In this document: positions 1 through 63,827 of the stretch, piece after piece
How positions within the stretch are numbered: position 1 is the first letter of the stretch
How the letters are laid out: each line of letters opens with the position of its first letter
Virus record (IMG/VR): IMGVR_UViG_3300033153_004497
Coordinates: 1-63,827 of that record
Length of the DNA stretch: 63,827 bases
Direction: 5' to 3' (one strand)
DNA from: a virus
Lineage: Duplodnaviria; Caudoviricetes
Position numbers and translations under genes: made by a program
The notes under the pieces: generated by a model
What the model saw: only the letters and a program-made list of their open reading frames with translations
Databases searched by the model: none
Told to the model about the DNA's origin: nothing

Positions 1-35
1 GACACTAGAAGGTTCGAATCCTTCGACATCCACCA
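1..35 (+). tRNA. 3' part of a tRNA (or tmRNA-like RNA), truncated by the window edge
   Basis: T-arm GAAGG-TTCGAAT-CCTTC, acceptor 3' strand GACATCC, discriminator A and CCA. The 5' half is not in the window. Confidence 0.75.
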
Positions 36-40
36 AACAT

Positions 41-188
41 GACGGTGTAGCTTAATTGGCTAAAGCGTTTGTTCCCCTAGCAGGTTGATTACCAGTTAGT
101 AAGGAACACGGTAGGATTTCATCACCCTACTGCCCTTGTAGTCTTTAGTGGGGAAAGATGATGGTTCGAATCCATCTCACCTGATTCA
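41..188 (+). ncRNA. tRNA-like RNA with an about 72-nt insert in the anticodon arm
   Basis: D-arm GCTT-AATTGGCTA-AAGC; TTCCCC(72-77) pairs with GGGGAA(150-155); T-arm GATGG-TTCGAAT-CCATC(160-176). The acceptor stem is imperfect and there is no CCA. Confidence 0.5.
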
Positions 189-199
189 TTTTTTACTAG

Positions 200-342
200 A
201 AGTCTTTTGAAAGTTTTTGGACACAGTTAGTAATCTGGTTTCGATCACCAGTGAGACCCCAAGACTCTCAGTTAATTGGCAACAGTCGAAGACGTTTGAC
301 ACGAAGGTTAGAATCCTTCAGCCAAAAACTTTCAAAAGACTT
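200..342 (+). ncRNA. Structured RNA closed by a 21-bp perfect stem, with T-loop hairpins
   Basis: 200-220 is the exact reverse complement of 322-342. Internal hairpins include GAAGG-TTAGAAT-CCTTC and CTGG-TTTCGATCA-CCAG. Confidence 0.55.
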
Positions 343-482
343 AAAGCGGAGCTAGGGCATCAGGAATGGCTTAAGACTGAACTGATGTACGTGACTGTTC
401 TGGGTTGACAGGTGTGCTCAAGAAATTGAGTAACCGCAGATGGGAAAGACTTTATAAATCTCTCCTAGACCCCTCGAATTTT

Positions 483-556
483 GAACCGTTAGAATAGTGG
501 TAGTTCACCTGACTTTCTATCAGATTACGGGGGTTCGATTCCCCCACGGTTCGCCA
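483..556 (+). tRNA. tRNA-Glu (anticodon TTC)
   Basis: Acceptor GAACCGT/ACGGTTC, anticodon loop CT-TTC-TA, T-arm GGGGG-TTCGATT-CCCCC, ends GCCA. Confidence 0.85.
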
Positions 557-698
557 AATTTTTTACTCACTCAGGATGTGAAATGATTTTACTACCAAAC
601 ATAACCCGAAAGTTTTTAGCTGATCAAGGCAGGAATTTACGGGGAAGCAACCCCAGATGAAATTGACCGACTCGATAAAATTATTTAGGAGTCCCGAC

Positions 699-806
699 AT
701 GGACAAAGCAAAAAAGAAACAAGGTAATCCCCGTAGCACTTCCCGCAAATGGGAAAAGGCTATGAAGCGAAACACAAACAAAAAACGCAGACAGGAGAAA
801 TTCTGA
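699..806 (+). CDS. 35-aa Lys/Arg-rich peptide (below the ORF-track size cutoff)
   Basis: AGGAG RBS; translates MDKAKKKQGNPRSTSRKWEKAMKRNTNKKRRQEKF; its TGA overlaps the next ATG at 806. Confidence 0.55.
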   Translation: MDKAKKKQGNPRSTSRKWEKAMKRNTNKKRRQEKF

Positions 807-997
807 TGGAACAAGATCGATTCGAAAAAAGCTATCAAGCTTACGTGACTACAATGGTGAAGAAAGAACGAACCACCGAAGTTAAAAACTTCAAAGATTG
901 GATGGACGCTTATTTTCCGAAGGTGTGTCCCACCTGTAGGAAGCGAACTGTCCAGACTTGTGCCAACACTTATTCCAAGTGTGCGGTGTCACCATGA
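806..997 (+). CDS. Hypothetical protein with CxxC motifs
   Basis: AGGAG RBS, coupled start, CPTC motif. Confidence 0.55.
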   Translation: MEQDRFEKSYQAYVTTMVKKERTTEVKNFKDWMDAYFPKVCPTCRKRTVQTCANTYSKCAVSP

Positions 998-1209
998 GCA
1001 GATACGCAGAAGAAATCAACAAACAAATTGAAGGATTTGAAACCCCACCCAACTGCACGGAAATGACTTCAGTTGAGTTGGTACTTTATCATGACAAGAT
1101 GGAATATCTTGGATGCAGGATAAATGTTTACGGAGTTGAACGCTGTCAGCTTTTCCGAACCTTTGCGGAAGTAGCCCGAACCGAAATCGTAAACAGGTAT
1201 CAGGCATGA
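994..1209 (+). CDS. Hypothetical protein
   Basis: ATGA overlaps with both neighbours in the + strand small-gene run. Confidence 0.55.
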   Translation: MSRYAEEINKQIEGFETPPNCTEMTSVELVLYHDKMEYLGCRINVYGVERCQLFRTFAEVARTEIVNRYQA

Positions 1210-1516
1210 GCAAACTCAAATGGGATAAGTTGACTCGCTTCGGAACAGACACCCACTATTATTCGGGGGTCTACAAAATCAGCAGCTACAAATGGTTTAA
1301 GAACAGGGAAGTGAAACGGTACTTCCAAGTTTACATTCTGCTGTCTACCAATTGGGGGGATTACGTGAGTGCAGTACAGCACAGAAAATTGCACAAGACC
1401 ACTACAACAAATATGGTGAACCACACCCTTCACGAATCAAGGTTGCTCAGGCAGCAATCGCTAGGTCAATGGCTCCGCATATCGAATGGCAGGAGAAACA
1501 GAATGAGTCTCTTTGA
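1206..1516 (+). pseudogene. Hypothetical gene, apparently frameshifted near 1355-1380
   Basis: The -1 frame (AQKIAQDHYNKYGE...NESL*) looks more protein-like than the frame-0 linker and stops just after the next start. Confidence 0.4.
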
Positions 1517-1796
1517 ACAGATCGAAGTAGCCAGAGCACAGAAACCCTCTGAGGGAGAACCCTGCAATAATTGTGGGTGGTGTTGTCTCACCGAAGTTTG
1601 CACCACAGGATTACAATTCGGAAAAACAAGTAAAATCCCCTGCAAGTTTTTAGAAGCAAAGGGCAACAAGCATTTTTGCGGATTAGCCAAACTGAACATT
1701 CCTGTAATGAATGAACATCTTTCTATAGGAACGGGGTGTGATGCACGAACCCAACAGGAACAGATAAATGAATTGATGGAGAAACAACATGGATAA
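1503..1796 (+). CDS. CxxCxxCC cysteine-cluster protein
   Basis: AGGAG RBS before ATG at 1503; CNNCGWCC followed by further Cys residues. Confidence 0.6.
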   Translation: MSLFEQIEVARAQKPSEGEPCNNCGWCCLTEVCTTGLQFGKTSKIPCKFLEAKGNKHFCGLAKLNIPVMNEHLSIGTGCDARTQQEQINELMEKQHG

Positions 1797-2720
1797 CAAT
1801 ATGCCTGTCCACACACTAAAAGAGTGGAAGGAAAAAGCTTTTAAAGAAGTTCACGGTTATCAGGTGCATGACATTCTGCGGGATTGGGAAACCAATATTA
1901 AAAACCACATACTTTCTGCGGAAGGCTATGAGCAGAGAATTGAACAACTCGAAAAAGCTTTTACACATGCCTGTGGGGAATTAGGAATGGGGGCAATCGA
2001 TCTAAATACTGAGATTGAGCGATTCGTTCAGTGTGCCGAAGATTTGGAGGGGAAATGAATAATATCAGGTGGGCAAAACGAGTTGCATTCACAGAAGATG
2101 AGAATGACGTTCAGCGCGAAAACGAAATAGAGATTGCTAATCAGGAAGGAATTATGATTTACGGTAGGTTACAAATTCGCGTAACAGAAACCGATTGGGA
2201 AGACATCCCTGTGGTGTGGGAATGAATATGATTACACCTATTGTCACGCACTTTCTTGAACGTGAGTGTGCGGAACACACAATTAGGAAATCTGATGGTA
2301 CAACCCTGTATTACAATTATGGGATTCTTGCCGAATGGATAGCCCCAAATATAATTGCTATCACCCAATACCGATTATCTTCCTTGGGGTTCCAACACCA
2401 GACCATAAACGCAGTTGAGAAAACCACACGGGAAGTAATAGAACGTGCAAAAGCCCGTGGAATTCTGATAGCCAAGAACAGGAAAATATAATATGAAAAC
2501 CTATACGCTCCCAGATTTCTTTACGGGTAGACCTATCCCCACAGAACAGTATTTTATGGATGTGCATTTGTTCGACACCCCCCGCACTCTCACGGCTGCT
2601 ATCAACAACCTTCCGGGTGCTTGTATAAAAGTATCAGTTCGCCACGATGTAGGCAGGGAAGGGAGACAGGCTGCACGTTTAGCGGGAATCAAAGTTGGCG
2701 TAGAAATCGTATTCACATAA
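1789..2720 (+). CDS. Run of four small hypothetical genes (1789-2058, about 2055-2225, about 2222-2491, 2493-2720)
   Basis: Overlapping or abutting ORFs on the same strand. Confidence 0.55.
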
Positions 2721-2766
2721 TTTGGTGATGGCACTGGATTCCCTTACCGTGCTAGGGTTGCAACCT

Positions 2767-2955
2767 TCAAATGTCATGCTCATTTGAGAATAGCATTTTA
2801 TTCTTTTTGCGCGAATTTTTTTGCAAATAAGTTCTATACCTTTCCACCAACCCCCTACACCTGCCCAACTCCATCCGCAATCTCTTAATCTCAGTTGCCT
2901 GAGTACGAGCCAACACTTTTGCCCGTAGTAAAACCTGTAAATAAGGGTCAGTCAT
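2767..2955 (-). CDS. Small coiled-coil hypothetical protein
   Basis: ATG start and helical character; convergent with the + strand run. Confidence 0.4.
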   Translation of the reverse strand: MTDPYLQVLLRAKVLARTQATEIKRLRMELGRCRGLVERYRTYLQKNSRKKNKMLFSNEHDI

Positions 2956-3097
2956 AATATCTGTATTTTAACACCTATTTTTTTATGTCTGTAGGAAATC
3001 TGGCGTAGATAAGATTTGATACTAAGGTCAAAAGCTTTAAGCCGAAACCGAGACCTGAAATATATATCAGAATATTGAAATATATATGAGCCTCAAG

Positions 3098-3238
3098 AAA
3101 AATATCAAAAATATCTTTTTTACCTCAAAGAAATCAACAAACATTCAAAAAAATATCCCAAAAATATCAGAAATATCATTTTTATCAGAAAAATATCAAA
3201 AATATCTCAGAGCAATTCAAAATTCACCCCCAATATCC
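3098..3238. repeat. Cluster of AAATATC repeats in an A-tract-rich non-coding region
   Basis: AAATATC at about 3100, 3109, 3151, 3162, 3171, 3191 and 3200. Confidence 0.75.
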
Positions 3239-3661
3239 GAGCGTGTCAGGGGCAAAACCGAGAAAAAAAGATTTGAAAATAATTTTCGAATGGCAGGATA
3301 AAGTTTTTTATATAATAAGAATATTTTTTATGTGATTCCACAGAAGGTCTCTCCCTATGCCTACCCTTATGCCCCCGACTTGCGCCCCTCTCCTGTGACC
3401 TTAGTATCACACCCCCCTGTCTGCCCACACCACCAGACCACGGGCAACCCCAGACCCACCCTAGGATTTTATCACATCTGTTAGTATTTGTCAAGGGTAT
3501 ATGTGTGCGGTGCATCACAGAAACCTTCATCAATATGCTGTATACTTCCGTGGGTGGGGTCAGGGGCTAAGCACAGGAAAGTATTTGATACTAAGTGCAA
3601 ATAAGTATTGACAAATAATAAGCGTTATGATATACTTCCGTGGGTGGGTAAGAGGGCTACC

Positions 3662-5512
3662 CTACTGATACGCTATCTCTCTATCTGGCTCTACTGTGAA
3701 CTGTGATGTTATCATGGGGGATGGTTGCACCCCGAAGCTTGCCCATGTCCACCGTTGCATCGTGAGTCCATACACTACCCCCGCGAAGGCATCACTCAAG
3801 TCCTTAGTGTTATAAGCGTTGTGGTCTATCTTCCCCTTGGACGTTCTCTCTAGGTGTACCAGTTCATTGCGTACATGGGCATCTTCAGGAGCAGCTATCC
3901 GTGCATCATTGAGTGCTGACTTCAGGATGTCATATGGTAAGGGTGTCTTGTCCATTGATTGTAAGCCTGTCATGTACCCACGCCCCCTTAGTATCTGTAA
4001 GCTATCGACTGACTGGTATGAGTCGAATGTCACCCAACGTATCAGTACACCTAACTCAGTAAGCTTATATAGGATTGTCCTGATCTTACTAAAGTTTATC
4101 TCATCATTCATGGGTGGAGTAACCCGCAAGAACCCGTCAATGCGTATGTGGGGCATCATGCCACCCACCTTGCTATCCTCATCCCCTTCTATCATCACGA
4201 ACTTATCCACGTACCCTATACAGAAACCTGCTGCATCAGACGTTAAGCCTAAGTCTATGTGACAGAATCGGGGTCTATGTGGCTCTGTAATAGCATCCTT
4301 GACTAAGCCCACCTGTGTAACAACAAAATCACAGTCTCCACGGGTAAAGATACTTTTGATCTTAGTATCAAAGTTGTTGTTGAGTGCTTCCACGTTAGGC
4401 AGATAAGGAGCCTTGGCAACCGTACTCACCCCTGCTATCTCTCTCAGGGCATTGTAGATATCGTTAATGAATCGCTTTTTGTACTCTTGGGGTATCCGCT
4501 TAACCTGAGCAGGGTAATCTTTCTTAGTGCTCTTCACATCAGCGGGGTCAATGATGTACGGCTTGCGGGTATCGGAGCCGATGAACACGCTAAACCATTT
4601 GCCTGTGAATACTTCGGGGGGCTTCATATCCCATATCACTTCATCCCGATAATATATCCCCGCATCTTTCTTGGCTTCTGCTGCCTTGCGGTCTGTGAAT
4701 TGTCCGGGATAGTTCTTGGAGCTACCTAAGCAAAGTATTCCCGGCACTACCCCTTGACGCATGAAACGCGATTCTCTACGGGAGGCAATTGAGTTATACA
4801 ATTCTATTGCTTGGTTGAATTGCCCCCCATCAACTAATTTGCGGGAACTATCGACTACCTCCATGAAATTTATTTCATCGACAAACCCCCCGTAAACATT
4901 TTGACCGATGGTAGCAGATGTCTCCCCCGATGTAGGAAAGACACTTATGTTTTTTGGGAAGACCAACCGCGAATCTAAATCCTTCCGATAGGGAAAGACC
5001 GTATTGAAATATTCGCTGTTCTCAATCATGTTTCGAAAACGCGCATAATCGACATCCCGCGCAACTCTCGCATTTATCGACTGGAAAACAAAGTAAATTT
5101 CTGAAGCTCGGTCTTGATTCAGCAGCAGATGTGGAGATCGAAAGCAAGATAATAAATAAAGTTGATATGCTGTTGTATACAGTGCTCTAGTAGTTTTTGC
5201 TGTTCCTATTCCTCCTGTTAATACACACTCGTAGTACGTCTGCCCCAACCTGTCACCGTTAGGGTTATTTATTTCTATAATACTGTCCATTACAGCAGGC
5301 CAAACTTCATCCCCCGTTCCCAAAAACTTTTTATCAAATATGAATTCTTCTATGGTAACTGGATATCTGCCCAACAATAGAAGGGAAGGCAAACGAACAA
5401 TATTCTCACCTTCAAGATACCATTCTATTGACTGTCTTATATCCTTGCTGAATGGGTCTTTCTTGCCCACCAAAGATCGGTGCATACTGCTAAGCTTTTT
5501 TGCGGATTGCAT
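3662..5512 (-). CDS. terL: Terminase large subunit
   Basis: Walker A GGIGTAKT, Walker B GFVDE, motif-III-like LGSS, RNase H-like nuclease motifs HIDLG...FDSYQS...KDLSDA. Confidence 0.9.
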   Translation of the reverse strand: MQSAKKLSSMHRSLVGKKDPFSKDIRQSIEWYLEGENIVRLPSLLLLGRYPVTIEEFIFDKKFLGTGDEVWPAVMDSIIEINNPNGDRLGQTYYECVLTGGIGTAKTTRALYTTAYQLYLLSCFRSPHLLLNQDRASEIYFVFQSINARVARDVDYARFRNMIENSEYFNTVFPYRKDLDSRLVFPKNISVFPTSGETSATIGQNVYGGFVDEINFMEVVDSSRKLVDGGQFNQAIELYNSIASRRESRFMRQGVVPGILCLGSSKNYPGQFTDRKAAEAKKDAGIYYRDEVIWDMKPPEVFTGKWFSVFIGSDTRKPYIIDPADVKSTKKDYPAQVKRIPQEYKKRFINDIYNALREIAGVSTVAKAPYLPNVEALNNNFDTKIKSIFTRGDCDFVVTQVGLVKDAITEPHRPRFCHIDLGLTSDAAGFCIGYVDKFVMIEGDEDSKVGGMMPHIRIDGFLRVTPPMNDEINFSKIRTILYKLTELGVLIRWVTFDSYQSVDSLQILRGRGYMTGLQSMDKTPLPYDILKSALNDARIAAPEDAHVRNELVHLERTSKGKIDHNAYNTKDLSDAFAGVVYGLTMQRWTWASFGVQPSPMITSQFTVEPDREIAYQ

Positions 5513-5514
5513 AT

Positions 5515-6267
5515 CTAGGGGGCAAACAATTCTAAGGCGAATTCATCCATTGCAGCATGTGCTTTATCCTTGTCTGTTTCTGGGACTATATTTATTACAT
5601 CATCCATTACACTTGCATTGCCCCGAATGTGTGCGAAGACCCCGCAATAATCTAAGAATCGGATTTTATTCATCTCGGTATCTGAGGCAACTTTCAGGGC
5701 AGCAATTTGCTCTTTGGCACTGTACGCCTTATCGGTAGCCATTCCCATAGACATGTTTCTTACCTCCATGAAGAACGCGACTGTCTCCCCCAAAAACTCG
5801 TTTAAGTCTATGTTGGTAAAACTGCGTTTGTGTAAGTCCTTAATTTGGTCTTTGATTTTGCAGATCATGCGTGTACTGACTTCAAGCTTTTCTGCTATGC
5901 GTTCATTAGTCCAACCCCGCATATGGAACCGATGCACTAAGACAATCCGACTGTCTTTTTGGTCATCTGACAATCCATTGTATCTGCCTTCCCCGCCGAT
6001 GGGTGTAACATCAAACAATTCATCGTCTGTCATGTTCACGAACTTGCCGATATTGCCCAACCGTTCCGTATCAAGCCCAGATGTATTTTTGGCAAGATTT
6101 AAGTGTTTGGTGACTTTGACATTGGAAGGGTCAACCGCATTTAGTTCTGATAATTCCGTTTCGGGAATATCGGATTTCAGTTTTCCAATTTTCAACTTGG
6201 TTTTGAACTTTTTAGCTACCAGTTTTGCCGTCTTTTTCTTTGGTTTGTGTTCAAGTAATACAGACAT
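5515..6267 (-). CDS. terS: Probable terminase small subunit (HTH)
   Basis: Directly upstream of terL; HTH GWTNERIAEKLEVSTRMI followed by a helical region. Start trimmed to MSVLL. Confidence 0.6.
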   Translation of the reverse strand: MSVLLEHKPKKKTAKLVAKKFKTKLKIGKLKSDIPETELSELNAVDPSNVKVTKHLNLAKNTSGLDTERLGNIGKFVNMTDDELFDVTPIGGEGRYNGLSDDQKDSRIVLVHRFHMRGWTNERIAEKLEVSTRMICKIKDQIKDLHKRSFTNIDLNEFLGETVAFFMEVRNMSMGMATDKAYSAKEQIAALKVASDTEMNKIRFLDYCGVFAHIRGNASVMDDVINIVPETDKDKAHAAMDEFALELFAP

Positions 6268-6348
6268 AAAAAAACACCAATCATAACTAGAATTGGTGCA
6301 AATACTAAAACTCTTGAATAGTTCAGTCAAGAACTATTAATTTAGAAA

Positions 6349-7550
6349 TTAGGTGATATCAGGATTTGATACTAAGGTCAAATTTTGTTTCCTTCTGTTC
6401 CATACCTCTTTCATGGTTTTAAGGTTCCTGTTCAGTTCCCCAATCGCTTTCCTGACAGCAGCAGGGGTCACTTCGTAGGCAACAGCGACTTCATAAATGT
6501 CCTGTTCGTATTTGACCACAGAATTACCAATACGGATATTCTTCAATAATTCTGATGCTGTGGATTCTCCTGACATTAGTAATTATCCTTCTCTGACTAT
6601 AAGGCTAACCAGATCAACCAACTCTGATTTATTGAAATATGCTGTAACCTGATCTACCAGTTCAGCAGTATCATGTGAGCAAAAGAATTTTCCGTTCAGC
6701 CGAATGTAATATGGTTGGGTTGGTGCATCAGGCATAAATTTGCCAAACGCCCCCAAAAGGTCTACTGCCATGTCTCGCTTGTTCATGTTCCTGTTTCCTT
6801 TTGATATTCAAGTGGGGTATCACAAAGAAATCCGTGTGAGGCATCTGCCCCGTTTGCTTCTCCGAAATAGCCCACGGTTTCACAATCCATATTGATTGCA
6901 TAAAAGTGAGTGTAAGGGTCTTCCCCTTTTCCATCAGACCGATTCAGTTTCGTGTTTGCTTCACGGGTTGCCTGAACCCACTGGTGGAAATCGATATGCT
7001 GAACTATCATTTCAACACACCTCCACAGCGTAGTATCTCCAACCACAAGAACCTTTAAGTATTCCCCGCTTGATCAATCCACGAACACAAGGAGCAGTTG
7101 AATGAAAATCGAAAGTCGCGTAACCAGTTTGGTAGTTACAAGAATAGTCGCTTGTTGAGATATCGAACTTTTCACCAGACTTCTTATCCTTCAAGAACTC
7201 CAAAAGTTCTTCAGTGTTTTTCCCTTTCGGGGCTTTGTAAGAAAATCCCATGATTATATCCCTCCGTTTACGAAACTGTCAGACAGCAACACCAAAGTAT
7301 TATCACATTCTTTCATGCGTCTAATACGAGTTGCTTTATCATCCTTATTAACACAAAGGACATGAAGCCTAATGCCTTCAATTTCTGCTTTGACATCAAG
7401 GGTCAGCTTTTTCTCAGTATACAAATCCATGTATTTACGAACCGTAGTGGTTGAACATCCCCACTTGAGAGCAGCCATTTTAATTTTCATCCCGTTACTC
7501 AGGACTTCCCGTGCTATGTAAATTTTCGTTTTCGTGTCGTTCATTATCAT
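6349..7550 (-). CDS. Five small hypothetical genes (6349-6576, 6583-6786, 6783-about 7010, 7012-7251, 7254-7550)
   Basis: Tightly packed ORFs; 7254-7550 has an HTH-like segment (IKMAALKWGCSTTTVRKY). Confidence 0.55.
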
Positions 7551-7584
7551 GTTTCCTATATTGTTGATTGATTGTTGTGCTGTC

Positions 7585-7635
7585 AAAAAATTCCCTCCCC
7601 TTTCAGAGAGGGCAAAAACAACACACGATTTAACT
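7585..7635 (-). terminator. Intrinsic terminator preceded by a conserved 23-nt element
   Basis: CCCTCTC/GGGAGGG hairpin plus T-run; 7613-7635 is the exact reverse complement of 29643-29665. Confidence 0.65.
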
Positions 7636-7636
7636 T

Positions 7637-7921
7637 TTACAGACTGGTGTAAAGACCAGTGTTCTTTTCGATCAGTGAATGAAGCATGTCAACGTAAGCA
7701 CCTTCAAAAGTAGCTTTAACCTTGTAGTCCATTCCCCAGACCTTTCCAAATTCCATGTCGTATGTGTCCATAGAATTCAAAGTGATCTTGATGTAGTTGA
7801 CTGCCTTCGAACCACGAACCCGAAAACTCAGGGCATTACCGCAGTCAAGCAAATTTTTCGCACCCAACATATACAGGGCTTTGTGTCCGATTTGCTCTTT
7901 AATTGTGTTTGCTATTGTCAT
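7637..7921 (-). CDS. Conserved-type phage early hypothetical protein
   Basis: ANTIKEQIG...MLGAK...DTYDMEF...TGLYTSL pattern; its own TTGACA/TATACT promoter lies at about 7957-7986. Confidence 0.7.
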   Translation of the reverse strand: MTIANTIKEQIGHKALYMLGAKNLLDCGNALSFRVRGSKAVNYIKITLNSMDTYDMEFGKVWGMDYKVKATFEGAYVDMLHSLIEKNTGLYTSL

Positions 7922-8019
7922 TTGTTTTTCCGTGTTTGTTTAATTTCTATACTCTAAGTATACACCATACAGAAATTATTTGTCAATTATTTTAGTGATG
8001 TAGTTCGCATTCTCTGAAA

Positions 8020-8307
8020 TTAGAAATTCATCTTAATAATGCTAGGAACTTTCTTTTCACCTGCATTCTCAGGAACTTCAACATCTTCAACCATATCTTC
8101 GTAATGACCAACCCACCATTCAACAGTGGTTCCACAAAAAGCATTGATATAGACACTCGGACTTTTTGCGTAGGTGATCGGCTCAACATAAAAGTCAGCA
8201 CCTTGTTCAACAGCAAAATAGAAATATCCGTTTCCCTTGACCAGTTCGACCTTATGACCGAACTTTTCGAAGATTGCTGCTGCCACGTTTTTCTTGGTAG
8301 CTTTCAT
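8020..8307 (-). CDS. Early hypothetical protein
   Basis: ATG directly after the stop of the 43-aa gene; LVKGNGYFYF motif. Confidence 0.65.
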   Translation of the reverse strand: MKATKKNVAAAIFEKFGHKVELVKGNGYFYFAVEQGADFYVEPITYAKSPSVYINAFCGTTVEWWVGHYEDMVEDVEVPENAGEKKVPSIIKMNF

Positions 8308-8308
8308 T

Positions 8309-8440
8309 TTAAGCTTTGTAACCCAGAGCTTCGTATTTAGCTTTAACTGACTCAGTGTTTACTACTACTACTTCTTTACCTGATACTTCGTGGGTCAGTG
8401 TTACAGTGGTTTCGTTTGCTTTAGTGTTTAATTCGTTCAT
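8309..8440 (-). CDS. 43-aa peptide, paralog of 29198-29329 (not in the ORF track)
   Basis: Translates MNELNTKANETTVTLTHEVSGKEVVVVNTESVKAKYEALGYKA. Confidence 0.75.
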   Translation of the reverse strand: MNELNTKANETTVTLTHEVSGKEVVVVNTESVKAKYEALGYKA

Positions 8441-8464
8441 CGTGTTATCTCTTTGTTTGTTTGT

Positions 8465-8529
8465 ATACTATAAGTATAGCACCTTGACAAATAAAAGCAA
8501 GGTCTTTTGACAAATAAAAAGGGGAATAA
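8465..8529 (-). promoter_or_regulatory. Early promoter block, 65-bp perfect inverted copy of 29108-29172
   Basis: TTGCTT-N16-TATACT with an extended -10 TG, and two TATTTGTCAA boxes. Confidence 0.8.
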
Positions 8530-8620
8530 ATCACTATTTGATATTAGTATCACTTTTGGGATTAGTGATCAGGTAGGAACAGGATTGTGTGAGGCTCCTG
8601 TGTGCCTCTGTAAGCTTTTC

Positions 8621-9228
8621 TCAGGTCATCAGTGTAAGGGTGTCTTCTGCATTTCCCCCCGCAGGAAGCTCATCGTAGGCTTCTGAGCGTGTGCTGCAAG
8701 CCTTGGATATCACTACCCACCTGTGATTGCCCGTGCCTGTAATACTAAATTTCTCAAAAACGTACCATAGACCATCATGATTTTTTGTAACCTTATATCT
8801 CACCATCTCGTATTCTCCCCAGAAGTTCAATTGCTTTATTTAATTCTTTACGGTCAATCTGTTTGCCGTATTGTTCTTTTAATGCATCCATCGATGACTG
8901 CCCACTTCGAAGTTCAACCTCAACTTCTATTGTGCTGAACCTTTTTTTACAGATATAGCAAAACCACCTTCGGCGCGTATATCCATCACAAGGTCTAGTG
9001 TCCGTGCATTTTCTTCTTGAATGTTGGCACTGGTGCATTTCTCATCTCGTAATCTTTAAGCCCACAAGCAGCAGAGCAAAATGCCTCTATCACCTGTAGG
9101 TCAGTTTGTGGTCTCCAATAGCGCGAGACAGGAAACCCATCCACAAAACTTGAACTGACAAAACCCCCGCACGTAACACAGTACCAACCTGATTTAAGAT
9201 TTGGTCTGTAAATGCTTTTGTCGTTCAT
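8621..9228 (-). CDS. Three small genes; 8793-9038 is an NrdR-N-like zinc ribbon
   Basis: CQ..DTR..RRRWFCYICKKRFSTIE in 8793-9038; CVTC and CSAAC motifs in 8995-9228. Confidence 0.55.
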
Positions 9229-9712
9229 GAAGTAATGTCCAATATCTAAAAGTCATTCCCCTTGTTTTCTTGTACAACAATTTTTCTGTTGGTTTATTCT
9301 TGTGTAACCTTTTTGGGTTTCTGACTCTTCTGATATACCCCGCAAAATCTACATGTTTATTTCTGGGTTCATTCAATCTGTACCCTGTATAAATTCCCGC
9401 ATACTCAGGAATGTCATCTTCAATTTTTGCAAGCAATAAAGCAGGAACCAGAAAACAAAAATAGTTGGCAATTAAATTCCCTCTCTGTAGTTCCTCATGT
9501 TTCATTCTGAATCTGCCCACCGTTTTCCTGAAGTCAGCTAGGAAATCTGATCGACTCGTTTTGATTTCAATTTCCTCAACCATCAGACTTCCGTTCCTGA
9601 CACACATGATATCCATTTCATACCCCTGATTAAAATGAGTATTTGGAATCATCAGCGTATATCGTTGCTGTTGTGTGGCATTGAAAGCCAACTGTAATTC
9701 AAGGGCATTCAT
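9194..9712 (-). CDS. MmcB-like PD-(D/E)xK nuclease
   Basis: EMDIM...EIEIKTSRSDFLADFRK...NYFCF...PEYAGI. Confidence 0.7.
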   Translation of the reverse strand: MNALELQLAFNATQQQRYTLMIPNTHFNQGYEMDIMCVRNGSLMVEEIEIKTSRSDFLADFRKTVGRFRMKHEELQRGNLIANYFCFLVPALLLAKIEDDIPEYAGIYTGYRLNEPRNKHVDFAGYIRRVRNPKRLHKNKPTEKLLYKKTRGMTFRYWTLLHERQKHLQTKS

Positions 9713-9713
9713 A

Positions 9714-11775
9714 TTAGTTCAGCAATTTGGTACACATCATTATTGCTTCCCTTTCTGAAAACTCACTTTCCCCCGCAGCAACTAGAATCTGTGCGTATTC
9801 CGTAGAAGGAATTATTCTGAGCATGTGCTTCTTGCCCCGAAATGCTTTAGCGAACTCTGCATTTGATGCTACAAACTCACGGGTATTCATATTCAGGTAT
9901 CGATAGCTAATGGGTTTTTCAGCTTCACTCTTTTTCATTGATGACCTCAAAATAATCTATGGTCTTGCATCTGGGACAGACCATAAGAATATCTTTACTG
10001 TTTTTTCTGGTGGTGAACTCAGTATTCTTACTTACGCCTGTCCACTCACAAGCCTTGCATCGAAGATCGATATCCCACAGAGAAACATCACCATCATTCT
10101 CTTGGTTGGTCATTTCCTGCCTCCCGTTCCTGCTTGATGATCAAGATTTTATAGACAGATATAATTGACCTCATAAAAAGATCAAGAATATACAGAAGCA
10201 CCAACACGGCTAACAAATAAATAAACCATTCAGGTAATACAATTGTAATCATCGTTCCACTCCCCGTAAAATGTTTTAACTACTACCCACTTATGAATAA
10301 TGCTGTGTGGGGTGACATCAGGAATATCCCGCACCACGCCCACAAAAGTCATGTCTTCATGCACTGCACCCCCATTAACATACTCAGTCAGGAAAACATT
10401 GGATTGACTGACTACCCTGTAATTCAGGGGATTCCTGCACTGGTACAAATAAGACTTGAATAATGCCCATCCAATTTGTGACATGTTTATAAGCCACTCC
10501 TGAAATGATTTTATTTTCATCCCTTGCCCTCAAATATGTAGGTCAAAAGTTTGGCTAATAATGCAGCAACCACAATAACCCAAAATGCAAAACCTATCCA
10601 CATCATCAACTCAAATATGTCATCAGCAAAAAACCACCATCTGCCCCATTTGCATTCCATTATTTCGGGGGATAGGGTTCAGCCCCGTCTTCGGGTTTCT
10701 CCCCACTCAACGCACAGCATTTAAAAAATGCAGCATTCTGATGTAGTTGATCAATCCGTTCCCTTTGCCTTTTCTCAATTCCCTGATAATTGAATGTCAC
10801 ATTTTTTATTCGGTCATTCAATTCATCTATTTGTTTTTGTAGTGGGTCATTCACAGCAGCCCAATAATTAGCGAACCACCCTTGCACCCAACCAACATCC
10901 ATATCTGTACGCCGTCCGGGATATTCAGCCCTATTAATTTTTTTCAAAGTCTTACAGAAATGTTCAGCCCAATGCAGTGCATCAGTGCTAGTTGTATTCA
11001 GTTCATCACTCATTGTAATTTCCCTTCATAGTATTCAATGGTAGGCAAAAGTTTGTTGATCTTATGTGAGGCATCAATTGTGATTGTCCATTTATTATCA
11101 ACCCCCAAAGCATCTTCACCCTCAACCCCAGATTCACCAACCAGTTCTATGATTTCATCAAGGCAATTCCGATACCAAGAATATTCATCGAATTTAAAAA
11201 TCAGCACATCACTCATTTTGTATCCATGTTATCGGTTGCCACTTTCCATTGCGGTTTTCAAATGAACCATCCTGCTTTAGATATAAGGTCTCCCCATAAG
11301 CATAAACATATTTCTTCCCATTAGGAAAAATTTTTATCCTTAGATAAATATCCGAACTGCCATATTGGAAAGCAATGTAATGCCACCCAAATAAAAAGTT
11401 GGTAAGTTTAATCCACCACATCTTTACTTGCCGTCATAATACGAACCGTTGTTGCAGTACACAATTCCGTACTCGACATAAGCAACCCCACCCCTGTCAT
11501 ATTGATTACACCAAAAAGCACCGTTCTCAGGGTACAAAGGATTGTCTTCCCCACACCCTATTAACAATGTAAATAGAATGCAAATAGCAGCTACTTGAAT
11601 CATCATTTCACAGTAGGATATTTTTTGGTGTCTTCGGTAGTGGCTTTCCCCTCATCAACCCACCCAAACCCTACCCAATTTTTAACAACACCATCAAGAA
11701 TAATTCTAGGATGTTTCTTTTCATTCCCTGCCACCATACGAATAGTGCTCACCGCACTTCTAGGAATAGTTTTAA
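9714..11775 (-). CDS. Cluster of small accessory hypothetical genes (9714-9950, 9925-10113, 10230-10520, 10660-11013, 11010-11216, 11209-11421, 11424-11606 and others)
   Basis: Overlapping minus-strand ORFs; 11424-11606 has a lipobox-like LIGC; 9925-10113 has two CxxC motifs. Confidence 0.5.
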
Positions 11776-12539
11776 TCATTGTGTTTCCCTTCCTTGATTT
11801 CAGAATCGTAAATCATCTTTTCTTCATCGGGTAAAGTGTCAACTGCCTTGGTGACATTTACCCCCGCAAACAAGCTATATTTCTCCCTGAATACCGCAGT
11901 AGCTATTGGTGCAATTCCTTCCAGAAAAGTAAGGATAGCATTTGAGTAAACCTGAATTTCATATTGTGCATGTTCATGACTTCTCTCTTTGCAGAACCGA
12001 TACCAGTTAAACAGGTTAGCAGTTGCAAACATATGCGAGTACGCCCCCACAGGTAAAACAGATCGTGCTAATTCTCTTGGGGTATCTGCCCGAAGCAATC
12101 TTTTGTACACCTGAAAAGAAGCACGGTTTGCAGCATCGATATCTGACTTTATCAGTTCAGAATAAGGATGCTCTTCCTTGGTTCTCATCTGCTTATTGTC
12201 CTTGGATTGCAAGGTAATCATTTCGGCTTCAGGAAGATAATATTCTTCAGGTAGTTCCCGATATCGTGCCGACAATTCATTATAGGATTGTGTCCTGTGT
12301 CTATGCCACTGGCGAAAAACAAAGATAGGTGCTTTCACTTCAAAAGTAATGCACGTTGATTCGAATGGTGTATTGTGTCCATTCATCAGCAGGTACTTAA
12401 TAAGCCCCTTATCTTCCTCACGGGCTTCAGCATCATAAGAGACCCTAGCATTCCGACTGATAGACAGATCACCCCCCATGTAATCTACGAGCCGCACAAG
12501 CCCATGATCAAGAACCTTTACACTGTCACCCCGTTTCAT
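11772..12539 (-). CDS. thyX: FAD-dependent thymidylate synthase
   Basis: GHNTPFE, RQWHRHRTQSYNELSARY, ELARSVLP, HAQYEI. Confidence 0.95.
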   Translation of the reverse strand: MKRGDSVKVLDHGLVRLVDYMGGDLSISRNARVSYDAEAREEDKGLIKYLLMNGHNTPFESTCITFEVKAPIFVFRQWHRHRTQSYNELSARYRELPEEYYLPEAEMITLQSKDNKQMRTKEEHPYSELIKSDIDAANRASFQVYKRLLRADTPRELARSVLPVGAYSHMFATANLFNWYRFCKERSHEHAQYEIQVYSNAILTFLEGIAPIATAVFREKYSLFAGVNVTKAVDTLPDEEKMIYDSEIKEGKHND

Positions 12540-12982
12540 GTGGCAAGCCCTCCTTCTACCTCAGCTTTGACTTCAACCCCACCCTTTGCAGATGTCCACG
12601 ATGTCCACAAAGCACAAAATTCTGTTGCTGCTACTTCGGGGAATACTGATCTAGGTTGCAGGGAAGCATCGAACCCGCTTCGAACAACTATAACCGTGGG
12701 TGGATTGTAATGACACGTTCCTGCTGATTCATCCTTTCCTGTTTCCATTTCCCACCACTTACACGTATCACATGTTGTTTTTCTCATCTCGTTTATCCTC
12801 TAATTTGGTTTATGAAAACCACACCATAATGTTCTTGATGTAATAGGAAATGCCTCTGTAAACCCTGTCACACTATCCGCATAAGGCAGAACCTTTGGTG
12901 GGTAATATCGACATTGACCCTTCTTATGATTATCTGGTTTCTGGAACCAATAACGACAATTACCACAGATAGAATCAGTCAT
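12536..12982 (-). CDS. Two paralogous small Cys-rich proteins (12536-12787 and 12800-12982)
   Basis: Shared CxxCx(W/Y)W...GxCxYxPP...FP......(F/W)C pattern. Confidence 0.65.
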
Positions 12983-13512
12983 TAGAATTGTTTGCCTCCG
13001 AAGTGAGTACGGGCTTCCCGCTTGTGATCAAGTCTAGTTGTGTTGTAAAGCATCTTATCTGTAACCGCACCTTTAAGGTCATAGCCTTGATTCTCAGATA
13101 CCGTAACAATCGATTCAATCAACATAGAGTAATTGCGGGTCATATCTGAATGGGGGTATCTGCTATAGACATAGGCAAGTTCAATTACATCTGCATTGAT
13201 TCCCAGATGTTGTTTACCAATTGTGTTGTCTTCGAAGCACCAAACATTAGAAGGGTATCCCTGCTTGTAAAGAACCTTCATGTGCTGCCCAAAATCCAGA
13301 ACCCTAATCAGGGCATCAGCTAATTCTACTTCCCCCATTTTCCTGTGGGGTAGGTGGTCATCCATCAAATCTTTTCGTTCCCCCTCAGTGGCTTCTGCTA
13401 TCTCAGTAGAGACCAATTGAAGTTTCTGGTAGACACATTCATTAGGGTCATCCCACCAACCTACAGAAACATTCCACTCATAAATCTTTTTAGCGTACCT
13501 GTTGAAGTTCAT
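12982..13512 (-). CDS. MazG-like NTP pyrophosphatase
   Basis: LVSTEIAEATEG...EVELADALIRVLD...KMLYNTTR. Confidence 0.75.
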   Translation of the reverse strand: MNFNRYAKKIYEWNVSVGWWDDPNECVYQKLQLVSTEIAEATEGERKDLMDDHLPHRKMGEVELADALIRVLDFGQHMKVLYKQGYPSNVWCFEDNTIGKQHLGINADVIELAYVYSRYPHSDMTRNYSMLIESIVTVSENQGYDLKGAVTDKMLYNTTRLDHKREARTHFGGKQF

Positions 13513-13934
13513 AACCCCCCCATTAATTGAGCATAATTAAATTTAATTCCTAATGCTTTTTTGATGGAACCAAGAGTAGTGCTGAATGTTTTTACCTGTC
13601 CATTATAAATATTACAGTGGGTAGGAAGGTTAATATTTCCTTCGACAAATTGAATACCCTTAAGAGTGATACACCAATATCCGCTTGTTCTTTTGCTTGG
13701 GTCATTTGGATTAGGTTTCTCAACCACCAAACCCCAATATCTGAGTTTGGCAAAATCTCCCCCTCCCGCAGCAGGGTTGCCAAGTTTTTTTATATGATGA
13801 AAACCCCCACCCATTTTATAAAGCAGTATTAACTGGTATGCCATTTGTCCATATAATTTACGCCTGTAGATTTTCACTAACTGACCACAGCACGGACAAT
13901 TGCTACCATCCAACATATCGAATTGTTCATTCAT
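13509..13934 (-). CDS. Zn-finger/winged-helix hypothetical protein
   Basis: CPCCGQ...KLRYWGLV...GYWCITLKG. Confidence 0.6.
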   Translation of the reverse strand: MNEQFDMLDGSNCPCCGQLVKIYRRKLYGQMAYQLILLYKMGGGFHHIKKLGNPAAGGGDFAKLRYWGLVVEKPNPNDPSKRTSGYWCITLKGIQFVEGNINLPTHCNIYNGQVKTFSTTLGSIKKALGIKFNYAQLMGGL

Positions 13935-14005
13935 TGCTATCCCCCAATTGCAAAAAAGGACACACCCGAAAGTGTATCCTTAATTTTTTTACTGTTGGCT
14001 AAGCC

Positions 14006-14851
14006 CTAGCTTTCAGTTTCGTCATCATCGTCATCATCATCACCCAGAGAAGGGTGAACGGCGATAACCAGAGCAGCAGCTTTCTCAGCAGTCATAGCAC
14101 CCAGAAACTTCTTCACAGCAGCTACAGTAACTTTGGGTTTGCCAATGTTACCTTCGATATAGCCCAACGTGATTTGCTCAAGTGCAACATTGTCATGCTC
14201 AGTTCCAGACTCTTCCTTTTTCTTGGCAAGAGCTTCCTTAATCGTTTCCTTCTGATCAGGGTGAACCTTGAAAACCATTGATGAAACTTTGGTGGTAACT
14301 TCATCACCATTGTCATCTGTCTTGGCTTTGCCTTCTTTCAGTCCCTTCACATATTCCTGAATTTCCAGAGAATTCATTGTGTCAGCACGTTTGACCCACT
14401 CAGCAACATTGTCTTCAGTAAGCAGATCGATTATGAAACGAAGTTTTGACCAACCGATTGATTTAACATCTGCCCACTTGATTCCCGCAGCAACCAGTTT
14501 TTCGTAGATGTTGACAAGGTACATGCACTTCCGATATGGAAGACCTAACCCTGTTTCGATGTAGTCTTTGAAAGATTCGTAGTCATTACCTTCCCACCAC
14601 TTTTCTTCCTGAATCCGTTGAAGAACTCCACCAAGTTTAAAGTCATTGATACCTTCCGCTTCGATAAGTTCAGGGGCAAGTTTCAGTGCTTTTGCTTTGG
14701 TGAGATTTTCAACTTCGGTTGAAGACGCAATGATTAGATCACCTGTCTCCGCTTTGGCTTTCACAGCCTTCACAGCAGGAGCCTTTGTCGTAGGTTTGTC
14801 TGCTGTTAAATTCGCCATCTTTGGCGCAGTCTTCGATGTGGATTTTGCCAT
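14006..14851 (-). CDS. Hypothetical protein, candidate DNA-binding protein (Lys/Ala-rich N-terminus, acidic tail)
   Basis: AGGAG RBS; TTGACA promoter at about 14920; YESFKDYIE..LGL..IGWSKL motif; flanking terminator at 13952-13990. Confidence 0.6.
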   Translation of the reverse strand: MAKSTSKTAPKMANLTADKPTTKAPAVKAVKAKAETGDLIIASSTEVENLTKAKALKLAPELIEAEGINDFKLGGVLQRIQEEKWWEGNDYESFKDYIETGLGLPYRKCMYLVNIYEKLVAAGIKWADVKSIGWSKLRFIIDLLTEDNVAEWVKRADTMNSLEIQEYVKGLKEGKAKTDDNGDEVTTKVSSMVFKVHPDQKETIKEALAKKKEESGTEHDNVALEQITLGYIEGNIGKPKVTVAAVKKFLGAMTAEKAAALVIAVHPSLGDDDDDDDETES

Positions 14852-14944
14852 GTTTAAAATCTCCTAAATTTTCATGTTCAATTGTTTGACTCTGTAAGCT
14901 TAAACTATTTTATAATATTTGTCAAGCACAATTTGATACTAAGA

Positions 14945-15478
14945 TCAAATATTTTCTACAGGGGAATGATCGATAGACAAATGTTTTGCATCCCCTTTCT
15001 TCCAAACACCTTTATCATCAGCAATACCTAAATGCATAAACAGGGTGCAAATAGCAAGCCCATAGGCATCAGATAAATTATCATCAGTGGTATCGTATCC
15101 CCAATTTTTATAGACCCCCAACATAATCAAGTTCTTTGCACACTGCCCCTTGCCCGTGACAAATTTCTTCAAAGTTGGTGGTGGTATTAATTTATAATCA
15201 TACTCCGATTGCCACAAAAAGTATCGAATAACTGTCCCAACAGAATACGTGATTTCGTGATTATATTTGGAACCAAAAGAATATCCTTCTAGCCCAATCA
15301 GATCAGGTTTAAATTTTTTCAGCATATCAATTATGCATCCCCCGATATCCCCCAACCTTTGCATCTCTTTATGCTTGGAAGAATACACACCCTGATAAAC
15401 CGTTTGAATAACACCCTTCTTGTTATCTAAAACTATTAATCCCATTTTGGTACTTGGGTCAATTCCTAGAACTCTCAT
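14945..15478 (-). CDS. ruvC: RuvC-like Holliday junction resolvase
   Basis: LGIDPS, LEGY, PPTLKKFVTGKG, DNLSDA. Confidence 0.85.
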   Translation of the reverse strand: MRVLGIDPSTKMGLIVLDNKKGVIQTVYQGVYSSKHKEMQRLGDIGGCIIDMLKKFKPDLIGLEGYSFGSKYNHEITYSVGTVIRYFLWQSEYDYKLIPPPTLKKFVTGKGQCAKNLIMLGVYKNWGYDTTDDNLSDAYGLAICTLFMHLGIADDKGVWKKGDAKHLSIDHSPVENI

Positions 15479-15699
15479 GATTTATTTTCCTCATAACCTA
15501 GACATTTGACATCACACAACATATTGAATGCTCCGACTTCTGCGGGAGTCAATGGCCCATAGAAACGAGATGAAAATAAACTCTCAGATTTCATATAATG
15601 TTTGCTGTCATGAATCACTAAATGTAAACCACCATACTCATTATAAAAAGGTGATTCCCGTTGAGTTTCCCATTTACGCCTTGTCAATTTCTCACTCAT
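15475..15699 (-). CDS. Hypothetical protein
   Basis: Coupled ORF between the nuclease genes. Confidence 0.55.
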   Translation of the reverse strand: MSEKLTRRKWETQRESPFYNEYGGLHLVIHDSKHYMKSESLFSSRFYGPLTPAEVGAFNMLCDVKCLGYEENKS

Positions 15700-16586
15700 T
15701 ATGATTTTTCCTCAAAACAGGTTTCTCTGTAGGTGCATCTTTTTGCACGTTTGCATGTCATGTTAGGACAAATCCGTTTTGGCATTTTTCCATCCTTCTT
15801 AAATTTCTTCACTGCTAATGCTTTTGCGTACACACTTTCTAATCCTTTAGCATCCCCCCGCTTAACCTTAAACTCTTTGAATGGGGAAAAATTCGCGTCA
15901 CTTACACCTTTGCGTCCTTCGAAATCATCCTTGAATCCAAACCCCTTGCAGCAGTAAAGTAGCAGCCCAAAATCCAAATTTATCTTCACATCAAAATCCA
16001 TCCAAGTGCTGTGACTCAGTAGATCAAGATAAAACTGTGTTCGTTTTCTGTGCTCAGATAATGGGGCATGTAATTCCCTGAACTGATCTTTGTCGATGGT
16101 TTTAATTTCCACTGGTGTCAGGACATCATTTTTCCATAGCAGGAAATCTATCCCACAACTACAATCATATTCAGGGGAGTAGGCACGGGGTTCTATGTAG
16201 ACACACATGACTCCATCTATCGAACAATTGTCACAGGTCTCAGGAACGGTTTGATATTCGTGAACGTAAAGGCAGTTCAAACATTCCCAATTCCCTAGCG
16301 CATATTTTCTCAACCACTTATCCCGCACCTGATCTTCATACCATCTGCCCACCTGAAAAGTCACGTTCAAAGAAGTTCCAAGTCTCCCATCTTTTCTGTT
16401 GTCTCCATCCCGCAAAAGAAACGCCCGTTCTCTAGGGCAAAATTCAATATCCTCTTTGGTCAATTCTGAGGCATGGAGTGTTTCAAGACTTCTGGGTTCA
16501 TCAATCACAGCAAGTTCTTTGTGCAACAGATATTTCAATCCTTGCTCAGATTTCATCTCACTGGACTTTTTAAACTTAGTCACCAT
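15699..16586 (-). CDS. Cas4-like PD-(D/E)xK exonuclease
   Basis: HASEL..FCPR, IDF..VEIKT, QFY, C-terminal CxxC...C cluster. Confidence 0.75.
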   Translation of the reverse strand: MVTKFKKSSEMKSEQGLKYLLHKELAVIDEPRSLETLHASELTKEDIEFCPRERAFLLRDGDNRKDGRLGTSLNVTFQVGRWYEDQVRDKWLRKYALGNWECLNCLYVHEYQTVPETCDNCSIDGVMCVYIEPRAYSPEYDCSCGIDFLLWKNDVLTPVEIKTIDKDQFRELHAPLSEHRKRTQFYLDLLSHSTWMDFDVKINLDFGLLLYCCKGFGFKDDFEGRKGVSDANFSPFKEFKVKRGDAKGLESVYAKALAVKKFKKDGKMPKRICPNMTCKRAKRCTYRETCFEEKS

Positions 16587-16917
16587 TCTGTAAATACCAC
16601 TCCGCAAAATCGTTAAACAAATTCAGGGGAATTAATGCCCAATCATTACTTCTCTTATTGCCCGTTGAATCCACAAAAGAAATTGTGAGCACAGGAGTCA
16701 AATTAGTTTGCAGGGCTTCCACCCTGATTTTTTGTAGCCACTCTTCTTTGAGCGACATACTTTTATTGGTGGTTGATTTACATTCAATTCTAAACTGCCC
16801 TAGCACCCCATCAGATTTCATACCATCAATAGAACCAGACGCAATAGTTTGGACTGCCCCCATATTTTTAAGCACCCGTGTTTCCGATTTCTGCCCGTGC
16901 AATGGAACATCAGTCAT
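16576..16917 (-). CDS. Hjc-like PD-(D/E)xK resolvase/endonuclease
   Basis: E..V..ASGS..KSD..IECKST..WLQKI..EA. Confidence 0.7.
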   Translation of the reverse strand: MTDVPLHGQKSETRVLKNMGAVQTIASGSIDGMKSDGVLGQFRIECKSTTNKSMSLKEEWLQKIRVEALQTNLTPVLTISFVDSTGNKRSNDWALIPLNLFNDFAEWYLQNGD

Positions 16918-16927
16918 ATACGGATTT

Positions 16928-17980
16928 TTATTCTTCGTAGTCTTCCGCTTCCACTTCATAAAGTTCTTCCATTTTTGCTTCCATGATTTTGTCTCTCACC
17001 GCATCCAAGAGTTTTGGATTTCCGTAAAGTTCTTCCCGCACTGCTTTGTAAGTTTTATATTGCTGATCGAAGCAGGTTACAAATTTTCCTTCCTTGTACA
17101 ACCATCCCAAATCTTTCAACTTAGTTGAAATAGTATTCCAATCATCAATGAACCCCACCTTTAATCCACCCTGATTAGTGATAGGGAAATCAAATACAAA
17201 TTCCTTGGTGAGTGTTCTGACTTTGGTTTTGAAAACGGTTCCCGTAACTTTTTTATATGAAGCCCTATCTTTATTGATACTAGGTTCAATAATATCATTG
17301 CCCCGAACTTTCACGGTCAAAGCTGAATGATGTTTTAAAGCTTTTCCCCCCGGCATGTCATCTGGACTTCCAAACATCACCCCGATTTTATTTCTCATTT
17401 GGTTGATAATCAGGACAGTAGGATATCTTCCGAAACTGGTAGCCTTCGACATTCCAACAATCAACTTCTTCACCATCTTGGTTATAACCAGTGCTGCCCC
17501 TCCCACTTGCATCTTAGCAGCATCAGATTCATCCTCATTGATAGTTATCATTGCCCCGATTGAATCCAGTACAACGCACCCCACATCCTCAGCAGAGACA
17601 ATCCCCTGAATGATATTGATTGCCTGTTCAGCATAATGGGGTTGAATAAGAGCAAGCTTTTTGGGGTCACAATTCACACCAATCATCGTTGCCCATTTCG
17701 GGTCAAAAGAATGTTCCAAATCGATGAACACATTTACCTTATCGGGTTCAAGTCTTTGGTTCATTGCAATTGCTTTCAAAGCAAGATTAGTTTTCCCGCT
17801 AGATTCCGCACCCCAAATAATAGAAGTTCTGCCCCGTGGGAATCCCCCACCAGTGGCATAATCGAATGGATAAATTCCTGTGGGCAACCTTTCAATATCC
17901 CCCACTTCATCAGCAGAAGTTACGAACTGTTCCCCGTGGGATTTTTTCAGGTCTACTTGAAGGTCACTTATTTTAGTCAT
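16928..17980 (-). CDS. recA: RecA/UvsX recombinase
   Basis: GGGFPRGR, GAESSGKT, VVLDSI, INQMRNKIGVMFGSP, PGGKALKH. Confidence 0.95.
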   Translation of the reverse strand: MTKISDLQVDLKKSHGEQFVTSADEVGDIERLPTGIYPFDYATGGGFPRGRTSIIWGAESSGKTNLALKAIAMNQRLEPDKVNVFIDLEHSFDPKWATMIGVNCDPKKLALIQPHYAEQAINIIQGIVSAEDVGCVVLDSIGAMITINEDESDAAKMQVGGAALVITKMVKKLIVGMSKATSFGRYPTVLIINQMRNKIGVMFGSPDDMPGGKALKHHSALTVKVRGNDIIEPSINKDRASYKKVTGTVFKTKVRTLTKEFVFDFPITNQGGLKVGFIDDWNTISTKLKDLGWLYKEGKFVTCFDQQYKTYKAVREELYGNPKLLDAVRDKIMEAKMEELYEVEAEDYEE

Positions 17981-18491
17981 TTTCTGTCACATACTCAGAA
18001 ACGACTTCCTCCATTTTCTGTTCACACCATCCTTTGCAGAATTCATAATTGCCTTCAATCTCTTCTTCATCAACTTCACTAGGAACATGAAGAGTCACAT
18101 GCACTTTCAGACTTTCATAATCCCCAAGATTTATAGTACGATCTAATCCGTACCCAACATTTGCCATTGGCTTATGGGATTCAACCACAGATTCAGCCCC
18201 CGCAGGAACTACCTCATAAAATTCTTCGGGGGAACCCTCTTCCTTCACAGAAACTTTTGCTGTTATGGGTTTACCTGCTTTCCCTACCTTCAACTTTGTT
18301 GGGGTAGCTACTATGGTAGATTCGGCTATATCAACAACCTCTTCATCAGGTTCAAAGGGTGGCTCATATTCAAAGGGTGGCTCATCATCCTCAAGTTCTT
18401 CCTGCTCTTCTTCAACAGGTTGGTCTGCTTCCTTGTGAACTACAAGCTTACCCTTCTTACCCTTTTTGATTGATAATTTCTTTACTGGCAC
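17973..18491 (-). CDS. Hypothetical protein with acidic N-terminus
   Basis: TINLGDYESLKV motif in the C-terminal domain. Confidence 0.6.
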   Translation of the reverse strand: MPVKKLSIKKGKKGKLVVHKEADQPVEEEQEELEDDEPPFEYEPPFEPDEEVVDIAESTIVATPTKLKVGKAGKPITAKVSVKEEGSPEEFYEVVPAGAESVVESHKPMANVGYGLDRTINLGDYESLKVHVTLHVPSEVDEEEIEGNYEFCKGWCEQKMEEVVSEYVTEND

Positions 18492-18951
18492 TTCGATTCC
18501 TCCAATTAGACTTCAGAAATTTCTTCATGTTTTTGGCAGTCGCAGCAGCACCATCTTCTTCAGCAGCTTTCACAAATTCCACAAGCAAAGGTAGCTGATC
18601 GATTGTGACCAGTTTCAGCTTCGTGTCATCAAAAGTAAAAGCAGGGAAATATTCACGATGGTAATATCCACGCAAAGTATTGATATTGATTCCAAGCTTG
18701 TCAGCAGCTTCACTCAATTTGATAACCACATATTTAACTTTCTTGGATTTAACCAATCTGCTTCCATCAGAAAAGATACCATTCTCTTCCTTGTACTTAT
18801 CCTGAACACGCAACTTTGCAGCAGCCTTATAAGCAGGGTCATCTGCATAACGCTTTTTCTTACGCTTGTTTATGTCCTTGGCATTTTCCTTGTACCAATC
18901 TTTAAACACCCTTTTTTTCTTAGATGTTTTTCTTCCGTTTCCCGTTCCCAT
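18457..18951 (-). CDS. MerR-like HTH protein
   Basis: LSEAADKLGININTLRGYY. Confidence 0.6.
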   Translation of the reverse strand: MGTGNGRKTSKKKRVFKDWYKENAKDINKRKKKRYADDPAYKAAAKLRVQDKYKEENGIFSDGSRLVKSKKVKYVVIKLSEAADKLGININTLRGYYHREYFPAFTFDDTKLKLVTIDQLPLLVEFVKAAEEDGAAATAKNMKKFLKSNWRNRSASKEIINQKG

Positions 18952-18955
18952 CTCA

Positions 18956-20323
18956 TCAACCTCCAACAATGTTTAATGCTTTCAGATTATAATATTTACA
19001 TCTGCTCTTAAAATAATTCTTCAGCAACTTTATTGAATCTACAAAATCATAGACCAAAGGGATTTTCTTACCTTCCAATTCCCGAACAACTCTCCCCACC
19101 GTTTGTTCTATATTCGCTCTTGGTGTCATCAGTACCGCAGTGTCCCAATGTGGGAAGTCCGTGCCGTACTCTGTCATTTTATAGGTAGCCAAAACCACCC
19201 GTTTGTGTGCCTGTTCTATCAAGTCCTGTTTCGCTTGTTCAGTGTTCTTTTTCATGCCCACATAAAATCCTATGTCAGACATTTTCATTCCTGCATTCAC
19301 CAGACATTCATATGCGTATTCCAAATGCTTTAGGGTTTCTGCAAAGCAAACAATATTCCTGTCCCTGCTGTAAGCAAACATAATTTTCTTGGTTATGATT
19401 GCTTGCCTGTTCTGGTGCTGCCCCAAAAAATTATTTAAGTTTACCGTTCTCCCTGCCTTGTACTTCACCCACATGGGAACCGTTACATCAACTTGAACCA
19501 CCACCACATTGAACGACATGGGCAAAACATCTGCTTTAATAATCGTTCTTCCAATGTGATCTTTAAACACATGTTCTTTTCTATCTGATCTTTTTAATTG
19601 TGCCGACAATCCCAACCGATATTTTGCGGGAAGTTGCCACATGCACCCAACAAATTTGTCAGCAGCCATTAGATGAACTTCATCTATAATCACAAACCCG
19701 AATTGTTTATAAACCCAACTCGGATATCTTTTCTGTTTCATCATGGATTGCACGTAAGCAATGACCACGAATTTACCAATGACATTACAAATATCTCCCT
19801 TGATCAATCCAATATCTTTTGCATCCATTCCCAGAAACTTCTTCAGCGAATTTCTCCACTGCCCTTCCAAATCTGACTTGGTTATTAACACTAAGGTTGT
19901 CTTAGCAATTCTCGAAACAGCATAACAACCAATATAGGTTTTCCCAAAACCTGTACTAGCATTAACAATAATGCCAGTGCATCCATCTGCATACTCAGTA
20001 TCGAATTCATCACATACCCTTTGCTGATCTTCGTTGCGGGGTTTCCCCGAAAACACAACATCAATTTCATACCCTTCTGCTCTTCGATCTTCTGCCCCCA
20101 AACAATATTTTGTTCTGGGTAGCATAATTCTTGGGCTACTCGTATTTTTACCAATAACCCTATAATTTATATACGGTTTTTTAAACCTGTCCACCAGACT
20201 ATATTTATCCCTTAGCTCTGGGGTGTAATCAAATACCGCAGCAGCCCCCGTATAAATCGGATTTGAAACAGAGGCAGGAGATTGCTCCCTTGCCTCTCTC
20301 GCTAGTTTCAGCAACAAGGACAT
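18956..20323 (-). CDS. SF2 DEAH/DEVH helicase (UvsW-like)
   Basis: STGFGKT, IIDEVH, GLSA, QTVGRVVR. Confidence 0.9.
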   Translation of the reverse strand: MSLLLKLAREAREQSPASVSNPIYTGAAAVFDYTPELRDKYSLVDRFKKPYINYRVIGKNTSSPRIMLPRTKYCLGAEDRRAEGYEIDVVFSGKPRNEDQQRVCDEFDTEYADGCTGIIVNASTGFGKTYIGCYAVSRIAKTTLVLITKSDLEGQWRNSLKKFLGMDAKDIGLIKGDICNVIGKFVVIAYVQSMMKQKRYPSWVYKQFGFVIIDEVHLMAADKFVGCMWQLPAKYRLGLSAQLKRSDRKEHVFKDHIGRTIIKADVLPMSFNVVVVQVDVTVPMWVKYKAGRTVNLNNFLGQHQNRQAIITKKIMFAYSRDRNIVCFAETLKHLEYAYECLVNAGMKMSDIGFYVGMKKNTEQAKQDLIEQAHKRVVLATYKMTEYGTDFPHWDTAVLMTPRANIEQTVGRVVRELEGKKIPLVYDFVDSIKLLKNYFKSRCKYYNLKALNIVGG

Positions 20324-21138
20324 TAAACCACCGCATCCTCATCAACACCCGCTTCACCACCTACCGCAGTAGTCTTAGTTCCGAATCCTAGGGCAAGCAA
20401 TTCTTCTGCTGAGTGAACCTTGATTACTTCATCGTAGTCCAGTGGCAACACCTTACAATCAGGGAATGCTTCTTGCAGTTCTGACAGGGTATTACTTTGA
20501 ACATAATCAAAATCATCCCCCACATTGAACGCATCGGCATTGGTGCGAGTCACTTCAAAAGTTGCACCAATTAATCCATTCTCATATTTCTTTGCCTTTT
20601 TGCGTAGCTTGTCTGCCACACCAGTTTTGGCGATAAACAATTGAATAGACCCTTCGTATTCTTTCTTCTCTTTTTTGCTCATCCATTTTTCATGAGTGAG
20701 CACAGTGAAGACTGTTGCAAAGTAGGGAGTGTTCCCAGATGCACAGACAGGACATTCAACACCTGATACCGCATCGTTGATGCAAACGTACTTGGGGTAT
20801 TTCTGAGCAGGATTATTAATCGTGTGTTCGTAATAGCAGACGCTATCAAGATCACCATCGACATCAAGCCCACCATCCAGAAAAGTAATAACCCGTTCTG
20901 CTTCTGGTTTCATGTAAAACCGAAATACCTGATTTTCCCGCTGTTCATCCCTAACCTGTGCTGCTTGCTGTTCCTTCACCAGTGCTTCTTTCGCTGCTGT
21001 ACCTTTCTTCAACATCGAAGGTGCAGGGGTTTTTGCTTTCGCATCTTCCTCAGCATCTTCAGTTTCAACTTCAGGTTTAGCAACTTTCAACTTTACTGGT
21101 TTGCTTTCCGCTTTTGGTTTATTTAGTTTAAGAGCCAT
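20323..21138 (-). CDS. Probable gp32-like ssDNA-binding protein
   Basis: H...C...CPVC zinc motif, acidic C-terminus, position in the replication block. Confidence 0.6.
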   Translation of the reverse strand: MALKLNKPKAESKPVKLKVAKPEVETEDAEEDAKAKTPAPSMLKKGTAAKEALVKEQQAAQVRDEQRENQVFRFYMKPEAERVITFLDGGLDVDGDLDSVCYYEHTINNPAQKYPKYVCINDAVSGVECPVCASGNTPYFATVFTVLTHEKWMSKKEKKEYEGSIQLFIAKTGVADKLRKKAKKYENGLIGATFEVTRTNADAFNVGDDFDYVQSNTLSELQEAFPDCKVLPLDYDEVIKVHSAEELLALGFGTKTTAVGGEAGVDEDAVV

Positions 21139-21211
21139 TTAGCCCTCCATTTTTGTTTAAGTTAAATTGTCCTATTGGACAACGCAATTGTCTCATTAAG
21201 AATTTTATTTG

Positions 21212-22153
21212 TCAAGAAATAGACTCTAATAATTTCAAGACTTCGGCATCTGGCATCTGTCCCAAATCCCCAAATGGTTCTGGTGGTTTCAAATGTGTAA
21301 CAGGAATTTTAGTAAAGAATTTTGAGATTCTTTCCCTGCCTTTATCCCCACCAACTCCATTATCAAATATCGTTATAATTTCATCTGCCCCCGCAATTCG
21401 TTTGATCTTGTCTATCTGAACCTGTGTCGTTTGCCCAGACAAAACATTGTTGTAATGAACCCTGATCTTGGCATAATCAAATTGACCTTCAACCAAAATC
21501 ACAGGCTCTTCTAAATCAACATGGTCTTCCCCCATCCACACGCTAGGATTTCTCACCCCGTTGCTAGGATATGAATAATATCTTGGTTCGATATCCTCCA
21601 AAAAAGTTCTTCCATGTACCCCCATCAAAACCCCGTTCCAATCTCGTATCGGAAATAATAATCTACAGCTTTCAAAATCTAACCGTATGTCAATCTGCTC
21701 TGCTAACTCCGCAGAAATTTCCCGCACCTGAATATAGGGATGGGAATATGCGGCGGGGAAAGTGTGAAACCAATGTTCATCGAAGGGAACCAACTCAACA
21801 GGCTTTTTTGCAATCTCTGTTTCGTAGTCAGGAAATTCTGGGTCTTCATCATATTCCTCCCCATCAATAATCTGCATTGCTTTCTTTAAATCTATTTTGT
21901 GCGGAACACTATCCCCGTATTTGAATTTTAATTTCTTATAAACTTCATAGGGGGTTCCCCGTTCTCCACAACTAAAGCAATTATATTTTGACTCCCCGCC
22001 CGTGATAGTCATTCCACTGGAAGGGTGATTGTCCACCTGTCCTTCATGTAGGAACCTAGCAAACAGACATCTACAGGTTGCCCAATTTGAAGTTGTGGTG
22101 GTGACTTCCCCGCCTAACGCAGTGAGGAAATCAACTACCTGTTCTTTTTTCAC
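21212..22153 (-). CDS. DNA primase
   Basis: CHC2-type zinc finger (CLF..H..D..PS..CFSC), FPIRD..GVHGR, TOPRIM motifs VEGQFD and FDN..G. Confidence 0.85.
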   Translation of the reverse strand: MKKEQVVDFLTALGGEVTTTTSNWATCRCLFARFLHEGQVDNHPSSGMTITGGESKYNCFSCGERGTPYEVYKKLKFKYGDSVPHKIDLKKAMQIIDGEEYDEDPEFPDYETEIAKKPVELVPFDEHWFHTFPAAYSHPYIQVREISAELAEQIDIRLDFESCRLLFPIRDWNGVLMGVHGRTFLEDIEPRYYSYPSNGVRNPSVWMGEDHVDLEEPVILVEGQFDYAKIRVHYNNVLSGQTTQVQIDKIKRIAGADEIITIFDNGVGGDKGRERISKFFTKIPVTHLKPPEPFGDLGQMPDAEVLKLLESIS

Positions 22154-22614
22154 TATCCGTATTTGAGTCTGCGATTGCCTTCTTTAATGTCAGTCAGAAC
22201 TTCCATTTCATCAGGACTAAAATATTTATCCAGATCACCCAAAGCAAATTTTGCCAGTTTCAGGGCAAGACCTTCTTCGAAAGCTTCCAACGCGATTACA
22301 ACTTCATCAGTGTCTTTGATGTTGCGTGACTGAACACGGGCAGAAACACCCATAACCAAATCCCCGTTAATCAGATTCACGGATGCTGTCCCATCAAGTT
22401 CAGGGTCAACAAGTCCACGAATTTCTTTTTCAATAGGGTTAAGTTTGTCGGTAAGATTTTTGGTCTTAGCAGCCAGAACAGCGATTTCCTTTTTCAATTT
22501 GAATGCTTCAGGAAGTAGTTTGGTTGCGACCTCAATTCCAGTAGAAGAAGTGACCGCAGATTTTTTACCTGTTGCCAACTTTACTTTTGATTTTGTCTTT
22601 AGCTTAATTGCCAT
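22153..22614 (-). CDS. Hypothetical protein
   Basis: GGGGA RBS before MAIKLK; coupled to primase. Confidence 0.6.
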   Translation of the reverse strand: MAIKLKTKSKVKLATGKKSAVTSSTGIEVATKLLPEAFKLKKEIAVLAAKTKNLTDKLNPIEKEIRGLVDPELDGTASVNLINGDLVMGVSARVQSRNIKDTDEVVIALEAFEEGLALKLAKFALGDLDKYFSPDEMEVLTDIKEGNRRLKYG

Positions 22615-22640
22615 TTTTATATCCCCTTGCTTTGTTTGCC

Positions 22641-23045
22641 AAAAAGCCCCAATTAAGGGGCAGTGATAAATTTGGGTCAAGTGTCTCACCGTGAAAAAGG
22701 AACAGTGGTCTATCCTCTAGCATTTCTTCATCTTGCTTGATGTTGGCTATTGCATCCTCAACGAGATTTTGCGCCCATTCATGATTAGTTACTTTGTCCT
22801 TCTGTATTTACTCCCTTGGGAGTCCGTGTAACTAACTGCTAATCCTCTTGGAAAGAGCCGAATCATCCTTAGCAGTAGAGTCATCGGTTCTGGTTGGCTT
22901 ACCTAATTCGGGCAGTACCCTTATTACCAACCACCTTCTTATCTTCACACCATGTTTGTTTCTTATATTCTCCTGAGTTGACAGGGTTAATCGAATGTTT
23001 CTTAACTTGTTCCTATATAATAGTACATGTAATAATATTTGTCAA
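22641..23045 (-). ncRNA. Promoter-to-terminator structured RNA or leader of about 370 nt
   Basis: TTGACA(23045-23040)-N17-TATTAT; several stems; terminator GCCCC-TTAATT-GGGGC-TTTTT at 22661-22641. Confidence 0.5.
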
Positions 23046-23172
23046 GCCTTTTTATTGAAAAAATTGACCCCTATTGACCCCCCCTATGTGGCAAACCACT
23101 TTTTAGGGTAATTACATGTCCAAACAAAATGTGGCACACCCTGTTGCCCCCTCCTATTTTCAAGATAGGTTT

Positions 23173-24453
23173 CTAGTCAACCACAATTTCCTGCTGTGGT
23201 TCATTTCCTTTTGGCTTCTTGGGTAGCTCAGAAAAATCCATGTTCACGAAATCCCACTTGGTATTAAATTTTCCAACCTCCCCATCCCTGCCCTTCAAAA
23301 TTCTGACCTCACGGGTCATGATAGTTTCAATACTTTCTTCCTGCATGAGACCCAACACCACGGAACTCAATTGTCCAATCTCATCTGTGTACCCGATATC
23401 TTCCAGACCAACCTGCTTGTCTTTCTCCATTTTCTTTTCTGCCCCCCTATTGAATTGCCAACTTGCTACCACTGGAATATTAAATTCCATTGCAAGCATC
23501 TGCTTTAACATCCGTGCATTCTCAGCAACCTTTTCATATTTCCCCATCCTTGGATTTGGATGTGACAGCAGGTACGCACCGTCCACCAAAACGAAATCAG
23601 GATTAACCTGCATCACCAACTTCCAAATGTCTTCAACCATCGAAGCAATATCACCCCCCGCTATCCAAAATGATTCTTCAAAGTCTTTCAGGACATCCAG
23701 TTTGCTGAGTAGGTCTGTGTATGATTTGGAGGGAAGCTGAGCTTTCTTAAGCTGAGTCAGGTTGTGCTTGGTGTGCATTGAGGCTAATCGTTGCTCTATG
23801 GCAAGCACAGGCATTTCAAGGGTGACATACAAAACCGTCTTATGTTGGTTATACCACGCATTATGAGCCATGAACAAAGTGCTCCACGTTTTGCCCATTG
23901 CAGGTCTTCCCACAATCGAAACCAGATCACCCCCTGTCATTCCCCCAGATAAAATATCTACTGTGGGATAACCCATGAGCACCGTTCCATCCATGCCCAA
24001 CATTTTCTTTGCCTTGTACGCTTGCTCTATAAATTTCCGTGCGTCCTTGAAATCGACAATCGATATTTTGGATGTTGCCTTGTGAATTGTCATCAAAGTT
24101 TCAGTCAAGCAATCGATACCTGCCTGAACATCCATCCCCTCTTTTTGTAGGAAGGGTTTTACATCCGCATATCCTTTCTTGATTGTATCGGAAATATATC
24201 TTTCCCGAACCTGCTTGGCATAATAGGAACTGACTTCCTTGGCAATAGGTAAACTTTCCAACCCCATATCTGTCAGCACTGTCTCAGATTTTGGCATTGA
24301 TTTATGTTGGTAGATAAATTCTTTTATGAAATCATAGATTTCTTTCTCATGTTCTTTCAGGGTGACAGGGTTGACATCCAATTTGGAAAAGGCTTTGACA
24401 TCACCCTCATTCAATAACGCAGAAACGAGCTTAAGCCCGACACTTAATGACAT
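23173..24453 (-). CDS. dnaB: DnaB-like replicative helicase
   Basis: GRPAMGKT, TLEM, VDG, QFNR, KGRDG. Confidence 0.9.
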   Translation of the reverse strand: MSLSVGLKLVSALLNEGDVKAFSKLDVNPVTLKEHEKEIYDFIKEFIYQHKSMPKSETVLTDMGLESLPIAKEVSSYYAKQVRERYISDTIKKGYADVKPFLQKEGMDVQAGIDCLTETLMTIHKATSKISIVDFKDARKFIEQAYKAKKMLGMDGTVLMGYPTVDILSGGMTGGDLVSIVGRPAMGKTWSTLFMAHNAWYNQHKTVLYVTLEMPVLAIEQRLASMHTKHNLTQLKKAQLPSKSYTDLLSKLDVLKDFEESFWIAGGDIASMVEDIWKLVMQVNPDFVLVDGAYLLSHPNPRMGKYEKVAENARMLKQMLAMEFNIPVVASWQFNRGAEKKMEKDKQVGLEDIGYTDEIGQLSSVVLGLMQEESIETIMTREVRILKGRDGEVGKFNTKWDFVNMDFSELPKKPKGNEPQQEIVVD

Positions 24454-24466
24454 TCTTTTTATCCCC

Positions 24467-25090
24467 TTATTTTAATTCTAGGAAATGATTATCTATATGG
24501 GTTCTCAGAACCCCACCGTATTGTTGATTAATGTAATCTAATGTTTCGACATATAGTACTACCTGCCTACCTTGGCTATGACTCTTGAGCACCCAACTTA
24601 ATACATTGGACATTTCCCATGTAGCCACATTGCCCCCCTCAGATTTATCTAACGCGAAGTTTGGAATGCAAATCAATTTGCTCTTGGGTGAAGCCCCTGA
24701 TTTAATTTCCTTGATCAAATCCTGTAGGGTAATAAATCGGGCATCAACAAAGTTACGAGTCAGTACCCCCACCATGCTGTACATCCTGTCTATGAAATTA
24801 TGCTTGCCCTCAATTACTGCCCCGCTAATTCCTTTGGATTGATGAACCCCGAACCCTTCCAGATATTTAACATCCTTGGAAAGCAAAACCCCTTCCGAAG
24901 TATTGTAAATAAAATACTCTGGAATCCCTGCTTGCTCTGCATACATCTCAATATTTTGAACCATACGCCAGTGCTTCTTATATTTAAGAATTCCTGTGGC
25001 GTAATAATCTGCATAGACTGACATGTGATGAACTTCATCTTCCGACAAATCATCAACTTCAACATCTTTGGTCTTCAATTTAATTCCCAT
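24467..25090 (-). CDS. Degenerate DnaC/IstB-like helicase loader
   Basis: Lies between initiator and helicase; AGIPE.F and ARFITLQDLI segments; Walker motifs are eroded. Confidence 0.45.
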   Translation of the reverse strand: MGIKLKTKDVEVDDLSEDEVHHMSVYADYYATGILKYKKHWRMVQNIEMYAEQAGIPEYFIYNTSEGVLLSKDVKYLEGFGVHQSKGISGAVIEGKHNFIDRMYSMVGVLTRNFVDARFITLQDLIKEIKSGASPKSKLICIPNFALDKSEGGNVATWEMSNVLSWVLKSHSQGRQVVLYVETLDYINQQYGGVLRTHIDNHFLELK

Positions 25091-26030
25091 TTAGTTTCCC
25101 CGCAGCTTTCAATAATGCTTTGGTATATGCATCCGTGACAGGTTTCTTATTTACTTTGAGTTTCGTTTCTGGATTAAGTTTGATCTTAGTATCACTTTTA
25201 TTTTTGTAGAACATCAGGGCTTGATTCGCGTTATAAACAAAATACTTTATTTCTGGTGACACAGGTTTCTGGGTTCCTCCAATGTGCAGGTTTACGAATT
25301 TAACGAACCTCTCCCAATCACCCACGCAATATTCAACCACCTTTTCAAAATCGGTTTCCAGTTTCTTTGCAGCCTTATTCATTATCCCTGCTTGAACTTG
25401 GGTAAACTTTAAATCCACATCCATAGACAGATGTTCGTTTTGGAAATCGACACAAGCGTTTCTCCAAATATCAATAGGATTCATTTTCTTCTTTTTTGTT
25501 TTCCCTAACTTCACTAAATCCAAATCTGCTATTTTCATTTTCTCTCCTACCCCTTCCGTAGAATCGGAATTTGATTTTGTGATTTCTGATTTCGGAATCA
25601 CTTTACTACCTTTATTTACTTCATTATCTACTACCTTATTTACTAGGGTGACTGTGTGGCACTGGTCTGGTGACTGTGTGGCACTAGGGGGGTGACTCTC
25701 TGGCACTAGTGCTAGTGACTGTGTGACACTAGTTGACTCCCCTTTTTTAGCTTCGTCAATCCTTTTATCCAAAACTTTTTCATCAATAGTATAGTGATTT
25801 CCTTTGCCCATAATTTTCTTGATGGTAATCAAATCATGATTGGCTAGATTTTTAATACTCCTGATAACCTGTCTTCGACAACACCCACTAAGATTTGCCA
25901 AAGTATTAAACGATGGATAGCAAAAACCTTTATGATCAATTTTGTCAGCAAGAATAGCCAACACCAATTTTTCATAAAGGCTAATGTTCAGACGATTCCG
26001 AAGAACCTTCTGGGTTAGCTCAAAAGACAT
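25080..26030 (-). CDS. Replication initiator with N-terminal wHTH (lambda O-like architecture)
   Basis: EKLVLAILAD..GFCYPSFNTLA..SGC.RR.V...IKNL; internal iterons. Confidence 0.8.
   Translation of the reverse strand: MSFELTQKVLRNRLNISLYEKLVLAILADKIDHKGFCYPSFNTLANLSGCCRRQVIRSIKNLANHDLITIKKIMGKGNHYTIDEKVLDKRIDEAKKGESTSVTQSLALVPESHPPSATQSPDQCHTVTLVNKVVDNEVNKGSKVIPKSEITKSNSDSTEGVGEKMKIADLDLVKLGKTKKKKMNPIDIWRNACVDFQNEHLSMDVDLKFTQVQAGIMNKAAKKLETDFEKVVEYCVGDWERFVKFVNLHIGGTQKPVSPEIKYFVYNANQALMFYKNKSDTKIKLNPETKLKVNKKPVTDAYTKALLKAAGKLNGN
25605..25732. repeat. Probable replication origin: four iterons plus AT-rich repeats
   Basis: GTGACTGTGTGGCACT(A/G)G variants at 25648, 25670, 25692 and 25715; ACTACCTT(T)ATTTACT twice just before. 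Confidence 0.8.
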
Positions 26031-26031
26031 T

Positions 26032-26823
26032 TTACTTCTTCTTGGGCTTGTCCTTCTTCGGGGGTTCCACCACTTCATTCAAAATCTCAAGAGCAGCATC
26101 CCCCAACTCCGTGCCTTTGACACTGGTAGCTACACCAGTTTCTTCATCGACAAAAACGATATCATCTATCTTGGGAACCACTCCCGATTTTTCCAGAATC
26201 TTCTTTGCTGCACCATTGGCTTTTCCCAACACCTTATCAATAGCAATGACATCCGCTTTCTTACCTTTCGGTTTCTTGGCATCGGGTTTTGCAGGGGCAT
26301 ACATGGTTAAAAAATCTGCCATGCTTTCTGCAACCACTTTCTTAACTGCGTCTGTTGGCTCACAGAAAATTGCCATGCTCCGAAGAATACGCTTGCCCAA
26401 ACTGGTAAAATCTTTGGACAGTTCCTTGTACAACTTTTCGTAACCTTCTTGGGTTGTGGGGTCTCCGTACCCATCAAGAGTTTTATCAGATGTCAGGACA
26501 AAAGAAATTCGGTTACTGCCAACAGTCAAATGACCACCCTTGATAGGATTGGTGTGCAGCTTTTTATTTACATCTGCTGCTTTGAAATGTTGGTTGAACC
26601 AATTGCTCATGCTGTACAGGTCTATCTTCGCATCAGGAACCAATCTGATTCGCACGAAAAAACCTATGGGTTGTCCCATGTTGTTCACCGAAAAATCCAG
26701 TTTCAAACAATAGCGAACCCTATCTTCAAAAATCACAAAGTAATCTTTGTGTCCTTCACTCCCCTCAACCCTGTCCAGAGTTTTCAGGGTGGTGGTCTTC
26801 TTTACCAGTTTTTCATGTATCAT
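26032..26823 (-). CDS. Hypothetical protein
   Basis: AGGAG RBS; 263-aa ORF within the operon. Confidence 0.65.
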   Translation of the reverse strand: MIHEKLVKKTTTLKTLDRVEGSEGHKDYFVIFEDRVRYCLKLDFSVNNMGQPIGFFVRIRLVPDAKIDLYSMSNWFNQHFKAADVNKKLHTNPIKGGHLTVGSNRISFVLTSDKTLDGYGDPTTQEGYEKLYKELSKDFTSLGKRILRSMAIFCEPTDAVKKVVAESMADFLTMYAPAKPDAKKPKGKKADVIAIDKVLGKANGAAKKILEKSGVVPKIDDIVFVDEETGVATSVKGTELGDAALEILNEVVEPPKKDKPKKK

Positions 26824-26833
26824 GGTCTATCTC

Positions 26834-28054
26834 CTATAGTCCGTGTTTCGTTGATTGTAAAAACTCTATGACCCATTGACTCACTAAAGCCTGTGGGAAA
26901 AATTCTTTGTTGGTGGCTTTGCTTTGTGCCATTCTAAAACCCATCGTTTTCATGCAGTTGTTAAAACCCACACTTCCCTCCTGAGTTGTTATCCCAAAGC
27001 TTTGCAAAAGCTGAATAACAAAACCCTCCAACTGATCTTTGTGCAATCCCCGCAATTTAATTAATTGATCTATCCTGCCTGATCTATAAAGTTCTGTGGG
27101 TAATGCTTCCAGATTATTACAGGTCATCACAACATAAACCTTACTCGTTTTATATTGTAACCACCAAAGTAGTTTAGACAATAATCTTTGGCTTGTGTCA
27201 TTCTCGCTATTGTCTATAAAAAGTTTTTCCACTTCATCGAACAAAACTATGCACGGACTTTCTTTATCCAAAGTCGAGAGTGCTTGATTCAAATGATGCT
27301 CTGCTTCTCCCTGCCATTTCGATAGCATGGAATTAACATCCAACAAAAATAAAGATAGCCCCCAACCCCGTGCTATGTATTTTGCAAATTCGGTTTTACC
27401 TGTTCCTGCATCCCCATACATCAGAACACCTTTCGGAACTAACCTGTGATCGACATCCGCAAACATGTAGGGTTTATTTTCATCTACCCATTTAGATAAA
27501 TTCTGTTCACCCGTACCCGTTCCTTTTTGTTCAAAATAGAATGGGGTCTCAGGGTCAACTTTTGTAATCCCTGTTTGATGGATGAATAATCTTTCTTTGG
27601 TCTTGCGAATACTCTCCACAGAAATCTGATCGTAATAGATCGAGCAAAGGGAAAGTGTTTGTTTGATATGTTGAACTGTTAAACCTTTCAGATAGGCAAC
27701 AGATTCTTTCAGAATTTTCTTTGGAATTTCTCCCTCAAGCATTTGGTGAATTGTTTTTTCATCTGGGACAAGTTCCCCACATTCCATCAGTCGGGGGTCT
27801 GGTTCAGGATTGACAAAGATAACTGAGTATTCATTTTGCTCAGCATCATTATAAAGATCGTTGAGTGTGTTTTCTTTTGGAGTATCGGGGGAGTAATAAA
27901 GGGGAGTGCGTTCATCAATTTGAACATGCTTGGAACCTAAAGACAAAACATCATGATCAGGGAACATGCCCCGAAGCACAAAGTCAATATGGAGTAGGTC
28001 AGTTGACCTAACTGATATGAGTGGTATCAAACCACCCACTGCCTTTTTAATCAT
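26834..28054 (-). CDS. AAA+ ATPase
   Basis: GDAGTGKT, VLFDEVEK, TCN, ELYRSGRID. Confidence 0.9.
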   Translation of the reverse strand: MIKKAVGGLIPLISVRSTDLLHIDFVLRGMFPDHDVLSLGSKHVQIDERTPLYYSPDTPKENTLNDLYNDAEQNEYSVIFVNPEPDPRLMECGELVPDEKTIHQMLEGEIPKKILKESVAYLKGLTVQHIKQTLSLCSIYYDQISVESIRKTKERLFIHQTGITKVDPETPFYFEQKGTGTGEQNLSKWVDENKPYMFADVDHRLVPKGVLMYGDAGTGKTEFAKYIARGWGLSLFLLDVNSMLSKWQGEAEHHLNQALSTLDKESPCIVLFDEVEKLFIDNSENDTSQRLLSKLLWWLQYKTSKVYVVMTCNNLEALPTELYRSGRIDQLIKLRGLHKDQLEGFVIQLLQSFGITTQEGSVGFNNCMKTMGFRMAQSKATNKEFFPQALVSQWVIEFLQSTKHGL

Positions 28055-28089
28055 TAACTATCCCCTAGTTATTTGTAGCTTACTGCTTG

Positions 28090-28142
28090 TGCAGCAAAAA
28101 GTAAAACGCTCCCTTACCAATAGATAGGAATTTAACGGGAGC
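28090..28142 (-). terminator. Terminator or attenuator hairpin in the leader of the replication operon
   Basis: GCTCCC(G)TTA...TAAGGGAGC followed by GTTTTACTTTTT. Confidence 0.55.
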
Positions 28143-28153
28143 ACCTGCCCTAC

Positions 28154-29010
28154 TTAACTGTCTAGCTTTCGAATCATACCCTCAGTGAATACAAGTTTAG
28201 GATTCGGACTTTCGTGTGTATGGTTCTCAGGATGCACTTCCTTCAACCAAACCATATTGTGTCCTGCTAATTTGTCGAAGCTTTCAATGCGGAAGGTTCC
28301 ACAAATCCTACCTTCTACTATTTCTCCAACTTTAAAATTTTCGAATGACATCTGTTCTCTCCTAAATTTAGATGATGTACTGCAAGCCTACGCTAGTTTA
28401 AAATATTTGTCAAGCAGAATATCTTTTAATTGCTGCTTCAAATTTTTGCTTGGTATCAAACATACGATTGTATTTGTCATCCCAAATAGGATTTCCGAAA
28501 CAGTCCCGTGCCTTCATATCAAAATAATCATTTCCATTGTGGTCTATATCCTGATCAAACCACAAAGTTATTTCACCTTGCTTCCTGACTATTTTGATTT
28601 CAGTTCTATTCATTACCGTATCCAAGTTCCTTCGTTGTCGGTAGTCAGTACCATCTTTTTTTCTTTATACCCCTCAGCTTTGACGTTGACAACTGAAGAC
28701 CAGAACCATGTACCCAATTGACCTTTCATTTCTGAATAACAAGGTTTGAAGTCCCACGATACTTTCAGGTTTTTGATTTCAGGGTTTGCCTTTTTAATCA
28801 TTCGTTTGGCAATCGCTAGTGTTGGTTTTTTCATTTCGTTTTTCCTTTGTAAATTTCTTCATTCCAATGTTGAGCAATTGCTTTTGCAACCTCTTCAGTT
28901 GGAAGTTCTTTATTCAGAACCTTCAGAACAGTGTTGTCATTCTTAACTAAGATTACACGATGACCTTCTTTGTTGCTGTCGGTATATGCTTTGTGTTGGT
29001 TCAGTTTCAT
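28154..29010 (-). CDS. Four small early genes (28154-28351, 28410-28625, 28613-28834, 28831-29010)
   Basis: Coupled ORFs behind a TTGACA/TATACT promoter at about 29044-29071; 28831-29010 (59 aa, MKLNQHK...) was read manually. Confidence 0.6.
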
Positions 29011-29107
29011 TTCGTATCGTGTTTGTTTTGTTTAAGTCCTATAAGTATAGCACCCTCTTCGTATTTGTCAATGCAATATCATTAATTAAATCAATTATTT
29101 ATGTGAC

Positions 29108-29172
29108 TTATTCCCCTTTTTATTTGTCAAAAGACCTTGCTTTTATTTGTCAAGGTGCTATACTTATAGTAT
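29108..29172 (+). promoter_or_regulatory. Early promoter block, inverted copy of 8465-8529
   Basis: 65-bp identity; divergent from the promoter at about 29044-29071. Confidence 0.8.
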
Positions 29173-29197
29173 GAAAACAAACAAAGAGACAAACAAC

Positions 29198-29329
29198 ATG
29201 AACGAATTAATGACAAGCACTACAGTAGGAACCGTAACACTGACCCACGAAACTTCAGGTAAGGAAGTAGTAGTAACAAACACTCCTTCGGTAGTTTCAA
29301 AATACGAAGCTCTGGGTTACAAGGCTTAA
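29198..29329 (+). CDS. 43-aa peptide, paralog of 8309-8440
   Basis: Translates MNELMTSTTVGTVTLTHETSGKEVVVTNTPSVVSKYEALGYKA. Confidence 0.75.
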   Translation: MNELMTSTTVGTVTLTHETSGKEVVVTNTPSVVSKYEALGYKA

Positions 29330-29335
29330 TCCACT

Positions 29336-29356
29336 AGCCCCTTCGGGGGCTTTTTT
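29336..29356 (+). terminator. Intrinsic terminator
   Basis: AGCCCC-TTCG-GGGGCT-TTTTT. Confidence 0.85.
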
Positions 29357-29375
29357 AATTCCAACGAGACACGAA

Positions 29376-29633
29376 ATGAATAGAGCAAAGAGAATTACAA
29401 CAGGTGAATATTCCTACAGGGGATATGAACTTGCCGTTGATGCAACGGGTTGGATGATCAAACTTGAAGGAATGAATCACTACCCTTGGGATGCAGAATC
29501 CAAAAAAGATGCAATGGGATTCATCGATCATATGATTGACGATGATGAAACCAAAGCCCACCTGAAAAAAACCGAAGACCTCTCTGATGAAGAACTCATG
29601 AAAGTTGATGGTTGGGCATGGTTGGATAGATAA
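29376..29633 (+). CDS. Early hypothetical protein
   Basis: ATG ORF followed by the 23-nt element and a terminator at 29665-29689. Confidence 0.65.
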   Translation: MNRAKRITTGEYSYRGYELAVDATGWMIKLEGMNHYPWDAESKKDAMGFIDHMIDDDETKAHLKKTEDLSDEELMKVDGWAWLDR

Positions 29634-29727
29634 AGAATTTACAGTTAAATCGTGTGTTGTTTTTGGGAGTCCTTGAGGCTCCCTTTTTTATGATTGGAAT
29701 TTTTTATTCCATTATTCCACAAGGCAT

Positions 29728-29840
29728 AAAAAAGCCCCATCAACAAGGGCAGGTTGCTAATGAGGCTCCACCCATTCACAGGGGGATAGTTCTGTGAGGC
29801 ATAGGCAGAATCATTATCACATGGTTTTTCTTGTTGTCAA
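29728..29840 (-). ncRNA. Candidate sRNA-2 (about 79 nt) with its own promoter and terminator
   Basis: TTGACA(29840-29835)-N16-GATAAT; hairpin UCACAG-[AACUAUCCCC]-CUGUGA; 14-bp terminator stem with loop CCUGCCC and a U-run. Confidence 0.7.
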
Positions 29841-29868
29841 CTGTTGTGGGGGGTTGTAGTTAGCCAAC

Positions 29869-29984
29869 AAAAAAGCCCCAACATTTCTGAAGGGGCTTAG
29901 ATGTCACACGACAAACAATCAAAACACGAATAGGTGACAGCAATCACCTGAACTTAATTATAACTTACGGGCTTCATTTGTCAA
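29869..29984 (-). ncRNA. Candidate sRNA-1 (about 82 nt) with its own promoter and terminator
   Basis: TTGACA(29984-29979)-N16-TATAAT; 5' hairpin AGGUGA/UCACCU; G/U-rich middle; AAGCCCC/GGGGCUU terminator with U-run. Confidence 0.7.
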
Positions 29985-30377
29985 TCACTTACTGAGCAGT
30001 TGTTCATTGATTTGATCGAACTGTTTATTCAATTTTCGGATATCGTTTTTTAACTTTTGGACATACTCCGCACTAGGTTGTTTTTTTTGTTGCTCCCGAA
30101 ATAATCTGTCTTCAAGAATGTCCAACCGAATCTGAGTCAGGGCAAGAGCGTTCTGCAAATCTGCTACTTGTCGAGAGTCATCAATAGATTTGAATTGCCC
30201 CGCAACATCCATAGACATTGTATTAAATTCTGCACTGACTTCAACCGTGTGGGCATGTCGCTCATCAATTTGAAAGACCGCACCAGTAACCAGAATTAAA
30301 ATTGTAACTCCCCCAGATATCATAGCAATCACCTTTGATACAGTTGTGAATTTTCCATCTTCCGTTTTGATCTTCAT
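29985..30377 (-). CDS. Membrane-anchored coiled-coil protein
   Basis: One transmembrane segment followed by a coiled coil; last gene of the late operon. Confidence 0.6.
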   Translation of the reverse strand: MKIKTEDGKFTTVSKVIAMISGGVTILILVTGAVFQIDERHAHTVEVSAEFNTMSMDVAGQFKSIDDSRQVADLQNALALTQIRLDILEDRLFREQQKKQPSAEYVQKLKNDIRKLNKQFDQINEQLLSK

Positions 30378-30477
30378 AATTATTTCTTCGGGGGTCTGGG
30401 TTTGTATTTATCTTTAGCCATTGTTATTTCTCTTCACTGGTTTCCGCAAAAACTTCTTGGGTTGCTGTGGTAGCTTT

Positions 30478-30870
30478 TTACCCGTCACCATCTATCTGTT
30501 CCCGCATGTTGTCAGAATCATTTTTCAGTTTATCAATCTTATTGTTGAACGTAATAATACATTCCCGATAATAGGCAACAACTCCACGCTGATCAATTAT
30601 GTATCTGATAGTTTCCTTTGTGTTGATTGCCAGATTTTCATAATCCTCTGGGGTCAGTGCCACCCACCAGATTCCTGCCATGTCTTGAATCGCTCTTGGC
30701 TTGATCGGTCTTGCATTTATTGATGTAACTTTTTGGGCATCAGGACAAACCACGGGAACATAGACAGGAACATTTTTTACTACAATCTTTTCTTTGGTGA
30801 AAACTCCGCACCCAGAAAGTGATACTAAGGTCAAAAAGAAAAAGACTAAATAGGCACTACTTAGTCGCAT
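30478..30870 (-). CDS. o-spanin (lipoprotein)
   Basis: Signal peptide with LSGC lipobox, Pro-rich segment, overlaps the i-spanin. Confidence 0.75.
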   Translation of the reverse strand: MRLSSAYLVFFFLTLVSLSGCGVFTKEKIVVKNVPVYVPVVCPDAQKVTSINARPIKPRAIQDMAGIWWVALTPEDYENLAINTKETIRYIIDQRGVVAYYRECIITFNNKIDKLKNDSDNMREQIDGDG

Positions 30871-31252
30871 CTTCTAATTCCCCCAAAACTTTTGCCGTAG
30901 CTTTTATCATTCTGTTTTCTATAAGTCCCGGTTTCTTTTCAAGCAACATTCTGAAGTCATGACCCTGAAAAAGATTTCGCACGTACTCAACTTGCTTGCG
31001 GGATTCTTCACGCTCAGCACTGAGCTTAATTATTTGCTGTTGGAATGCTGCTACCTGATCAGCTTGAAATTCATTTGCGATTTCCGCAGTGGCAAGATTA
31101 CCTTCAGAAACTTCTAGCTCCGTAGTCAGAACTTGTATCTGAGAATCCTTAGCAGCAATGATTAATTCTTTTGCCTGAACCTGAATGTACAACCACCCGC
31201 ACAAAACTCCCAGAGCAGCCATTCCAATTAACCCAAGTTTCAATCCCATCAA
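30857..31252 (-). CDS. i-spanin
   Basis: N-terminal TM, coiled coil, KKPGLIE motif. Confidence 0.75.
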   Translation of the reverse strand: MMGLKLGLIGMAALGVLCGWLYIQVQAKELIIAAKDSQIQVLTTELEVSEGNLATAEIANEFQADQVAAFQQQIIKLSAEREESRKQVEYVRNLFQGHDFRMLLEKKPGLIENRMIKATAKVLGELEDATK

Positions 31253-31277
31253 TATTCACTCCACGTATCATCTGGCA

Positions 31278-31556
31278 TCAGTCACCCTCTTTTGCTTTCC
31301 AGACCCTACCCGATTCCAGATAAGAAGTTGTCATGCCTTTTGCTAATCCCGCAATAGCAGGGATTGTCAAACCACCGAAAGCAGTATAAGCAGCAAGTTT
31401 CCAATCTGAAATTTCAGGAAGTTCAATAAGCTTGAAATAAAATTGGGTAAAGTCAACCGTGTACCACAGGACAAAAGAATAAGTCGCAAGCAAAAGCAAT
31501 CTTGGGATGAGTCGAAACGCATCCATTACTTCCGCAACTTTTAACCAGTTATCCAA
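31278..31556 (-). CDS. Holin candidate
   Basis: Two TM segments with DAFRLIPR motif, inside the lysis cassette. Confidence 0.55.
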   Translation of the reverse strand: MDNWLKVAEVMDAFRLIPRLLLLATYSFVLWYTVDFTQFYFKLIELPEISDWKLAAYTAFGGLTIPAIAGLAKGMTTSYLESGRVWKAKEGD

Positions 31557-31677
31557 AGAGCATCCAACTCCCTAGCAGAGCAACGAGAATACCCAACGCA
31601 AATGCATAGCGTTTTTTAGGTATCAATTCATTCCCTGTGTCCATTAAAAAGTTCCAAGCTATCTTTAACATTTCCAT
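31549..31677 (-). CDS. Small membrane protein
   Basis: 42 aa with a C-terminal TM. Confidence 0.45.
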   Translation of the reverse strand: MEMLKIAWNFLMDTGNELIPKKRYAFALGILVALLGSWMLFG

Positions 31678-31687
31678 CTTACTTCTC

Positions 31688-32197
31688 CTACGGTATTGTA
31701 AATGCTTGCCCCCGATTATCTTTCCCTGCCCATGAAACATGAACCCAACCAGAATCAGGAACACCCTTTTTGGGGAACTCTCTGATTAGCTGATCAAATT
31801 CAAAATCCTTTTTAATCAGATCGAACAGGTCATCATTTGACATACTTGAAACTTCTATATCAATAGCCGAACCTTTGGGATGTGATTTCCTTTTAAAATA
31901 TTCTGCCCATGAACTCAGGTCAACCCGATATTCATTTTTCGCACACCATCTACGATAGGCACTTTGGGTCAAACGCTTTTCCAGAGTTTCACACCTGAAC
32001 CAAGATTGGGGCATCATAGCCCCAACTTCATTTCGTAGGGGTTGAAGTAAGTGCTTCACCAACTCCTGAACATTAAAAATAATAACCTTGTCATCAGTTA
32101 CATTATTAATTTCTAGTCGCTCAGCAGTCGATGACTTCCAAACTTCATACCACCTAAAATTTGGACACTTCTTTACAATCAAATTAGTATCTTTCAT
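31688..32197 (-). CDS. Endolysin, peptidase M15A family
   Basis: SWFRC..L, SHPKGSAID, FDQLIRE, WVHVS. Confidence 0.85.
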   Translation of the reverse strand: MKDTNLIVKKCPNFRWYEVWKSSTAERLEINNVTDDKVIIFNVQELVKHLLQPLRNEVGAMMPQSWFRCETLEKRLTQSAYRRWCAKNEYRVDLSSWAEYFKRKSHPKGSAIDIEVSSMSNDDLFDLIKKDFEFDQLIREFPKKGVPDSGWVHVSWAGKDNRGQAFTIP

Positions 32198-32208
32198 TTC
32201 TCATCTCA

Positions 32209-32481
32209 TTAAGGTTTATCCATTTTTTTATCTAGCTTGTTGGATATGGCATCCAGTTTTTTAAACAACGCACCACCCATTACATCTAGTTGATCTTTGG
32301 TCACATAATTCGTGGGCAAGGCAATTTTGATAGAGTAAATTTCTTTAGTCAGTAATGCATCCTGTTTGGTCAGTTCATCCATCTTGTTAAATACTCTGTT
32401 CACGATAAAGCCCAATCCAAAACTAATAAGTGCCAACGCTACATTGAACAGAGTTTGAAAAGTAACATGTTCGAAGTCCAT
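32209..32481 (-). CDS. Holin-like/membrane coiled-coil protein
   Basis: One TM plus LPTNYVTKD and coiled coil, upstream of the endolysin. Confidence 0.55.
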   Translation of the reverse strand: MDFEHVTFQTLFNVALALISFGLGFIVNRVFNKMDELTKQDALLTKEIYSIKIALPTNYVTKDQLDVMGGALFKKLDAISNKLDKKMDKP

Positions 32482-33436
32482 TACGGTCTATTCCTTGCCC
32501 GACCATTCCGACCACCGTTACCTTCGGCTTCAGCACGATCATCATTCATGATTTCAATTGACAATTTCAGTCTCCGTACTTCCACGGTATTTGTTCCAGT
32601 TCCCGCAACTCTGCGAACCTGAATAATAAATGTAGGGGTTGCGCCCTCAGCATACTGGCGAAAATCCCAACCTGATCTGCTATCCCAATTATCGGTAGCC
32701 CCATGAAAAGTTGACTCAGCCAATTCCTGTGCCGCATCTACATCCTCAACTCGCAGCTTAGGGAGAGTGTCAACCCCCGATTGCAAACGAGCTTCCATAT
32801 TCCACGCAATACGATACCTACCTTGTGCCAGTGGTTTACAGACAAGAGTGAGCACAGTTGAAAACGCACCCGCACCCTTAGTCTGAACAGCATTGTGTTC
32901 TGTCTTCTGCCAAACCCGATTTCTTTCTGTGACTATGTTACCCATTAGAAAATAAAGTCCTCAATTTCAACAAGATTCCCACCAGTGGTTTCATATTCCT
33001 TCAGCTTCGCCACCAGAGTTTTACCCGCAGGGGCAACACCGTATTCAGCCAACAATCCACTCTTCTCAAATAACAGAACTTCGATCACTCCCGTAACATC
33101 ATCAACGGCAATACACACAAGAACAAATTTATTCAGTTCATCAATTACGGTAGTCAGATCATCAACGAGATACGTTCCAATATTCACGGTCACTGTCAAA
33201 ACAGCAGCCGTACAAGTCGGTAACTCTACTGCTTCCAAGATAGCTTCAGCAGCAGTTATATCTGGGGTTCCTGTCAGATGAATTGCAAGTCTATCCCCGT
33301 CTGCCCCAAAATTAGCTGAAGCCCCGTCTGCTTCAACAGGGTATTCAAACTTAGATCGTGCATCCACAACCTGAAGGGCTGAATGAAGACCTACATCTTT
33401 TCTGATTGAAACATCAGTCATTATGTCACTCTCCAT
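32481..33436 (-). CDS. Two virion-associated hypothetical proteins (32481-32945 and 32945-33436)
   Basis: Coupled ORFs; the first resembles the C-terminal beta domain of 33421-35997. Confidence 0.55.
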
Positions 33437-35997
33437 AAAGTTAGGGTTACATCTTTTATTGTAGCAGTACCACCCGCAGCATTATAATCTACATCAATAT
33501 CATGCGCCCCATTCAACGTAAGAATTTGATGACCCCCTCTCGGAGAATCCCAATTGCTTCCATCACGACCACGTGTTGTAAACTCAGTTAGATCAGTAGA
33601 ATCGTCTAATTGAACCCTGCCATCTACCCCCTGTTCCGTGCCTGTATTACCAGAAGTCATTGCCCATGCTAAATAATAATCCCCCGCAGGAACAACGACA
33701 GACATTTTCAGTTTTTGTTGAAAAGTACTTGAAGTCGTAGTTGATAAACCTAAACTTGCAGCAGTATTATATTCAGTACCAAAGATAATTTCAGGAGCAC
33801 CCGCACCGGGATTCGCTTCATTCGCGGGACGCAACAGAATGTGTGCTGTGCCACCTTCATCATCATCCGTAACATTGAACGCAGCAGGGTCTATAATACC
33901 CACATCACCTGTAAGAATTTCGTATGCCCAACCAAGTGAGCAACCGTTACCACCACCCGCAGTAACCACACTTCCAAGACCGTTTGGATCGGTGTACCCC
34001 GCAGGAACAGAACCATAGACACCCAGATCATCATCATGCCACCAGACAGGCAGAGAAACACAACCCCTTGTGATCGGCGTATTGGCAGGAGGATTTGGAT
34101 TTGCAGTAGCAGTATGCGTGTCCAAGGTGATTGCCACATCAAGAATCGTAGTCGGGTCTGCTGTTCTCCAACTTGACATCTTGGCAACCATTCCCACCGC
34201 AACTGCAACAGTACAGGTTGCTATATAACTGGCAGGTTCTGACAAAGCCTTACGGGTGAATATTGAAGTTTCTGGGGTTGATGGGGCAGCACCACCAGAC
34301 CCCGCATTTGCTACAGGATTATCCCACCCTGCAATTGCACTGATAACCCCATCTTCACCATCCGTCTGCGTGACCACCAACACCATGTTGTCACCATCGA
34401 CTGTTCCCGCAGGTACATTGATCGTCACAGAATTGACAGTACTGGTTGCTTCAGTCGAAGCTACGAAAGTTATTGGGTCTGGTGTCGGTAGTGGCACACC
34501 TACACCATCACCAGAATGGATTGCCAGAAAAGTGACTTCTGTATTGTTCGTAATCCCCGTGCCTTGACCCTCTGAATTATCTAACTTGAAAGTATAAACA
34601 TTCCCGTTCAATTCAGGGTCAACACCAAGTTCTACAATAATAAATTTAGTAGCATCTGTTTTATCTTGCAGATATATCAGGTCATCTACACCCAACAGAT
34701 TCAGGAAATTAGTCATGTCCGTGCCACCATCATTTGTCTTATGGACATACATTTCTGTAGCCAAATCAACAGTGGCATTGTTAAAGTGGATTCTTCCCGT
34801 TAGTGGGAAAGCATCTACCGCAGTTCGATATCTCCATATACCAAATCCTTGAAATCCACCACCACCTCCCGCAGCAGGGGTTCCCGCAAGTGTTTTTACT
34901 GTCAAGCTTGAATGTCTCGCAAGCGTGGTTGCCGTTGTAGCAGCCGTATCCAGTATTCCAGAAATACGCAGAATATCCCCTGCTGTCAAATCCAGAATCA
35001 GGGTAGTAGTGGTGGTGGTTCCTGTCATGAGCGTCCGAATATACGCTTTGGTTGTAGTTCCAAGTACCTCAACACTATTTAGTTCTAACCATGCTCTCAG
35101 GGTTGTGCGGGTTCCAGTGGTGCGAGTTGCCCCCACTCTGAAGGAAATTTCATAAGTTCCTGTGACATTGATGGTTAATTCATCCGCAGCTAAAGTGAAA
35201 GACCCTCCCCCACTATCCTTTCGAACCGTATCCAGATTAAAAATGATAGGCGTAATGGTATCAAGCAGTTGCCCACCTGTATTATCGTAGACATCAAATA
35301 CTCTTGGGGGAGCACCTGCACCATCCGCACCATCCGCACCCGCAGCACCATCCGCACCTTTAACACCTTTGGCACTGATCACACTAATCCGTGTACTGGA
35401 ATGAAGTAAATTTCCTGCACCAGAAGCCTGTATTTGAAAAGTAAGATATTGTCCTGCTGTCAGCAGAGCAACAATTGATAAACTAGCAGCACCAATTTCA
35501 TCATCATCCGTTCCAGTTCTTAAACTACCCGGAACCTCAGTCGTGTCATCAATCAGAAATCTGAAATCAATCTGCTCTTCAAGGGCATCGGCATCATAGG
35601 ACACATCCGCATTGAGAAAGTACAACCCCGTATCTTTAATGAGTATCCGTTCAGTGTTAATCCCGTCATGCTCAATAACAGCAGCAACATTTTCAATGTG
35701 AGTTGTGTTCCACGTTACATTAGCAAAAGCAGGGGATGCTATTGCTGAACTTGTGGTATTGCTTAAAACAACTGCTTCCAAATCTCCTGCTACGGCAGCA
35801 GAAGTGACTATTTCCCAATCAGTATCAAGGGCATCTATTTTTTTCCAATGCTCACCCACACCCCCATTGTCCCGAAGATATATCGAGCCAATAGGGGCAT
35901 TAAGACCGGGGGCAGTAGGGTCAGCAGTACCCGAAAGAATACCACCCAAGTCATTAACGACAATGGATGGTACTTCAAATGCCTTTTCAACAGACAC
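33421..35997 (-). CDS. Multi-domain fibre/decoration protein (C1q/BclA-like domains, short collagen repeat)
   Basis: Two 'GxYxI...L.LTAG(Q/D).L' domains, GVKGADGAAGADGADG, Gly/Thr/Ala-rich. Confidence 0.65.
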   Translation of the reverse strand: MSVEKAFEVPSIVVNDLGGILSGTADPTAPGLNAPIGSIYLRDNGGVGEHWKKIDALDTDWEIVTSAAVAGDLEAVVLSNTTSSAIASPAFANVTWNTTHIENVAAVIEHDGINTERILIKDTGLYFLNADVSYDADALEEQIDFRFLIDDTTEVPGSLRTGTDDDEIGAASLSIVALLTAGQYLTFQIQASGAGNLLHSSTRISVISAKGVKGADGAAGADGADGAGAPPRVFDVYDNTGGQLLDTITPIIFNLDTVRKDSGGGSFTLAADELTINVTGTYEISFRVGATRTTGTRTTLRAWLELNSVEVLGTTTKAYIRTLMTGTTTTTTLILDLTAGDILRISGILDTAATTATTLARHSSLTVKTLAGTPAAGGGGGFQGFGIWRYRTAVDAFPLTGRIHFNNATVDLATEMYVHKTNDGGTDMTNFLNLLGVDDLIYLQDKTDATKFIIVELGVDPELNGNVYTFKLDNSEGQGTGITNNTEVTFLAIHSGDGVGVPLPTPDPITFVASTEATSTVNSVTINVPAGTVDGDNMVLVVTQTDGEDGVISAIAGWDNPVANAGSGGAAPSTPETSIFTRKALSEPASYIATCTVAVAVGMVAKMSSWRTADPTTILDVAITLDTHTATANPNPPANTPITRGCVSLPVWWHDDDLGVYGSVPAGYTDPNGLGSVVTAGGGNGCSLGWAYEILTGDVGIIDPAAFNVTDDDEGGTAHILLRPANEANPGAGAPEIIFGTEYNTAASLGLSTTTSSTFQQKLKMSVVVPAGDYYLAWAMTSGNTGTEQGVDGRVQLDDSTDLTEFTTRGRDGSNWDSPRGGHQILTLNGAHDIDVDYNAAGGTATIKDVTLTLWRVT

Positions 35998-36010
35998 AGA
36001 GACTTACCTC

Positions 36011-37204
36011 TTAGGCAGTTAAGACAACTTCTCTTATTGCACGAACATCAACCGCAGTAGTAGAAGTCACCAGAAGTCGCATTACCTGAGCGACACCTGC
36101 ACCCGAAACATCGACATTAAATGTTAAGCCAACAATATTTCCCATTTTCAATTTGGCGTAAACAGTGTAATCAGTGTCCGTTGCATCAGCACCCGCACCA
36201 TTGATATGTCCATCATGGGTAGCAAATATTTCTACTGCCCTTTTCAGTGCTGCATCAGCTAAGAGATTTCCTTCAATCATCACACTCCATTTAACAAGCG
36301 ACACAGTATCAGCTAACACACTATCAATGACCGTTTGTGCCGTAACATTGGCTTGAGAAGATTCAGTACGTGCCTTCAGAATATCCGCTTCGGCAATATC
36401 CAGATCACTCTGGGTTGTACCAAGCTGAGCATCCAACGCACCAATCGCTGTTTCAAGGCTAGTGGTATTGACAACAAAGTTGGTTGAACTATAGGTGGGG
36501 GTTTCAGCACCCGCAGCACTTTTACCAATGAAGGTACGAATGAATCCAAGTTCAGCCTGAGTTGCAGCATCCGCAATCTTCACGAAGTTCAGGGTTGTGG
36601 TATCAACAACAATTGGGTTGTTGGTAGTCAATGACCAATAGGTGTCATCATTTAAAGTTCCTTCTTCAACACCAACCTGAAGGGCAGCAGTAACTTCACC
36701 GTCTTCATCTGTGTCCGTTCTACGAGTCAGAACAAACGCCACACCCGCAGTACCCTCTGTGGTCATTTCATACAGACCATGATCTGCATGTCCCGGTGCT
36801 CCCGCTTCATCCTTAACAAGAAGGTCATCACCCAGAACCATTGCAACACCATCAACGGTAAGTATGCCAACCGCAACTGCTGTCAGGGTTGCGCCGACTC
36901 CCGCACCCAATTGAGTGTAAGCAGGAAGGGCAGCATCAGTTGCTAACCGAACTGAATCCTTCCAATCGATTCCGCTTTGCTGTCCTGCAAAATCTTCGGT
37001 TGCTAACTTCTTCCATTTGTCTGTGCCTGCCCCCACAGTGACTTTCATGAATACGCCACCATCAGCAGTATTCGTATAGTGGGAACCGACAACTGCTGCG
37101 TCCGTATCGGTTGAGGCTCCGGGAACTCCTGCCCCCGTCAAATATGCGGAGCTACTATCAATCTGCAACCCCTTTTCAATATCAAATAATGCTTGTGTCA
37201 TCAC
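36011..37204 (-). CDS. Fibre-like structural protein
   Basis: WKDSVRLAT...VDGV...LLVKDE...GLY...LTR domain typical of phage fibres. Confidence 0.65.
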   Translation of the reverse strand: MMTQALFDIEKGLQIDSSSAYLTGAGVPGASTDTDAAVVGSHYTNTADGGVFMKVTVGAGTDKWKKLATEDFAGQQSGIDWKDSVRLATDAALPAYTQLGAGVGATLTAVAVGILTVDGVAMVLGDDLLVKDEAGAPGHADHGLYEMTTEGTAGVAFVLTRRTDTDEDGEVTAALQVGVEEGTLNDDTYWSLTTNNPIVVDTTTLNFVKIADAATQAELGFIRTFIGKSAAGAETPTYSSTNFVVNTTSLETAIGALDAQLGTTQSDLDIAEADILKARTESSQANVTAQTVIDSVLADTVSLVKWSVMIEGNLLADAALKRAVEIFATHDGHINGAGADATDTDYTVYAKLKMGNIVGLTFNVDVSGAGVAQVMRLLVTSTTAVDVRAIREVVLTA

Positions 37205-37242
37205 AGTGCTCCAATCATATTAAGTAGTCTCATCTCATCTCA

Positions 37243-37710
37243 TCATACTGTTGTGGCAATTCGTACTGCACTTATGGCAATAGAATTAGCACTGTTGTTC
37301 GTAATCTTCAATCTGATAAATCCTGCTAGTATATCCACATCGGTTATCACTGAAATTGTATCTCCAATCAATCCGAAAACCGAATGTGCAGGAACCGTAT
37401 CGTTGTGTATTGCAATTACTTCATAAAATTTAAACGTCCCTGCAACCTGATCTTTAATTGTCACCAACCATTTCACTGATCGATAAGTTAAAATTGCCAC
37501 CGCATCAGCAACCTGAGTTGCAGCAGGGGCAACGGGGCCAGTATCAATTTGCAATGCCCCAACACCATCTTGTCCTGCTGGCCCTTGTTCACATGCGACA
37601 ATGACAACCTTTTCATCTGGGGTGACAATGACATTGGTTAATATCTCGTTGGCAAGAACAACATTATCACAATCGATTTCCTTAACCAGAATGCAACTGT
37701 TTTCACTCAC
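37243..37710 (-). CDS. Structural protein paralogous to the C-terminus of 36011-37204
   Basis: Shared VKW.V.I...E..A.H pattern. Confidence 0.6.
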   Translation of the reverse strand: MSENSCILVKEIDCDNVVLANEILTNVIVTPDEKVVIVACEQGPAGQDGVGALQIDTGPVAPAATQVADAVAILTYRSVKWLVTIKDQVAGTFKFYEVIAIHNDTVPAHSVFGLIGDTISVITDVDILAGFIRLKITNNSANSIAISAVRIATTV

Positions 37711-38075
37711 CTAGTAACCTCAGTGGATAGCTGAAAAGTTCCTTCAATTAATCGGGTCACAATTCCCGCAGGGCTTTCAACTTCCAGATCATAAAATCCT
37801 GACTCAATTACCATTGCTGCTGTGTCGATATCGTCAATGAATAAATCGATTTCCCCGTTTGCACCCCCAATTGTTATTCTCCCGTTTCCATTTGTCAGTT
37901 CTATAATTGCGGGGTCTGGACTATCTTTTTCTTCCCGCAAATGCATCCGTGCTGAATACCCTGTGATATCAATTGGATTTCCTGCTGCGGGAAAAGTGGG
38001 GTCATCTGCCCACGTTAATTTCTTTTGATATGTCGAACCCTGTTCGATAACTATATTGAGTGTTCCTGCTGTCAT
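37707..38075 (-). CDS. Fibre adaptor-type beta-sandwich protein
   Basis: IEQGST...PIDITGYSARM..R...YDLEV...RLIEG...EVTR. Confidence 0.7.
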   Translation of the reverse strand: MTAGTLNIVIEQGSTYQKKLTWADDPTFPAAGNPIDITGYSARMHLREEKDSPDPAIIELTNGNGRITIGGANGEIDLFIDDIDTAAMVIESGFYDLEVESPAGIVTRLIEGTFQLSTEVTR

Positions 38076-38087
38076 GATTACAACCCC

Positions 38088-38315
38088 TCAACTATAGTTG
38101 TTGTGTGTACGCACAAGATTTCTCAACTGAAGAAGTTGGTTGTCATGTGAGCAGCAACAAGAATTAGTGTATTCAAGAGACCAGTCTTCCATCGACTTTT
38201 CACTTGGATTCTTTAACTTAAATTTTGACCCATCAAAGGACACGAACTCACAACCACTCATTTTCATGTAAGCAGCTAAAGCTATATCCCTGATTTCTAA
38301 AACTAAAGTTCTCAT
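38088..38315 (-). CDS. Small hypothetical protein (DUF5659-like)
   Basis: DIALAAYM..G motif. Confidence 0.5.
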   Translation of the reverse strand: MRTLVLEIRDIALAAYMKMSGCEFVSFDGSKFKLKNPSEKSMEDWSLEYTNSCCCSHDNQLLQLRNLVRTHNNYS

Positions 38316-38394
38316 CTCGTTAAACCAAATTATTAACTTCAAGTGTAAAACCTCCTAACGCTTTGCGCTATAGCAGATTGATACTAAGATCAAA

Positions 38395-38997
38395 TCAATG
38401 AAGAATATCAACATGCCCCGTCATCTCTACAATAAAACTCAGCCCCACTTCTTTAGCAATTGCATCTTTCACTGCATCCGACATCTCAAACACAGGGGCA
38501 GGATGGGTGTGTGTCAGTGGTTCATGCGTATGCTTAACAAGCACAGGAGCCACCACAGGATGATTGTGAGACAAATCGGGGGGTGGATGGGTGTGTTCTG
38601 GAAGATCGTAGCTTAGAGGGGCTTCAGGGGCTTCATGAGTATGCTCACGAATCTCCCGCTGATTGTCAGTGATTGTCTGCATTCCCACTTTAATATCTGC
38701 CTGAAGTCTAAGAAGTTCATCCACTACAAAACTATCTGTGGCTTCCTGTGCTGTCTGTGGTTCATCGATCAGTCCCAACTCAATAGCAGCATCCTTGAAG
38801 GGGGTTGTGTCTGTCACCTGTCCCATGATTGCCGTACCAGATACACCAAAGAACATTGCCCATAAAACCATAGCAACCTTTTTTGTGGCAAGGGCAATCT
38901 TAATCCAAGAAATTATCCTTTCAAAAGGTGTAGGGTCTGGTATTTCAATCTGGGCTTCATGGTGATGTCTAGCCCTATCTGTAATGTCATCGTTCAT
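38395..38997 (-). CDS. Membrane protein with His-x-His/Pro repeats
   Basis: TM segment followed by EHTHE, EHTHP, SHNHP, KHTHE and THTHP. Confidence 0.6.
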   Translation of the reverse strand: MNDDITDRARHHHEAQIEIPDPTPFERIISWIKIALATKKVAMVLWAMFFGVSGTAIMGQVTDTTPFKDAAIELGLIDEPQTAQEATDSFVVDELLRLQADIKVGMQTITDNQREIREHTHEAPEAPLSYDLPEHTHPPPDLSHNHPVVAPVLVKHTHEPLTHTHPAPVFEMSDAVKDAIAKEVGLSFIVEMTGHVDILH

Positions 38998-39425
38998 TAC
39001 TTTATCTTCCAGACAAAACCAACACCGTAACCCGTGTGGCTATTTGATCGAGTGCCAGAGAATTTAATTAGAACATCGTACTTGGGAATTAATTTGGCAG
39101 CACCCATAGCCCATGCTTCTTGCCCACCATATCCACCCATAGCCGCACCAACTTGCCATTGAGTAGTAGAAGAACTGAAGTCCAGATTTGACATAGCAAA
39201 ACTTGAGGCTATACCTGTATAAAGATTTGATGAGTCGATTCCATTAGAACCATCAAGACCATTGACACCATTAAGACCAACGACACCATTAGTCCCATCA
39301 ATACCATCAACCCCATCAATGCCATCCTTTCCATCTTTACCATCTTCCCCATCATGATGACCTCCATTAGCGTGTCCATGAGTCCAAATAGTAACTAGAA
39401 TCAAGATCGTAAATAGTATTCTCAT
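38997..39425 (-). CDS. Mini trimeric autotransporter-like protein (signal, collagen repeat, YadA anchor)
   Basis: Signal peptide; about 13 Gly-X-Y triplets; GIASSFAM...GAAMGGYGGQEAWAMG...GYGVGFVW. Confidence 0.7.
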   Translation of the reverse strand: MRILFTILILVTIWTHGHANGGHHDGEDGKDGKDGIDGVDGIDGTNGVVGLNGVNGLDGSNGIDSSNLYTGIASSFAMSNLDFSSSTTQWQVGAAMGGYGGQEAWAMGAAKLIPKYDVLIKFSGTRSNSHTGYGVGFVWKIK

Positions 39426-39467
39426 TTCAAACTCCTAATCAAATATTTAAAGTCTCATCTCAGTAAA

Positions 39468-40835
39468 TTATCTCGCATCATCCCAAGCAGAGTAGCCTGT
39501 AGGCAATCCCAAAGTAAATTCACCTGCTGCTGATCGTATCGCTAATCTCTCAAGTCCCGAACTACCAATATGAGTAGCCTGTAAATGCCAATGCGCCTGT
39601 ACATCTATAGGGGCTTTGGTCTTCAGCGAATTAGCACCAGTGCCGGGGTCTCCTGCCCCACCATCACCTAACCAGATTGAACTATCACCCATCCACCAAT
39701 CACCAGTGTCCCAATCTATAGCAACCCTGAAAACTGCTCCCGTTGAACGAGCACCTAAAGTTCCGGTAAGTCCTGTGATGTTAGTTCCAAGTCCGTCTTT
39801 AAGAGCACCCTCATGTCTATAACCAAAGTCAGAAGAGTCTGCTAGTACACGACCCACAGGGCCACTATCAAGGCAATTTTTAATAACAAATACCCCGGTG
39901 TTGCCTTGACCACCAGATACAAATACTATTTCGAAATAGACTTTCCCGTTTCTGGGTATTGCACCTGATCTAATACCAGTATCATTTGTAAAATCACCGT
40001 TGTTACATTGCTTCGCAGCAGTCGCTGGTTCAATAGCGGAATTACGAGAATCCAAGATGAACCATCGGGGTTCTGTCAACATATCGTGACCAGACAAAGC
40101 AGTGAAAGCAAATAATTTCCTTACTTCCAACAAATCTAATTCCCCGCCATTATCCATGAAGTAAGCAGCACCGAAATCTGCCCCAGATCGAATAGCAGCA
40201 GTTTCCGCACTTGCTCCATTGAAGGCAGGTTTTTCAAAGTTCACCAGATACCCACCATTGGTTCCACTAGCTACAGGCATTCCATCAATCACTACAATAT
40301 AATTATTCCTGTTTCCTACTTCATGGGCTTCAATCAATTGATGGGGTAAATTATCCCCGTACATATCCACTTCAGATTCCCAATACAAAACAGGCGAACC
40401 CGTATTGTCTCGACAGCTTGGAAAATTAAGAATTCCATCATTCGACCCAATAGATAATTCCACAGCAGCATTTGTCCCTATCAACACAACTTCACTGTGT
40501 CCCAAAGCAGGTTGCCTAAACCAGACTTCCATAACATAAGTAGTAACAGGTAATGCCACCGCACCATAATCTAAAAAGTTAGCCGCAGCATTACCCATGT
40601 TTACGGAATCAACAGAAGCACTAAGCAATTGAAGTCCTGAAAAAGTGGCTGTTCCACCTATGGTTAAATCTACTATGCCTTCTTCATCATCATCATAAGT
40701 GGATGCACCACCTTCAAATAAATACCGATGTTCAAATGCGATACCCAAACTAGTTAATAAATTATCTCTCTGAGTTGGAGGTGGGTTTTCAATAATATAT
40801 CTCCCCGCTGCTGCTTGTGCCAATAATCTAGGCAT
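39468..40835 (-). CDS. Receptor-binding candidate with LamG-like and SPRY-like domains
   Basis: MEVWFR..HQLI..IDG; GKVYFEI...VAIDWDTG.WW.G...PTGYSAW. Confidence 0.6.
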   Translation of the reverse strand: MPRLLAQAAAGRYIIENPPPTQRDNLLTSLGIAFEHRYLFEGGASTYDDDEEGIVDLTIGGTATFSGLQLLSASVDSVNMGNAAANFLDYGAVALPVTTYVMEVWFRQPALGHSEVVLIGTNAAVELSIGSNDGILNFPSCRDNTGSPVLYWESEVDMYGDNLPHQLIEAHEVGNRNNYIVVIDGMPVASGTNGGYLVNFEKPAFNGASAETAAIRSGADFGAAYFMDNGGELDLLEVRKLFAFTALSGHDMLTEPRWFILDSRNSAIEPATAAKQCNNGDFTNDTGIRSGAIPRNGKVYFEIVFVSGGQGNTGVFVIKNCLDSGPVGRVLADSSDFGYRHEGALKDGLGTNITGLTGTLGARSTGAVFRVAIDWDTGDWWMGDSSIWLGDGGAGDPGTGANSLKTKAPIDVQAHWHLQATHIGSSGLERLAIRSAAGEFTLGLPTGYSAWDDAR

Positions 40836-41511
40836 AGAGTTGACCCACTATATTGATTTCAATAGTTCCTGTTTCATCGATAACGAATAGCCAACGATCA
40901 CGCTCACCTATTCCTGAACTTGGAACAGGGGGAGTGCCATTCACAGAAATTCCACCCGCAGGAAGTGTCAGTACATGACCACCCACACCATCCTGAATTA
41001 TCTTAACTGATACCTCAGTTTGAACCGCAGCAGGAATATTTGAAAACGCTAAAGTGGCTGCACCTGTCAAAGTAGCTGTGTAGTTTCTGACTCCACTACT
41101 CAAATCCATAGTCAGGGTTCCACTGCCTGCCAGAGTTGTAACTGCATCACTGAGATTTGCGGGGGTATCTAGGATTGTCCAAGCAGTACCATTCCAATAA
41201 TAAACATTCAGTTCATCCTGAACGAAAGCTTGCCAACCTAATTTTGGAACATGGAACTCCCAAACCGATTCAATGAACACGGCAATTTCTGTATCATGGG
41301 TTGCCCAATCTGCACCCGTTGCACCCGCAGGAAGTATGTACCTGTCTCCGTTTGTTGGAACTCCCGGTTGAGCAACAAGGTCTTTATCAATGACACCCAA
41401 ATTCATAGTGGCATCAATCAATTTCAGTGTCGCATCGTTCCCCGTTTTCCAGAACTCACCTAAGTCCCAATCGTAATTTATGCCCTCATTCGGGCCAATC
41501 TTAAATGGCAT
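40828..41511 (-). CDS. DUF2793 tail protein
   Basis: P..GDRYIL..GATG.W......IA.....W.F..PK.GW...V.DE. Confidence 0.8.
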   Translation of the reverse strand: MPFKIGPNEGINYDWDLGEFWKTGNDATLKLIDATMNLGVIDKDLVAQPGVPTNGDRYILPAGATGADWATHDTEIAVFIESVWEFHVPKLGWQAFVQDELNVYYWNGTAWTILDTPANLSDAVTTLAGSGTLTMDLSSGVRNYTATLTGAATLAFSNIPAAVQTEVSVKIIQDGVGGHVLTLPAGGISVNGTPPVPSSGIGERDRWLFVIDETGTIEINIVGQLYA

Positions 41512-43799
41512 TATACAAACCCTCCGTAAAATTCACCGTAACTGTAACCGTAATCTGCTCTCTTAAAAAGATAGTTATGGAACTGGTGGGAAACTAATCC
41601 ACTAATAACAGATTCAATTTCCAATCTAAAAAAACTATTCACCCTGCCAACAGGGAATAAACTGTCTGCTGTTTCATCAACCCAAGTATAAGAAGTTATG
41701 GTTATACCGATTTCAGTTCTGACCAAAGTATCAGTCTCATCATAAAATCTAATTGTATAAGTCGTTCCAATTTCAGGGCCAATGTCACCGAAAACCTGTG
41801 GTACATGTTCACTAGCTGTTTGCTGAGTCCTATCCCTGTGTTCCCACGTAATATCCATATCACCCAATGTCATACCCTGTGGTTGATAAGCAGGTAAACC
41901 CTCCAATTGAATATTTGCGGGGGGATAAGGTTTATCTTTTCTGGCTTCTATGGTGTGGTTTAAAGTAGTGGCATCAAGTAAATCTAAAGTTCCCTGTCCT
42001 GTCTGCCCCAATAATTTGACATCCAGAATTTCCCCAAATGCAAATTGAGTGACACCAAAAGCAACGTCCGTTTGATTCGCAAATAATCTAGCTCCGATTA
42101 AATGGGGGGCAGGAACGGTATCAACCACACCCCGATTTACTTTCATAGTGTTGGTTGCTGTGTCGTGTTCAAACACTTCCATAAATTCATTGTCAATTTG
42201 AATGAAAGTAAACAACGGCATAAACTCTATTTGCCCAGATTCCCCTTCATAAACAAAAGTAGTGACTACCCCTAATTCCATAGCAGCAACTAATGTTGCC
42301 GTTGGTGCATAGAGTCCAACTGCTTCTTCTGTATAAGGTATTGTTACTTCATCAAAAGAAACCTGCAATTGATAATTATAATGATCAGAAGTAGGTTTGG
42401 CAGCAGTAGATTTCAGGAAAGCATTATCAACTGCAACATTAGCTGCATCATCTTCCCCCAACTGCTGAACCATATCATAGTAAGTTGCGTCTTCAAGGAA
42501 CTGAAAAATTGCATCAAGTGGTACACTACTAGGTTCAACCCACCCTGAAACCTGTGGTGCAGCATAAGACGCAGACGGAAGACCAAATATATCTTCAATC
42601 GCATCTATATTTATATGACCATCTTTCAGGTTTCCGAAGTCAATAGCACCCACCCGAAAGACCACATCAACAATTCCGAAAGCAACCCAAGATAATCTGA
42701 ATACATCTCCCGGTGCTATATCCCACGCATCTCTATTGACCCGCATTTTTACTGAAGCCAATGGATAAGATAAAGTTCTAAGATCACGAAGAGCAACCAA
42801 GTTTGCATTTATAGCGTTTGAAATACCGGGGTATTGTCTGGTGGTATTTATGGTAGTTCCCTGAACTTGGATGTTTGCCATATCCTGAACTGTCACAGGA
42901 ACACTTTTATCAGTATCATTATCACGATACACAACAGTCAATTCATTAACGGTCTCTCCCCAACCCCTACGGGAAAAGTTTTTCATATCAACAATGTTGG
43001 ATTCATCGTAAACAGGTAAACTTGCAAAAACATAATCATTCCGAATCAACTTCAAGACAAATAAACCTGTAGCCAAATCTAGGTAAAGGGAACCATTTAT
43101 GTGTCTAAGAATGTCATCAACGAAACCTTCAATTGGTTGGCTTCCTGTCCATATCATTGATAGTCCAAGTCCTTCATTAAATAAAGTATCTCCCGCAGCA
43201 GTGAAAGAAATAGCATCCATTTCAGCAACCGAATAACCCATACCCCAATCCACGTTAGTCAGTAATTCGTGAAGCATATTCGCGCCGTTTGCATCAGTCC
43301 CGATTTTATTTTTGGGGGCATTACCCAGAGTGTCAGGGTATCGGGCAACTCGGAAGTCCCAATCTTTAAGGTAGGGATTATTACCTACATAGAACCCCTG
43401 AAAAATAAAACCTAATACCCCACGGTAGGCAGGTATACGTTGTGGGTTTAAGGAATCAATTTTATTCTGAAGATAAGCGTTGGGTACTTGTGTGTTTTCT
43501 CCCATTGCAACATAGACATCGCCCCCCGCTAATACACCTGAAACCACCTGAGCAATACCACCAACGATTCCTGTACTTCCTCCAACTTGAGAACCACCAA
43601 CACCACCTTCCCTGTCCTTTCCTCCAAACAAATCAGGTTTATTAATTAATACAAACTGAGAAGATTGTATTGACGCATTCAAAGCCACTCGTTCACCACA
43701 ACGAATTTGGGAAACCTCATCAACAGGGCCATAGCAACAAATAAAGTGCATTCCCACAAAATATTTGTAACCAATTATGCCACCACTCTTACCTCCCAT
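41511..43799 (-). CDS. Central tail tip/hub protein
   Basis: GYKY..GMH...GPVD, PAYRG, NNPYLK.W, WGMG; typical of D3112/YuA-like siphophage tails. Confidence 0.8.
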   Translation of the reverse strand: MGGKSGGIIGYKYFVGMHFICCYGPVDEVSQIRCGERVALNASIQSSQFVLINKPDLFGGKDREGGVGGSQVGGSTGIVGGIAQVVSGVLAGGDVYVAMGENTQVPNAYLQNKIDSLNPQRIPAYRGVLGFIFQGFYVGNNPYLKDWDFRVARYPDTLGNAPKNKIGTDANGANMLHELLTNVDWGMGYSVAEMDAISFTAAGDTLFNEGLGLSMIWTGSQPIEGFVDDILRHINGSLYLDLATGLFVLKLIRNDYVFASLPVYDESNIVDMKNFSRRGWGETVNELTVVYRDNDTDKSVPVTVQDMANIQVQGTTINTTRQYPGISNAINANLVALRDLRTLSYPLASVKMRVNRDAWDIAPGDVFRLSWVAFGIVDVVFRVGAIDFGNLKDGHINIDAIEDIFGLPSASYAAPQVSGWVEPSSVPLDAIFQFLEDATYYDMVQQLGEDDAANVAVDNAFLKSTAAKPTSDHYNYQLQVSFDEVTIPYTEEAVGLYAPTATLVAAMELGVVTTFVYEGESGQIEFMPLFTFIQIDNEFMEVFEHDTATNTMKVNRGVVDTVPAPHLIGARLFANQTDVAFGVTQFAFGEILDVKLLGQTGQGTLDLLDATTLNHTIEARKDKPYPPANIQLEGLPAYQPQGMTLGDMDITWEHRDRTQQTASEHVPQVFGDIGPEIGTTYTIRFYDETDTLVRTEIGITITSYTWVDETADSLFPVGRVNSFFRLEIESVISGLVSHQFHNYLFKRADYGYSYGEFYGGFV

Positions 43800-44222
43800 T
43801 AGCTTCCTCTCTTGCTTTGGCAGCAACCTTTATACCAAAGGCATCACCAACAGCTTCCAATTCTTCTACAGGAACTTCATTACGAATCAATTTTTTAAAG
43901 TCCACTTCATAGCGGGTACACCAACGTCTTACGCCGAAGACGCAAAGCTTCAATAATCGGGCATGTTTCAAACCTGCATACACTTGCATTATTTCTTTCC
44001 TCCCTGATCACTTTTAATTGCAACAGTACTTAAATCCCCATACCAAACAACATTCGGGCCTTTGATTCTTACCTTTCCAAACACCACGGGAATAACCCTG
44101 TCTTCGTCAGCAGTAGGTACTTCTAAATCCCCCAAAGAAGGCTTCTTTGGTTCCTCCGGTTTCGGGGCAAGCATAGCACTGACTATTGCCGAAACTACTA
44201 ACAAAATTAACTGCACCCACAT
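43789..44222 (-). CDS. Two small tail assembly proteins (43789-43989 and 43989-44222)
   Basis: LC..G.R.W in the first; PTA.E...IPVVFG...GPNVVWYGD in the second. Confidence 0.7.
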
Positions 44223-44250
44223 TATTTGTTTCCTCTATTTGACCTTAATA

Positions 44251-45054
44251 TCAATAAATTACTGTACCACCGAAAGGATTTTTTCTAGGAACATATGGAA
44301 ACCCTCCGTAATTTAATACATTACTAAACTTCACATCACAATCGTCAAGATTGTGCTTACAGCCGGGAAAGCCCTCAACAAGACTTCCAACTTGAAGCCC
44401 CACAAACGGAGTGACTAGAGTTATATTACCTGCACCATCATCAGCTACCACAGATCGAAATTGATTACTTTCAAACACCAGATATCCACCATCAAAATTA
44501 CCTGCCACACCAACCCACTCAGGGGCAGAAACAACATTTAGGGCAAAGCTTGAAACCGTACCGATAACCTGAAACGCTAAATTATTCAAGGCACATTCTG
44601 CCCCATACAAAATATGTGGACATTGGGCTTGCATTTTTCTTCGTAGTCCCGGTCTTTTCAAACTGGTAAATATAGGTTCACAGGCAATTGAAGCCTCAGA
44701 CCCAGACCATTCAACGGTCAGTACCCTACCCTTCCAGACGGTAATAAATTCTTCAAGAAGATCATTTCCATGTTTTCTAAAAATCGTAAGGGTCATAATC
44801 TCAGTAGGGGGAAAAGCCACAAAATTATTTAGTATCGGCGCATCCCGTTGAATCTTTAACTTCAACTCTGCCCGTTCTATTTCTGTGTTCTGTTCAACAC
44901 TTGCCCGTTCTAATTGGGTGGGTAAATAAGTATTAGATTGAAAAACAACAGGCTCATTATGGGAAGTCAGATGGAAGGATTCTGATACCCCACGTTTGAA
45001 CTCATAAATTTCAATCGGATAACCGTGACCCGTTTCTTGTGCTGCAAAAGTCAT
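44251..45054 (-). CDS. BR0599-type tail protein
   Basis: CPHILYGAEC...PGCKH....C...F.N..NYGGFPYVP..NPF. Confidence 0.8.
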   Translation of the reverse strand: MTFAAQETGHGYPIEIYEFKRGVSESFHLTSHNEPVVFQSNTYLPTQLERASVEQNTEIERAELKLKIQRDAPILNNFVAFPPTEIMTLTIFRKHGNDLLEEFITVWKGRVLTVEWSGSEASIACEPIFTSLKRPGLRRKMQAQCPHILYGAECALNNLAFQVIGTVSSFALNVVSAPEWVGVAGNFDGGYLVFESNQFRSVVADDGAGNITLVTPFVGLQVGSLVEGFPGCKHNLDDCDVKFSNVLNYGGFPYVPRKNPFGGTVIY

Positions 45055-46730
45055 TCTGCTAGTACCCTAGTTGGGAATGAAACATGTGATATCTCTGTGC
45101 TGTCCCACGCAAATTCCATTGAGTCAGCATCTACCCTGCATGGATGTAAAAAGGAAATCAGTTTAAGGTTAGCTAATGTAATCGTGAAACCCGTGGGGGC
45201 ATCAATACCAAGTAGTTCTTCTCCGGGGGTTGTCGAAACCGCACTGGTTATTCTTCTATAAAATATTTCACCTGTATGTGCAAAGATCACTATATCTCTT
45301 TTGCCCAAAGCGAAATTATAAAAGTTTCTATACTCATAATCCTGAACAGTAATTGATCCATCAGTAGAGTCTATCCCTTTTAGTGGGATAAAATCCTTTG
45401 ACTGAGAAGCAAAATAAAATCTTGTGTGTTTCCCCGCACGGGAATGCATCCATTCTTTCCAGAACCAAATTTGTTCCCTACTCTCTTCTACAAATTCAAA
45501 TGAAGTTACAACATCTGGATAGCCAGAACGATCATCAACAAAGGGTACATCAATTCCAAAATCAACTAACCCATATTTAGATTGATATAGTAAAGACAGA
45601 TCAGTTACACGATTGGGGGTTTTCTCAAGTACAAAATCATCTCGGTAAGCAGTGGGGGAATCAACCGCAGGGATAATTTCATTATCCACAAAATCAAATT
45701 TTATGGATAGCAGATCAATGTCAGCAGTGGGTTGGGTAAGACTTTGATCTTCCACCATTCTACCTGCGAGAGCAGGATATATTCTTGAACCGATGGGCCA
45801 AGCTTGTAAGGTTGCTCTTGCTAACACCAAAGTAGTCGCGCCAATCGAAGCAATTTCAACAGCTTCAGTTGTTCGTTGATCTATAAAGAAAATTGCAATG
45901 CCCCCCACTTTAAAAGATGTGAAATCAGTGGTATCAATATCAATAACAAAATCCCCGATAGGGGTTAGTGTGGTAGTGCGAGCACAGTCAGTCCAAATTG
46001 GAACCGCAAATAATCTTGCCTTCCATGACCAAAGATAAAGTTCAAGCCAACGCTTATCATCTGAGTCAATTAAAATTCTGTACTCCAAACTTCTTCGGGG
46101 ATGGGTTCTCAGCCTGTTCCTATTTTCAGAACCATCATCCGCTTCAATTATCTGGGTTAAAAATTCATAGCGTTCAACTACAGCATCACTCCAATCTGGT
46201 GAAAACGCCCAAATAATTACCCGTTGTCCAGTGAGTATAAGGGTTCTACTTTCTGTATCGAATAACCACGTATAAACAACATCAATTGTTGGTGGGCCAG
46301 TTAATCCAATGTCCAAAGAATATTCCTTAGCTTCAAGAGCAGCATATAATGTGGGGGGAATCGCAGGTTCAGTCAGAATAATTCCCGATGTATCACCTTG
46401 AGCAATCAAACTAATATTATTGTTACTGGCAAAAAATGCATTCCATACTTCAAAGGTTCTAACCTGAGCACTAACAAGATTACCCAATTCTAAGACATTT
46501 GGAGTGACATGAACCCTGTTGTAAAAATCTTCAACAAATCCCGGACAAACTTGACCAACCTGCAAAGAGCCTTCTACATCTACTGGTCTGTTGTCAGTTA
46601 AATCCCCAAAGAAATCATCCGAATTAACAAAGATAGGTATAGGGAAAGCATCTTGCCCACTAAACAGAACAGGTTGCGTACCCTCAAAAGGATTTTTGAA
46701 GATCGGGGAAACATCTACAAAATCAACCAT
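45051..46730 (-). CDS. Virion tail structural protein
   Basis: DFYNRVHV.P..L.LGN, PDWS..V.E.YEFLT, PRR. Confidence 0.75.
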   Translation of the reverse strand: MVDFVDVSPIFKNPFEGTQPVLFSGQDAFPIPIFVNSDDFFGDLTDNRPVDVEGSLQVGQVCPGFVEDFYNRVHVTPNVLELGNLVSAQVRTFEVWNAFFASNNNISLIAQGDTSGIILTEPAIPPTLYAALEAKEYSLDIGLTGPPTIDVVYTWLFDTESRTLILTGQRVIIWAFSPDWSDAVVERYEFLTQIIEADDGSENRNRLRTHPRRSLEYRILIDSDDKRWLELYLWSWKARLFAVPIWTDCARTTTLTPIGDFVIDIDTTDFTSFKVGGIAIFFIDQRTTEAVEIASIGATTLVLARATLQAWPIGSRIYPALAGRMVEDQSLTQPTADIDLLSIKFDFVDNEIIPAVDSPTAYRDDFVLEKTPNRVTDLSLLYQSKYGLVDFGIDVPFVDDRSGYPDVVTSFEFVEESREQIWFWKEWMHSRAGKHTRFYFASQSKDFIPLKGIDSTDGSITVQDYEYRNFYNFALGKRDIVIFAHTGEIFYRRITSAVSTTPGEELLGIDAPTGFTITLANLKLISFLHPCRVDADSMEFAWDSTEISHVSFPTRVLAE

Positions 46731-47719
46731 TATGGAACCTTCAAATAGGCAAACGCCAACCAACCTGAATTTGGAAGCTCATCCCGCAGTGTGGGTTCTT
46801 TCTTTTGTACTATTGGAAATATCAACCAGTCATCTGCACCAAATGTAATCGTTGAAGACGGACTGACATTTTTTATATTAGCTACCCTAAGATCAAACGG
46901 TTTACCTACTGGTGCTCTCTGTGTCGCACTCCTAGAAATAAAACAAGGTATGGAAAAAAGGACAACTGTTGAATTAAATCTATTCGGTTGGGTAGTTCTG
47001 GGGAGACCAGAAGACCGAGCATCAAAATGATTCTCTAACCATTCTCCCTGTCCTGCATGTCTCATAGGGGGAGTCCATGCGGAAGTAGTATCTAATGCAG
47101 CAGTGGTTTTCCAATCAACACCATCAATATTAGCACGAAGAAATTGATTAGACCCTGTACCATTGCCTATCTTAGTCCAAGGATAAGCGTGTTGAAAGTT
47201 TGAGGGGTCATCTATTCTTGTAAAAAACTGATCAGGACGAGTACCTTGATTATATTGCCCACCATCAAAAGCCCCAATCTTATCTAGCAACCCTACATGA
47301 ATATGTCTGAACTCATTAGCAGTAACTTCCACGACTATATGCAAATACTCTTTAGTCGGGTCAGTGAAAAAATGATAGGCAACGAAATTAGGTAGCAACC
47401 AATTTGTTGTTACTTGCAGGGATGTTCCCGGCTGAGCATTGACAGCAAAAGCACCATTGTAACCAGTCGCTACATACTGTCGTAGAAAGGGGTGGTCTAG
47501 GTTTTGACTAGAACCATGATACACATTGGGGTGAGTGATATCCAAGACAGCCTCAAACACAGCGAAAGTAACACCCTTCGATAAAAACATTTGTGAGCTT
47601 GCACCATCTCCCGTTCCTGCTACAACTTTATTCTCCGTCCAACCATTTGCAACAGCAAAGACAGATAGCTTTGCAAGCAGATCATCAATATGAAGTGCCG
47701 TACCTGTTTGATAACTCAT
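46730..47719 (-). CDS. Virion tail structural protein
   Basis: MSYQTGTA..., HIVVEV...FRH...G.LDK, G.AY.KVP. Confidence 0.75.
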   Translation of the reverse strand: MSYQTGTALHIDDLLAKLSVFAVANGWTENKVVAGTGDGASSQMFLSKGVTFAVFEAVLDITHPNVYHGSSQNLDHPFLRQYVATGYNGAFAVNAQPGTSLQVTTNWLLPNFVAYHFFTDPTKEYLHIVVEVTANEFRHIHVGLLDKIGAFDGGQYNQGTRPDQFFTRIDDPSNFQHAYPWTKIGNGTGSNQFLRANIDGVDWKTTAALDTTSAWTPPMRHAGQGEWLENHFDARSSGLPRTTQPNRFNSTVVLFSIPCFISRSATQRAPVGKPFDLRVANIKNVSPSSTITFGADDWLIFPIVQKKEPTLRDELPNSGWLAFAYLKVP

Positions 47720-49386
47720 GTGTCTAACCTCAAAGCCATAAAATTCATAAACGCTAGTCGGTAAACATCCTGAAAAACAATGTAAGTATCAGGCCCGATC
47801 ACTAGCGTATTCTCTGATGTTTGATTAAAACCAGTAATATGAAACACACCATCCAGTTCACCATACGCATTTCCGTTTCTTCCTATCTCCCCACCATCAT
47901 TTTCAAACTCACATAGGATAAGCGGGGTCAATGGATAAGAACCATCGATAGCCGTAACAATTTTATCATTCATAAGTTCTGTCTGATTAGTAGAATTACC
48001 CGCATAAGGTGCAACCACCCTATCAATAGCTTGGAAATCTGGTGAACCCGGATTTGAAAAGTTTGTAAAAAATAACCACACCCCCGAAGGGTCACGAACC
48101 AACATTGCACTAGCCCCCGGATTACAGAACATCCTAAAACGATTATCTGCCAGAGTAAAATGGAATGGGTCTCCCGTTAAATTCTTCCCACTACCTGCAA
48201 TTACCAATGGAAATCCATACTCAGCAGGAGTGCCATAAGGCAAGTGAAAGCCCATCATCATTGATGTATAGACCGTGCCTATCTTGGTCACAACAGTAAA
48301 GTATCTGCCCGTGGCAACAATCCAATATGTAACAGTACCATCATCTAATACATAGTAAGCACCACCATTCTGAGGACTTCCCCCCGGTTGATTTTGAAAT
48401 GGCTCTGCATCATCAAATGCTATTGCTCCCTGCAATCTCCAATTAAAATATGGTTCAAATGGGTCTTCTAAAATTGCCATGCCCACAGGAATGACATCAG
48501 TAGCAGAAAGTCCTTGACCCGTAACAAGAAGATGACCTTCCGCTAAATAATTATCTAAATCCCCTGTTACCCGTGCTTCCAGATATGCCAGATCAACATC
48601 AACCCCACCATTATTAAGAGTGATATTCAAACGCCAATTGAAGTGTCTGCCGGGTGAAGTCAATGGAAAATTCTTTTCAACCCCACCAGTCCATTGCCCT
48701 GCAAGGATATCCACTTGGGTATCAGCTACAGTCCACGGGCCTGACAGATCATCAGACCATTCAAATGTCCAATTTCGCGGTTGATTGGTTGCAGTAAATG
48801 TCTGACCTTGAGCAGCCAAAGTGTACTGATCAAATTCAACAGCATCATCAAATTGCATTTGTGCTATAGCAGTAGTTTGTGCTGCCCTAACAGCAGAAAA
48901 TCCAGTATCACCCCTAGCATTAAAAACATTTAATGGAATATCAAAATTGGTTCCTGTCAGAACATCATTTGGGGCAGGAACCCACCTGTCTTGCGCCCAT
49001 TCTTGACTTACTGTAATCATTGCACCTTCAGTGATAACCACAGTGAACGCATCAGCTATTACAAAATCAATAGGCCCATCATTCAGCAGGAATTCAATCA
49101 GACCCCCCGCACCATCATAGAATTCCCCAACCGTTGCAGCAGCCTGAGCACCAGATGTGGAACCCGTAACAGAAAAGATACCGACACCCACACCACCCCC
49201 CAAAGTACAGGCTATAGTCCAAGTCTGAGCTAAAGAGGGGGGCGGGGAAGCAACATCACTTATGGTTCCATCACCAGTACCGACATATCCCGGAGCAGGA
49301 AAAGTCCCATAGCCTGTTATGAACTGGCGAACCTTGTTCATTAAATCTTTATGGTCATTGGCTATCAAGCCTTGTACGTTTGGCAT
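47716..49386 (-). CDS. Virion tail structural protein with an inserted discoidin-like domain
   Basis: PY.TP.EY..PL.IAGS, GELDGV...GF....EN; insert PRNWTFEWSDD..W...WRLNIT. Confidence 0.7.
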   Translation of the reverse strand: MPNVQGLIANDHKDLMNKVRQFITGYGTFPAPGYVGTGDGTISDVASPPPSLAQTWTIACTLGGGVGVGIFSVTGSTSGAQAAATVGEFYDGAGGLIEFLLNDGPIDFVIADAFTVVITEGAMITVSQEWAQDRWVPAPNDVLTGTNFDIPLNVFNARGDTGFSAVRAAQTTAIAQMQFDDAVEFDQYTLAAQGQTFTATNQPRNWTFEWSDDLSGPWTVADTQVDILAGQWTGGVEKNFPLTSPGRHFNWRLNITLNNGGVDVDLAYLEARVTGDLDNYLAEGHLLVTGQGLSATDVIPVGMAILEDPFEPYFNWRLQGAIAFDDAEPFQNQPGGSPQNGGAYYVLDDGTVTYWIVATGRYFTVVTKIGTVYTSMMMGFHLPYGTPAEYGFPLVIAGSGKNLTGDPFHFTLADNRFRMFCNPGASAMLVRDPSGVWLFFTNFSNPGSPDFQAIDRVVAPYAGNSTNQTELMNDKIVTAIDGSYPLTPLILCEFENDGGEIGRNGNAYGELDGVFHITGFNQTSENTLVIGPDTYIVFQDVYRLAFMNFMALRLDT

Positions 49387-49394
49387 GTCTTTTC

Positions 49395-52300
49395 CTACCT
49401 CAAATATTGTTTAACTTGGCTTGAATTCCTACGCATGATATTCAAAATCACTTTTTCATTTTCAGGACTACTAGCAAATTCTTGAGCAGCTTCCATATCA
49501 GCGACATTAATTATTCGTAGTGAACTTGGTGGGGCAGAAGATTCTTTTGTTTGGGAACCAGAGCTAACCGCACCACCTTCAGCAAAACTCATTCTTCTAG
49601 GTCTAGTGATTGCAAAATTTGGAAGTCCTTTTGTATTCACATCCAATTTCAATCTGTTGACTGCTTCCATAAAATTCAAACCGTAGTGATCTACAGCTTT
49701 GGCATTGTGGACATATTCACCATCACTTAAATTGGCATGGATAGAATCTGAAGTTGAAGTTCCCCTTCCTGAGACTCTACCACCACCCGCAAAAGCAAGT
49801 TGCTTAGTTTCAAATAGTCCACCTTTAGAACCTAACAATGAGAGGAAGGAACCGAACCCACCACCCGCACCACCCACCGAACCCAGAGCAGCGTTCACAG
49901 CTTTGAGTGCCAGAGCACGAAGAATCATCTGGGCAATCTGGGCAATAAAACTTCTGGCAAAATCAGAGAATGCTTCCTTAGCTGTTTTGGTTCCATCGAC
50001 AATAGCACCGAATGCACCTGCCAAATCATCTACTGCCTGAGATTTTATTTTTTCAAAATTAACATTCGCCACTTGTGCAAGGTTTTCAATTTCCACCCCG
50101 ATATTACGAATGCTTAAAGCTACATCTTCATCTTGAGCAGTTTCGTTAAAAGCAATCTGGGCATCACGTAATGTTGTCAGGTCTGCAATAGCCTGTTGAT
50201 TGGCAGCAAAGATATTTTGTCCCAATTCAAATTGAGAATCTTCCCCTGAATCTACTCTTCTTTCTGCTGCAACAATTTCCTGTTCCCGTGCAAACGCTAT
50301 TGCTTCCCTTCGTTTTGCAAACTTATCTTTCTGGGCTTGTAGTTCTTCTTTGTCAAGTTTCTCCTGTGCTTTCCTTGATTTGTCACCCGCTGCTATTATG
50401 GCTTTAGTTGCAGCAGCAGAATTCTGAGCAATAAGCTGTTGTCTCCGTAGACCCAATTCTGTTAAATGATTTGTTGCATCAAGTAATTGAGCTTCCTGAT
50501 TCAAATCTTGAGTTAATTTCTGGGAAGCAAAAGCAGCTTTAATAGCAGCAAGTTCTTCATCAGAATTCGCTTGTGCTTGTGCAAGAGTTGAAGACCTATT
50601 TAATTCTACATCAGCTTGTCTATTAATTTCATTTTGGGCATCTATTTTTTGCTGAGCAATAGCAATTTCAGCATCAAGATTTGTGAGTGCTAATTCTAAT
50701 AATCCTTCATAGTAGGCTTTGACCGATATTGTTCTGTTAGCAAGTCCTTCATCCAGAATTGCTTTCTCTAATTTTTGTACTTCATCTGCTGTGCTCTTGG
50801 CTAATTCTAGGGCAGCAACCGCAGAAGCAGCATCCAAATTTTCTTTAGCATTGATAGCATCAAATGCTGCTGCATCAGCAGCCTGTTGCAACTTGGCAAG
50901 GTCTGCTAATTTTCGATTTGCAATATCAACTTCTTTCCCTGCTTGTAGTATTTGTAATTTCTCAAGTCGTTCAAGCTTGGCTTCCTCAATTTTAATTGAA
51001 GCATTAGCCTGATCTTGTGTATCTCGTAATGCCCCTGTGTCAACACCTGTGATGAATTCCCCGCTTCCTTCATCTGCAATGAATCCTGTTTGGTCTCCCG
51101 CAGATGCTATTGCGTCACCCGCAGCAGTAGCAGTTTCTTTTAATTCTTCTAATCTGTCTTTGGATTTTTGGACATCAACTGCAATTTCCTTAGCAGTAAA
51201 TCCTGACACTGCTGTTTCAACATCCAAAACTGCCTGTTCAATTTCACGCAGGGCATCAACAGTTTCTACAGCATCAGTGGAAGCAAATGCAGCAAGGGCT
51301 AAACCAAGTCCTATAATCCACCCTAACGGGCCTAACGCTCCAAGAACAACAGCACGTAAGCCAATCATCACACCCCTGAATCCAACCACTGCCCCCCGTG
51401 CCGTAAGGAAAGCACCCCGCAAACCTACAAGGCTAGTAACGATTCCACCCAGAAAACCAAGTACCTTGACTGCCACCAAAGCAATTAAAGCGAACCTCAG
51501 AGATTCAACAGCATCCGCTATTGTTCGAAATAGAACTGCATCTTTATCTAAGGGGTCTTGTATTCCTGCAAAGGTTCGAATCACCCCTGTCACAACCACC
51601 GTGATTCTTCGCATGACACCAAGAAATCCATTATCCCCTGCCTGTAAAAGCAGTTCCGTGAACGCAGATGTCAGACCTTTTAGTTCTCCACTTAAAGTAT
51701 CTGATTGAATTCCCGCTTGCTTGGCTGCTTCACCCAACCCATTAAAAACATCTTGTGCTTGTATTAGGGTTTCATTCAATTCTTGCAGATCATCATTCTG
51801 TCTTGTGATTGCCAAGATTGCAGGAGCACCCCTTTGACCAAATACCGATAGGGCATCACCTGCCCCCAAAGTCGTATTTGAAAGACGTTCAATAATATCT
51901 GAAAGGTCATTGGTAGCAGGATTAACTTGATCGAATGTCAACCCCAACTTGGTAAGCAGCTTACCAGTTTTATCACTACGGGTTCCCAGAACAGCAAGAA
52001 CTCTCCGCAATCCAGTACCCGCAGTAGATGCTTGAAGTCCTGCATTACCCAGAATACCAAGAGCAGCAGAAGTTTGTTCTAGGCTTTGACCGAAGGCAGC
52101 AGCAACAGGGGCAACAAATTTAAGGGCTTCACCCAACTGTAGAACAGAAGTATTGGAGTTGGAAGCAGCAGAAGCCAATACATCCGCAACCCTTCCTGCC
52201 TCAGCAGTGTCTATACCAAAACCAGAAATTACATTTGAAGCAATATCCGCAGCAGTCGCTAATTCAAGACCACCCGCAGCAGCAAGATTTAATGTGCCTT

Positions 52301-52739
52301 CAAGGGCTTCAATTGCTTCAACAGCAGTGAACCCTGCACGGGCTAAGAACTCTAGTCCACCCGCTGCTTCAGTCGCACTAAATACAGTGGTTGCACCCAA
52401 CCTTCGGGCTTCATCATTTAATGCTTGGAATTCGTCTTTGGTGATACCTGCAACAACAGCTTTAACTTTAGCCATTGATTGTTCAAACGCAGCAATCTGT
52501 TTGATAGCCCCAACAAATAGGGCAACACCCCCCAGAGTAATTAGAACCCTAGTAAGAGCACTTCCCGCAGTAGCAGCTTTATTAAAACCTTGAGCAAGTT
52601 TATTTGCACCAGAGCCGGGTTTGCCACCTTGGAATTTTTTTACTTCATCATTAAGTTTCTTAACATCCTTTTGAACTTGCTTCAGCGTTTTAGTAGCTAA
52701 GTTCTGAGCGTCAATGATAAGTTGAAGTCTAGTAGCCAT
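49395..52739 (-). CDS. Tape measure protein
   Basis: TP901-type core (LGATTVFSATEAAGGLEFLARAG...AGTGLR), long helical region, GTSTSDSI..LSDGEYV. Confidence 0.92.
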   Translation of the reverse strand: MATRLQLIIDAQNLATKTLKQVQKDVKKLNDEVKKFQGGKPGSGANKLAQGFNKAATAGSALTRVLITLGGVALFVGAIKQIAAFEQSMAKVKAVVAGITKDEFQALNDEARRLGATTVFSATEAAGGLEFLARAGFTAVEAIEALEGTLNLAAAGGLELATAADIASNVISGFGIDTAEAGRVADVLASAASNSNTSVLQLGEALKFVAPVAAAFGQSLEQTSAALGILGNAGLQASTAGTGLRRVLAVLGTRSDKTGKLLTKLGLTFDQVNPATNDLSDIIERLSNTTLGAGDALSVFGQRGAPAILAITRQNDDLQELNETLIQAQDVFNGLGEAAKQAGIQSDTLSGELKGLTSAFTELLLQAGDNGFLGVMRRITVVVTGVIRTFAGIQDPLDKDAVLFRTIADAVESLRFALIALVAVKVLGFLGGIVTSLVGLRGAFLTARGAVVGFRGVMIGLRAVVLGALGPLGWIIGLGLALAAFASTDAVETVDALREIEQAVLDVETAVSGFTAKEIAVDVQKSKDRLEELKETATAAGDAIASAGDQTGFIADEGSGEFITGVDTGALRDTQDQANASIKIEEAKLERLEKLQILQAGKEVDIANRKLADLAKLQQAADAAAFDAINAKENLDAASAVAALELAKSTADEVQKLEKAILDEGLANRTISVKAYYEGLLELALTNLDAEIAIAQQKIDAQNEINRQADVELNRSSTLAQAQANSDEELAAIKAAFASQKLTQDLNQEAQLLDATNHLTELGLRRQQLIAQNSAAATKAIIAAGDKSRKAQEKLDKEELQAQKDKFAKRREAIAFAREQEIVAAERRVDSGEDSQFELGQNIFAANQQAIADLTTLRDAQIAFNETAQDEDVALSIRNIGVEIENLAQVANVNFEKIKSQAVDDLAGAFGAIVDGTKTAKEAFSDFARSFIAQIAQMILRALALKAVNAALGSVGGAGGGFGSFLSLLGSKGGLFETKQLAFAGGGRVSGRGTSTSDSIHANLSDGEYVHNAKAVDHYGLNFMEAVNRLKLDVNTKGLPNFAITRPRRMSFAEGGAVSSGSQTKESSAPPSSLRIINVADMEAAQEFASSPENEKVILNIMRRNSSQVKQYLR

Positions 52740-52745
52740 TGAAAT

Positions 52746-53069
52746 TTACCCTAGTTCTTTAATCGCTTTTTTGTATTCTTTGGCATCTGCATGATAAGCA
52801 ATCCGCATCAAATATAAATGAACTGAATGTTCCTCTCTCATTCTTCTATGCGCTATATAAAAGAAGGTCACTGCTTGCCGTAGGGTGTAACGTAATGCGT
52901 GTGTGTGTCCGTGAGAAAGTAGGTACTCTCCTATGTCTGCATACCACTGTTTCCAATCTAAAATTCTTGCAGCATCCTCTGCTTCTTTCTGTTTCTTGGT
53001 CTTTACTTTGAGTCCAGTTTTCCCTGTAATTTCGGGATAAGTCCTTGTATCCTTTCTATCAGCTTTTTT
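52746..53069 (-). CDS. -1 frameshift extension of the tail chaperone (GT)
   Basis: A AAA AAG at 53069-53063 and G GGA AAA at 53024-53018; the -1 frame is open to TAA at 52748-52746 (YLLSHGH..YTLRQ). Confidence 0.8.
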   Translation of the reverse strand, partial: KKADRKDTRTYPEITGKTGLKVKTKKQKEAEDAARILDWKQWYADIGEYLLSHGHTHALRYTLRQAVTFFYIAHRRMREEHSVHLYLMRIAYHADAKEYKKAIKELG

Positions 53070-53383
53070 AGCGCATCATAATCCGGTATTGTTAAGTCCC
53101 AACATTTTTCAAAAGCAAGCAGTTGAGTAGGGAATGGCATTTCGGATATTTTTTCCCATTGATCAGGTTCGTTTGCAGCAAGGGCAACAACCTTAGCCAT
53201 AAATTCAGGGTACTTATCTGCAATCTCGGTTAGGTCTAATTTGGCATCCATCAATGCTTCTAGGGGTTCTTTGTATTCCGCAATTAGTAGCCCCAGATTT
53301 GTCAGGGTCAAACCCTGCACTTCAAATGATTGGTCTCCACCCAGACTAATAGTTTCAGTCTGTATAACAATATCTTTTAACAT
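53003..53383 (-). CDS. Tail assembly chaperone (G)
   Basis: Lies between the tail tube and TMP genes; contains slippery sites. Confidence 0.8.
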   Translation of the reverse strand: MLKDIVIQTETISLGGDQSFEVQGLTLTNLGLLIAEYKEPLEALMDAKLDLTEIADKYPEFMAKVVALAANEPDQWEKISEMPFPTQLLAFEKCWDLTIPDYDALKKLIERIQGLIPKLQGKLDSK

Positions 53384-53458
53384 GGTCTCAGTCTCGTTGT
53401 GATTTAAAACAAGGGGGGAATTGCAACCCCCCCAAGATATTTGATACTAAGGTCAAAC

Positions 53459-54232
53459 TTAGTTAGTTGTAATCTGCCTTACTGTGAAGTATTGGCTTCC
53501 AGTTACACGGGTTGGGTCTGTCAGGGCAGACGCTTCAACCACCATTTCAGCAAGTTCTTCGTTGATCAATGCCAGTTCTGCCAGTGGTTGAATAGAGCCT
53601 TTGTAGACATCGATGACAACAGGGTTATCACCATCAGCAGTATTCAGACCTTCGAAACGAATCCAACGCTCAGGAGCAGCAGAAGAAATGATTGCTTCGA
53701 TTTGATCGTAACCCGCATGAGTGTAATCGACAAAGACAACTTGAAGGTCAGTGATTGCACCCGTGGAAAGAACTTTGATCGAACCCGTTTCAAGATTCAG
53801 TTCGTAGTCCGTGCCTTCGACATAAGTGATAGTTGGTATAGCATCATCACCGACAACAACCGCAGACACTTTGATATTTTCCAAAGCAACCCACTTGTCA
53901 TGACGGGCAGTTACCAGTTCATCAGTTGGGGAAGCACCCACAATAGCAGCAGTGGTTCCGTACAGGGCAAGGGCAAGATTTTCATCATCGATTGATTCCA
54001 TTGTCATTGCGATAGTCACAACAACTTCTTGTACGATTTCCTTATCAATGCCTCGCGTACCCGTGCAGGATTCTTTGTGTTGGAAAACGGTAGTCTCTAC
54101 ACCGATAGTCAACGCAGACACATTACCGACAGGTCTAAAACCCTCTGGTTCTCCCGTAACAGGGTCTTTAGTTGCAATCAGTACAGAGCCTTGACCAGAG
54201 AAATATTGATTTGTTACACATGAATTAGTCAT
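53459..54232 (-). CDS. Major tail tube protein
   Basis: YFSGQG.V...VGNV..L...HKES..G.R, NLALALYG, RFEGLNTAD. Confidence 0.85.
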   Translation of the reverse strand: MTNSCVTNQYFSGQGSVLIATKDPVTGEPEGFRPVGNVSALTIGVETTVFQHKESCTGTRGIDKEIVQEVVVTIAMTMESIDDENLALALYGTTAAIVGASPTDELVTARHDKWVALENIKVSAVVVGDDAIPTITYVEGTDYELNLETGSIKVLSTGAITDLQVVFVDYTHAGYDQIEAIISSAAPERWIRFEGLNTADGDNPVVIDVYKGSIQPLAELALINEELAEMVVEASALTDPTRVTGSQYFTVRQITTN

Positions 54233-54249
54233 TTATCAAACCTCTATAT

Positions 54250-54471
54250 TTAAGAAATAATGCCTCGCGCCCTTAATTTCCGTGCAGAAGCAGGGTTATC
54301 AAAAACAATGACATCACCAGATTTATACGAGACACCCATATGTGTGTGTGCCGCAACTACAACAGTGCCGTTGTCTTCTGAGGGGTCAATAGCCGATTCA
54401 TCATCGTCACCCTTTTCCACGCTTGCATCGTTGTTGGAGTCCTTAACCTTCAGCTTTTTTCTACGAGCCAT
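54250..54471 (-). CDS. Small hypothetical protein
   Basis: GAGG RBS; HTHMG..Y..GD motif. Confidence 0.55.
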   Translation of the reverse strand: MARRKKLKVKDSNNDASVEKGDDDESAIDPSEDNGTVVVAAHTHMGVSYKSGDVIVFDNPASARKLRARGIIS

Positions 54472-54519
54472 ATAAAAACCTCAATAGTAATCATGAGACT
54501 ACAACTACCTAACCTTAAT

Positions 54520-54951
54520 TCAAAGTATTATTTGATACGCAGTTGTCCATCTCTGGCGATAAACTAATTTATCATCAACACCAAAATTGGGTAGCTCAGA
54601 TTCAAGGTTCCATTTCCGTTGTGTTGACGCAGTATTACAAGCCATTGCTTTTCTTAATCTTTGGAGTAATTCAGTAGCAGTGGGAACCACATTAGACCCT
54701 ACAATTTGATTTAAAGATTCAGCTTTTGCTACAAGATACACATCAAAAATAACATCATGTTTTTTAATTCCCAACCGAAGTCCCGCATAGTGAAAGATGA
54801 CACAGGGCAGGGGCAGACGTTGGTGTGCTGAACTCAATTGTGACGGGTCATAGACATACAAAGATTTATCAACCAACTCAGGAATAGTATTTATCTGAGC
54901 TTCGATATCTTCTTTCAGGGCAGTGATAACATCTTCTGCTGTAGTAGTCAT
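54520..54951 (-). CDS. Tail terminator candidate
   Basis: Position and size. Confidence 0.5.
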   Translation of the reverse strand: MTTTAEDVITALKEDIEAQINTIPELVDKSLYVYDPSQLSSAHQRLPLPCVIFHYAGLRLGIKKHDVIFDVYLVAKAESLNQIVGSNVVPTATELLQRLRKAMACNTASTQRKWNLESELPNFGVDDKLVYRQRWTTAYQIIL

Positions 54952-55370
54952 CTCAGTGCAAGCCTAATCCGATCTTCAATAATATTTTTAACTCCCTGTT
55001 CATCATCCTCATTGAATCCAAGAAATTCCCGCTTGGGTAATCCTTCCAAACCAAACTGATGTTTTGGGGCATACTCAAGGTCTGTGGAGATAATGCGAAC
55101 TCCAACCCCACCCCTGCTTAATTCAATGCTGTTAAATAAATCACCTGAAGCAAACAAAGTTCCCCCACTACCCTTTCTATTCTTAGCAGCTTGGGATTCT
55201 ATCCATGTGGTTCCGTCTGGGGCTTCCTGCCTTAAGAATCTGGTCTTGATTTGGTTAAGCAAGTATGCTGCTGCGGTATCTAAAATATCTTCTGTGTTGG
55301 TAGCCAACTCAGCTTCCCGCAATCGTTTTTCTATTTGTTTAAATCCTTCCGCAAAAATAGTTACAGGCAT
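54948..55370 (-). CDS. Mu gpG-like tail completion/neck protein
   Basis: RF..Q.APDG..W...L..SG.L..SI...YA..HQFG....P.REFLG. Confidence 0.8.
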   Translation of the reverse strand: MPVTIFAEGFKQIEKRLREAELATNTEDILDTAAAYLLNQIKTRFLRQEAPDGTTWIESQAAKNRKGSGGTLFASGDLFNSIELSRGGVGVRIISTDLEYAPKHQFGLEGLPKREFLGFNEDDEQGVKNIIEDRIRLALR

Positions 55371-55371
55371 T

Positions 55372-56415
55372 TTAAAACTGATCTATAGGGTCTAGGTGCA
55401 GGGGGGCAATTCGAATATTGTTATCTACGAGATAAGCCAAGTTTCCTGAAAACGCATCCGCTTTAACATCCTTGGAAGGATTGGTTAATTGGTAAATTTC
55501 CCGTGCTTTGATTAATCCTGCTTCATGTAACCACTCAGGGGGATTTCTATAAGTCTTCCCATCTGGGGTTCCCCGTGTGGTCAATCCATGATCGTAGGTA
55601 ATTCTGAAAAGGTACTCAAAAAAGAAATCGGGAATCCTTCTGCTGATCGTAATCAGATCACTATTAAAACCAGTGACATCAAATTTTATAGTTCCTTCCT
55701 CCAAATTGATCTTCAAAAATTTGGGGTCTATCGGTGTGGCATTAGCTAAATCATCTTCCGTGATTCCAAATAACATGACGACAGGATTGGTGCTTTCATC
55801 GATGAAAGCATTGTGAACACGAAATTTTAAATACCGTTCACCCCGTACTGCTGTGTCTCGGTCAATCAGAAAATCCTCAACAACTTGAACCCCCGCATCA
55901 AGTTCACCCAACCTGAAAATATCTTTGAGTTGTATGGTTGCAGATTTTAAAGATTGATAGAGCAAAGGTCTTAACCCCTCTGCATCAATAGCATTAATAC
56001 GAAGGATTAAATCATCTACTGATGCAAGGGGGAAAGTCATAAATTAAACCTGTACTACGTTACTTGAAGGTTCCTCAGTAGCAGCCTTTGCAACAGGCTT
56101 CTTTAATTTTGCGGTTTTCTTTGAAGCCTTTTTGGGAGCTTTCTTGCTCACCGTTTTTCGTTTGGTTTTGGTTTCCGCAATGGAAACATTTTGCTGCTTA
56201 ACAGGGATATCCTCAACTTCATCTTCGATCTGAAGACTCACAATAGGGGTATCACCCACACGATCAGGTGCAACAATAGTGAACATGGGTAAATCTTTGT
56301 CAGTCAATCCACACAGAGCTAAACCCATTGCCTCATCTACATTGTAGACTCGACCTTTACGATATAAAAAATTGTCTTTTAAAAATCGCTTTACGAAAGT
56401 TAAACGAACTAACAT
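55372..56415 (-). CDS. Head-tail adaptor candidate (55372-56040) and hypothetical protein (56044-56415)
   Basis: Position after the MCP; ITYDHG and PPEWL.EA in the first. Confidence 0.55.
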
Positions 56416-56498
56416 AGTAACCTCTCTCAGTCTCGGTAAAAGTAAGACCCATATTTCAGGGTCTTACAATACTACCAATACTTTAATAAATTACAATG

Positions 56499-56750
56499 CT
56501 AACCAGAGACAATTACAACATCAATCGTATCTGTTGCGGCCCAATCTACTGCACCTAAGTTGTCCAGTGTTACGCTGTTAGCACCCATCACTAAACCACC
56601 GTCCCACGCTTTGAGACCACCCGCAGCAGTTCGAACAACAGCAGTAGCACCCGTAGGGGCTAAGTCCTGAGCCTGAATTACAATGGTTGTCGCAGTGACA
56701 TCACCCGCAGTAACAATGTGGCGTACACCTTGGCATCTTCCAAATTCCAT
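56499..56750 (-). CDS. Head decoration candidate
   Basis: Small Ala/Thr/Val-rich gene directly after the MCP, between two terminators. Confidence 0.5.
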   Translation of the reverse strand: MEFGRCQGVRHIVTAGDVTATTIVIQAQDLAPTGATAVVRTAAGGLKAWDGGLVMGANSVTLDNLGAVDWAATDTIDVVIVSG

Positions 56751-56815
56751 AACAATATCCTCTTAAGTTGAAGGATTGAATCAGGGGGAAATTAATCCCC
56801 CTATTTCAACTCGGA

Positions 56816-57790
56816 TTAGCCGATGTTAATGTACTTAACCACTGCTTCCTCTTCTTCGTACTTGAAGTCGATTCGCAGGGTCATGACGATAACAAAAACG
56901 CGCTCAGTGATAATCTTGTCAACCTCGACAGACAGTTGACGCTGAATACCCCAGATCATGTTTTGCGGATTGGTGAAAATCCCGTTCACCGCAGGCATAA
57001 CCGCAGCACCTTCGACCTTTGTTCCCAAAGCCCACAGGATAGGTGTAACCTGATCGTTGACGGTATCACCCCCGTTGGTTTCCCGATTAGCACGGGTATC
57101 CTGATACTCGGTGTAGTTGTCCATGCTCACAAAGTTTTTCAACTGTGCAAGTTGGTTCTTGTACTGATCAGGAAGGGTTTTGATACCGTTCTTGAACATG
57201 GTACGTGAGACAACCGCAGCACCCTGATCTACTATGTTCGAAGTAGCAGAAGTCAGGAAACCATCCAACAGGGCAAGATAAGCATCAGCAGAACCAGTGT
57301 CACCCAGAATCGCAAGTTCTTCCAGATCGATTGCGACACGTTCTGCCATCATTTCCATGATGGTGTCCTTGAAATCACCTTGTACAACACCTGAACCTGT
57401 AGTGCTTGGGTCTGCGTTAATGCTTGCACCACCCTGTTCAATGTTGTCTTCGATGACATCGTAGGGCAACCGAACTTCGGCAATGACTTCCTTGGTAGTC
57501 AATTGAACTTGCTCAGTGGTTGCTTTACTACGCCGATTGGTTGGGGATGTATCGGGGTCTAGCGCGACACCCGAAATTGCAGGCATCAGGATTCGATCAC
57601 CAAAACCGATCTTGTCAATGTTACGTTGGGGGGAACTCATCACGATAGTACGCATCTGGTTAAGGATGGTAGGTGTGGTTCTGAGTTTACGGATGAAAGT
57701 AGCAGCTTGCTCTGGATTCAACAAACCACCAGAAGCCAAGTCTGCCAGAGTCATATCCGCTTTCTGGATAATCTTACTATTAGAAGACAT
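56816..57790 (-). CDS. Major capsid protein (HK97 fold, XkdG-like)
   Basis: GGLLNPEQA..FI, DVIEDNIE, DLEEL...GD, DGF, T.P.N...G..R. Confidence 0.9.
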   Translation of the reverse strand: MSSNSKIIQKADMTLADLASGGLLNPEQAATFIRKLRTTPTILNQMRTIVMSSPQRNIDKIGFGDRILMPAISGVALDPDTSPTNRRSKATTEQVQLTTKEVIAEVRLPYDVIEDNIEQGGASINADPSTTGSGVVQGDFKDTIMEMMAERVAIDLEELAILGDTGSADAYLALLDGFLTSATSNIVDQGAAVVSRTMFKNGIKTLPDQYKNQLAQLKNFVSMDNYTEYQDTRANRETNGGDTVNDQVTPILWALGTKVEGAAVMPAVNGIFTNPQNMIWGIQRQLSVEVDKIITERVFVIVMTLRIDFKYEEEEAVVKYINIG

Positions 57791-57853
57791 ATTTTACTCC
57801 AATTTACAAAAGTTACAATTCAAAGACTAATCAAACACCACATCGAAGATCGG

Positions 57854-59038
57854 TTAGTAAAGTTCTACATCACCAAAATTCAGGATATTGTCCCACTTCA
57901 CTGCTTTCGTTTTCTGAGGCTCATCACCGACATCAGTAACATCATCAGTATCCTCAGCGTTGACAGTACCCGCTAGGGCTTCATCAGTCTTTTTTACCTT
58001 GGCTTCCAGATCAGTCAAACGATCAGAAAGGACTTTCACCGCATCAGTCTGGGAAGTTTTAAGTTCCGCGATTCCTTCAGCGATACCAGTTAAAGACTTG
58101 GACATTGCTGCAATAGCATCATCTTTATCTTCATCTTTGGTTCCGTCTTCGGAAGAATCATCTTCCGCTTTAGGGTCTTTCGATACTTCTTCTGAATCAT
58201 CATCTTCAGAACCTTCCGCATCGTCATCACCTGATTCATCATCACCAGAATCATCACCAGAATCATCTGCACTTGAGTCATCTGCATCCGAATCATCTTC
58301 GGCTTCAGCGTCATCTTCCTGCTCATCTTCATCCTTGGTTTCTTTCACAGGCTTTTTCTTAGCCTTTTTCTTCGGCTTAGCAGGGGAGTTGAGTAAACCC
58401 TTCTCAACATCAACAACGATTTCCTCAGCTTTAAAAGCCTGAACAGGAATCGTAGACAGGATTGCTTCGATGTAACCACCAAAATCTTCGATTGCTTTTT
58501 GAACAGCAGTTTTGGTTGCCTCCGCATCACCCTCGGAGAAGATAATATTCCCAACAGTTTCAGTCAGGATGTCATTTGCAATCCGATAGCTAGGAGCGAA
58601 TCCCGCTTTCGTGATATTTTCAATGAAGGAAATGCTATCGGGGAAGGCAAGTAAACCTTTCTCGACTCCCGAAATAACAAGGGCAGCATCGTCAGAAACT
58701 TTAAATGCAACGGCATCAGTCACTTCATCAGACTTGGTGAACATCAGGGAAATAGTTTTATCGTCACCTTCCCCTGTCAGTACGTGATCAACTTCAAAGC
58801 CACCGTCTGCAAGGGCTTTGGTGTAGGCTTCCTGATCAGCAGTCTTTGCTAGTACAACCGCAACGAGAGCAGGGGCAGGTTTTTTAAGAAATATATTTGA
58901 CAAATTCATGGTGGGGTCTCCATCAGATTTTACGATACGAAAAGGGATACGATTCGCACCACGCTTAACTAATGAGATAATATTCACATCCATTTCAGAA
59001 AGTTCTCTGGCTTGAATTACTACCTTTTTACGGGTCAT
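57854..59038 (-). CDS. Scaffold/protease-associated protein with an acidic low-complexity tract
   Basis: ISLVKRGANR N-terminus; D/E/S-rich linker; C-terminal coiled coil. Confidence 0.65.
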   Translation of the reverse strand: MTRKKVVIQARELSEMDVNIISLVKRGANRIPFRIVKSDGDPTMNLSNIFLKKPAPALVAVVLAKTADQEAYTKALADGGFEVDHVLTGEGDDKTISLMFTKSDEVTDAVAFKVSDDAALVISGVEKGLLAFPDSISFIENITKAGFAPSYRIANDILTETVGNIIFSEGDAEATKTAVQKAIEDFGGYIEAILSTIPVQAFKAEEIVVDVEKGLLNSPAKPKKKAKKKPVKETKDEDEQEDDAEAEDDSDADDSSADDSGDDSGDDESGDDDAEGSEDDDSEEVSKDPKAEDDSSEDGTKDEDKDDAIAAMSKSLTGIAEGIAELKTSQTDAVKVLSDRLTDLEAKVKKTDEALAGTVNAEDTDDVTDVGDEPQKTKAVKWDNILNFGDVELY

Positions 59039-59607
59039 TGTGTATATACCTCAACGAAGCTAAATCGGTGTGCATGGTCATTGGTCTCTTCGGTAATAGT
59101 GCCTCGCTTGATAAGGTGAACATGATCAGCATCGTCATTAATCGTTCTACCTCCAAGAAAATTTCCTTGTTCATCGAAATTAACTTTGAAGATATGTTTA
59201 TGATTCTGCTCTTTATCTGTTTCACCTTTAACAAACTCTGGTATTTCAATTTCCAGTTCAGTATCTTTACCTTGACCTACACCATCTAATGAGAAGCCAT
59301 TAATCTCCCCACTTTTTATCAGTTCCCAAATTTCGGAATCATAAATTTTGATTCCTGCAACCCATGCATCAACAATAAAGTCTGGGTCTCCTTTGCGAAC
59401 TATAAAACTTTCTACCACAGCAGCGTCAATCTCATCCCTGCTATGGTTTACATCAACTTTTGTCACTCTTCCGTTTGCCAGAAAACCATGCCCCATTTCT
59501 CTCACGGTCTCGACTGTCATAAAGTCGTTATCGGAATCTGGGGTATTAGGAACATAGACTTCTGCGTAGACAATCTGTAGTTCCTCATCTATTTTTTTGA
59601 TATCCAT
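59035..59607 (-). CDS. XkdF-like prohead serine protease
   Basis: QIVY.EVY.P...DS..D, D.NH, VVESFI, W.LIKSGEINGFSL.G. Confidence 0.85.
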   Translation of the reverse strand: MDIKKIDEELQIVYAEVYVPNTPDSDNDFMTVETVREMGHGFLANGRVTKVDVNHSRDEIDAAVVESFIVRKGDPDFIVDAWVAGIKIYDSEIWELIKSGEINGFSLDGVGQGKDTELEIEIPEFVKGETDKEQNHKHIFKVNFDEQGNFLGGRTINDDADHVHLIKRGTITEETNDHAHRFSFVEVYTQ

Positions 59608-59711
59608 TAACTGATTTTCGGCACTCGGAGTCAAAACGAAAAACTTAATGAGACTAATTTAAAACTACCTAACGACATCCGCAAGGAGTTTTTGATACTA
59701 AGATCAAACGA

Positions 59712-59921
59712 TTAATCGTCTTCGAATGTGAAGACACCCGTTTCAAGATCAAGTTCAGGAAAGAAATCTGCAATTACTTCATCGACATCACCAAAGCCTT
59801 TATTCGCAGCACTGGTTATGTCGGGGGGAAGGGGGTCATTTTCTACCAAAGAGGAATCAATAAAATCACCATTCTTATCAACAAGGAATCCATCCCCATC
59901 TGCATTTCTTATTTTAGCCAT
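59712..59921 (-). CDS. Small acidic protein, candidate immunity protein or antitoxin
   Basis: 69 aa, very Asp/Glu-rich, coupled (TAATG) to the MuF-zeta gene. Confidence 0.55.
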   Translation of the reverse strand: MAKIRNADGDGFLVDKNGDFIDSSLVENDPLPPDITSAANKGFGDVDEVIADFFPELDLETGVFTFEDD

Positions 59922-61714
59922 TAGAAATTACCTCCAACAAATTTTGGTTCTGTTCCACGGGGAACATGATTGTCCCACATCCCCCATTTACTAAATTGTG
60001 AACGCAGTTGATCGAAAACTTTTTCATTCTCAATATTCGCTAGGATTACATCCATTGGAACATATCTTTGTGTTTCTCCTAACGCTCTTTGGATTGCCCG
60101 TGCAGCAGCTTCATGTCTGGGCAAATACATGTAGTAGCCTTCTATCTGATAGCCATTGGGATTCTGCAAACTCTTCTTAGTAAATTGCCCTACCCGCTTG
60201 ATAGCAGAACCAGAACTTTTCAAAGTCATATCATGAACCACATTGAGATTCATCCGCTTTGCAATCTTTGTGATTTCATCAAACAAATAGGAAGATTCTT
60301 CATGTAATTCAAATGCGTTCCAACCTTTATATTCTGGCATCAATTGCTTTATCGCATCTGAGTCCAACACCAAAACCCTTCGACCATCTACAGGCCCATT
60401 CTTATCGGTCAACCAAGATTTGCCAGAACCACCACGCCCACCCAGAACCGTGTAAGTAGGTGTCTCTCCTTTTAGTGCTTTGGATTTACTGATACCGTTA
60501 CTGAGGATATTAGAACGATCTAAAACTTTTGTTTTTTCATTGAAACCAAGAATAACTTTTCTCGTAATCTCTCTGTGAAGAAGTTGCCTTTCAGCAGTCC
60601 AAACCTTATTGGCATTTCTGAATCTCGCAGCAGTGGTTTCAATACCTTCCAATAATTCTTGATAGCCCCGAATAGCAGCAGCATCCGCATCAGACAACCC
60701 TGCTATTATTGCTTCTTCTGTAACTGCTGTGTCTCCCGCAATATAATAATCTTCAGCAGAAGTAAAAGGTTTATCAGGGATTTTTTGTCCGGGGCGCAAT
60801 GGATTTGGTTGTTGTGTGTGCGTTCCTTTCGGTGCTCTAACTGCTTTCAGTAATCCCCTGCATCTAGGATGATATGGGGGAGTGTCCCAACCTTTCGCCC
60901 TCATTTGATCTGGGGTCATCTCCGTTAAATCTTTTATTCCCTGTTTGCTTTGCTTAGGAAAGGGGGCAAGGATTTTCAAATCATTGGGGTCAGTTATTCT
61001 TATCTGGGTATCCAGTTTTGCCAAAGCAGGGGCAACCGAAAATCTTTTCCCGTCCATCCTTCTGCACACAGGACAAATCCTGCTATCTAATTGTTCGTTC
61101 ACAACATAGTGGGTAATCCCACGGGCAGATGCTTCAGCTACGAAACCATAATTTGCCATTCGTGACATCTGAAGGGAGGAAGCAACACTTATCATACCTC
61201 CCCCAATATTTCCCGCACCTGTGGTCAAAGCATTTCGTAGATTGATGGGGTTGATTTTCTGAACGGTAACAGAATCACCTTTGTTAAATTCGGCTTCCTG
61301 TTGTTCTTCGAAGGTGAGTCTTGCTTCTAGTTTTACAGCTAACTGCATAAACCGTTTTCTAACGGTAATCATTGCCTGATCTAATTGGATTTGATATTGG
61401 TTGGTAGCAATGGGAACCAGACTCAAAGCATCTTTGTTTAAGACAACTTCAAGATCAAGGGTAGTGCCATTGATTAACGCACCCCCGAAAACCAAACCTG
61501 TTTTAAGAAGTGTGTTTATAGATTTGACTTTACCCCGATACAAAAGAGAAGTATTGATGGTATCAACTATCTCAGCCACTTTCGCTAAATCGTGGGCTTC
61601 AATAGCCTTTTCAATCTGGGGGATAATGCGCCTTTGAATCCTATTCCATCTGGGCAGAATTAATGCTTCAAGAGATGCTTCCAAATCAAGATAGGCTTCT
61701 ACTTTGACTACCAT
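59921..61714 (-). CDS. MuF/gp7-like minor head protein fused to a zeta-toxin-like P-loop kinase
   Basis: D.RICPVC..MDG and PPYHPRCR (MuF); GGRGGSGKS, DSDAIK, HEES, D.TL, RA..R...RYVP, W..WDN (zeta-like). Confidence 0.8.
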   Translation of the reverse strand: MVVKVEAYLDLEASLEALILPRWNRIQRRIIPQIEKAIEAHDLAKVAEIVDTINTSLLYRGKVKSINTLLKTGLVFGGALINGTTLDLEVVLNKDALSLVPIATNQYQIQLDQAMITVRKRFMQLAVKLEARLTFEEQQEAEFNKGDSVTVQKINPINLRNALTTGAGNIGGGMISVASSLQMSRMANYGFVAEASARGITHYVVNEQLDSRICPVCRRMDGKRFSVAPALAKLDTQIRITDPNDLKILAPFPKQSKQGIKDLTEMTPDQMRAKGWDTPPYHPRCRGLLKAVRAPKGTHTQQPNPLRPGQKIPDKPFTSAEDYYIAGDTAVTEEAIIAGLSDADAAAIRGYQELLEGIETTAARFRNANKVWTAERQLLHREITRKVILGFNEKTKVLDRSNILSNGISKSKALKGETPTYTVLGGRGGSGKSWLTDKNGPVDGRRVLVLDSDAIKQLMPEYKGWNAFELHEESSYLFDEITKIAKRMNLNVVHDMTLKSSGSAIKRVGQFTKKSLQNPNGYQIEGYYMYLPRHEAAARAIQRALGETQRYVPMDVILANIENEKVFDQLRSQFSKWGMWDNHVPRGTEPKFVGGNF

Positions 61715-61718
61715 GTTT

Positions 61719-63677
61719 TTAGCCTAGCTGATGTGTGTGACCGTTGGTAGAACCTGTGGCGTTTGATTCACTGTTCCACGTATGGGTATGCCCTTCATCT
61801 TCTGATGTCACCCCACCCGCTTCAAGAGTATGAACATGATTATTTACACCACCCGTTCCAGTAGAGTCACCTGCTTCGGCTTTGATTTGTGATACCACCC
61901 CAACCAGTTCAGACATTCCAACATTATCATTTTCAACTGAAGCATAGATTTTATTACTGACAAGCATGTTGACCATATCCAATTCAAAAGCATTCAAAGC
62001 TTTGATGCTTGTTTCCAGTGCCTTCAAATCTTTGGCAGGAATAGACTTGGTTAAATTTCGTACCTGAAGATCGGCAATAACTCCCAGATAGGAAAGATCA
62101 ACTTTTGCTACGGGTTCACCTGTACTCGCATCAATCTGTTCTTCATCTACAAAATCTTCGATGTGGGGGTTGCGTACTTGGTCAGCAGAACTTGACCCAC
62201 TGAATCTTTCAGCAATCTCATCTTCAACATCTTTTTCCAGTGGCTTAACTTCAACACTGCCCACCAGATTTAGATTCTCAATCAAAGACTTCTTGGTGAT
62301 AGCACCTGCATTCATTGCAGTTCGAAGTGTATTCAGATTTGTTTCTGCATCAGCAACAGTCAGGGGTTTTGATTTGATTCGATACTTCCCTTTGGTTACT
62401 TCCTTCATAACCGTGTTGTTAAATGCTTCATCAAACTCCATACGTTCAGGGGCAAATACCTGTGCTTCTGCCAAAGTGTAGGAGGCAAAAACCGAAGCAT
62501 AAGAATAGTCATCTGCCTTACCAACAAACAACGGGGGCAAACGGAATGAGGCGCGAACACGTTTCTCACACCTGTCATCATAATTTTCAAACATGGAATC
62601 CTGTTGACGGTCAGAGCCGAATGTTTCTACATCGACACGCACACCACCACCCTTATCAATGGTTCCTGATGTGCTCTGAATATCGGCAACAATTCCTTTC
62701 AATTTGTTTCGTGCTTTTCCTGCAAGCAATCCTTCCAATTGTTTTCTAGCAGTCTCAGCCATTGCACCACCAGAAATAAATACCATCAACGGGGGAATAC
62801 CACCCGCAGCAAAATATTCAAGATTTAATTCTTCAGCAGATCGGGAACCAACTACTGATGGTAAATTGTTGAGCCAACGGGGAACACCGTAGGGAGACAC
62901 AGCAGATCGATGAACAGTCAGATAAATAATTTCTGAAGCTCTGTCTTCGAAGGGTAATCTTTTACCTGCATCTTCAAGGAAAGTTCCTGTGTCTTTTGCA
63001 AGATCACGGGTAGAACCAAAATCCTTGAAATAGATTTTCTTACGATTGACTAACTGAACATACCTTCTTTCACGGGTCAAAGTTTGAAGTTTCATTTCAG
63101 TCCCACCACGGATTAATGTTTTTTGGGTGGGTACAGCATTCCCCAATTTCATCAACCTGATGGTCTTGGATTCCAAAGTTCTCATGAAAATAATTTCATC
63201 TTTGGGATTTCGGATTACTTCAATGCAACCATATCCAGAAATCTCTAACTGCCTTCTCAATTGCCTACGAAGAGTGATAAAAGAAATGGTAGGGGCAACC
63301 TCCATCAAAAATTCTTTGACAGGGACAAGAGCCTTTTCATCCTGCTCAGTCATTTCTTCCCCATCAGTTCTGACAATATCAAAACCCGTTCCATCAATGT
63401 TGACCTCCATAGCAGAGACACACTGATTCAACGCATTGTTTTGTTCGACAAGGGAATAATAAATGTCGGGGGAAATTTGGGGTTGAATAACCTGAGTGGT
63501 GTAGCTATTCAGAAATGTGTCTTCGATATCAAGAGCATTCGAAGTTACTTGAGCTTCCGCTTTTATAATAGCAGTTACGTTTGTTTCCAACTTAGCTACA
63601 TTGGATTGCGTGTTTGCCTTGGTGGATTTCCTGCGAGTACGGGCAGTCGCAGTTTTCAATTTGGTAGTTTCAGCCAT
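61719..63677 (-). CDS. Portal protein (PBSX/XkdE-like) with C-terminal extension
   Basis: G.G.IEVIRN, YGVPRW, YF..GG.P, FRLPP.FVG...DYS.A. Confidence 0.88.
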   Translation of the reverse strand: MAETTKLKTATARTRRKSTKANTQSNVAKLETNVTAIIKAEAQVTSNALDIEDTFLNSYTTQVIQPQISPDIYYSLVEQNNALNQCVSAMEVNIDGTGFDIVRTDGEEMTEQDEKALVPVKEFLMEVAPTISFITLRRQLRRQLEISGYGCIEVIRNPKDEIIFMRTLESKTIRLMKLGNAVPTQKTLIRGGTEMKLQTLTRERRYVQLVNRKKIYFKDFGSTRDLAKDTGTFLEDAGKRLPFEDRASEIIYLTVHRSAVSPYGVPRWLNNLPSVVGSRSAEELNLEYFAAGGIPPLMVFISGGAMAETARKQLEGLLAGKARNKLKGIVADIQSTSGTIDKGGGVRVDVETFGSDRQQDSMFENYDDRCEKRVRASFRLPPLFVGKADDYSYASVFASYTLAEAQVFAPERMEFDEAFNNTVMKEVTKGKYRIKSKPLTVADAETNLNTLRTAMNAGAITKKSLIENLNLVGSVEVKPLEKDVEDEIAERFSGSSSADQVRNPHIEDFVDEEQIDASTGEPVAKVDLSYLGVIADLQVRNLTKSIPAKDLKALETSIKALNAFELDMVNMLVSNKIYASVENDNVGMSELVGVVSQIKAEAGDSTGTGGVNNHVHTLEAGGVTSEDEGHTHTWNSESNATGSTNGHTHQLG

Positions 63678-63827
63678 GCCAAACCCAAAAAAATAATCGG
63701 AAGGTGGAAAGTGTATATCCTCCTAACCGATTATTCTATACTTTCAGGCTCAGAGCAACTTATTTCACAGCATCTTTCCACTCTGAAGTTAGCCCCCAAT
63801 TGTCAGCACAGACAGGGCCAAACCCCG

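What the first reader, a model, noticed from the sequence alone, without database searches (positions are those of the whole stretch)
28056..29840. Two-loop antisense sRNA matching both ends of the replication-operon leader: candidate RNA-based immunity or lysis-lysogeny switch
Seen: an independently promoted and terminated unit of about 79 nt (29806 to 29728, minus strand) folds into two hairpins. Loop A is exactly AACUAUCCCC (29791-29782). It is the perfect complement of GGGGAUAGUU (28065-28056), the RBS of the first gene of the AAA-initiator-loader-DnaB operon. Loop B plus its closing pair, ACCUGCCCU (29754-29746), is the perfect complement of AGGGCAGGU (28151-28143), which lies directly 5' of a terminator-like hairpin in the same leader. 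The sites are in the antiparallel order needed for simultaneous pairing. Loop A also matches the RBS of 13509-13934 (9 nt, 13937-13945), of dnaB (24460-24466) and of 22153-22614 (22620-22626). Known: P1/P7 C4 RNA and P4 CI RNA control immunity through two-site loop pairing. Inference: this could be an unrelated RNA repressor of replication, consistent with the lack of a recognisable CI gene. Caveat: loop A is anti-SD-like, so the shorter matches are partly expected by chance.
Basis: partly seen in the sequence, partly recalled or inferred. Interest (0 to 1): 0.9.

Follow-up and report, generated by a model that had tools for sequence, protein, structure and literature searches.

The report
Paired antisense sRNAs targeting phage replication operon
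An uncultured 89-kb tailed phage carries a small two-hairpin RNA gene whose two loops match the leader of its own replication operon, and relatives keep and adjust those matches, so it looks like a real RNA regulator, though a role in immunity is not shown.

Summary
A consensus promoter and an intrinsic terminator bracket a 79-nt RNA with two hairpins. Loop A is the exact complement of the AAA-ATPase RBS. Loop B is the exact complement of a 9-mer directly 5' of a terminator-like leader hairpin.

In the window alone this is moderately unlikely: 4 of 20000 permuted loop pairs do as well. Loop A alone is not exceptional.

The stronger evidence comes from relatives:
- The RNA is present in 6 of 6 relatives whose DNA reaches that far, with invariant loops and compensatory stem changes.
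- One loop B/site 2 base pair switches from C-G to A-U.
- One relative carries a second exact loop-A complement at the site-2 position.

A second tandem sRNA just upstream is complementary to the 3' end of the AAA gene and the next gene's RBS. It also shows compensatory changes with its target.

There is no Rfam or C4 match. No recombinase, HTH_3 or ParA/B was found in the complete relative. Trans-antisense control of the replication operon is therefore supported, but immunity or a lysis-lysogeny switch is not. There are no expression data.

The parts
29813..29840 (-). Promoter of sRNA unit 2: TTGACA, 16 nt, TG-n-GATAAT
   Evidence: 11 of 12 positions, extended -10. Conserved in 6 of 6 relatives that carry the sRNA.
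29728..29806 (-). sRNA unit 2, about 79 nt, two hairpins plus a U-tail (the finding)
   Evidence: The covariance model finds one copy per genome.
29782..29791 (-). Loop A, AACUAUCCCC
   Evidence: Unpaired probability 0.99. Invariant in all 7 sequences.
29746..29754 (-). Loop B CCUGCCC plus flanking A and U (ACCUGCCCU)
   Evidence: In relatives it reads ACUGCCCU.
28056..28065 (-). Site 1, GGGGAUAGUU: SD and spacer of the AAA gene, inside a local hairpin (28071-28055) with GGGGA in the loop
   Evidence: Present in 11 of 11 related leaders.
28143..28151 (-). Site 2, AGGGCAGGU, directly 5' of the leader hairpin
   Evidence: AGGGCAG(G)U is present in 7 of 10 leaders, always at -96 or -97 from the ATG.
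28095..28142 (-). Terminator-like leader hairpin (28142-28108) plus U-rich tract GUUUUACUUUUU
   Evidence: -12.3 kcal/mol. Conserved in all 10 leaders. Not called by the simple terminator scan because its loop exceeds 8 nt.
28405..28413 (-). TTGACAAAT -35 element of the leader promoter. In 6 of 10 leaders it sits directly before site 2 or the hairpin, without the 65-aa ORF.
26834..28054 (-). AAA+ ATPase gene, first cistron of the replication operon (followed by 263-aa ORF, HTH_36 initiator, 207-aa ORF, DnaB)
29869..29984 (-). sRNA unit 1: perfect consensus promoter (29984-29957), 5' hairpin, UG-rich single strand, terminator
   Evidence: 12 of 12 promoter positions. (4 of 18 pairs compensatory).
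26833..26858 (-). Proposed target of unit 1: last codons of the AAA gene, running into the first two bases of the SD of gene 26032-26823

Best explanation
Unit 2 is a trans-encoded antisense sRNA of an uncultured siphovirus of about 89 kb. It is made from its own strong sigma-70-type promoter and ends at its own terminator.

Proposed mechanism:
- The 10-nt loop A pairs with the Shine-Dalgarno and spacer sequence of the AAA-ATPase gene, the first cistron of the replication operon, and blocks 30S binding.
- Loop B pairs with an 8-9-nt site at, or close to, the 5' end of the same leader, directly upstream of an attenuator-like hairpin. This gives a second contact that speeds or stabilises binding and may alter termination there.
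- Together with the tandem unit 1 sRNA, which pairs across the AAA stop codon and the next gene's RBS, it forms an RNA module that lowers translation of the replication genes.

The biological use is most likely dosage or timing control (early shut-off) during lytic growth. Less likely, it provides copy control or immunity in an extrachromosomal carrier state.

Shown from sequence: the gene anatomy, the fold, the complementarity, and its conservation and covariation.

Inferred: that the RNA is expressed, that pairing happens in vivo, the sign of regulation (repression), and the biological role.
For: Anatomy:
- Consensus promoter and terminator.
- Stable two-hairpin fold, z = -4.5.
- A 44-codon ORF overlaps the unit, but its GTG start is GAG in G001, so it is unlikely to be coding.

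Specificity in the window:
- Both complements are unique.
- 4 of 20000 permuted loop pairs co-localise equally well.
- The AAA RBS ranks 1 of 110 (window) and 2 of 160 (G001) start regions for loop A.
- Net pairing energy after opening costs is about -12 kcal/mol at site 1 and -10.5 kcal/mol at site 2.

Relatives (AAA protein 82-89% identical):
- The sRNA is present in 6 of 6 relatives whose DNA reaches that far, in 4 distinct sequences counting the window, all with the same fold.
- Loop A is invariant at 10 of 10 positions and the CUGCCC core is invariant, while the stems change. 2 of 26 pairs have both sides changed and stay paired.
- Site 1 is kept in 11 of 11 leaders, including the much-diverged L023 leader.
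- The pair next to the CUGCCCU/AGGGCAG core is C-G in the window and A-U in L016, L020 and L025. Cognate pairings are 9 and 8 bp. Swapped partners give only 7 bp.
- L023 has no AGGGCAG in its 4 kb. Instead it carries a second GGGGAUAGUU at the same position, directly 5' of the hairpin. Identity to the RBS copy stops exactly at the 10 nt that complement loop A.

Independent parallel: tandem unit 1 has about 22-25 nt of interrupted complementarity to the AAA 3' end and the gene-2 RBS.
- This is the top-scoring start region in both genomes, tied 1 of 110 and 1 of 160.
- blastn-short gives E = 0.014 in G001.
- Two trans-compensatory changes occur: target CAAUCAUC with sRNA GAUGAUUG, versus CAAUCAA with UUGAUUG, versus CAAAC with GUUUG.
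Against: - There are no expression data. No RNA run holds the stretch.
- All relatives are close (AAA 82-89% identical), so invariance of the loops and of site 1 carries limited weight. Each covariation is a single evolutionary event.
- The G001-type leader (G001/L021, L022) lacks site 2 yet keeps loop B, so two-site pairing is not essential. Loop B conservation may reflect its role as the terminator loop.
- Loop A alone is not exceptional. 6% (window) and 1% (G001) of shuffled C-rich loops reach as good a best energy against start regions.
- GGGGAU is the most common RBS hexamer in G001, in 16 of 161 crude gene calls.
- Site 2 is predicted to be mostly paired with the U-tract in the free leader. 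Its unpaired probability is 2.5e-4 and the opening cost is 5.1 kcal/mol.
- The direction of regulation is not determined by anything computed here.
- Distant AAA homologues (30-34% identity, L044-L048) show no analogous complement.
Confidence: 0.6

Rival explanations
1. RNA-based immunity or copy control of a temperate, non-integrating phage. In a carrier or lysogenic cell the two constitutively promoted sRNAs hold the replication operon of resident and superinfecting genomes off, as P4 CI and P1 C4 do for their targets.
For: - It uses the same pairing evidence as the best explanation.
- Both sRNA promoters are near-perfect host-type promoters, 11 and 12 of 12 positions, so they would fire without phage factors.
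- No CI-like HTH_3 protein is found.
- The nearest cultured phages are Vibrio siphoviruses of about 80 kb with the same AAA...DnaB...primase order. One of them, VHS1, is described as forming extrachromosomal lysogens that tolerate superinfection (abstract of PMC3148565 as shown in the listing; body not read).
Against: - The complete relative G001 has no tyrosine or serine recombinase, ParB or ParA/CbiA hit.
- No related element is found in 185,579 species genomes by protein or by sRNA motif (0 of 98 motif hits are homologous).
- VHS1 is only 33-34% identical in the AAA protein, and its intergenic regions are unrelated.
- Nothing here shows that this phage ever persists in a cell.
Confidence: 0.2
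2. The sRNA is an activator or antiterminator rather than a repressor. By pairing with the site 5' of the leader hairpin it frees the U-tract or remodels the attenuator, or it protects the mRNA 5' end. The net effect is to increase read-through or stability of the replication operon.
For: - Site 2 (or, in L023, a loop-A site) always sits directly 5' of the hairpin.
- In 5 ORF-less leaders it lies within about 10 nt of the predicted transcription start.
- In the free leader that segment is predicted to pair with the U-tract and extend the hairpin.
- A promoter immediately followed by a terminator-like hairpin implies regulated read-through.
Against: - Loop A covers the SD and runs to 1 nt from the AUG, which normally blocks initiation.
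- The G001-type leader has the hairpin but no 5' site.
- No consistent alternative (antiterminator) structure was found by inspection of the folds.
- The hairpin has not been shown to terminate.
Confidence: 0.12
3. The complementarity is coincidental or a by-product. The unit is a real small RNA or a promoter-terminator insulator with another job (host targets, sponge, or end of the late operon). Loop A merely resembles an anti-SD, and site 2 is conserved because it is part of the extended terminator stem or the transcription start region.
For: - C-rich loops commonly score well against RBSs.
- GGGGAUA is a common RBS type in this phage.
- There are about 70 background complement hits of 9 nt or more.
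- AAGUAGGG pairs with the U-tract in the leader fold.
- The relatives are close.
Against: - 4 of 20000 permutations reproduce the two-loop co-localisation.
- This reading does not explain the matching C-G to A-U switch.
- It does not explain the exact 10-nt loop-A complement at the site-2 position in L023.
- It does not explain why the neighbouring sRNA also matches the same operon with compensatory changes.
Confidence: 0.08

Closest known systems
C4 antisense RNA of phages P1/P7 (Rfam C4 family)
   Same: - A phage RNA of about 77-80 nt acts in trans through two short segments on two sites of a target leader, one covering an RBS.
- P1 C4 is needed for full repression of ant expression (passages of PMC8198154 read, citing Citron and Schuster 1990).
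- The two-site a'/b' detail is recalled, not read here.
   Different: - No match to any Rfam model at gathering score, and no C4-family match even at E up to 10 in the 401-nt stretch.
- Here the RNA has its own promoter and terminator 1.7 kb from the target, rather than being cut from the operon it controls (the C4 processing detail is recalled).
- The target is a replication operon, not an antirepressor.
- No lysogeny genes were found.
CI RNA of satellite phage P4
   Same: A small RNA pairs with two complementary sites in the leader of the replication (alpha) operon next to terminators and keeps replication genes off (recalled). The placement of site 2 directly 5' of a terminator-like hairpin is reminiscent of it.
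   Different: P4 CI is processed from the same leader transcript and acts by premature termination in an integrated prophage (recalled). Here the unit is an independent gene, one site is the RBS itself, there is no integrase, and termination has not been shown.
OxyS-fhlA two-loop kissing complex (E. coli)
   Same: Two hairpin loops of one sRNA pair with two separated short sites of one mRNA, one overlapping the SD (recalled, not read here). This is the closest match to the predicted geometry.
   Different: OxyS is a host stress sRNA and its second site lies in the coding region. There is no sequence relation, and here the second site is upstream at the 5' end of the leader.
Plasmid countertranscript control of rep genes (R1 CopA/CopT; pT181 and pIP501 attenuation)
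   Same: A constitutive small RNA with loop-initiated pairing limits expression of replication genes through RBS occlusion or an induced terminator in the leader (recalled).
   Different: Those RNAs are cis-encoded and fully complementary to the leader. Here the genes lie 1.7-3 kb away and pairing is limited to 8-10 nt per loop.
Trans-acting phage sRNAs such as lambda PreS (LPR1)
   Same: A phage-encoded base-pairing sRNA influences replication during the lytic cycle (abstract and section 17 of bioRxiv 10.1101/2024.10.31.621285).
   Different: PreS is Hfq-dependent and acts on host mRNAs (dnaN, alaS). The present RNA has almost no single-stranded linker, and its best targets are the phage's own genes.

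Membership tests
C4 antisense RNA family (P1/P7 C4, P4 CI; Rfam) | Match to the family covariance model | tested here: not met
   Whole window at gathering score: only a tRNA. 29650-30050 at E up to 10: 12 weak matches, none from this family and all far below their gathering scores.
C4 antisense RNA family (P1/P7 C4, P4 CI; Rfam) | Two short segments complementary to two sites in the controlled leader, one at an RBS | tested here: met
   10-nt and 9-nt exact complements at 28065-28056 and 28151-28143. This holds in 4 of 7 sRNA/leader pairs (window, L016, L020, L025). G001 and L022 lack site 2, and L023 has two loop-A sites.
C4 antisense RNA family (P1/P7 C4, P4 CI; Rfam) | RNA processed from the transcript of the operon it controls (feature recalled) | tested here: not met
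   It has its own consensus promoter and terminator, sits 1.7 kb upstream, and is separated from the target by two genes on the opposite strand. Processing itself cannot be tested from sequence.
C4 antisense RNA family (P1/P7 C4, P4 CI; Rfam) | Part of an immunity system of a temperate element | tested here: not met
   No PF00589, PF00239, PF01381, PF02195 or PF01656 hit in G000 or in the complete G001. No prophage copies. Absence of hits does not prove a virulent lifestyle.
Trans-encoded base-pairing sRNA (generic class) | Independent transcription unit: promoter plus Rho-independent terminator, non-coding | tested here: met
   The overlapping 44-codon frame loses its start codon in G001.
Trans-encoded base-pairing sRNA (generic class) | Conserved secondary structure with compensatory changes | tested here: met
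   Same fold in 7 of 7 sequences. 2 of 26 pairs changed on both sides and stay paired. Only 4 distinct sequences, so statistical power is low.
Trans-encoded base-pairing sRNA (generic class) | Seed and target complementarity conserved or covarying in relatives | tested here: met
   Site 1 in 11 of 11 leaders. One C-G to A-U switch at the loop B/site 2 helix. Gain of a second loop-A site in L023.
Trans-encoded base-pairing sRNA (generic class) | The RNA is expressed and regulates the target | not testable with these tools
   No RNA run holds the stretch. The host is unknown.
Cis-encoded plasmid/phage countertranscripts (CopA, RNAI, pT181 RNAI, P22 sar) | Transcribed from the strand opposite its target, giving full complementarity | tested here: not met
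   sRNA and target are on the same strand 1.7 kb apart, and complementarity is limited to the two loops.

The most novel reading that the evidence does not exclude
The two tandem sRNAs form an RNA-only control module, with no protein repressor, that clamps both ends of the first cistron of the replication operon. Loop A (..UAUCCCC) additionally reads a class-specific ribosome-binding motif, GGGGAUA.

That motif is used by about 12-16% of early and replication genes and by almost no late genes. In G001, GGGGAU occurs in 15 of 93 early versus 1 of 41 late genes. In the window it occurs in 6 of 42 versus 0 of 38 (crude gene calls).

One small RNA would then switch off translation of a whole temporal gene class. 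This would be either an RNA-based early shut-off in a virulent phage, or the immunity and copy control of an integrase-less extrachromosomal carrier state like that described for VHS1.
Probability: 0.2. Interest if true: 0.8.

Novelty: new variant of a known kind. Interest (0 to 1): 0.62.

Why it matters
Few phage-encoded trans-acting sRNAs with phage targets are known. The classic two-site cases (P1/P7 C4, P4 CI) are processed immunity RNAs of temperate elements.

Here an unrelated RNA family in an uncultured marine-type siphovirus appears to use the same two-loop logic. It differs in three ways:
- It is an independent gene.
- It sits in tandem with a second sRNA aimed at the same operon.
- The genome has no recognisable lysogeny module.

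If confirmed, it would show that antisense control of replication genes has arisen independently in tailed phages. It would also give a compact, sequence-programmable pair of regulator and leader. Finally, it would offer a test of whether a phage can time or silence a class of early genes through a shared RBS motif.

The comparative signal (site swap in L023, matched base changes) makes the hypothesis directly testable with reporter fusions, even though the host is unknown.

Tried and rejected
- **Rfam.** The whole window at gathering score gave only a tRNA. The sRNA region at E up to 10 gave only terminator-like and miRNA-like noise.
- **Cultured relatives by DNA.** None. By protein, only Vibrio siphoviruses at 33-36% identity. 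The VHS1 leader and intergenic regions are unrelated in sequence.
- **More relatives.**
  - Viral contigs by protein, alignment and three DNA patterns returned only G001 as a true relative.
  - The wider alignment A4 returned 80 loci, of which only L044-L048 are full-length homologues (29-34%). None has a convincing RBS complement nearby.
  - Covariance model R1 found no extra or distant copies in 28 of the sources held. Unit 1 matched weakly, E 0.0065-0.038, probably through its terminator.
  - Genome contigs gave no relative by protein. Of the 98 hits to the 16-mer, 0 are homologous.
- **Expression.** No RNA holder was listed.
- **Laying four DNA runs**. This confirmed that relatives lacking the 65-aa ORF exist (joints 28155/28156 to 28383/28388). 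The variant tables were truncated and gave nothing usable for loop B or site 2.
- **Antiterminator structure.** I looked for an alternative structure involving site 2 and found none that is consistent across the variants.
- **Cognate versus non-cognate energies for unit 1.** The duplex-energy matrix does not discriminate. The argument for unit 1 rests on rank, position and the two compensatory positions.
- **Shorter loop-A matches as a regulon.** I considered the matches at dnaB and the other genes as evidence of a regulon. GGGGAUA is a common RBS motif here, so this is kept only as the novel case.
- **Coding potential.** The frame 29645-29779 has a start codon that is not conserved.
- **Supplementary files of papers** were not consulted.
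Full report
**What the window is.** The window is a virus record of 63,827 bases, estimated 72% complete. Almost all genes lie on the minus strand.
- Coordinates 33-64 kb encode portal, head, tape-measure and tail proteins.
- Coordinates 19-28 kb encode an AAA+ ATPase (PF00004, E 7e-26), a 263-aa protein of no family, an HTH_36 replication initiator, a 207-aa protein of no family, a DnaB-like helicase, a primase and a second helicase.
- The finding lies in the junction between these two blocks.

**Checking the observation.** On the minus strand:
- A promoter TTGACA-16-TGtGATAAT (29840-29813; 11 of 12 consensus positions, extended -10) is followed by about 79 nt. These end in a GC-rich hairpin and U6.
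- The RNA folds into two hairpins, with MFE -33.5 kcal/mol and z = -4.5. None of 200 shuffles folds as well.
- Loop A is AACUAUCCCC (29791-29782). Loop B is CCUGCCC, and ACCUGCCCU spans 29754-29746.
- GGGGAUAGUU (28065-28056) ends one base before the AAA start codon.
- AGGGCAGGU (28151-28143) abuts a hairpin at 28142-28108 (-12.3 kcal/mol) followed by GUUUUACUUUUU.
- Both complements are unique in the window, and the order is the antiparallel one.

**Is it more than chance?**
- Single matches are not informative. An 84-nt RNA has about 70 complement hits of 9 nt or more in this window.
- Loop A, being C-rich, behaves like an anti-SD. The AAA RBS is its best start region in the window (1 of 110) and second best in the relative G001 (2 of 160). 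However, 6% and 1% of shuffled loops do as well.
- GGGGAU is the commonest RBS hexamer in G001, in 16 of 161 crude gene calls.
- The unusual feature is that both loops hit one leader in the right order. With both loops permuted this happened in 4 of 20000 trials. After allowing for alternative probe windows, that is roughly p = 0.002.
- After opening costs, the predicted net energies are about -12 kcal/mol (site 1) and -10.5 kcal/mol (site 2).

**Relatives found.**
- One complete relative is G001, 89,323 bases with terminal repeats.
- Ten metagenome loci (L021 is the same contig as G001) encode AAA proteins 82-89% identical.

**The sRNA in relatives.**
- It is present in all 6 relatives whose DNA reaches far enough upstream: G001, L016, L020, L022, L023 and L025.
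- Counting the window there are 4 distinct sequences, and all fold alike.
- Loop A and the CUGCCC core of loop B never vary.
- The stems vary, and 2 of 26 consensus pairs change on both sides while staying paired.

**Site 1 in relatives.** It is present in 11 of 11 leaders. This includes L023, whose leader is otherwise heavily diverged over the preceding 60 nt.

**Site 2 in relatives.**
- AGGGCAG(G)U occurs in 7 of 10 leaders, always 96-97 nt before the ATG.
- It occurs whether it follows the 65-aa ORF (window, L019) or follows directly on the TTGACAAAT...TAAGCT promoter (L016, L017, L018, L020, L025). In the second case it lies at the very 5' end of the leader RNA.
- The base pair flanking the invariant 7-bp core is C-G in the window but A-U in L016, L020 and L025. 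Cognate partners therefore pair over 9 and 8 bp, and swapped partners over only 7 bp.
- L018 has the window-type site, but its sRNA is not on the contig.

**L023 is the most telling case.**
- It has no AGGGCAG anywhere in its 4 kb.
- At the same position, directly 5' of the hairpin, it carries a second GGGGAUAGUU.
- The identity with the RBS copy begins and ends exactly at the ten bases that complement loop A.
- This is hard to explain except by selection for sRNA binding next to the hairpin.

**Evidence against a strict two-site model.** The G001-type leader (G001/L021, L022) has the promoter running straight into the hairpin with no 5' site, yet it keeps loop B.

**A second sRNA aimed at the same operon.** Immediately upstream lies another unit:
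- It has a perfect consensus promoter (29984-29957, 12 of 12 positions), a 5' hairpin, a UG-rich single strand and a terminator.
- It is conserved in relatives, and 4 of 18 pairs are compensatory.
- Its single-stranded segment is complementary, with small bulges, to about 22-25 nt spanning the last codons of the AAA gene and running into the first two bases of the SD of the next gene (window 26858-26833).
- This is the best-scoring start region in both genomes. In the window it scores -25.1 kcal/mol, tied first of 110. In G001 it scores -29.5 kcal/mol, first of 160.
- In G001 it is one of two tied best non-self blastn-short alignments (26 nt, 88%, E = 0.014).
- Two positions change on both molecules together: target CAAUCAUC with sRNA GAUGAUUG in G001, CAAUCAA with UUGAUUG in the window and L020, and CAAAC with GUUUG in L016/L025.
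- Duplex energies do not separate cognate from non-cognate partners, so this remains a lead.
- It independently raises the odds that this junction encodes antisense regulators of the replication operon.

**How it most likely works.**
- The RBS sits in a small hairpin with GGGGA in the loop. Loop A can kiss that loop and extend over UAGUU to one base from the AUG, which should block initiation.
- Loop B adds a second contact at the leader's 5' end, beside an attenuator-like hairpin. In the free leader that segment is predicted to pair with the U-tract, so sRNA binding could also change termination.
- I commit to repression of translation of the first cistron, aided by a second docking site. Unit 1 would do the same at the next cistron.
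- The sign of regulation and any effect on termination are inferred, not shown.

**Biological role.**
- The immunity or switch idea is not supported by gene content. There is no tyrosine or serine recombinase, HTH_3, ParB or ParA/CbiA hit in the window or in the complete relative.
- No related element is found in 185,579 species genomes.
- I therefore favour dosage or timing control in lytic growth.
- Immunity is not excluded. The nearest cultured phages are Vibrio siphoviruses of about 80 kb with the same gene order. One of them, VHS1, is described as forming extrachromosomal lysogens that tolerate superinfection (abstract of PMC3148565 as shown in the listing; body not read).
- A further hint: GGGGAU(A)-type RBSs are confined to the early and replication half. 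The counts are 15 of 93 versus 1 of 41 genes in G001 (p = 0.023), and 6 of 42 versus 0 of 38 in the window (p = 0.027) (crude gene calls). Late genes prefer GAGGU. Loop A could therefore read a whole gene class.

**Comparison with known systems.**
- It works like P1/P7 C4 and P4 CI (two-site trans pairing on a leader) and like the OxyS-fhlA two-loop complex. It is not a member of the C4 family, for four reasons:
  - There is no covariance-model match.
  - It is an independent gene rather than a processed leader fragment.
  - Its target is different.
  - No temperate module was found.
- It is not a cis countertranscript.
- For P1 C4 I read passages of PMC8198154. For lambda PreS I read the abstract and section 17 of bioRxiv 10.1101/2024.10.31.621285.
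- Details of P4 CI, OxyS and plasmid systems are recalled.
- Full-text searches turned up nothing describing this RNA.

**Limits.**
- There are no expression data.
- The relatives are close, and each covariation is a single event.
- The host is unknown.
- Gene calls used for RBS statistics are crude.

**Verdict.** This is a real and probably functional pair of antisense sRNA genes aimed at the replication operon. It is a new RNA family using a known type of mechanism. The immunity role is unproven.

Noticed in passing
window 29869-29984 (-); proposed target 26833-26858 (-): A second promoter-plus-terminator sRNA (unit 1) lies in tandem upstream of the reported one. Its UG-rich single strand is complementary to the 3' end of the AAA ORF and the RBS of the next gene, with two trans-compensatory changes among relatives.
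   Followed up: partly
window, 14 sites (e.g. 28405-28413, 29063-29071, 29122-29130, 29145-29153, 29976-29984): TTGACAAAT occurs 14 times against 1.8 expected (0 of 100 shuffles reach 14). It appears to be the extended -35 element of this phage's host-type promoters.
   Followed up: partly
window 29006-29054 and 29154-29202: A 49-nt imperfect inverted repeat (71% complementary) gives the two divergently transcribed small-gene units near-identical -10/start regions (GGTGCTATACTTATAG) and CA-rich, SD-poor 5' leaders. It may be an operator or shared regulatory site. The small proteins have no Pfam or PHROG family.
   Followed up: no
window 28154-28351 (-): The 65-aa ORF between the leader promoter and site 2 is present only in the window, L019 and L023. 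It is absent in L016, L017, L018, L020, L021/G001, L022 and L025 (joints). It is a small insertion-deletion gene of no known family.
   Followed up: partly
window about 22641-23045 (-): About 390 nt lie between a TTGACAAAT promoter (23045-23037) and a terminator (about 22665-22641) upstream of gene 22153-22614. There is no minus-strand ORF of 40 aa or more in 22690-23172 and no Rfam match. It could be another non-coding RNA or a long attenuated leader.
   Followed up: no
window and G001, start regions of all crude gene calls: There are two RBS classes. GGGGAU(A) is almost confined to early and replication genes, and GAGGU is commoner in structural genes.
   Followed up: partly
L124 (JF713456.1, Vibrio phage VHS1) about 6487-6600: The nearest cultured relatives share the AAA...DnaB...primase order. 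VHS1 has a 575-nt non-coding gap after its AAA gene. By eye, the gap contains a TTGACA-17-TAAAAT promoter followed about 70 nt later by a GC hairpin plus U-run, which may be an unrelated small RNA unit.
   Followed up: no
window 483-556 (+): A tRNA-Glu (UUC) gene is the only Rfam or ARAGORN hit in the window.
   Followed up: no

Follow-up and report, generated by a model that had tools for sequence, protein, structure and literature searches.

The late and early genes of an apparently virulent siphovirus are separated by a short gap in which a promoter, a hairpin and a terminator follow each other closely, and this raises the question whether the gap encodes a regulatory RNA and, if so, what such an RNA would act upon. 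The window analysed here, i.e. the whole stretch of DNA, is a 63,827-bp IMG/VR virus record with a completeness estimate of 72%. The first-pass annotation read the gap as two small RNA genes in tandem, one of which, here called sRNA-1, was proposed to be a multi-target silencer of the early genes.

Nearly all genes in the window are oriented along the minus strand. The structural genes run from 63.7 kb down to 30 kb and end in a lysis cassette with an endolysin (31688-32197) and two spanin-like genes (30857-31252 and 30478-30870). The last gene of the late operon (29985-30377, minus strand) encodes a 130-aa membrane/coiled-coil protein, for which no relative was found in IMG/VR. The early and replication genes extend from 29.0 kb down to 3.6 kb; their products include an AAA ATPase, an initiator with iterons, DnaB, a primase, a helicase, a UvsX-like recombinase, an exonuclease and a thymidylate synthase. 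A rightward early operon (29198-29633, plus strand) ends in a terminator at 29665-29683, which is convergent with the sRNA cassette. sRNA-1 thus lies in the 350 bp that separate the late-operon end from this convergent plus-strand terminator, with the phage lysis cassette on one side and phage early genes on the other. The 652-aa product of 61719-63677 is the portal protein, and since it shares at most 43% identity with portals of Rhizobium, Stenotrophomonas and Vibrio phages, no host can be named. A blastn search of GenBank phages with 29600-30100 gave no match. Searches for an integrase or resolvase, as a tyrosine (PF00589) or serine (PF00239) recombinase, detected none in either the window or G001, a 100%-complete relative; the phage is therefore probably virulent, although plasmid-type prophages would escape this test.

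Several other elements were observed in the genome. A strong, terminator-like hairpin (AGCCCCTTCGGGGGCT followed by T6) at 29336-29351 (plus strand) separates the 43-aa gene of the rightward early operon from the gene after it, 29376-29633, so that the latter would need read-through or a promoter of its own. The plus-strand terminator of the window is absent in G001 (29634-29695 compared with L003 1029-1045), in which only an AT-rich hairpin (TGGAATTTTAAATTCCA) is found; consequently, rightward early transcription in G001 may continue into the sRNA cassette in antisense orientation. At 25645-25732, inside the replication-initiator gene 25080-26078, four direct repeats of 22 nt (GGTGACTGTGTGGCACT-like) form a likely iteron origin. 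An 18-nt palindromic motif, TTTGA(T/C)CTTAGTATCAAA in the minus-strand reading, is repeated chiefly in the gaps that precede blocks of minus-strand genes (3006-3032, 3580-3602, 6356-6382, 14923-14949, 30809-30835, 38368-38394, 53436-53458 and 59682-59708), with inverted copies at 4355, 8537 and 25179. It occurs in the replication module and the structural module alike, and may serve as an operator or as a middle/late promoter specific to the phage.

The unit contains, on the minus strand, all the parts originally described, i.e. a TTGACA-N16-TATAAT promoter driving about 82 nt that comprise a 5' hairpin, a G/U-rich tract and a terminator. The -35 hexamer TTGACA (29984-29979) abuts the TGA stop codon (29987-29985) of the last late-operon gene, and is separated by a 16-nt spacer from the -10 hexamer TATAAT (29962-29957). 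This 12/12 match is the sole sigma-70 site of its kind in the window, where 0.07 are expected both from base composition and from 300 first-order Markov simulations. The predicted transcript of about 82 nt runs from about 29950 to 29869. It opens with a 7-bp hairpin, AGGUGAU-UGCU-GUCACCU (29949-29932), followed by a 33-nt G/U-rich tract, AUUCGUGUUUUGAUUGUUUGUCGUGUGACAUCU (29931-29899), and closes with an intrinsic terminator, GCCCC-UUCAGAAAUGUU-GGGGC plus U6 (29896-29869). The tract is composed of a conserved 21-nt core, AUUCGUGUUUUGAUUGUUUGU (29931-29911), which is the putative seed, and a variable G/U-rich tail, CGUGUGACAUCU (29910-29899). The 27-nt stretch 29931-29905, which contains the core, is 85% G+U and belongs to the top 0.11% of windows of the same length. 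The transcript has a minimum free energy (MFE) of -27.5 kcal/mol (z = -3.66), and only 1 of 200 shuffled sequences folds equally well. The description of the tract as unpaired needs some qualification: it is mostly open in the folds of all four lineages compared below, with the core unpaired or weakly paired in each, but the MFE folds of the window and of lineage L041 contain a weak hairpin inside it, which is absent in the other two lineages.

In the terminator hairpin (CCCC-UUCAGAAAUGUU-GGGG, 29875-29896) inner C-G and A-U pairs close a GAAA loop. The terminator string has 21 matches in IMG/VR, 20 of which lie in apparently unrelated contigs (loci L011-L031), with the same loop and as ordinary gene terminators. 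The string is therefore no marker of sRNA-1, and the hairpin has the appearance of a terminator module that is widespread and possibly mobile. This observation bears on the explanation that the gap produces no functional separate RNA at all, and that tandem terminators or insulators halt late transcription before the convergent early operon, the promoter-like hexamers being incidental. The unit is indeed located exactly at the convergent junction, between the late operon end at 29985 and the plus-strand terminator at 29665-29683, and the same hairpin serves as an ordinary gene terminator in those 20 other contigs. However, a conserved open core of 21 nt and a covarying hairpin at the 5' end are not needed for termination, and the 12/12 promoter, against an expectation of 0.07, still scores 12/12 in two further lineages and 10/12 in the fourth despite the divergence of its spacer. 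The explanation by terminators only is considered very improbable.

The tandem arrangement of two sRNA units was also recovered. Directly downstream of sRNA-1 lies sRNA-2 (29840-29734, minus strand), which has the same promoter-to-terminator build, with a TTGACA-16-GATAAT promoter including a TG element (29840-29813), a terminator at 29750-29734 and a length of about 83 nt. It is kept in all four lineages with long identical blocks, and in G001 its stem CACAG/CUGUG has become CUCAG/CUGAG, as judged by eye. No Rfam family matches sRNA-2, which is not rich in G/U.

To what extent sRNA-1 is conserved was assessed in at least four lineages, i.e. the window itself (L037), G001, L040 and L041, a number that gives low power and modest statistics. 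G001 (89,323 bp; median protein identity to the window 75%) was reached via the neighbouring ATPase. L040 and L041 are metagenome contigs found by a scan with the adjacent 85-aa protein, which also returned copies of the window (L037) and of G001 (L038 and L039). Searches of IMG/VR with exact seed strings gave no matches. Both sRNA-1 and sRNA-2 are present at the same place in all four lineages. The hexamers of sRNA-1 match the consensus at 12/12 positions in three lineages and at 10/12 in G001 (TTGCAA/TATACT); meanwhile the promoter spacers differ at 2, 5 and 9 of 16 positions. The core is the best-conserved segment of sRNA-1. Its edit distances from the window to the three other lineages are 0/21, 0/21 and 3/24, so that it is identical in three of the four, compared with 12/25, 12/27 and 9/29 for the discriminator and 5' hairpin and 2/14, 7/14 and 8/15 for the 14-nt tail piece at 29910-29897. 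Among the contigs of runs X2-X5, those of X4 and X5 represent an L041-like variant and are not independent evidence; none of the 40 differences listed, out of 153, falls within 29901-29932. Of the listed runs that contain this stretch, none is recorded as an RNA run.

The order of hairpin, open tract and terminator is retained in the individual fold of each lineage. The 5' hairpin has 5-9 bp, with different stem sequences in the four lineages. Alignment of the full transcripts by MAFFT/RNAalifold misaligned this hairpin and called the terminator only, for which reason per-sequence folds and a short realignment were used. In the short realignment the paired fraction of 5' hairpin cells is 86%, compared with 33-56% when the partners are slid as a control, with the inner stem of G001 one column out of register and scored as broken. 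In three of the eight hairpin pairs both partners have changed, and as many such pairs arose in 34 of 500 shuffles. For the terminator, RNAalifold gives 10 pairs; three of them are altered on both sides, for instance from G-C to C-G.

Base-pairing sRNAs usually show this combination of preserved hexamers, covariation in the stems and an open core that does not vary. sRNA-1 has the features of a free-standing sRNA: its own promoter and intrinsic terminator are kept in relatives, its stems covary and its seed is conserved. The promoter, the fold, the presence in four lineages, the drift of the spacer, the compensatory changes and the invariant core together argue, at the level of comparative sequence analysis, that sRNA-1 is very probably a real conserved sRNA gene. 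The same comparison is informative about two other potential products of the unit, a micro-peptide and an R-loop primer for replication. An open frame of 16 residues, cysteine-rich, runs from GUG at 29947 to a UAA stop in the window (VIAVTYSCFDCLSCDI followed by the stop), and the strong promoter would yield a G-rich RNA. The frame has no Shine-Dalgarno (SD) sequence and starts inside the 5' hairpin. The micro-peptide was rejected: neither start, stop nor frame is kept in L040 or G001, and the indels are not multiples of three. Against a replication primer stands the location of the iteron origin elsewhere, at 25645-25732 in the initiator gene. Taken together, a micro-peptide or primer is hardly credible.

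The strict conservation of the core also bears on the idea that sRNA-1 binds or titrates a protein or an RNA, such as Hfq, ribosomal protein S1, an RNase or sRNA-2, instead of pairing with mRNAs. A consensus promoter implies high abundance, and a tandem arrangement with a second conserved RNA fits such a role. A U-rich open tract combined with a terminator U-tail is a typical layout for Hfq binding, and sRNA-1 has both. However, 21 nt of low-complexity sequence that are kept exactly point to a sequence-specific partner, and no CA-rich stretch was seen by eye in sRNA-2. Binding or titration in place of mRNA pairing is quite improbable.

If sRNA-1 pairs with mRNAs, the early leaders of the phage itself are the candidates proposed from the outset. 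These leaders belong to a family with a characteristic promoter-leader module, TTGACA (or TTGCTT)-N16-TGcTATACT-TATAGTAT-aCAAACAAACAAAGAGAuAACACG-AUG, of which the window contains three exact or near-exact copies (0 expected) and a fourth, looser copy at 7986; G001 contains seven early leaders and L040 one. The early 5' untranslated region is about 26 nt long and consists of ACAA repeats and ACACGA, in which no more than a GAGA is left of an SD sequence; most other genes carry SD sites of the GGAG/GAGG type. In C+A richness four of the early leaders are within the top 6 of 100 start regions. ACA/ACAA motifs have been described to enhance translation, also without an SD sequence, and to be silenced by the GU-rich R1 region of GcvB (PMC3879156).

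The best predicted target is the minus-strand 43-aa gene 8309-8440, which is preceded by a TTGCTT-16-TGcTATACT promoter and a 26-nt ACAA-repeat leader (8441-8500). A similar promoter and leader (29137-29197, plus strand) stand before its 43-aa paralogue, gene 29198-29329. On the minus strand, a TTGACA-16-TGcTATACT promoter with leader (29011-29071) precedes gene 28831-29010, and a TTGACA-18-TATACT promoter with leader (7922-7986) precedes gene 7637-7921, the next gene in the operon being 7254-7550. The two 43-aa paralogues (MNEL...YEALGYKA), which are encoded on opposite strands, share an identical 19-nt promoter stretch and near-identical ACAA leaders, and a copy of this gene is also present in G001.

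All seven target words listed in the first-pass annotation are found just upstream of the starts named: ACAAACAA and AACACGA at 8440 (minus), GACAAACAA at 29198 (plus), AAACACGA at 29010 (minus), ACAAACA/AAACACG at 7921 (minus), ACACGAA at 29376 (plus), AACAATCAA at 7550 (minus) and CAAACAA at 22614 (minus). The accompanying statement that these genes lack a clear SD sequence holds for the early leaders, with their GAGA remnant at most, but not for gene 22614, which has a clear one (AAGGGGA).

The complementarity between the seed and the early leaders is evident when it is compared with the rest of the genome. All four leaders defined by their promoter alone carry seed complements of at least 7 nt. 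For the further comparisons a set of five leaders was used (8440, 29198, 29010, 7921 and 29376), the last of which had been chosen in the first-pass annotation for its match. Seed-complementary 7-mers occupy 17 of 125 positions in the early leaders; the corresponding counts are 20 of 8850 in the rest of the intergenic DNA and 262 of 118244 in coding DNA, and the positions are not independent. This amounts to an approximately 60-fold higher density in early leaders than in other intergenic DNA, and the expected enrichment is therefore present. The mean duplex energy of the early leaders is -15.6 kcal/mol, compared with -11.0 ± 3.3 for all 100 start regions (Mann-Whitney P = 0.0013), with ranks of 3, 7, 11, 12 and 28 out of 100. 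With unfolding costs included, the cofold energies of the early leaders rank 1, 3, 9, 14 and 21 of 100 (P = 0.0006); the 8440 leader comes first (-21.8 kcal/mol), the start of gene 7254-7550 second, the 29198 leader third and the 29010 leader ninth. None of 600 random genomic 33-mers from the window pairs as well with the early leaders. Similar results were obtained for G001 with its own seed (seven leaders against 154 others, P = 0.0010; 0 of 400 random genomic oligomers as good). Among 71 ortholog pairs between the window and G001 the 43-aa early gene ranks first, and early leaders account for three of the top six.

Gene 7254-7550 (minus strand), which comes second in the leftward early operon, encodes a 98-aa protein that appears helix-turn-helix-like by eye. 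Its start and the G001 start at 67036 (minus strand), an ortholog by gene order only, show the best or second-best seed complementarity in their respective genomes. The sub-seeds involved differ, being AACAAUCAA in the window and AAACACGAA in G001.

The complementarity is less distinctive when the seed is compared with dinucleotide-shuffled versions of itself. Complements of at least 7 nt were observed in 14 of 100 start regions, against 9.3 ± 2.8 for shuffled seeds (P = 0.08; 1000 shuffles), and complements of at least 8 nt in 6, against 3.4 (P = 0.14; 1000 shuffles); for the total number of 7-mer matches P is 0.048. The early-leader energies give P = 0.17 with 500 shuffles, and P = 0.29 with 200 shuffles in the cofold calculation. 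For G001 the corresponding value is 0.03, in a test that is not independent since the sequences are homologous. A reversed seed reaches -14.8 kcal/mol, compared with -15.6 for the true seed. No cognate co-variation of seed and leaders was found between the window and G001, each seed pairing equally well with the leaders of the other genome. When the entire window was scanned with RNAduplex (15946 windows), about 13 coding sites outscored the best leader, in a calculation that favours long G-U-rich duplexes.

The seed complementarity to early leaders thus exceeds the genomic background and that of other start regions, but it is marginal against dinucleotide-shuffled seeds (P 0.08-0.29; 0.03 in G001). 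Because shuffled seeds are almost as good and matched changes in seed and leaders do not occur, the complementarity is compositional: a rare G/U-rich RNA meets rare A/C-rich leaders, with no specific match letter by letter. Compositional complementarity would also be the pattern of GcvB, and by that analogy it would neither prove nor dismiss the targeting idea. Of the original proposal of a multi-target silencer of early genes, the conserved sRNA gene and the enrichment of complements in early leaders relative to the genome are borne out; the order of the letters adds little beyond composition, and several coding sites score better than the leaders in the duplex scan.

A compositional match leaves room for a different set of targets, i.e. 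host mRNAs with CA-rich ribosome-binding regions. sRNA-1 would then be a GcvB-type mimic that, for example, shuts host transporters, and the match to the phage leaders would be a by-product of shared ACA enhancers. Apart from the lack of sequence specificity, host targets are favoured by the core being conserved more strongly than the leaders would require, and by the precedent of the phage sRNAs PreS and VpdS, which are described as acting on host mRNAs (PMC12197685; 10.1101/2024.10.31.621285). On the other hand, sRNA-1 does not match the GcvB model, and a degenerate 18-base core pattern, used to look for a host look-alike in 596 Gb of genomes, gave 19 scattered matches in diverse taxa, which is about the number expected by chance according to the estimate made here. 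Moreover, among the start regions of the phage genome complementarity is highest at its own leaders, which would be hit anyway. That host mRNAs are the main targets is considered improbable. The early leaders are the preferred main targets, a tentative assignment from sequence complementarity whose chances are somewhat below even.

The best explanation overall, with chances somewhat short of even, is that sRNA-1 would be a trans-acting sRNA of about 82 nt that pairs with the phage's own early leaders and shuts off early-protein synthesis. In this model the host sigma-70 polymerase would transcribe sRNA-1 from its consensus promoter from the first minutes of infection on. The two end hairpins, i.e. 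the 5' hairpin and the intrinsic terminator, would protect the RNA, make it long-lived and present the open core. The G/U-rich core would then pair, with any chaperone being likewise a presumed component, with the short leaders of about 26 nt, rich in ACAA repeats and ACACGA and weak in SD sequence, of the early mRNAs. The predicted duplexes are colinear, with the 5' part of the core, UUCGUGU, on ACACGA beside the AUG, and its 3' part, UUGUUUGU, on ACAAACAA near the 5' end of the mRNA. Such pairing would cover the whole leader, from about -26 to the AUG, and mask the ACA-type enhancer, the start codon and the 30S binding site, and early-protein synthesis would fall as the stable sRNA-1 accumulates. 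The promoter of sRNA-1 is of the host type, like the early promoters, and both would fire together, so that a timer function is only a model.

GcvB is an enterobacterial, Hfq-dependent sRNA whose chromosomal locus lies beside gcvA. No such adjacency exists here, sRNA-1 being located between the phage lysis cassette and the early genes. With the GcvB family model (RF00022) no match was found at the gathering score (42 bits) in the window, and none at E ≤ 1 in the record. In a search of 29640-30000 against Rfam all 11 matches at E ≤ 10 were below threshold and GcvB was not among them, the best being asX2 with 23 against 70 bits. Membership of the GcvB family is thus ruled out. The likeness is an analogy of design, not homology: both RNAs have a conserved, unstructured GU-rich pairing region, which in GcvB is aimed at CA/ACA-rich enhancers at ribosome-binding sites (PMC3879156), both end in an intrinsic terminator, and the proposed multi-target logic is shared. 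In contrast, the RF00022 model has 204 positions and sRNA-1 has 82 nt, without homology in sequence or structure. sRNA-1 is phage-encoded beside lysis genes, and its putative regulon consists of the phage's own early leaders, not of amino-acid transporters. AgvB, an anti-sRNA from an EHEC prophage, is another phage RNA on the GcvB/CA-rich axis (PMC12197685), but it mimics the CA-rich targets and sponges GcvB, while sRNA-1 has the opposite polarity and is GU-rich like GcvB itself. This polarity excludes sRNA-1 as a GcvB sponge.

Other phage RNAs resemble sRNA-1 in part. The c4 RNA of P1/P7 and sar of P22, of about 70-80 nt, repress genes of their own phage at the level of translation by pairing at the start region (PMC12197685), which for sRNA-1 is a proposal. 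They belong to temperate phages, in which they act in immunity against one operon (ant) and block anti-repressor synthesis, whereas sRNA-1 has its own promoter, candidate sites in several unlinked operons and a phage in which no integrase or resolvase was found. The 77-nt OOP RNA of lambda is similarly a mini-gene with its own promoter and terminator in a phage genome (PMC12197685). OOP is cis-antisense to cII, unlike sRNA-1, opposite which (29869-29950) there is no supported plus-strand gene. PreS of lambda and VpdS of vibriophage VP882 are phage-encoded, trans-acting and seed-based, and support the lytic programme (PMC12197685; 10.1101/2024.10.31.621285); VpdS is described as regulating both host and phage mRNAs (10.1101/2024.10.31.621285). 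They show no similarity to sRNA-1 at blastn sensitivity, they differ in seed composition and proposed regulon, and the phage of sRNA-1 is uncultured. No equivalent sRNA is present in Table 1 of a 2025 review (PMC12197685), in the abstract and sections 17-18 of a lambda RIL-seq preprint (10.1101/2024.10.31.621285), or among the papers listed by text searches of the literature. With no match to an Rfam family, sRNA-1 looks like a new phage sRNA family.

According to the same review, the phage sRNAs that are understood are few, come mostly from temperate coliphages or prophages, and have a single operon or host genes as their targets (PMC12197685). Against this background the farthest-reaching reading, which is rather unlikely, is that of an RNA-only early shut-off in a virulent phage, in which a GcvB-like seed would silence the phage's own early regulon of ACAA-enhancer, weak-SD leaders, convergent with the logic of GcvB, and would form with sRNA-2 a two-RNA control cassette at the late/early junction. 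The targeting hypothesis can be tested by reporters in E. coli without the host of the phage. The leader family itself, a strong promoter combined with a 26-nt ACAA leader and a weak SD sequence, is a candidate portable expression element. If the targeting is true, it would be a natural second case, outside enterobacterial GcvB, of regulation by a GU-rich seed directed against ACA-type enhancers. A conserved sRNA in an apparently virulent, uncultured group of marine-sediment phages, with a family of own early leaders that seemingly relies on such enhancers instead of strong SD sequences as its target, would then represent a new layer of phage temporal control.
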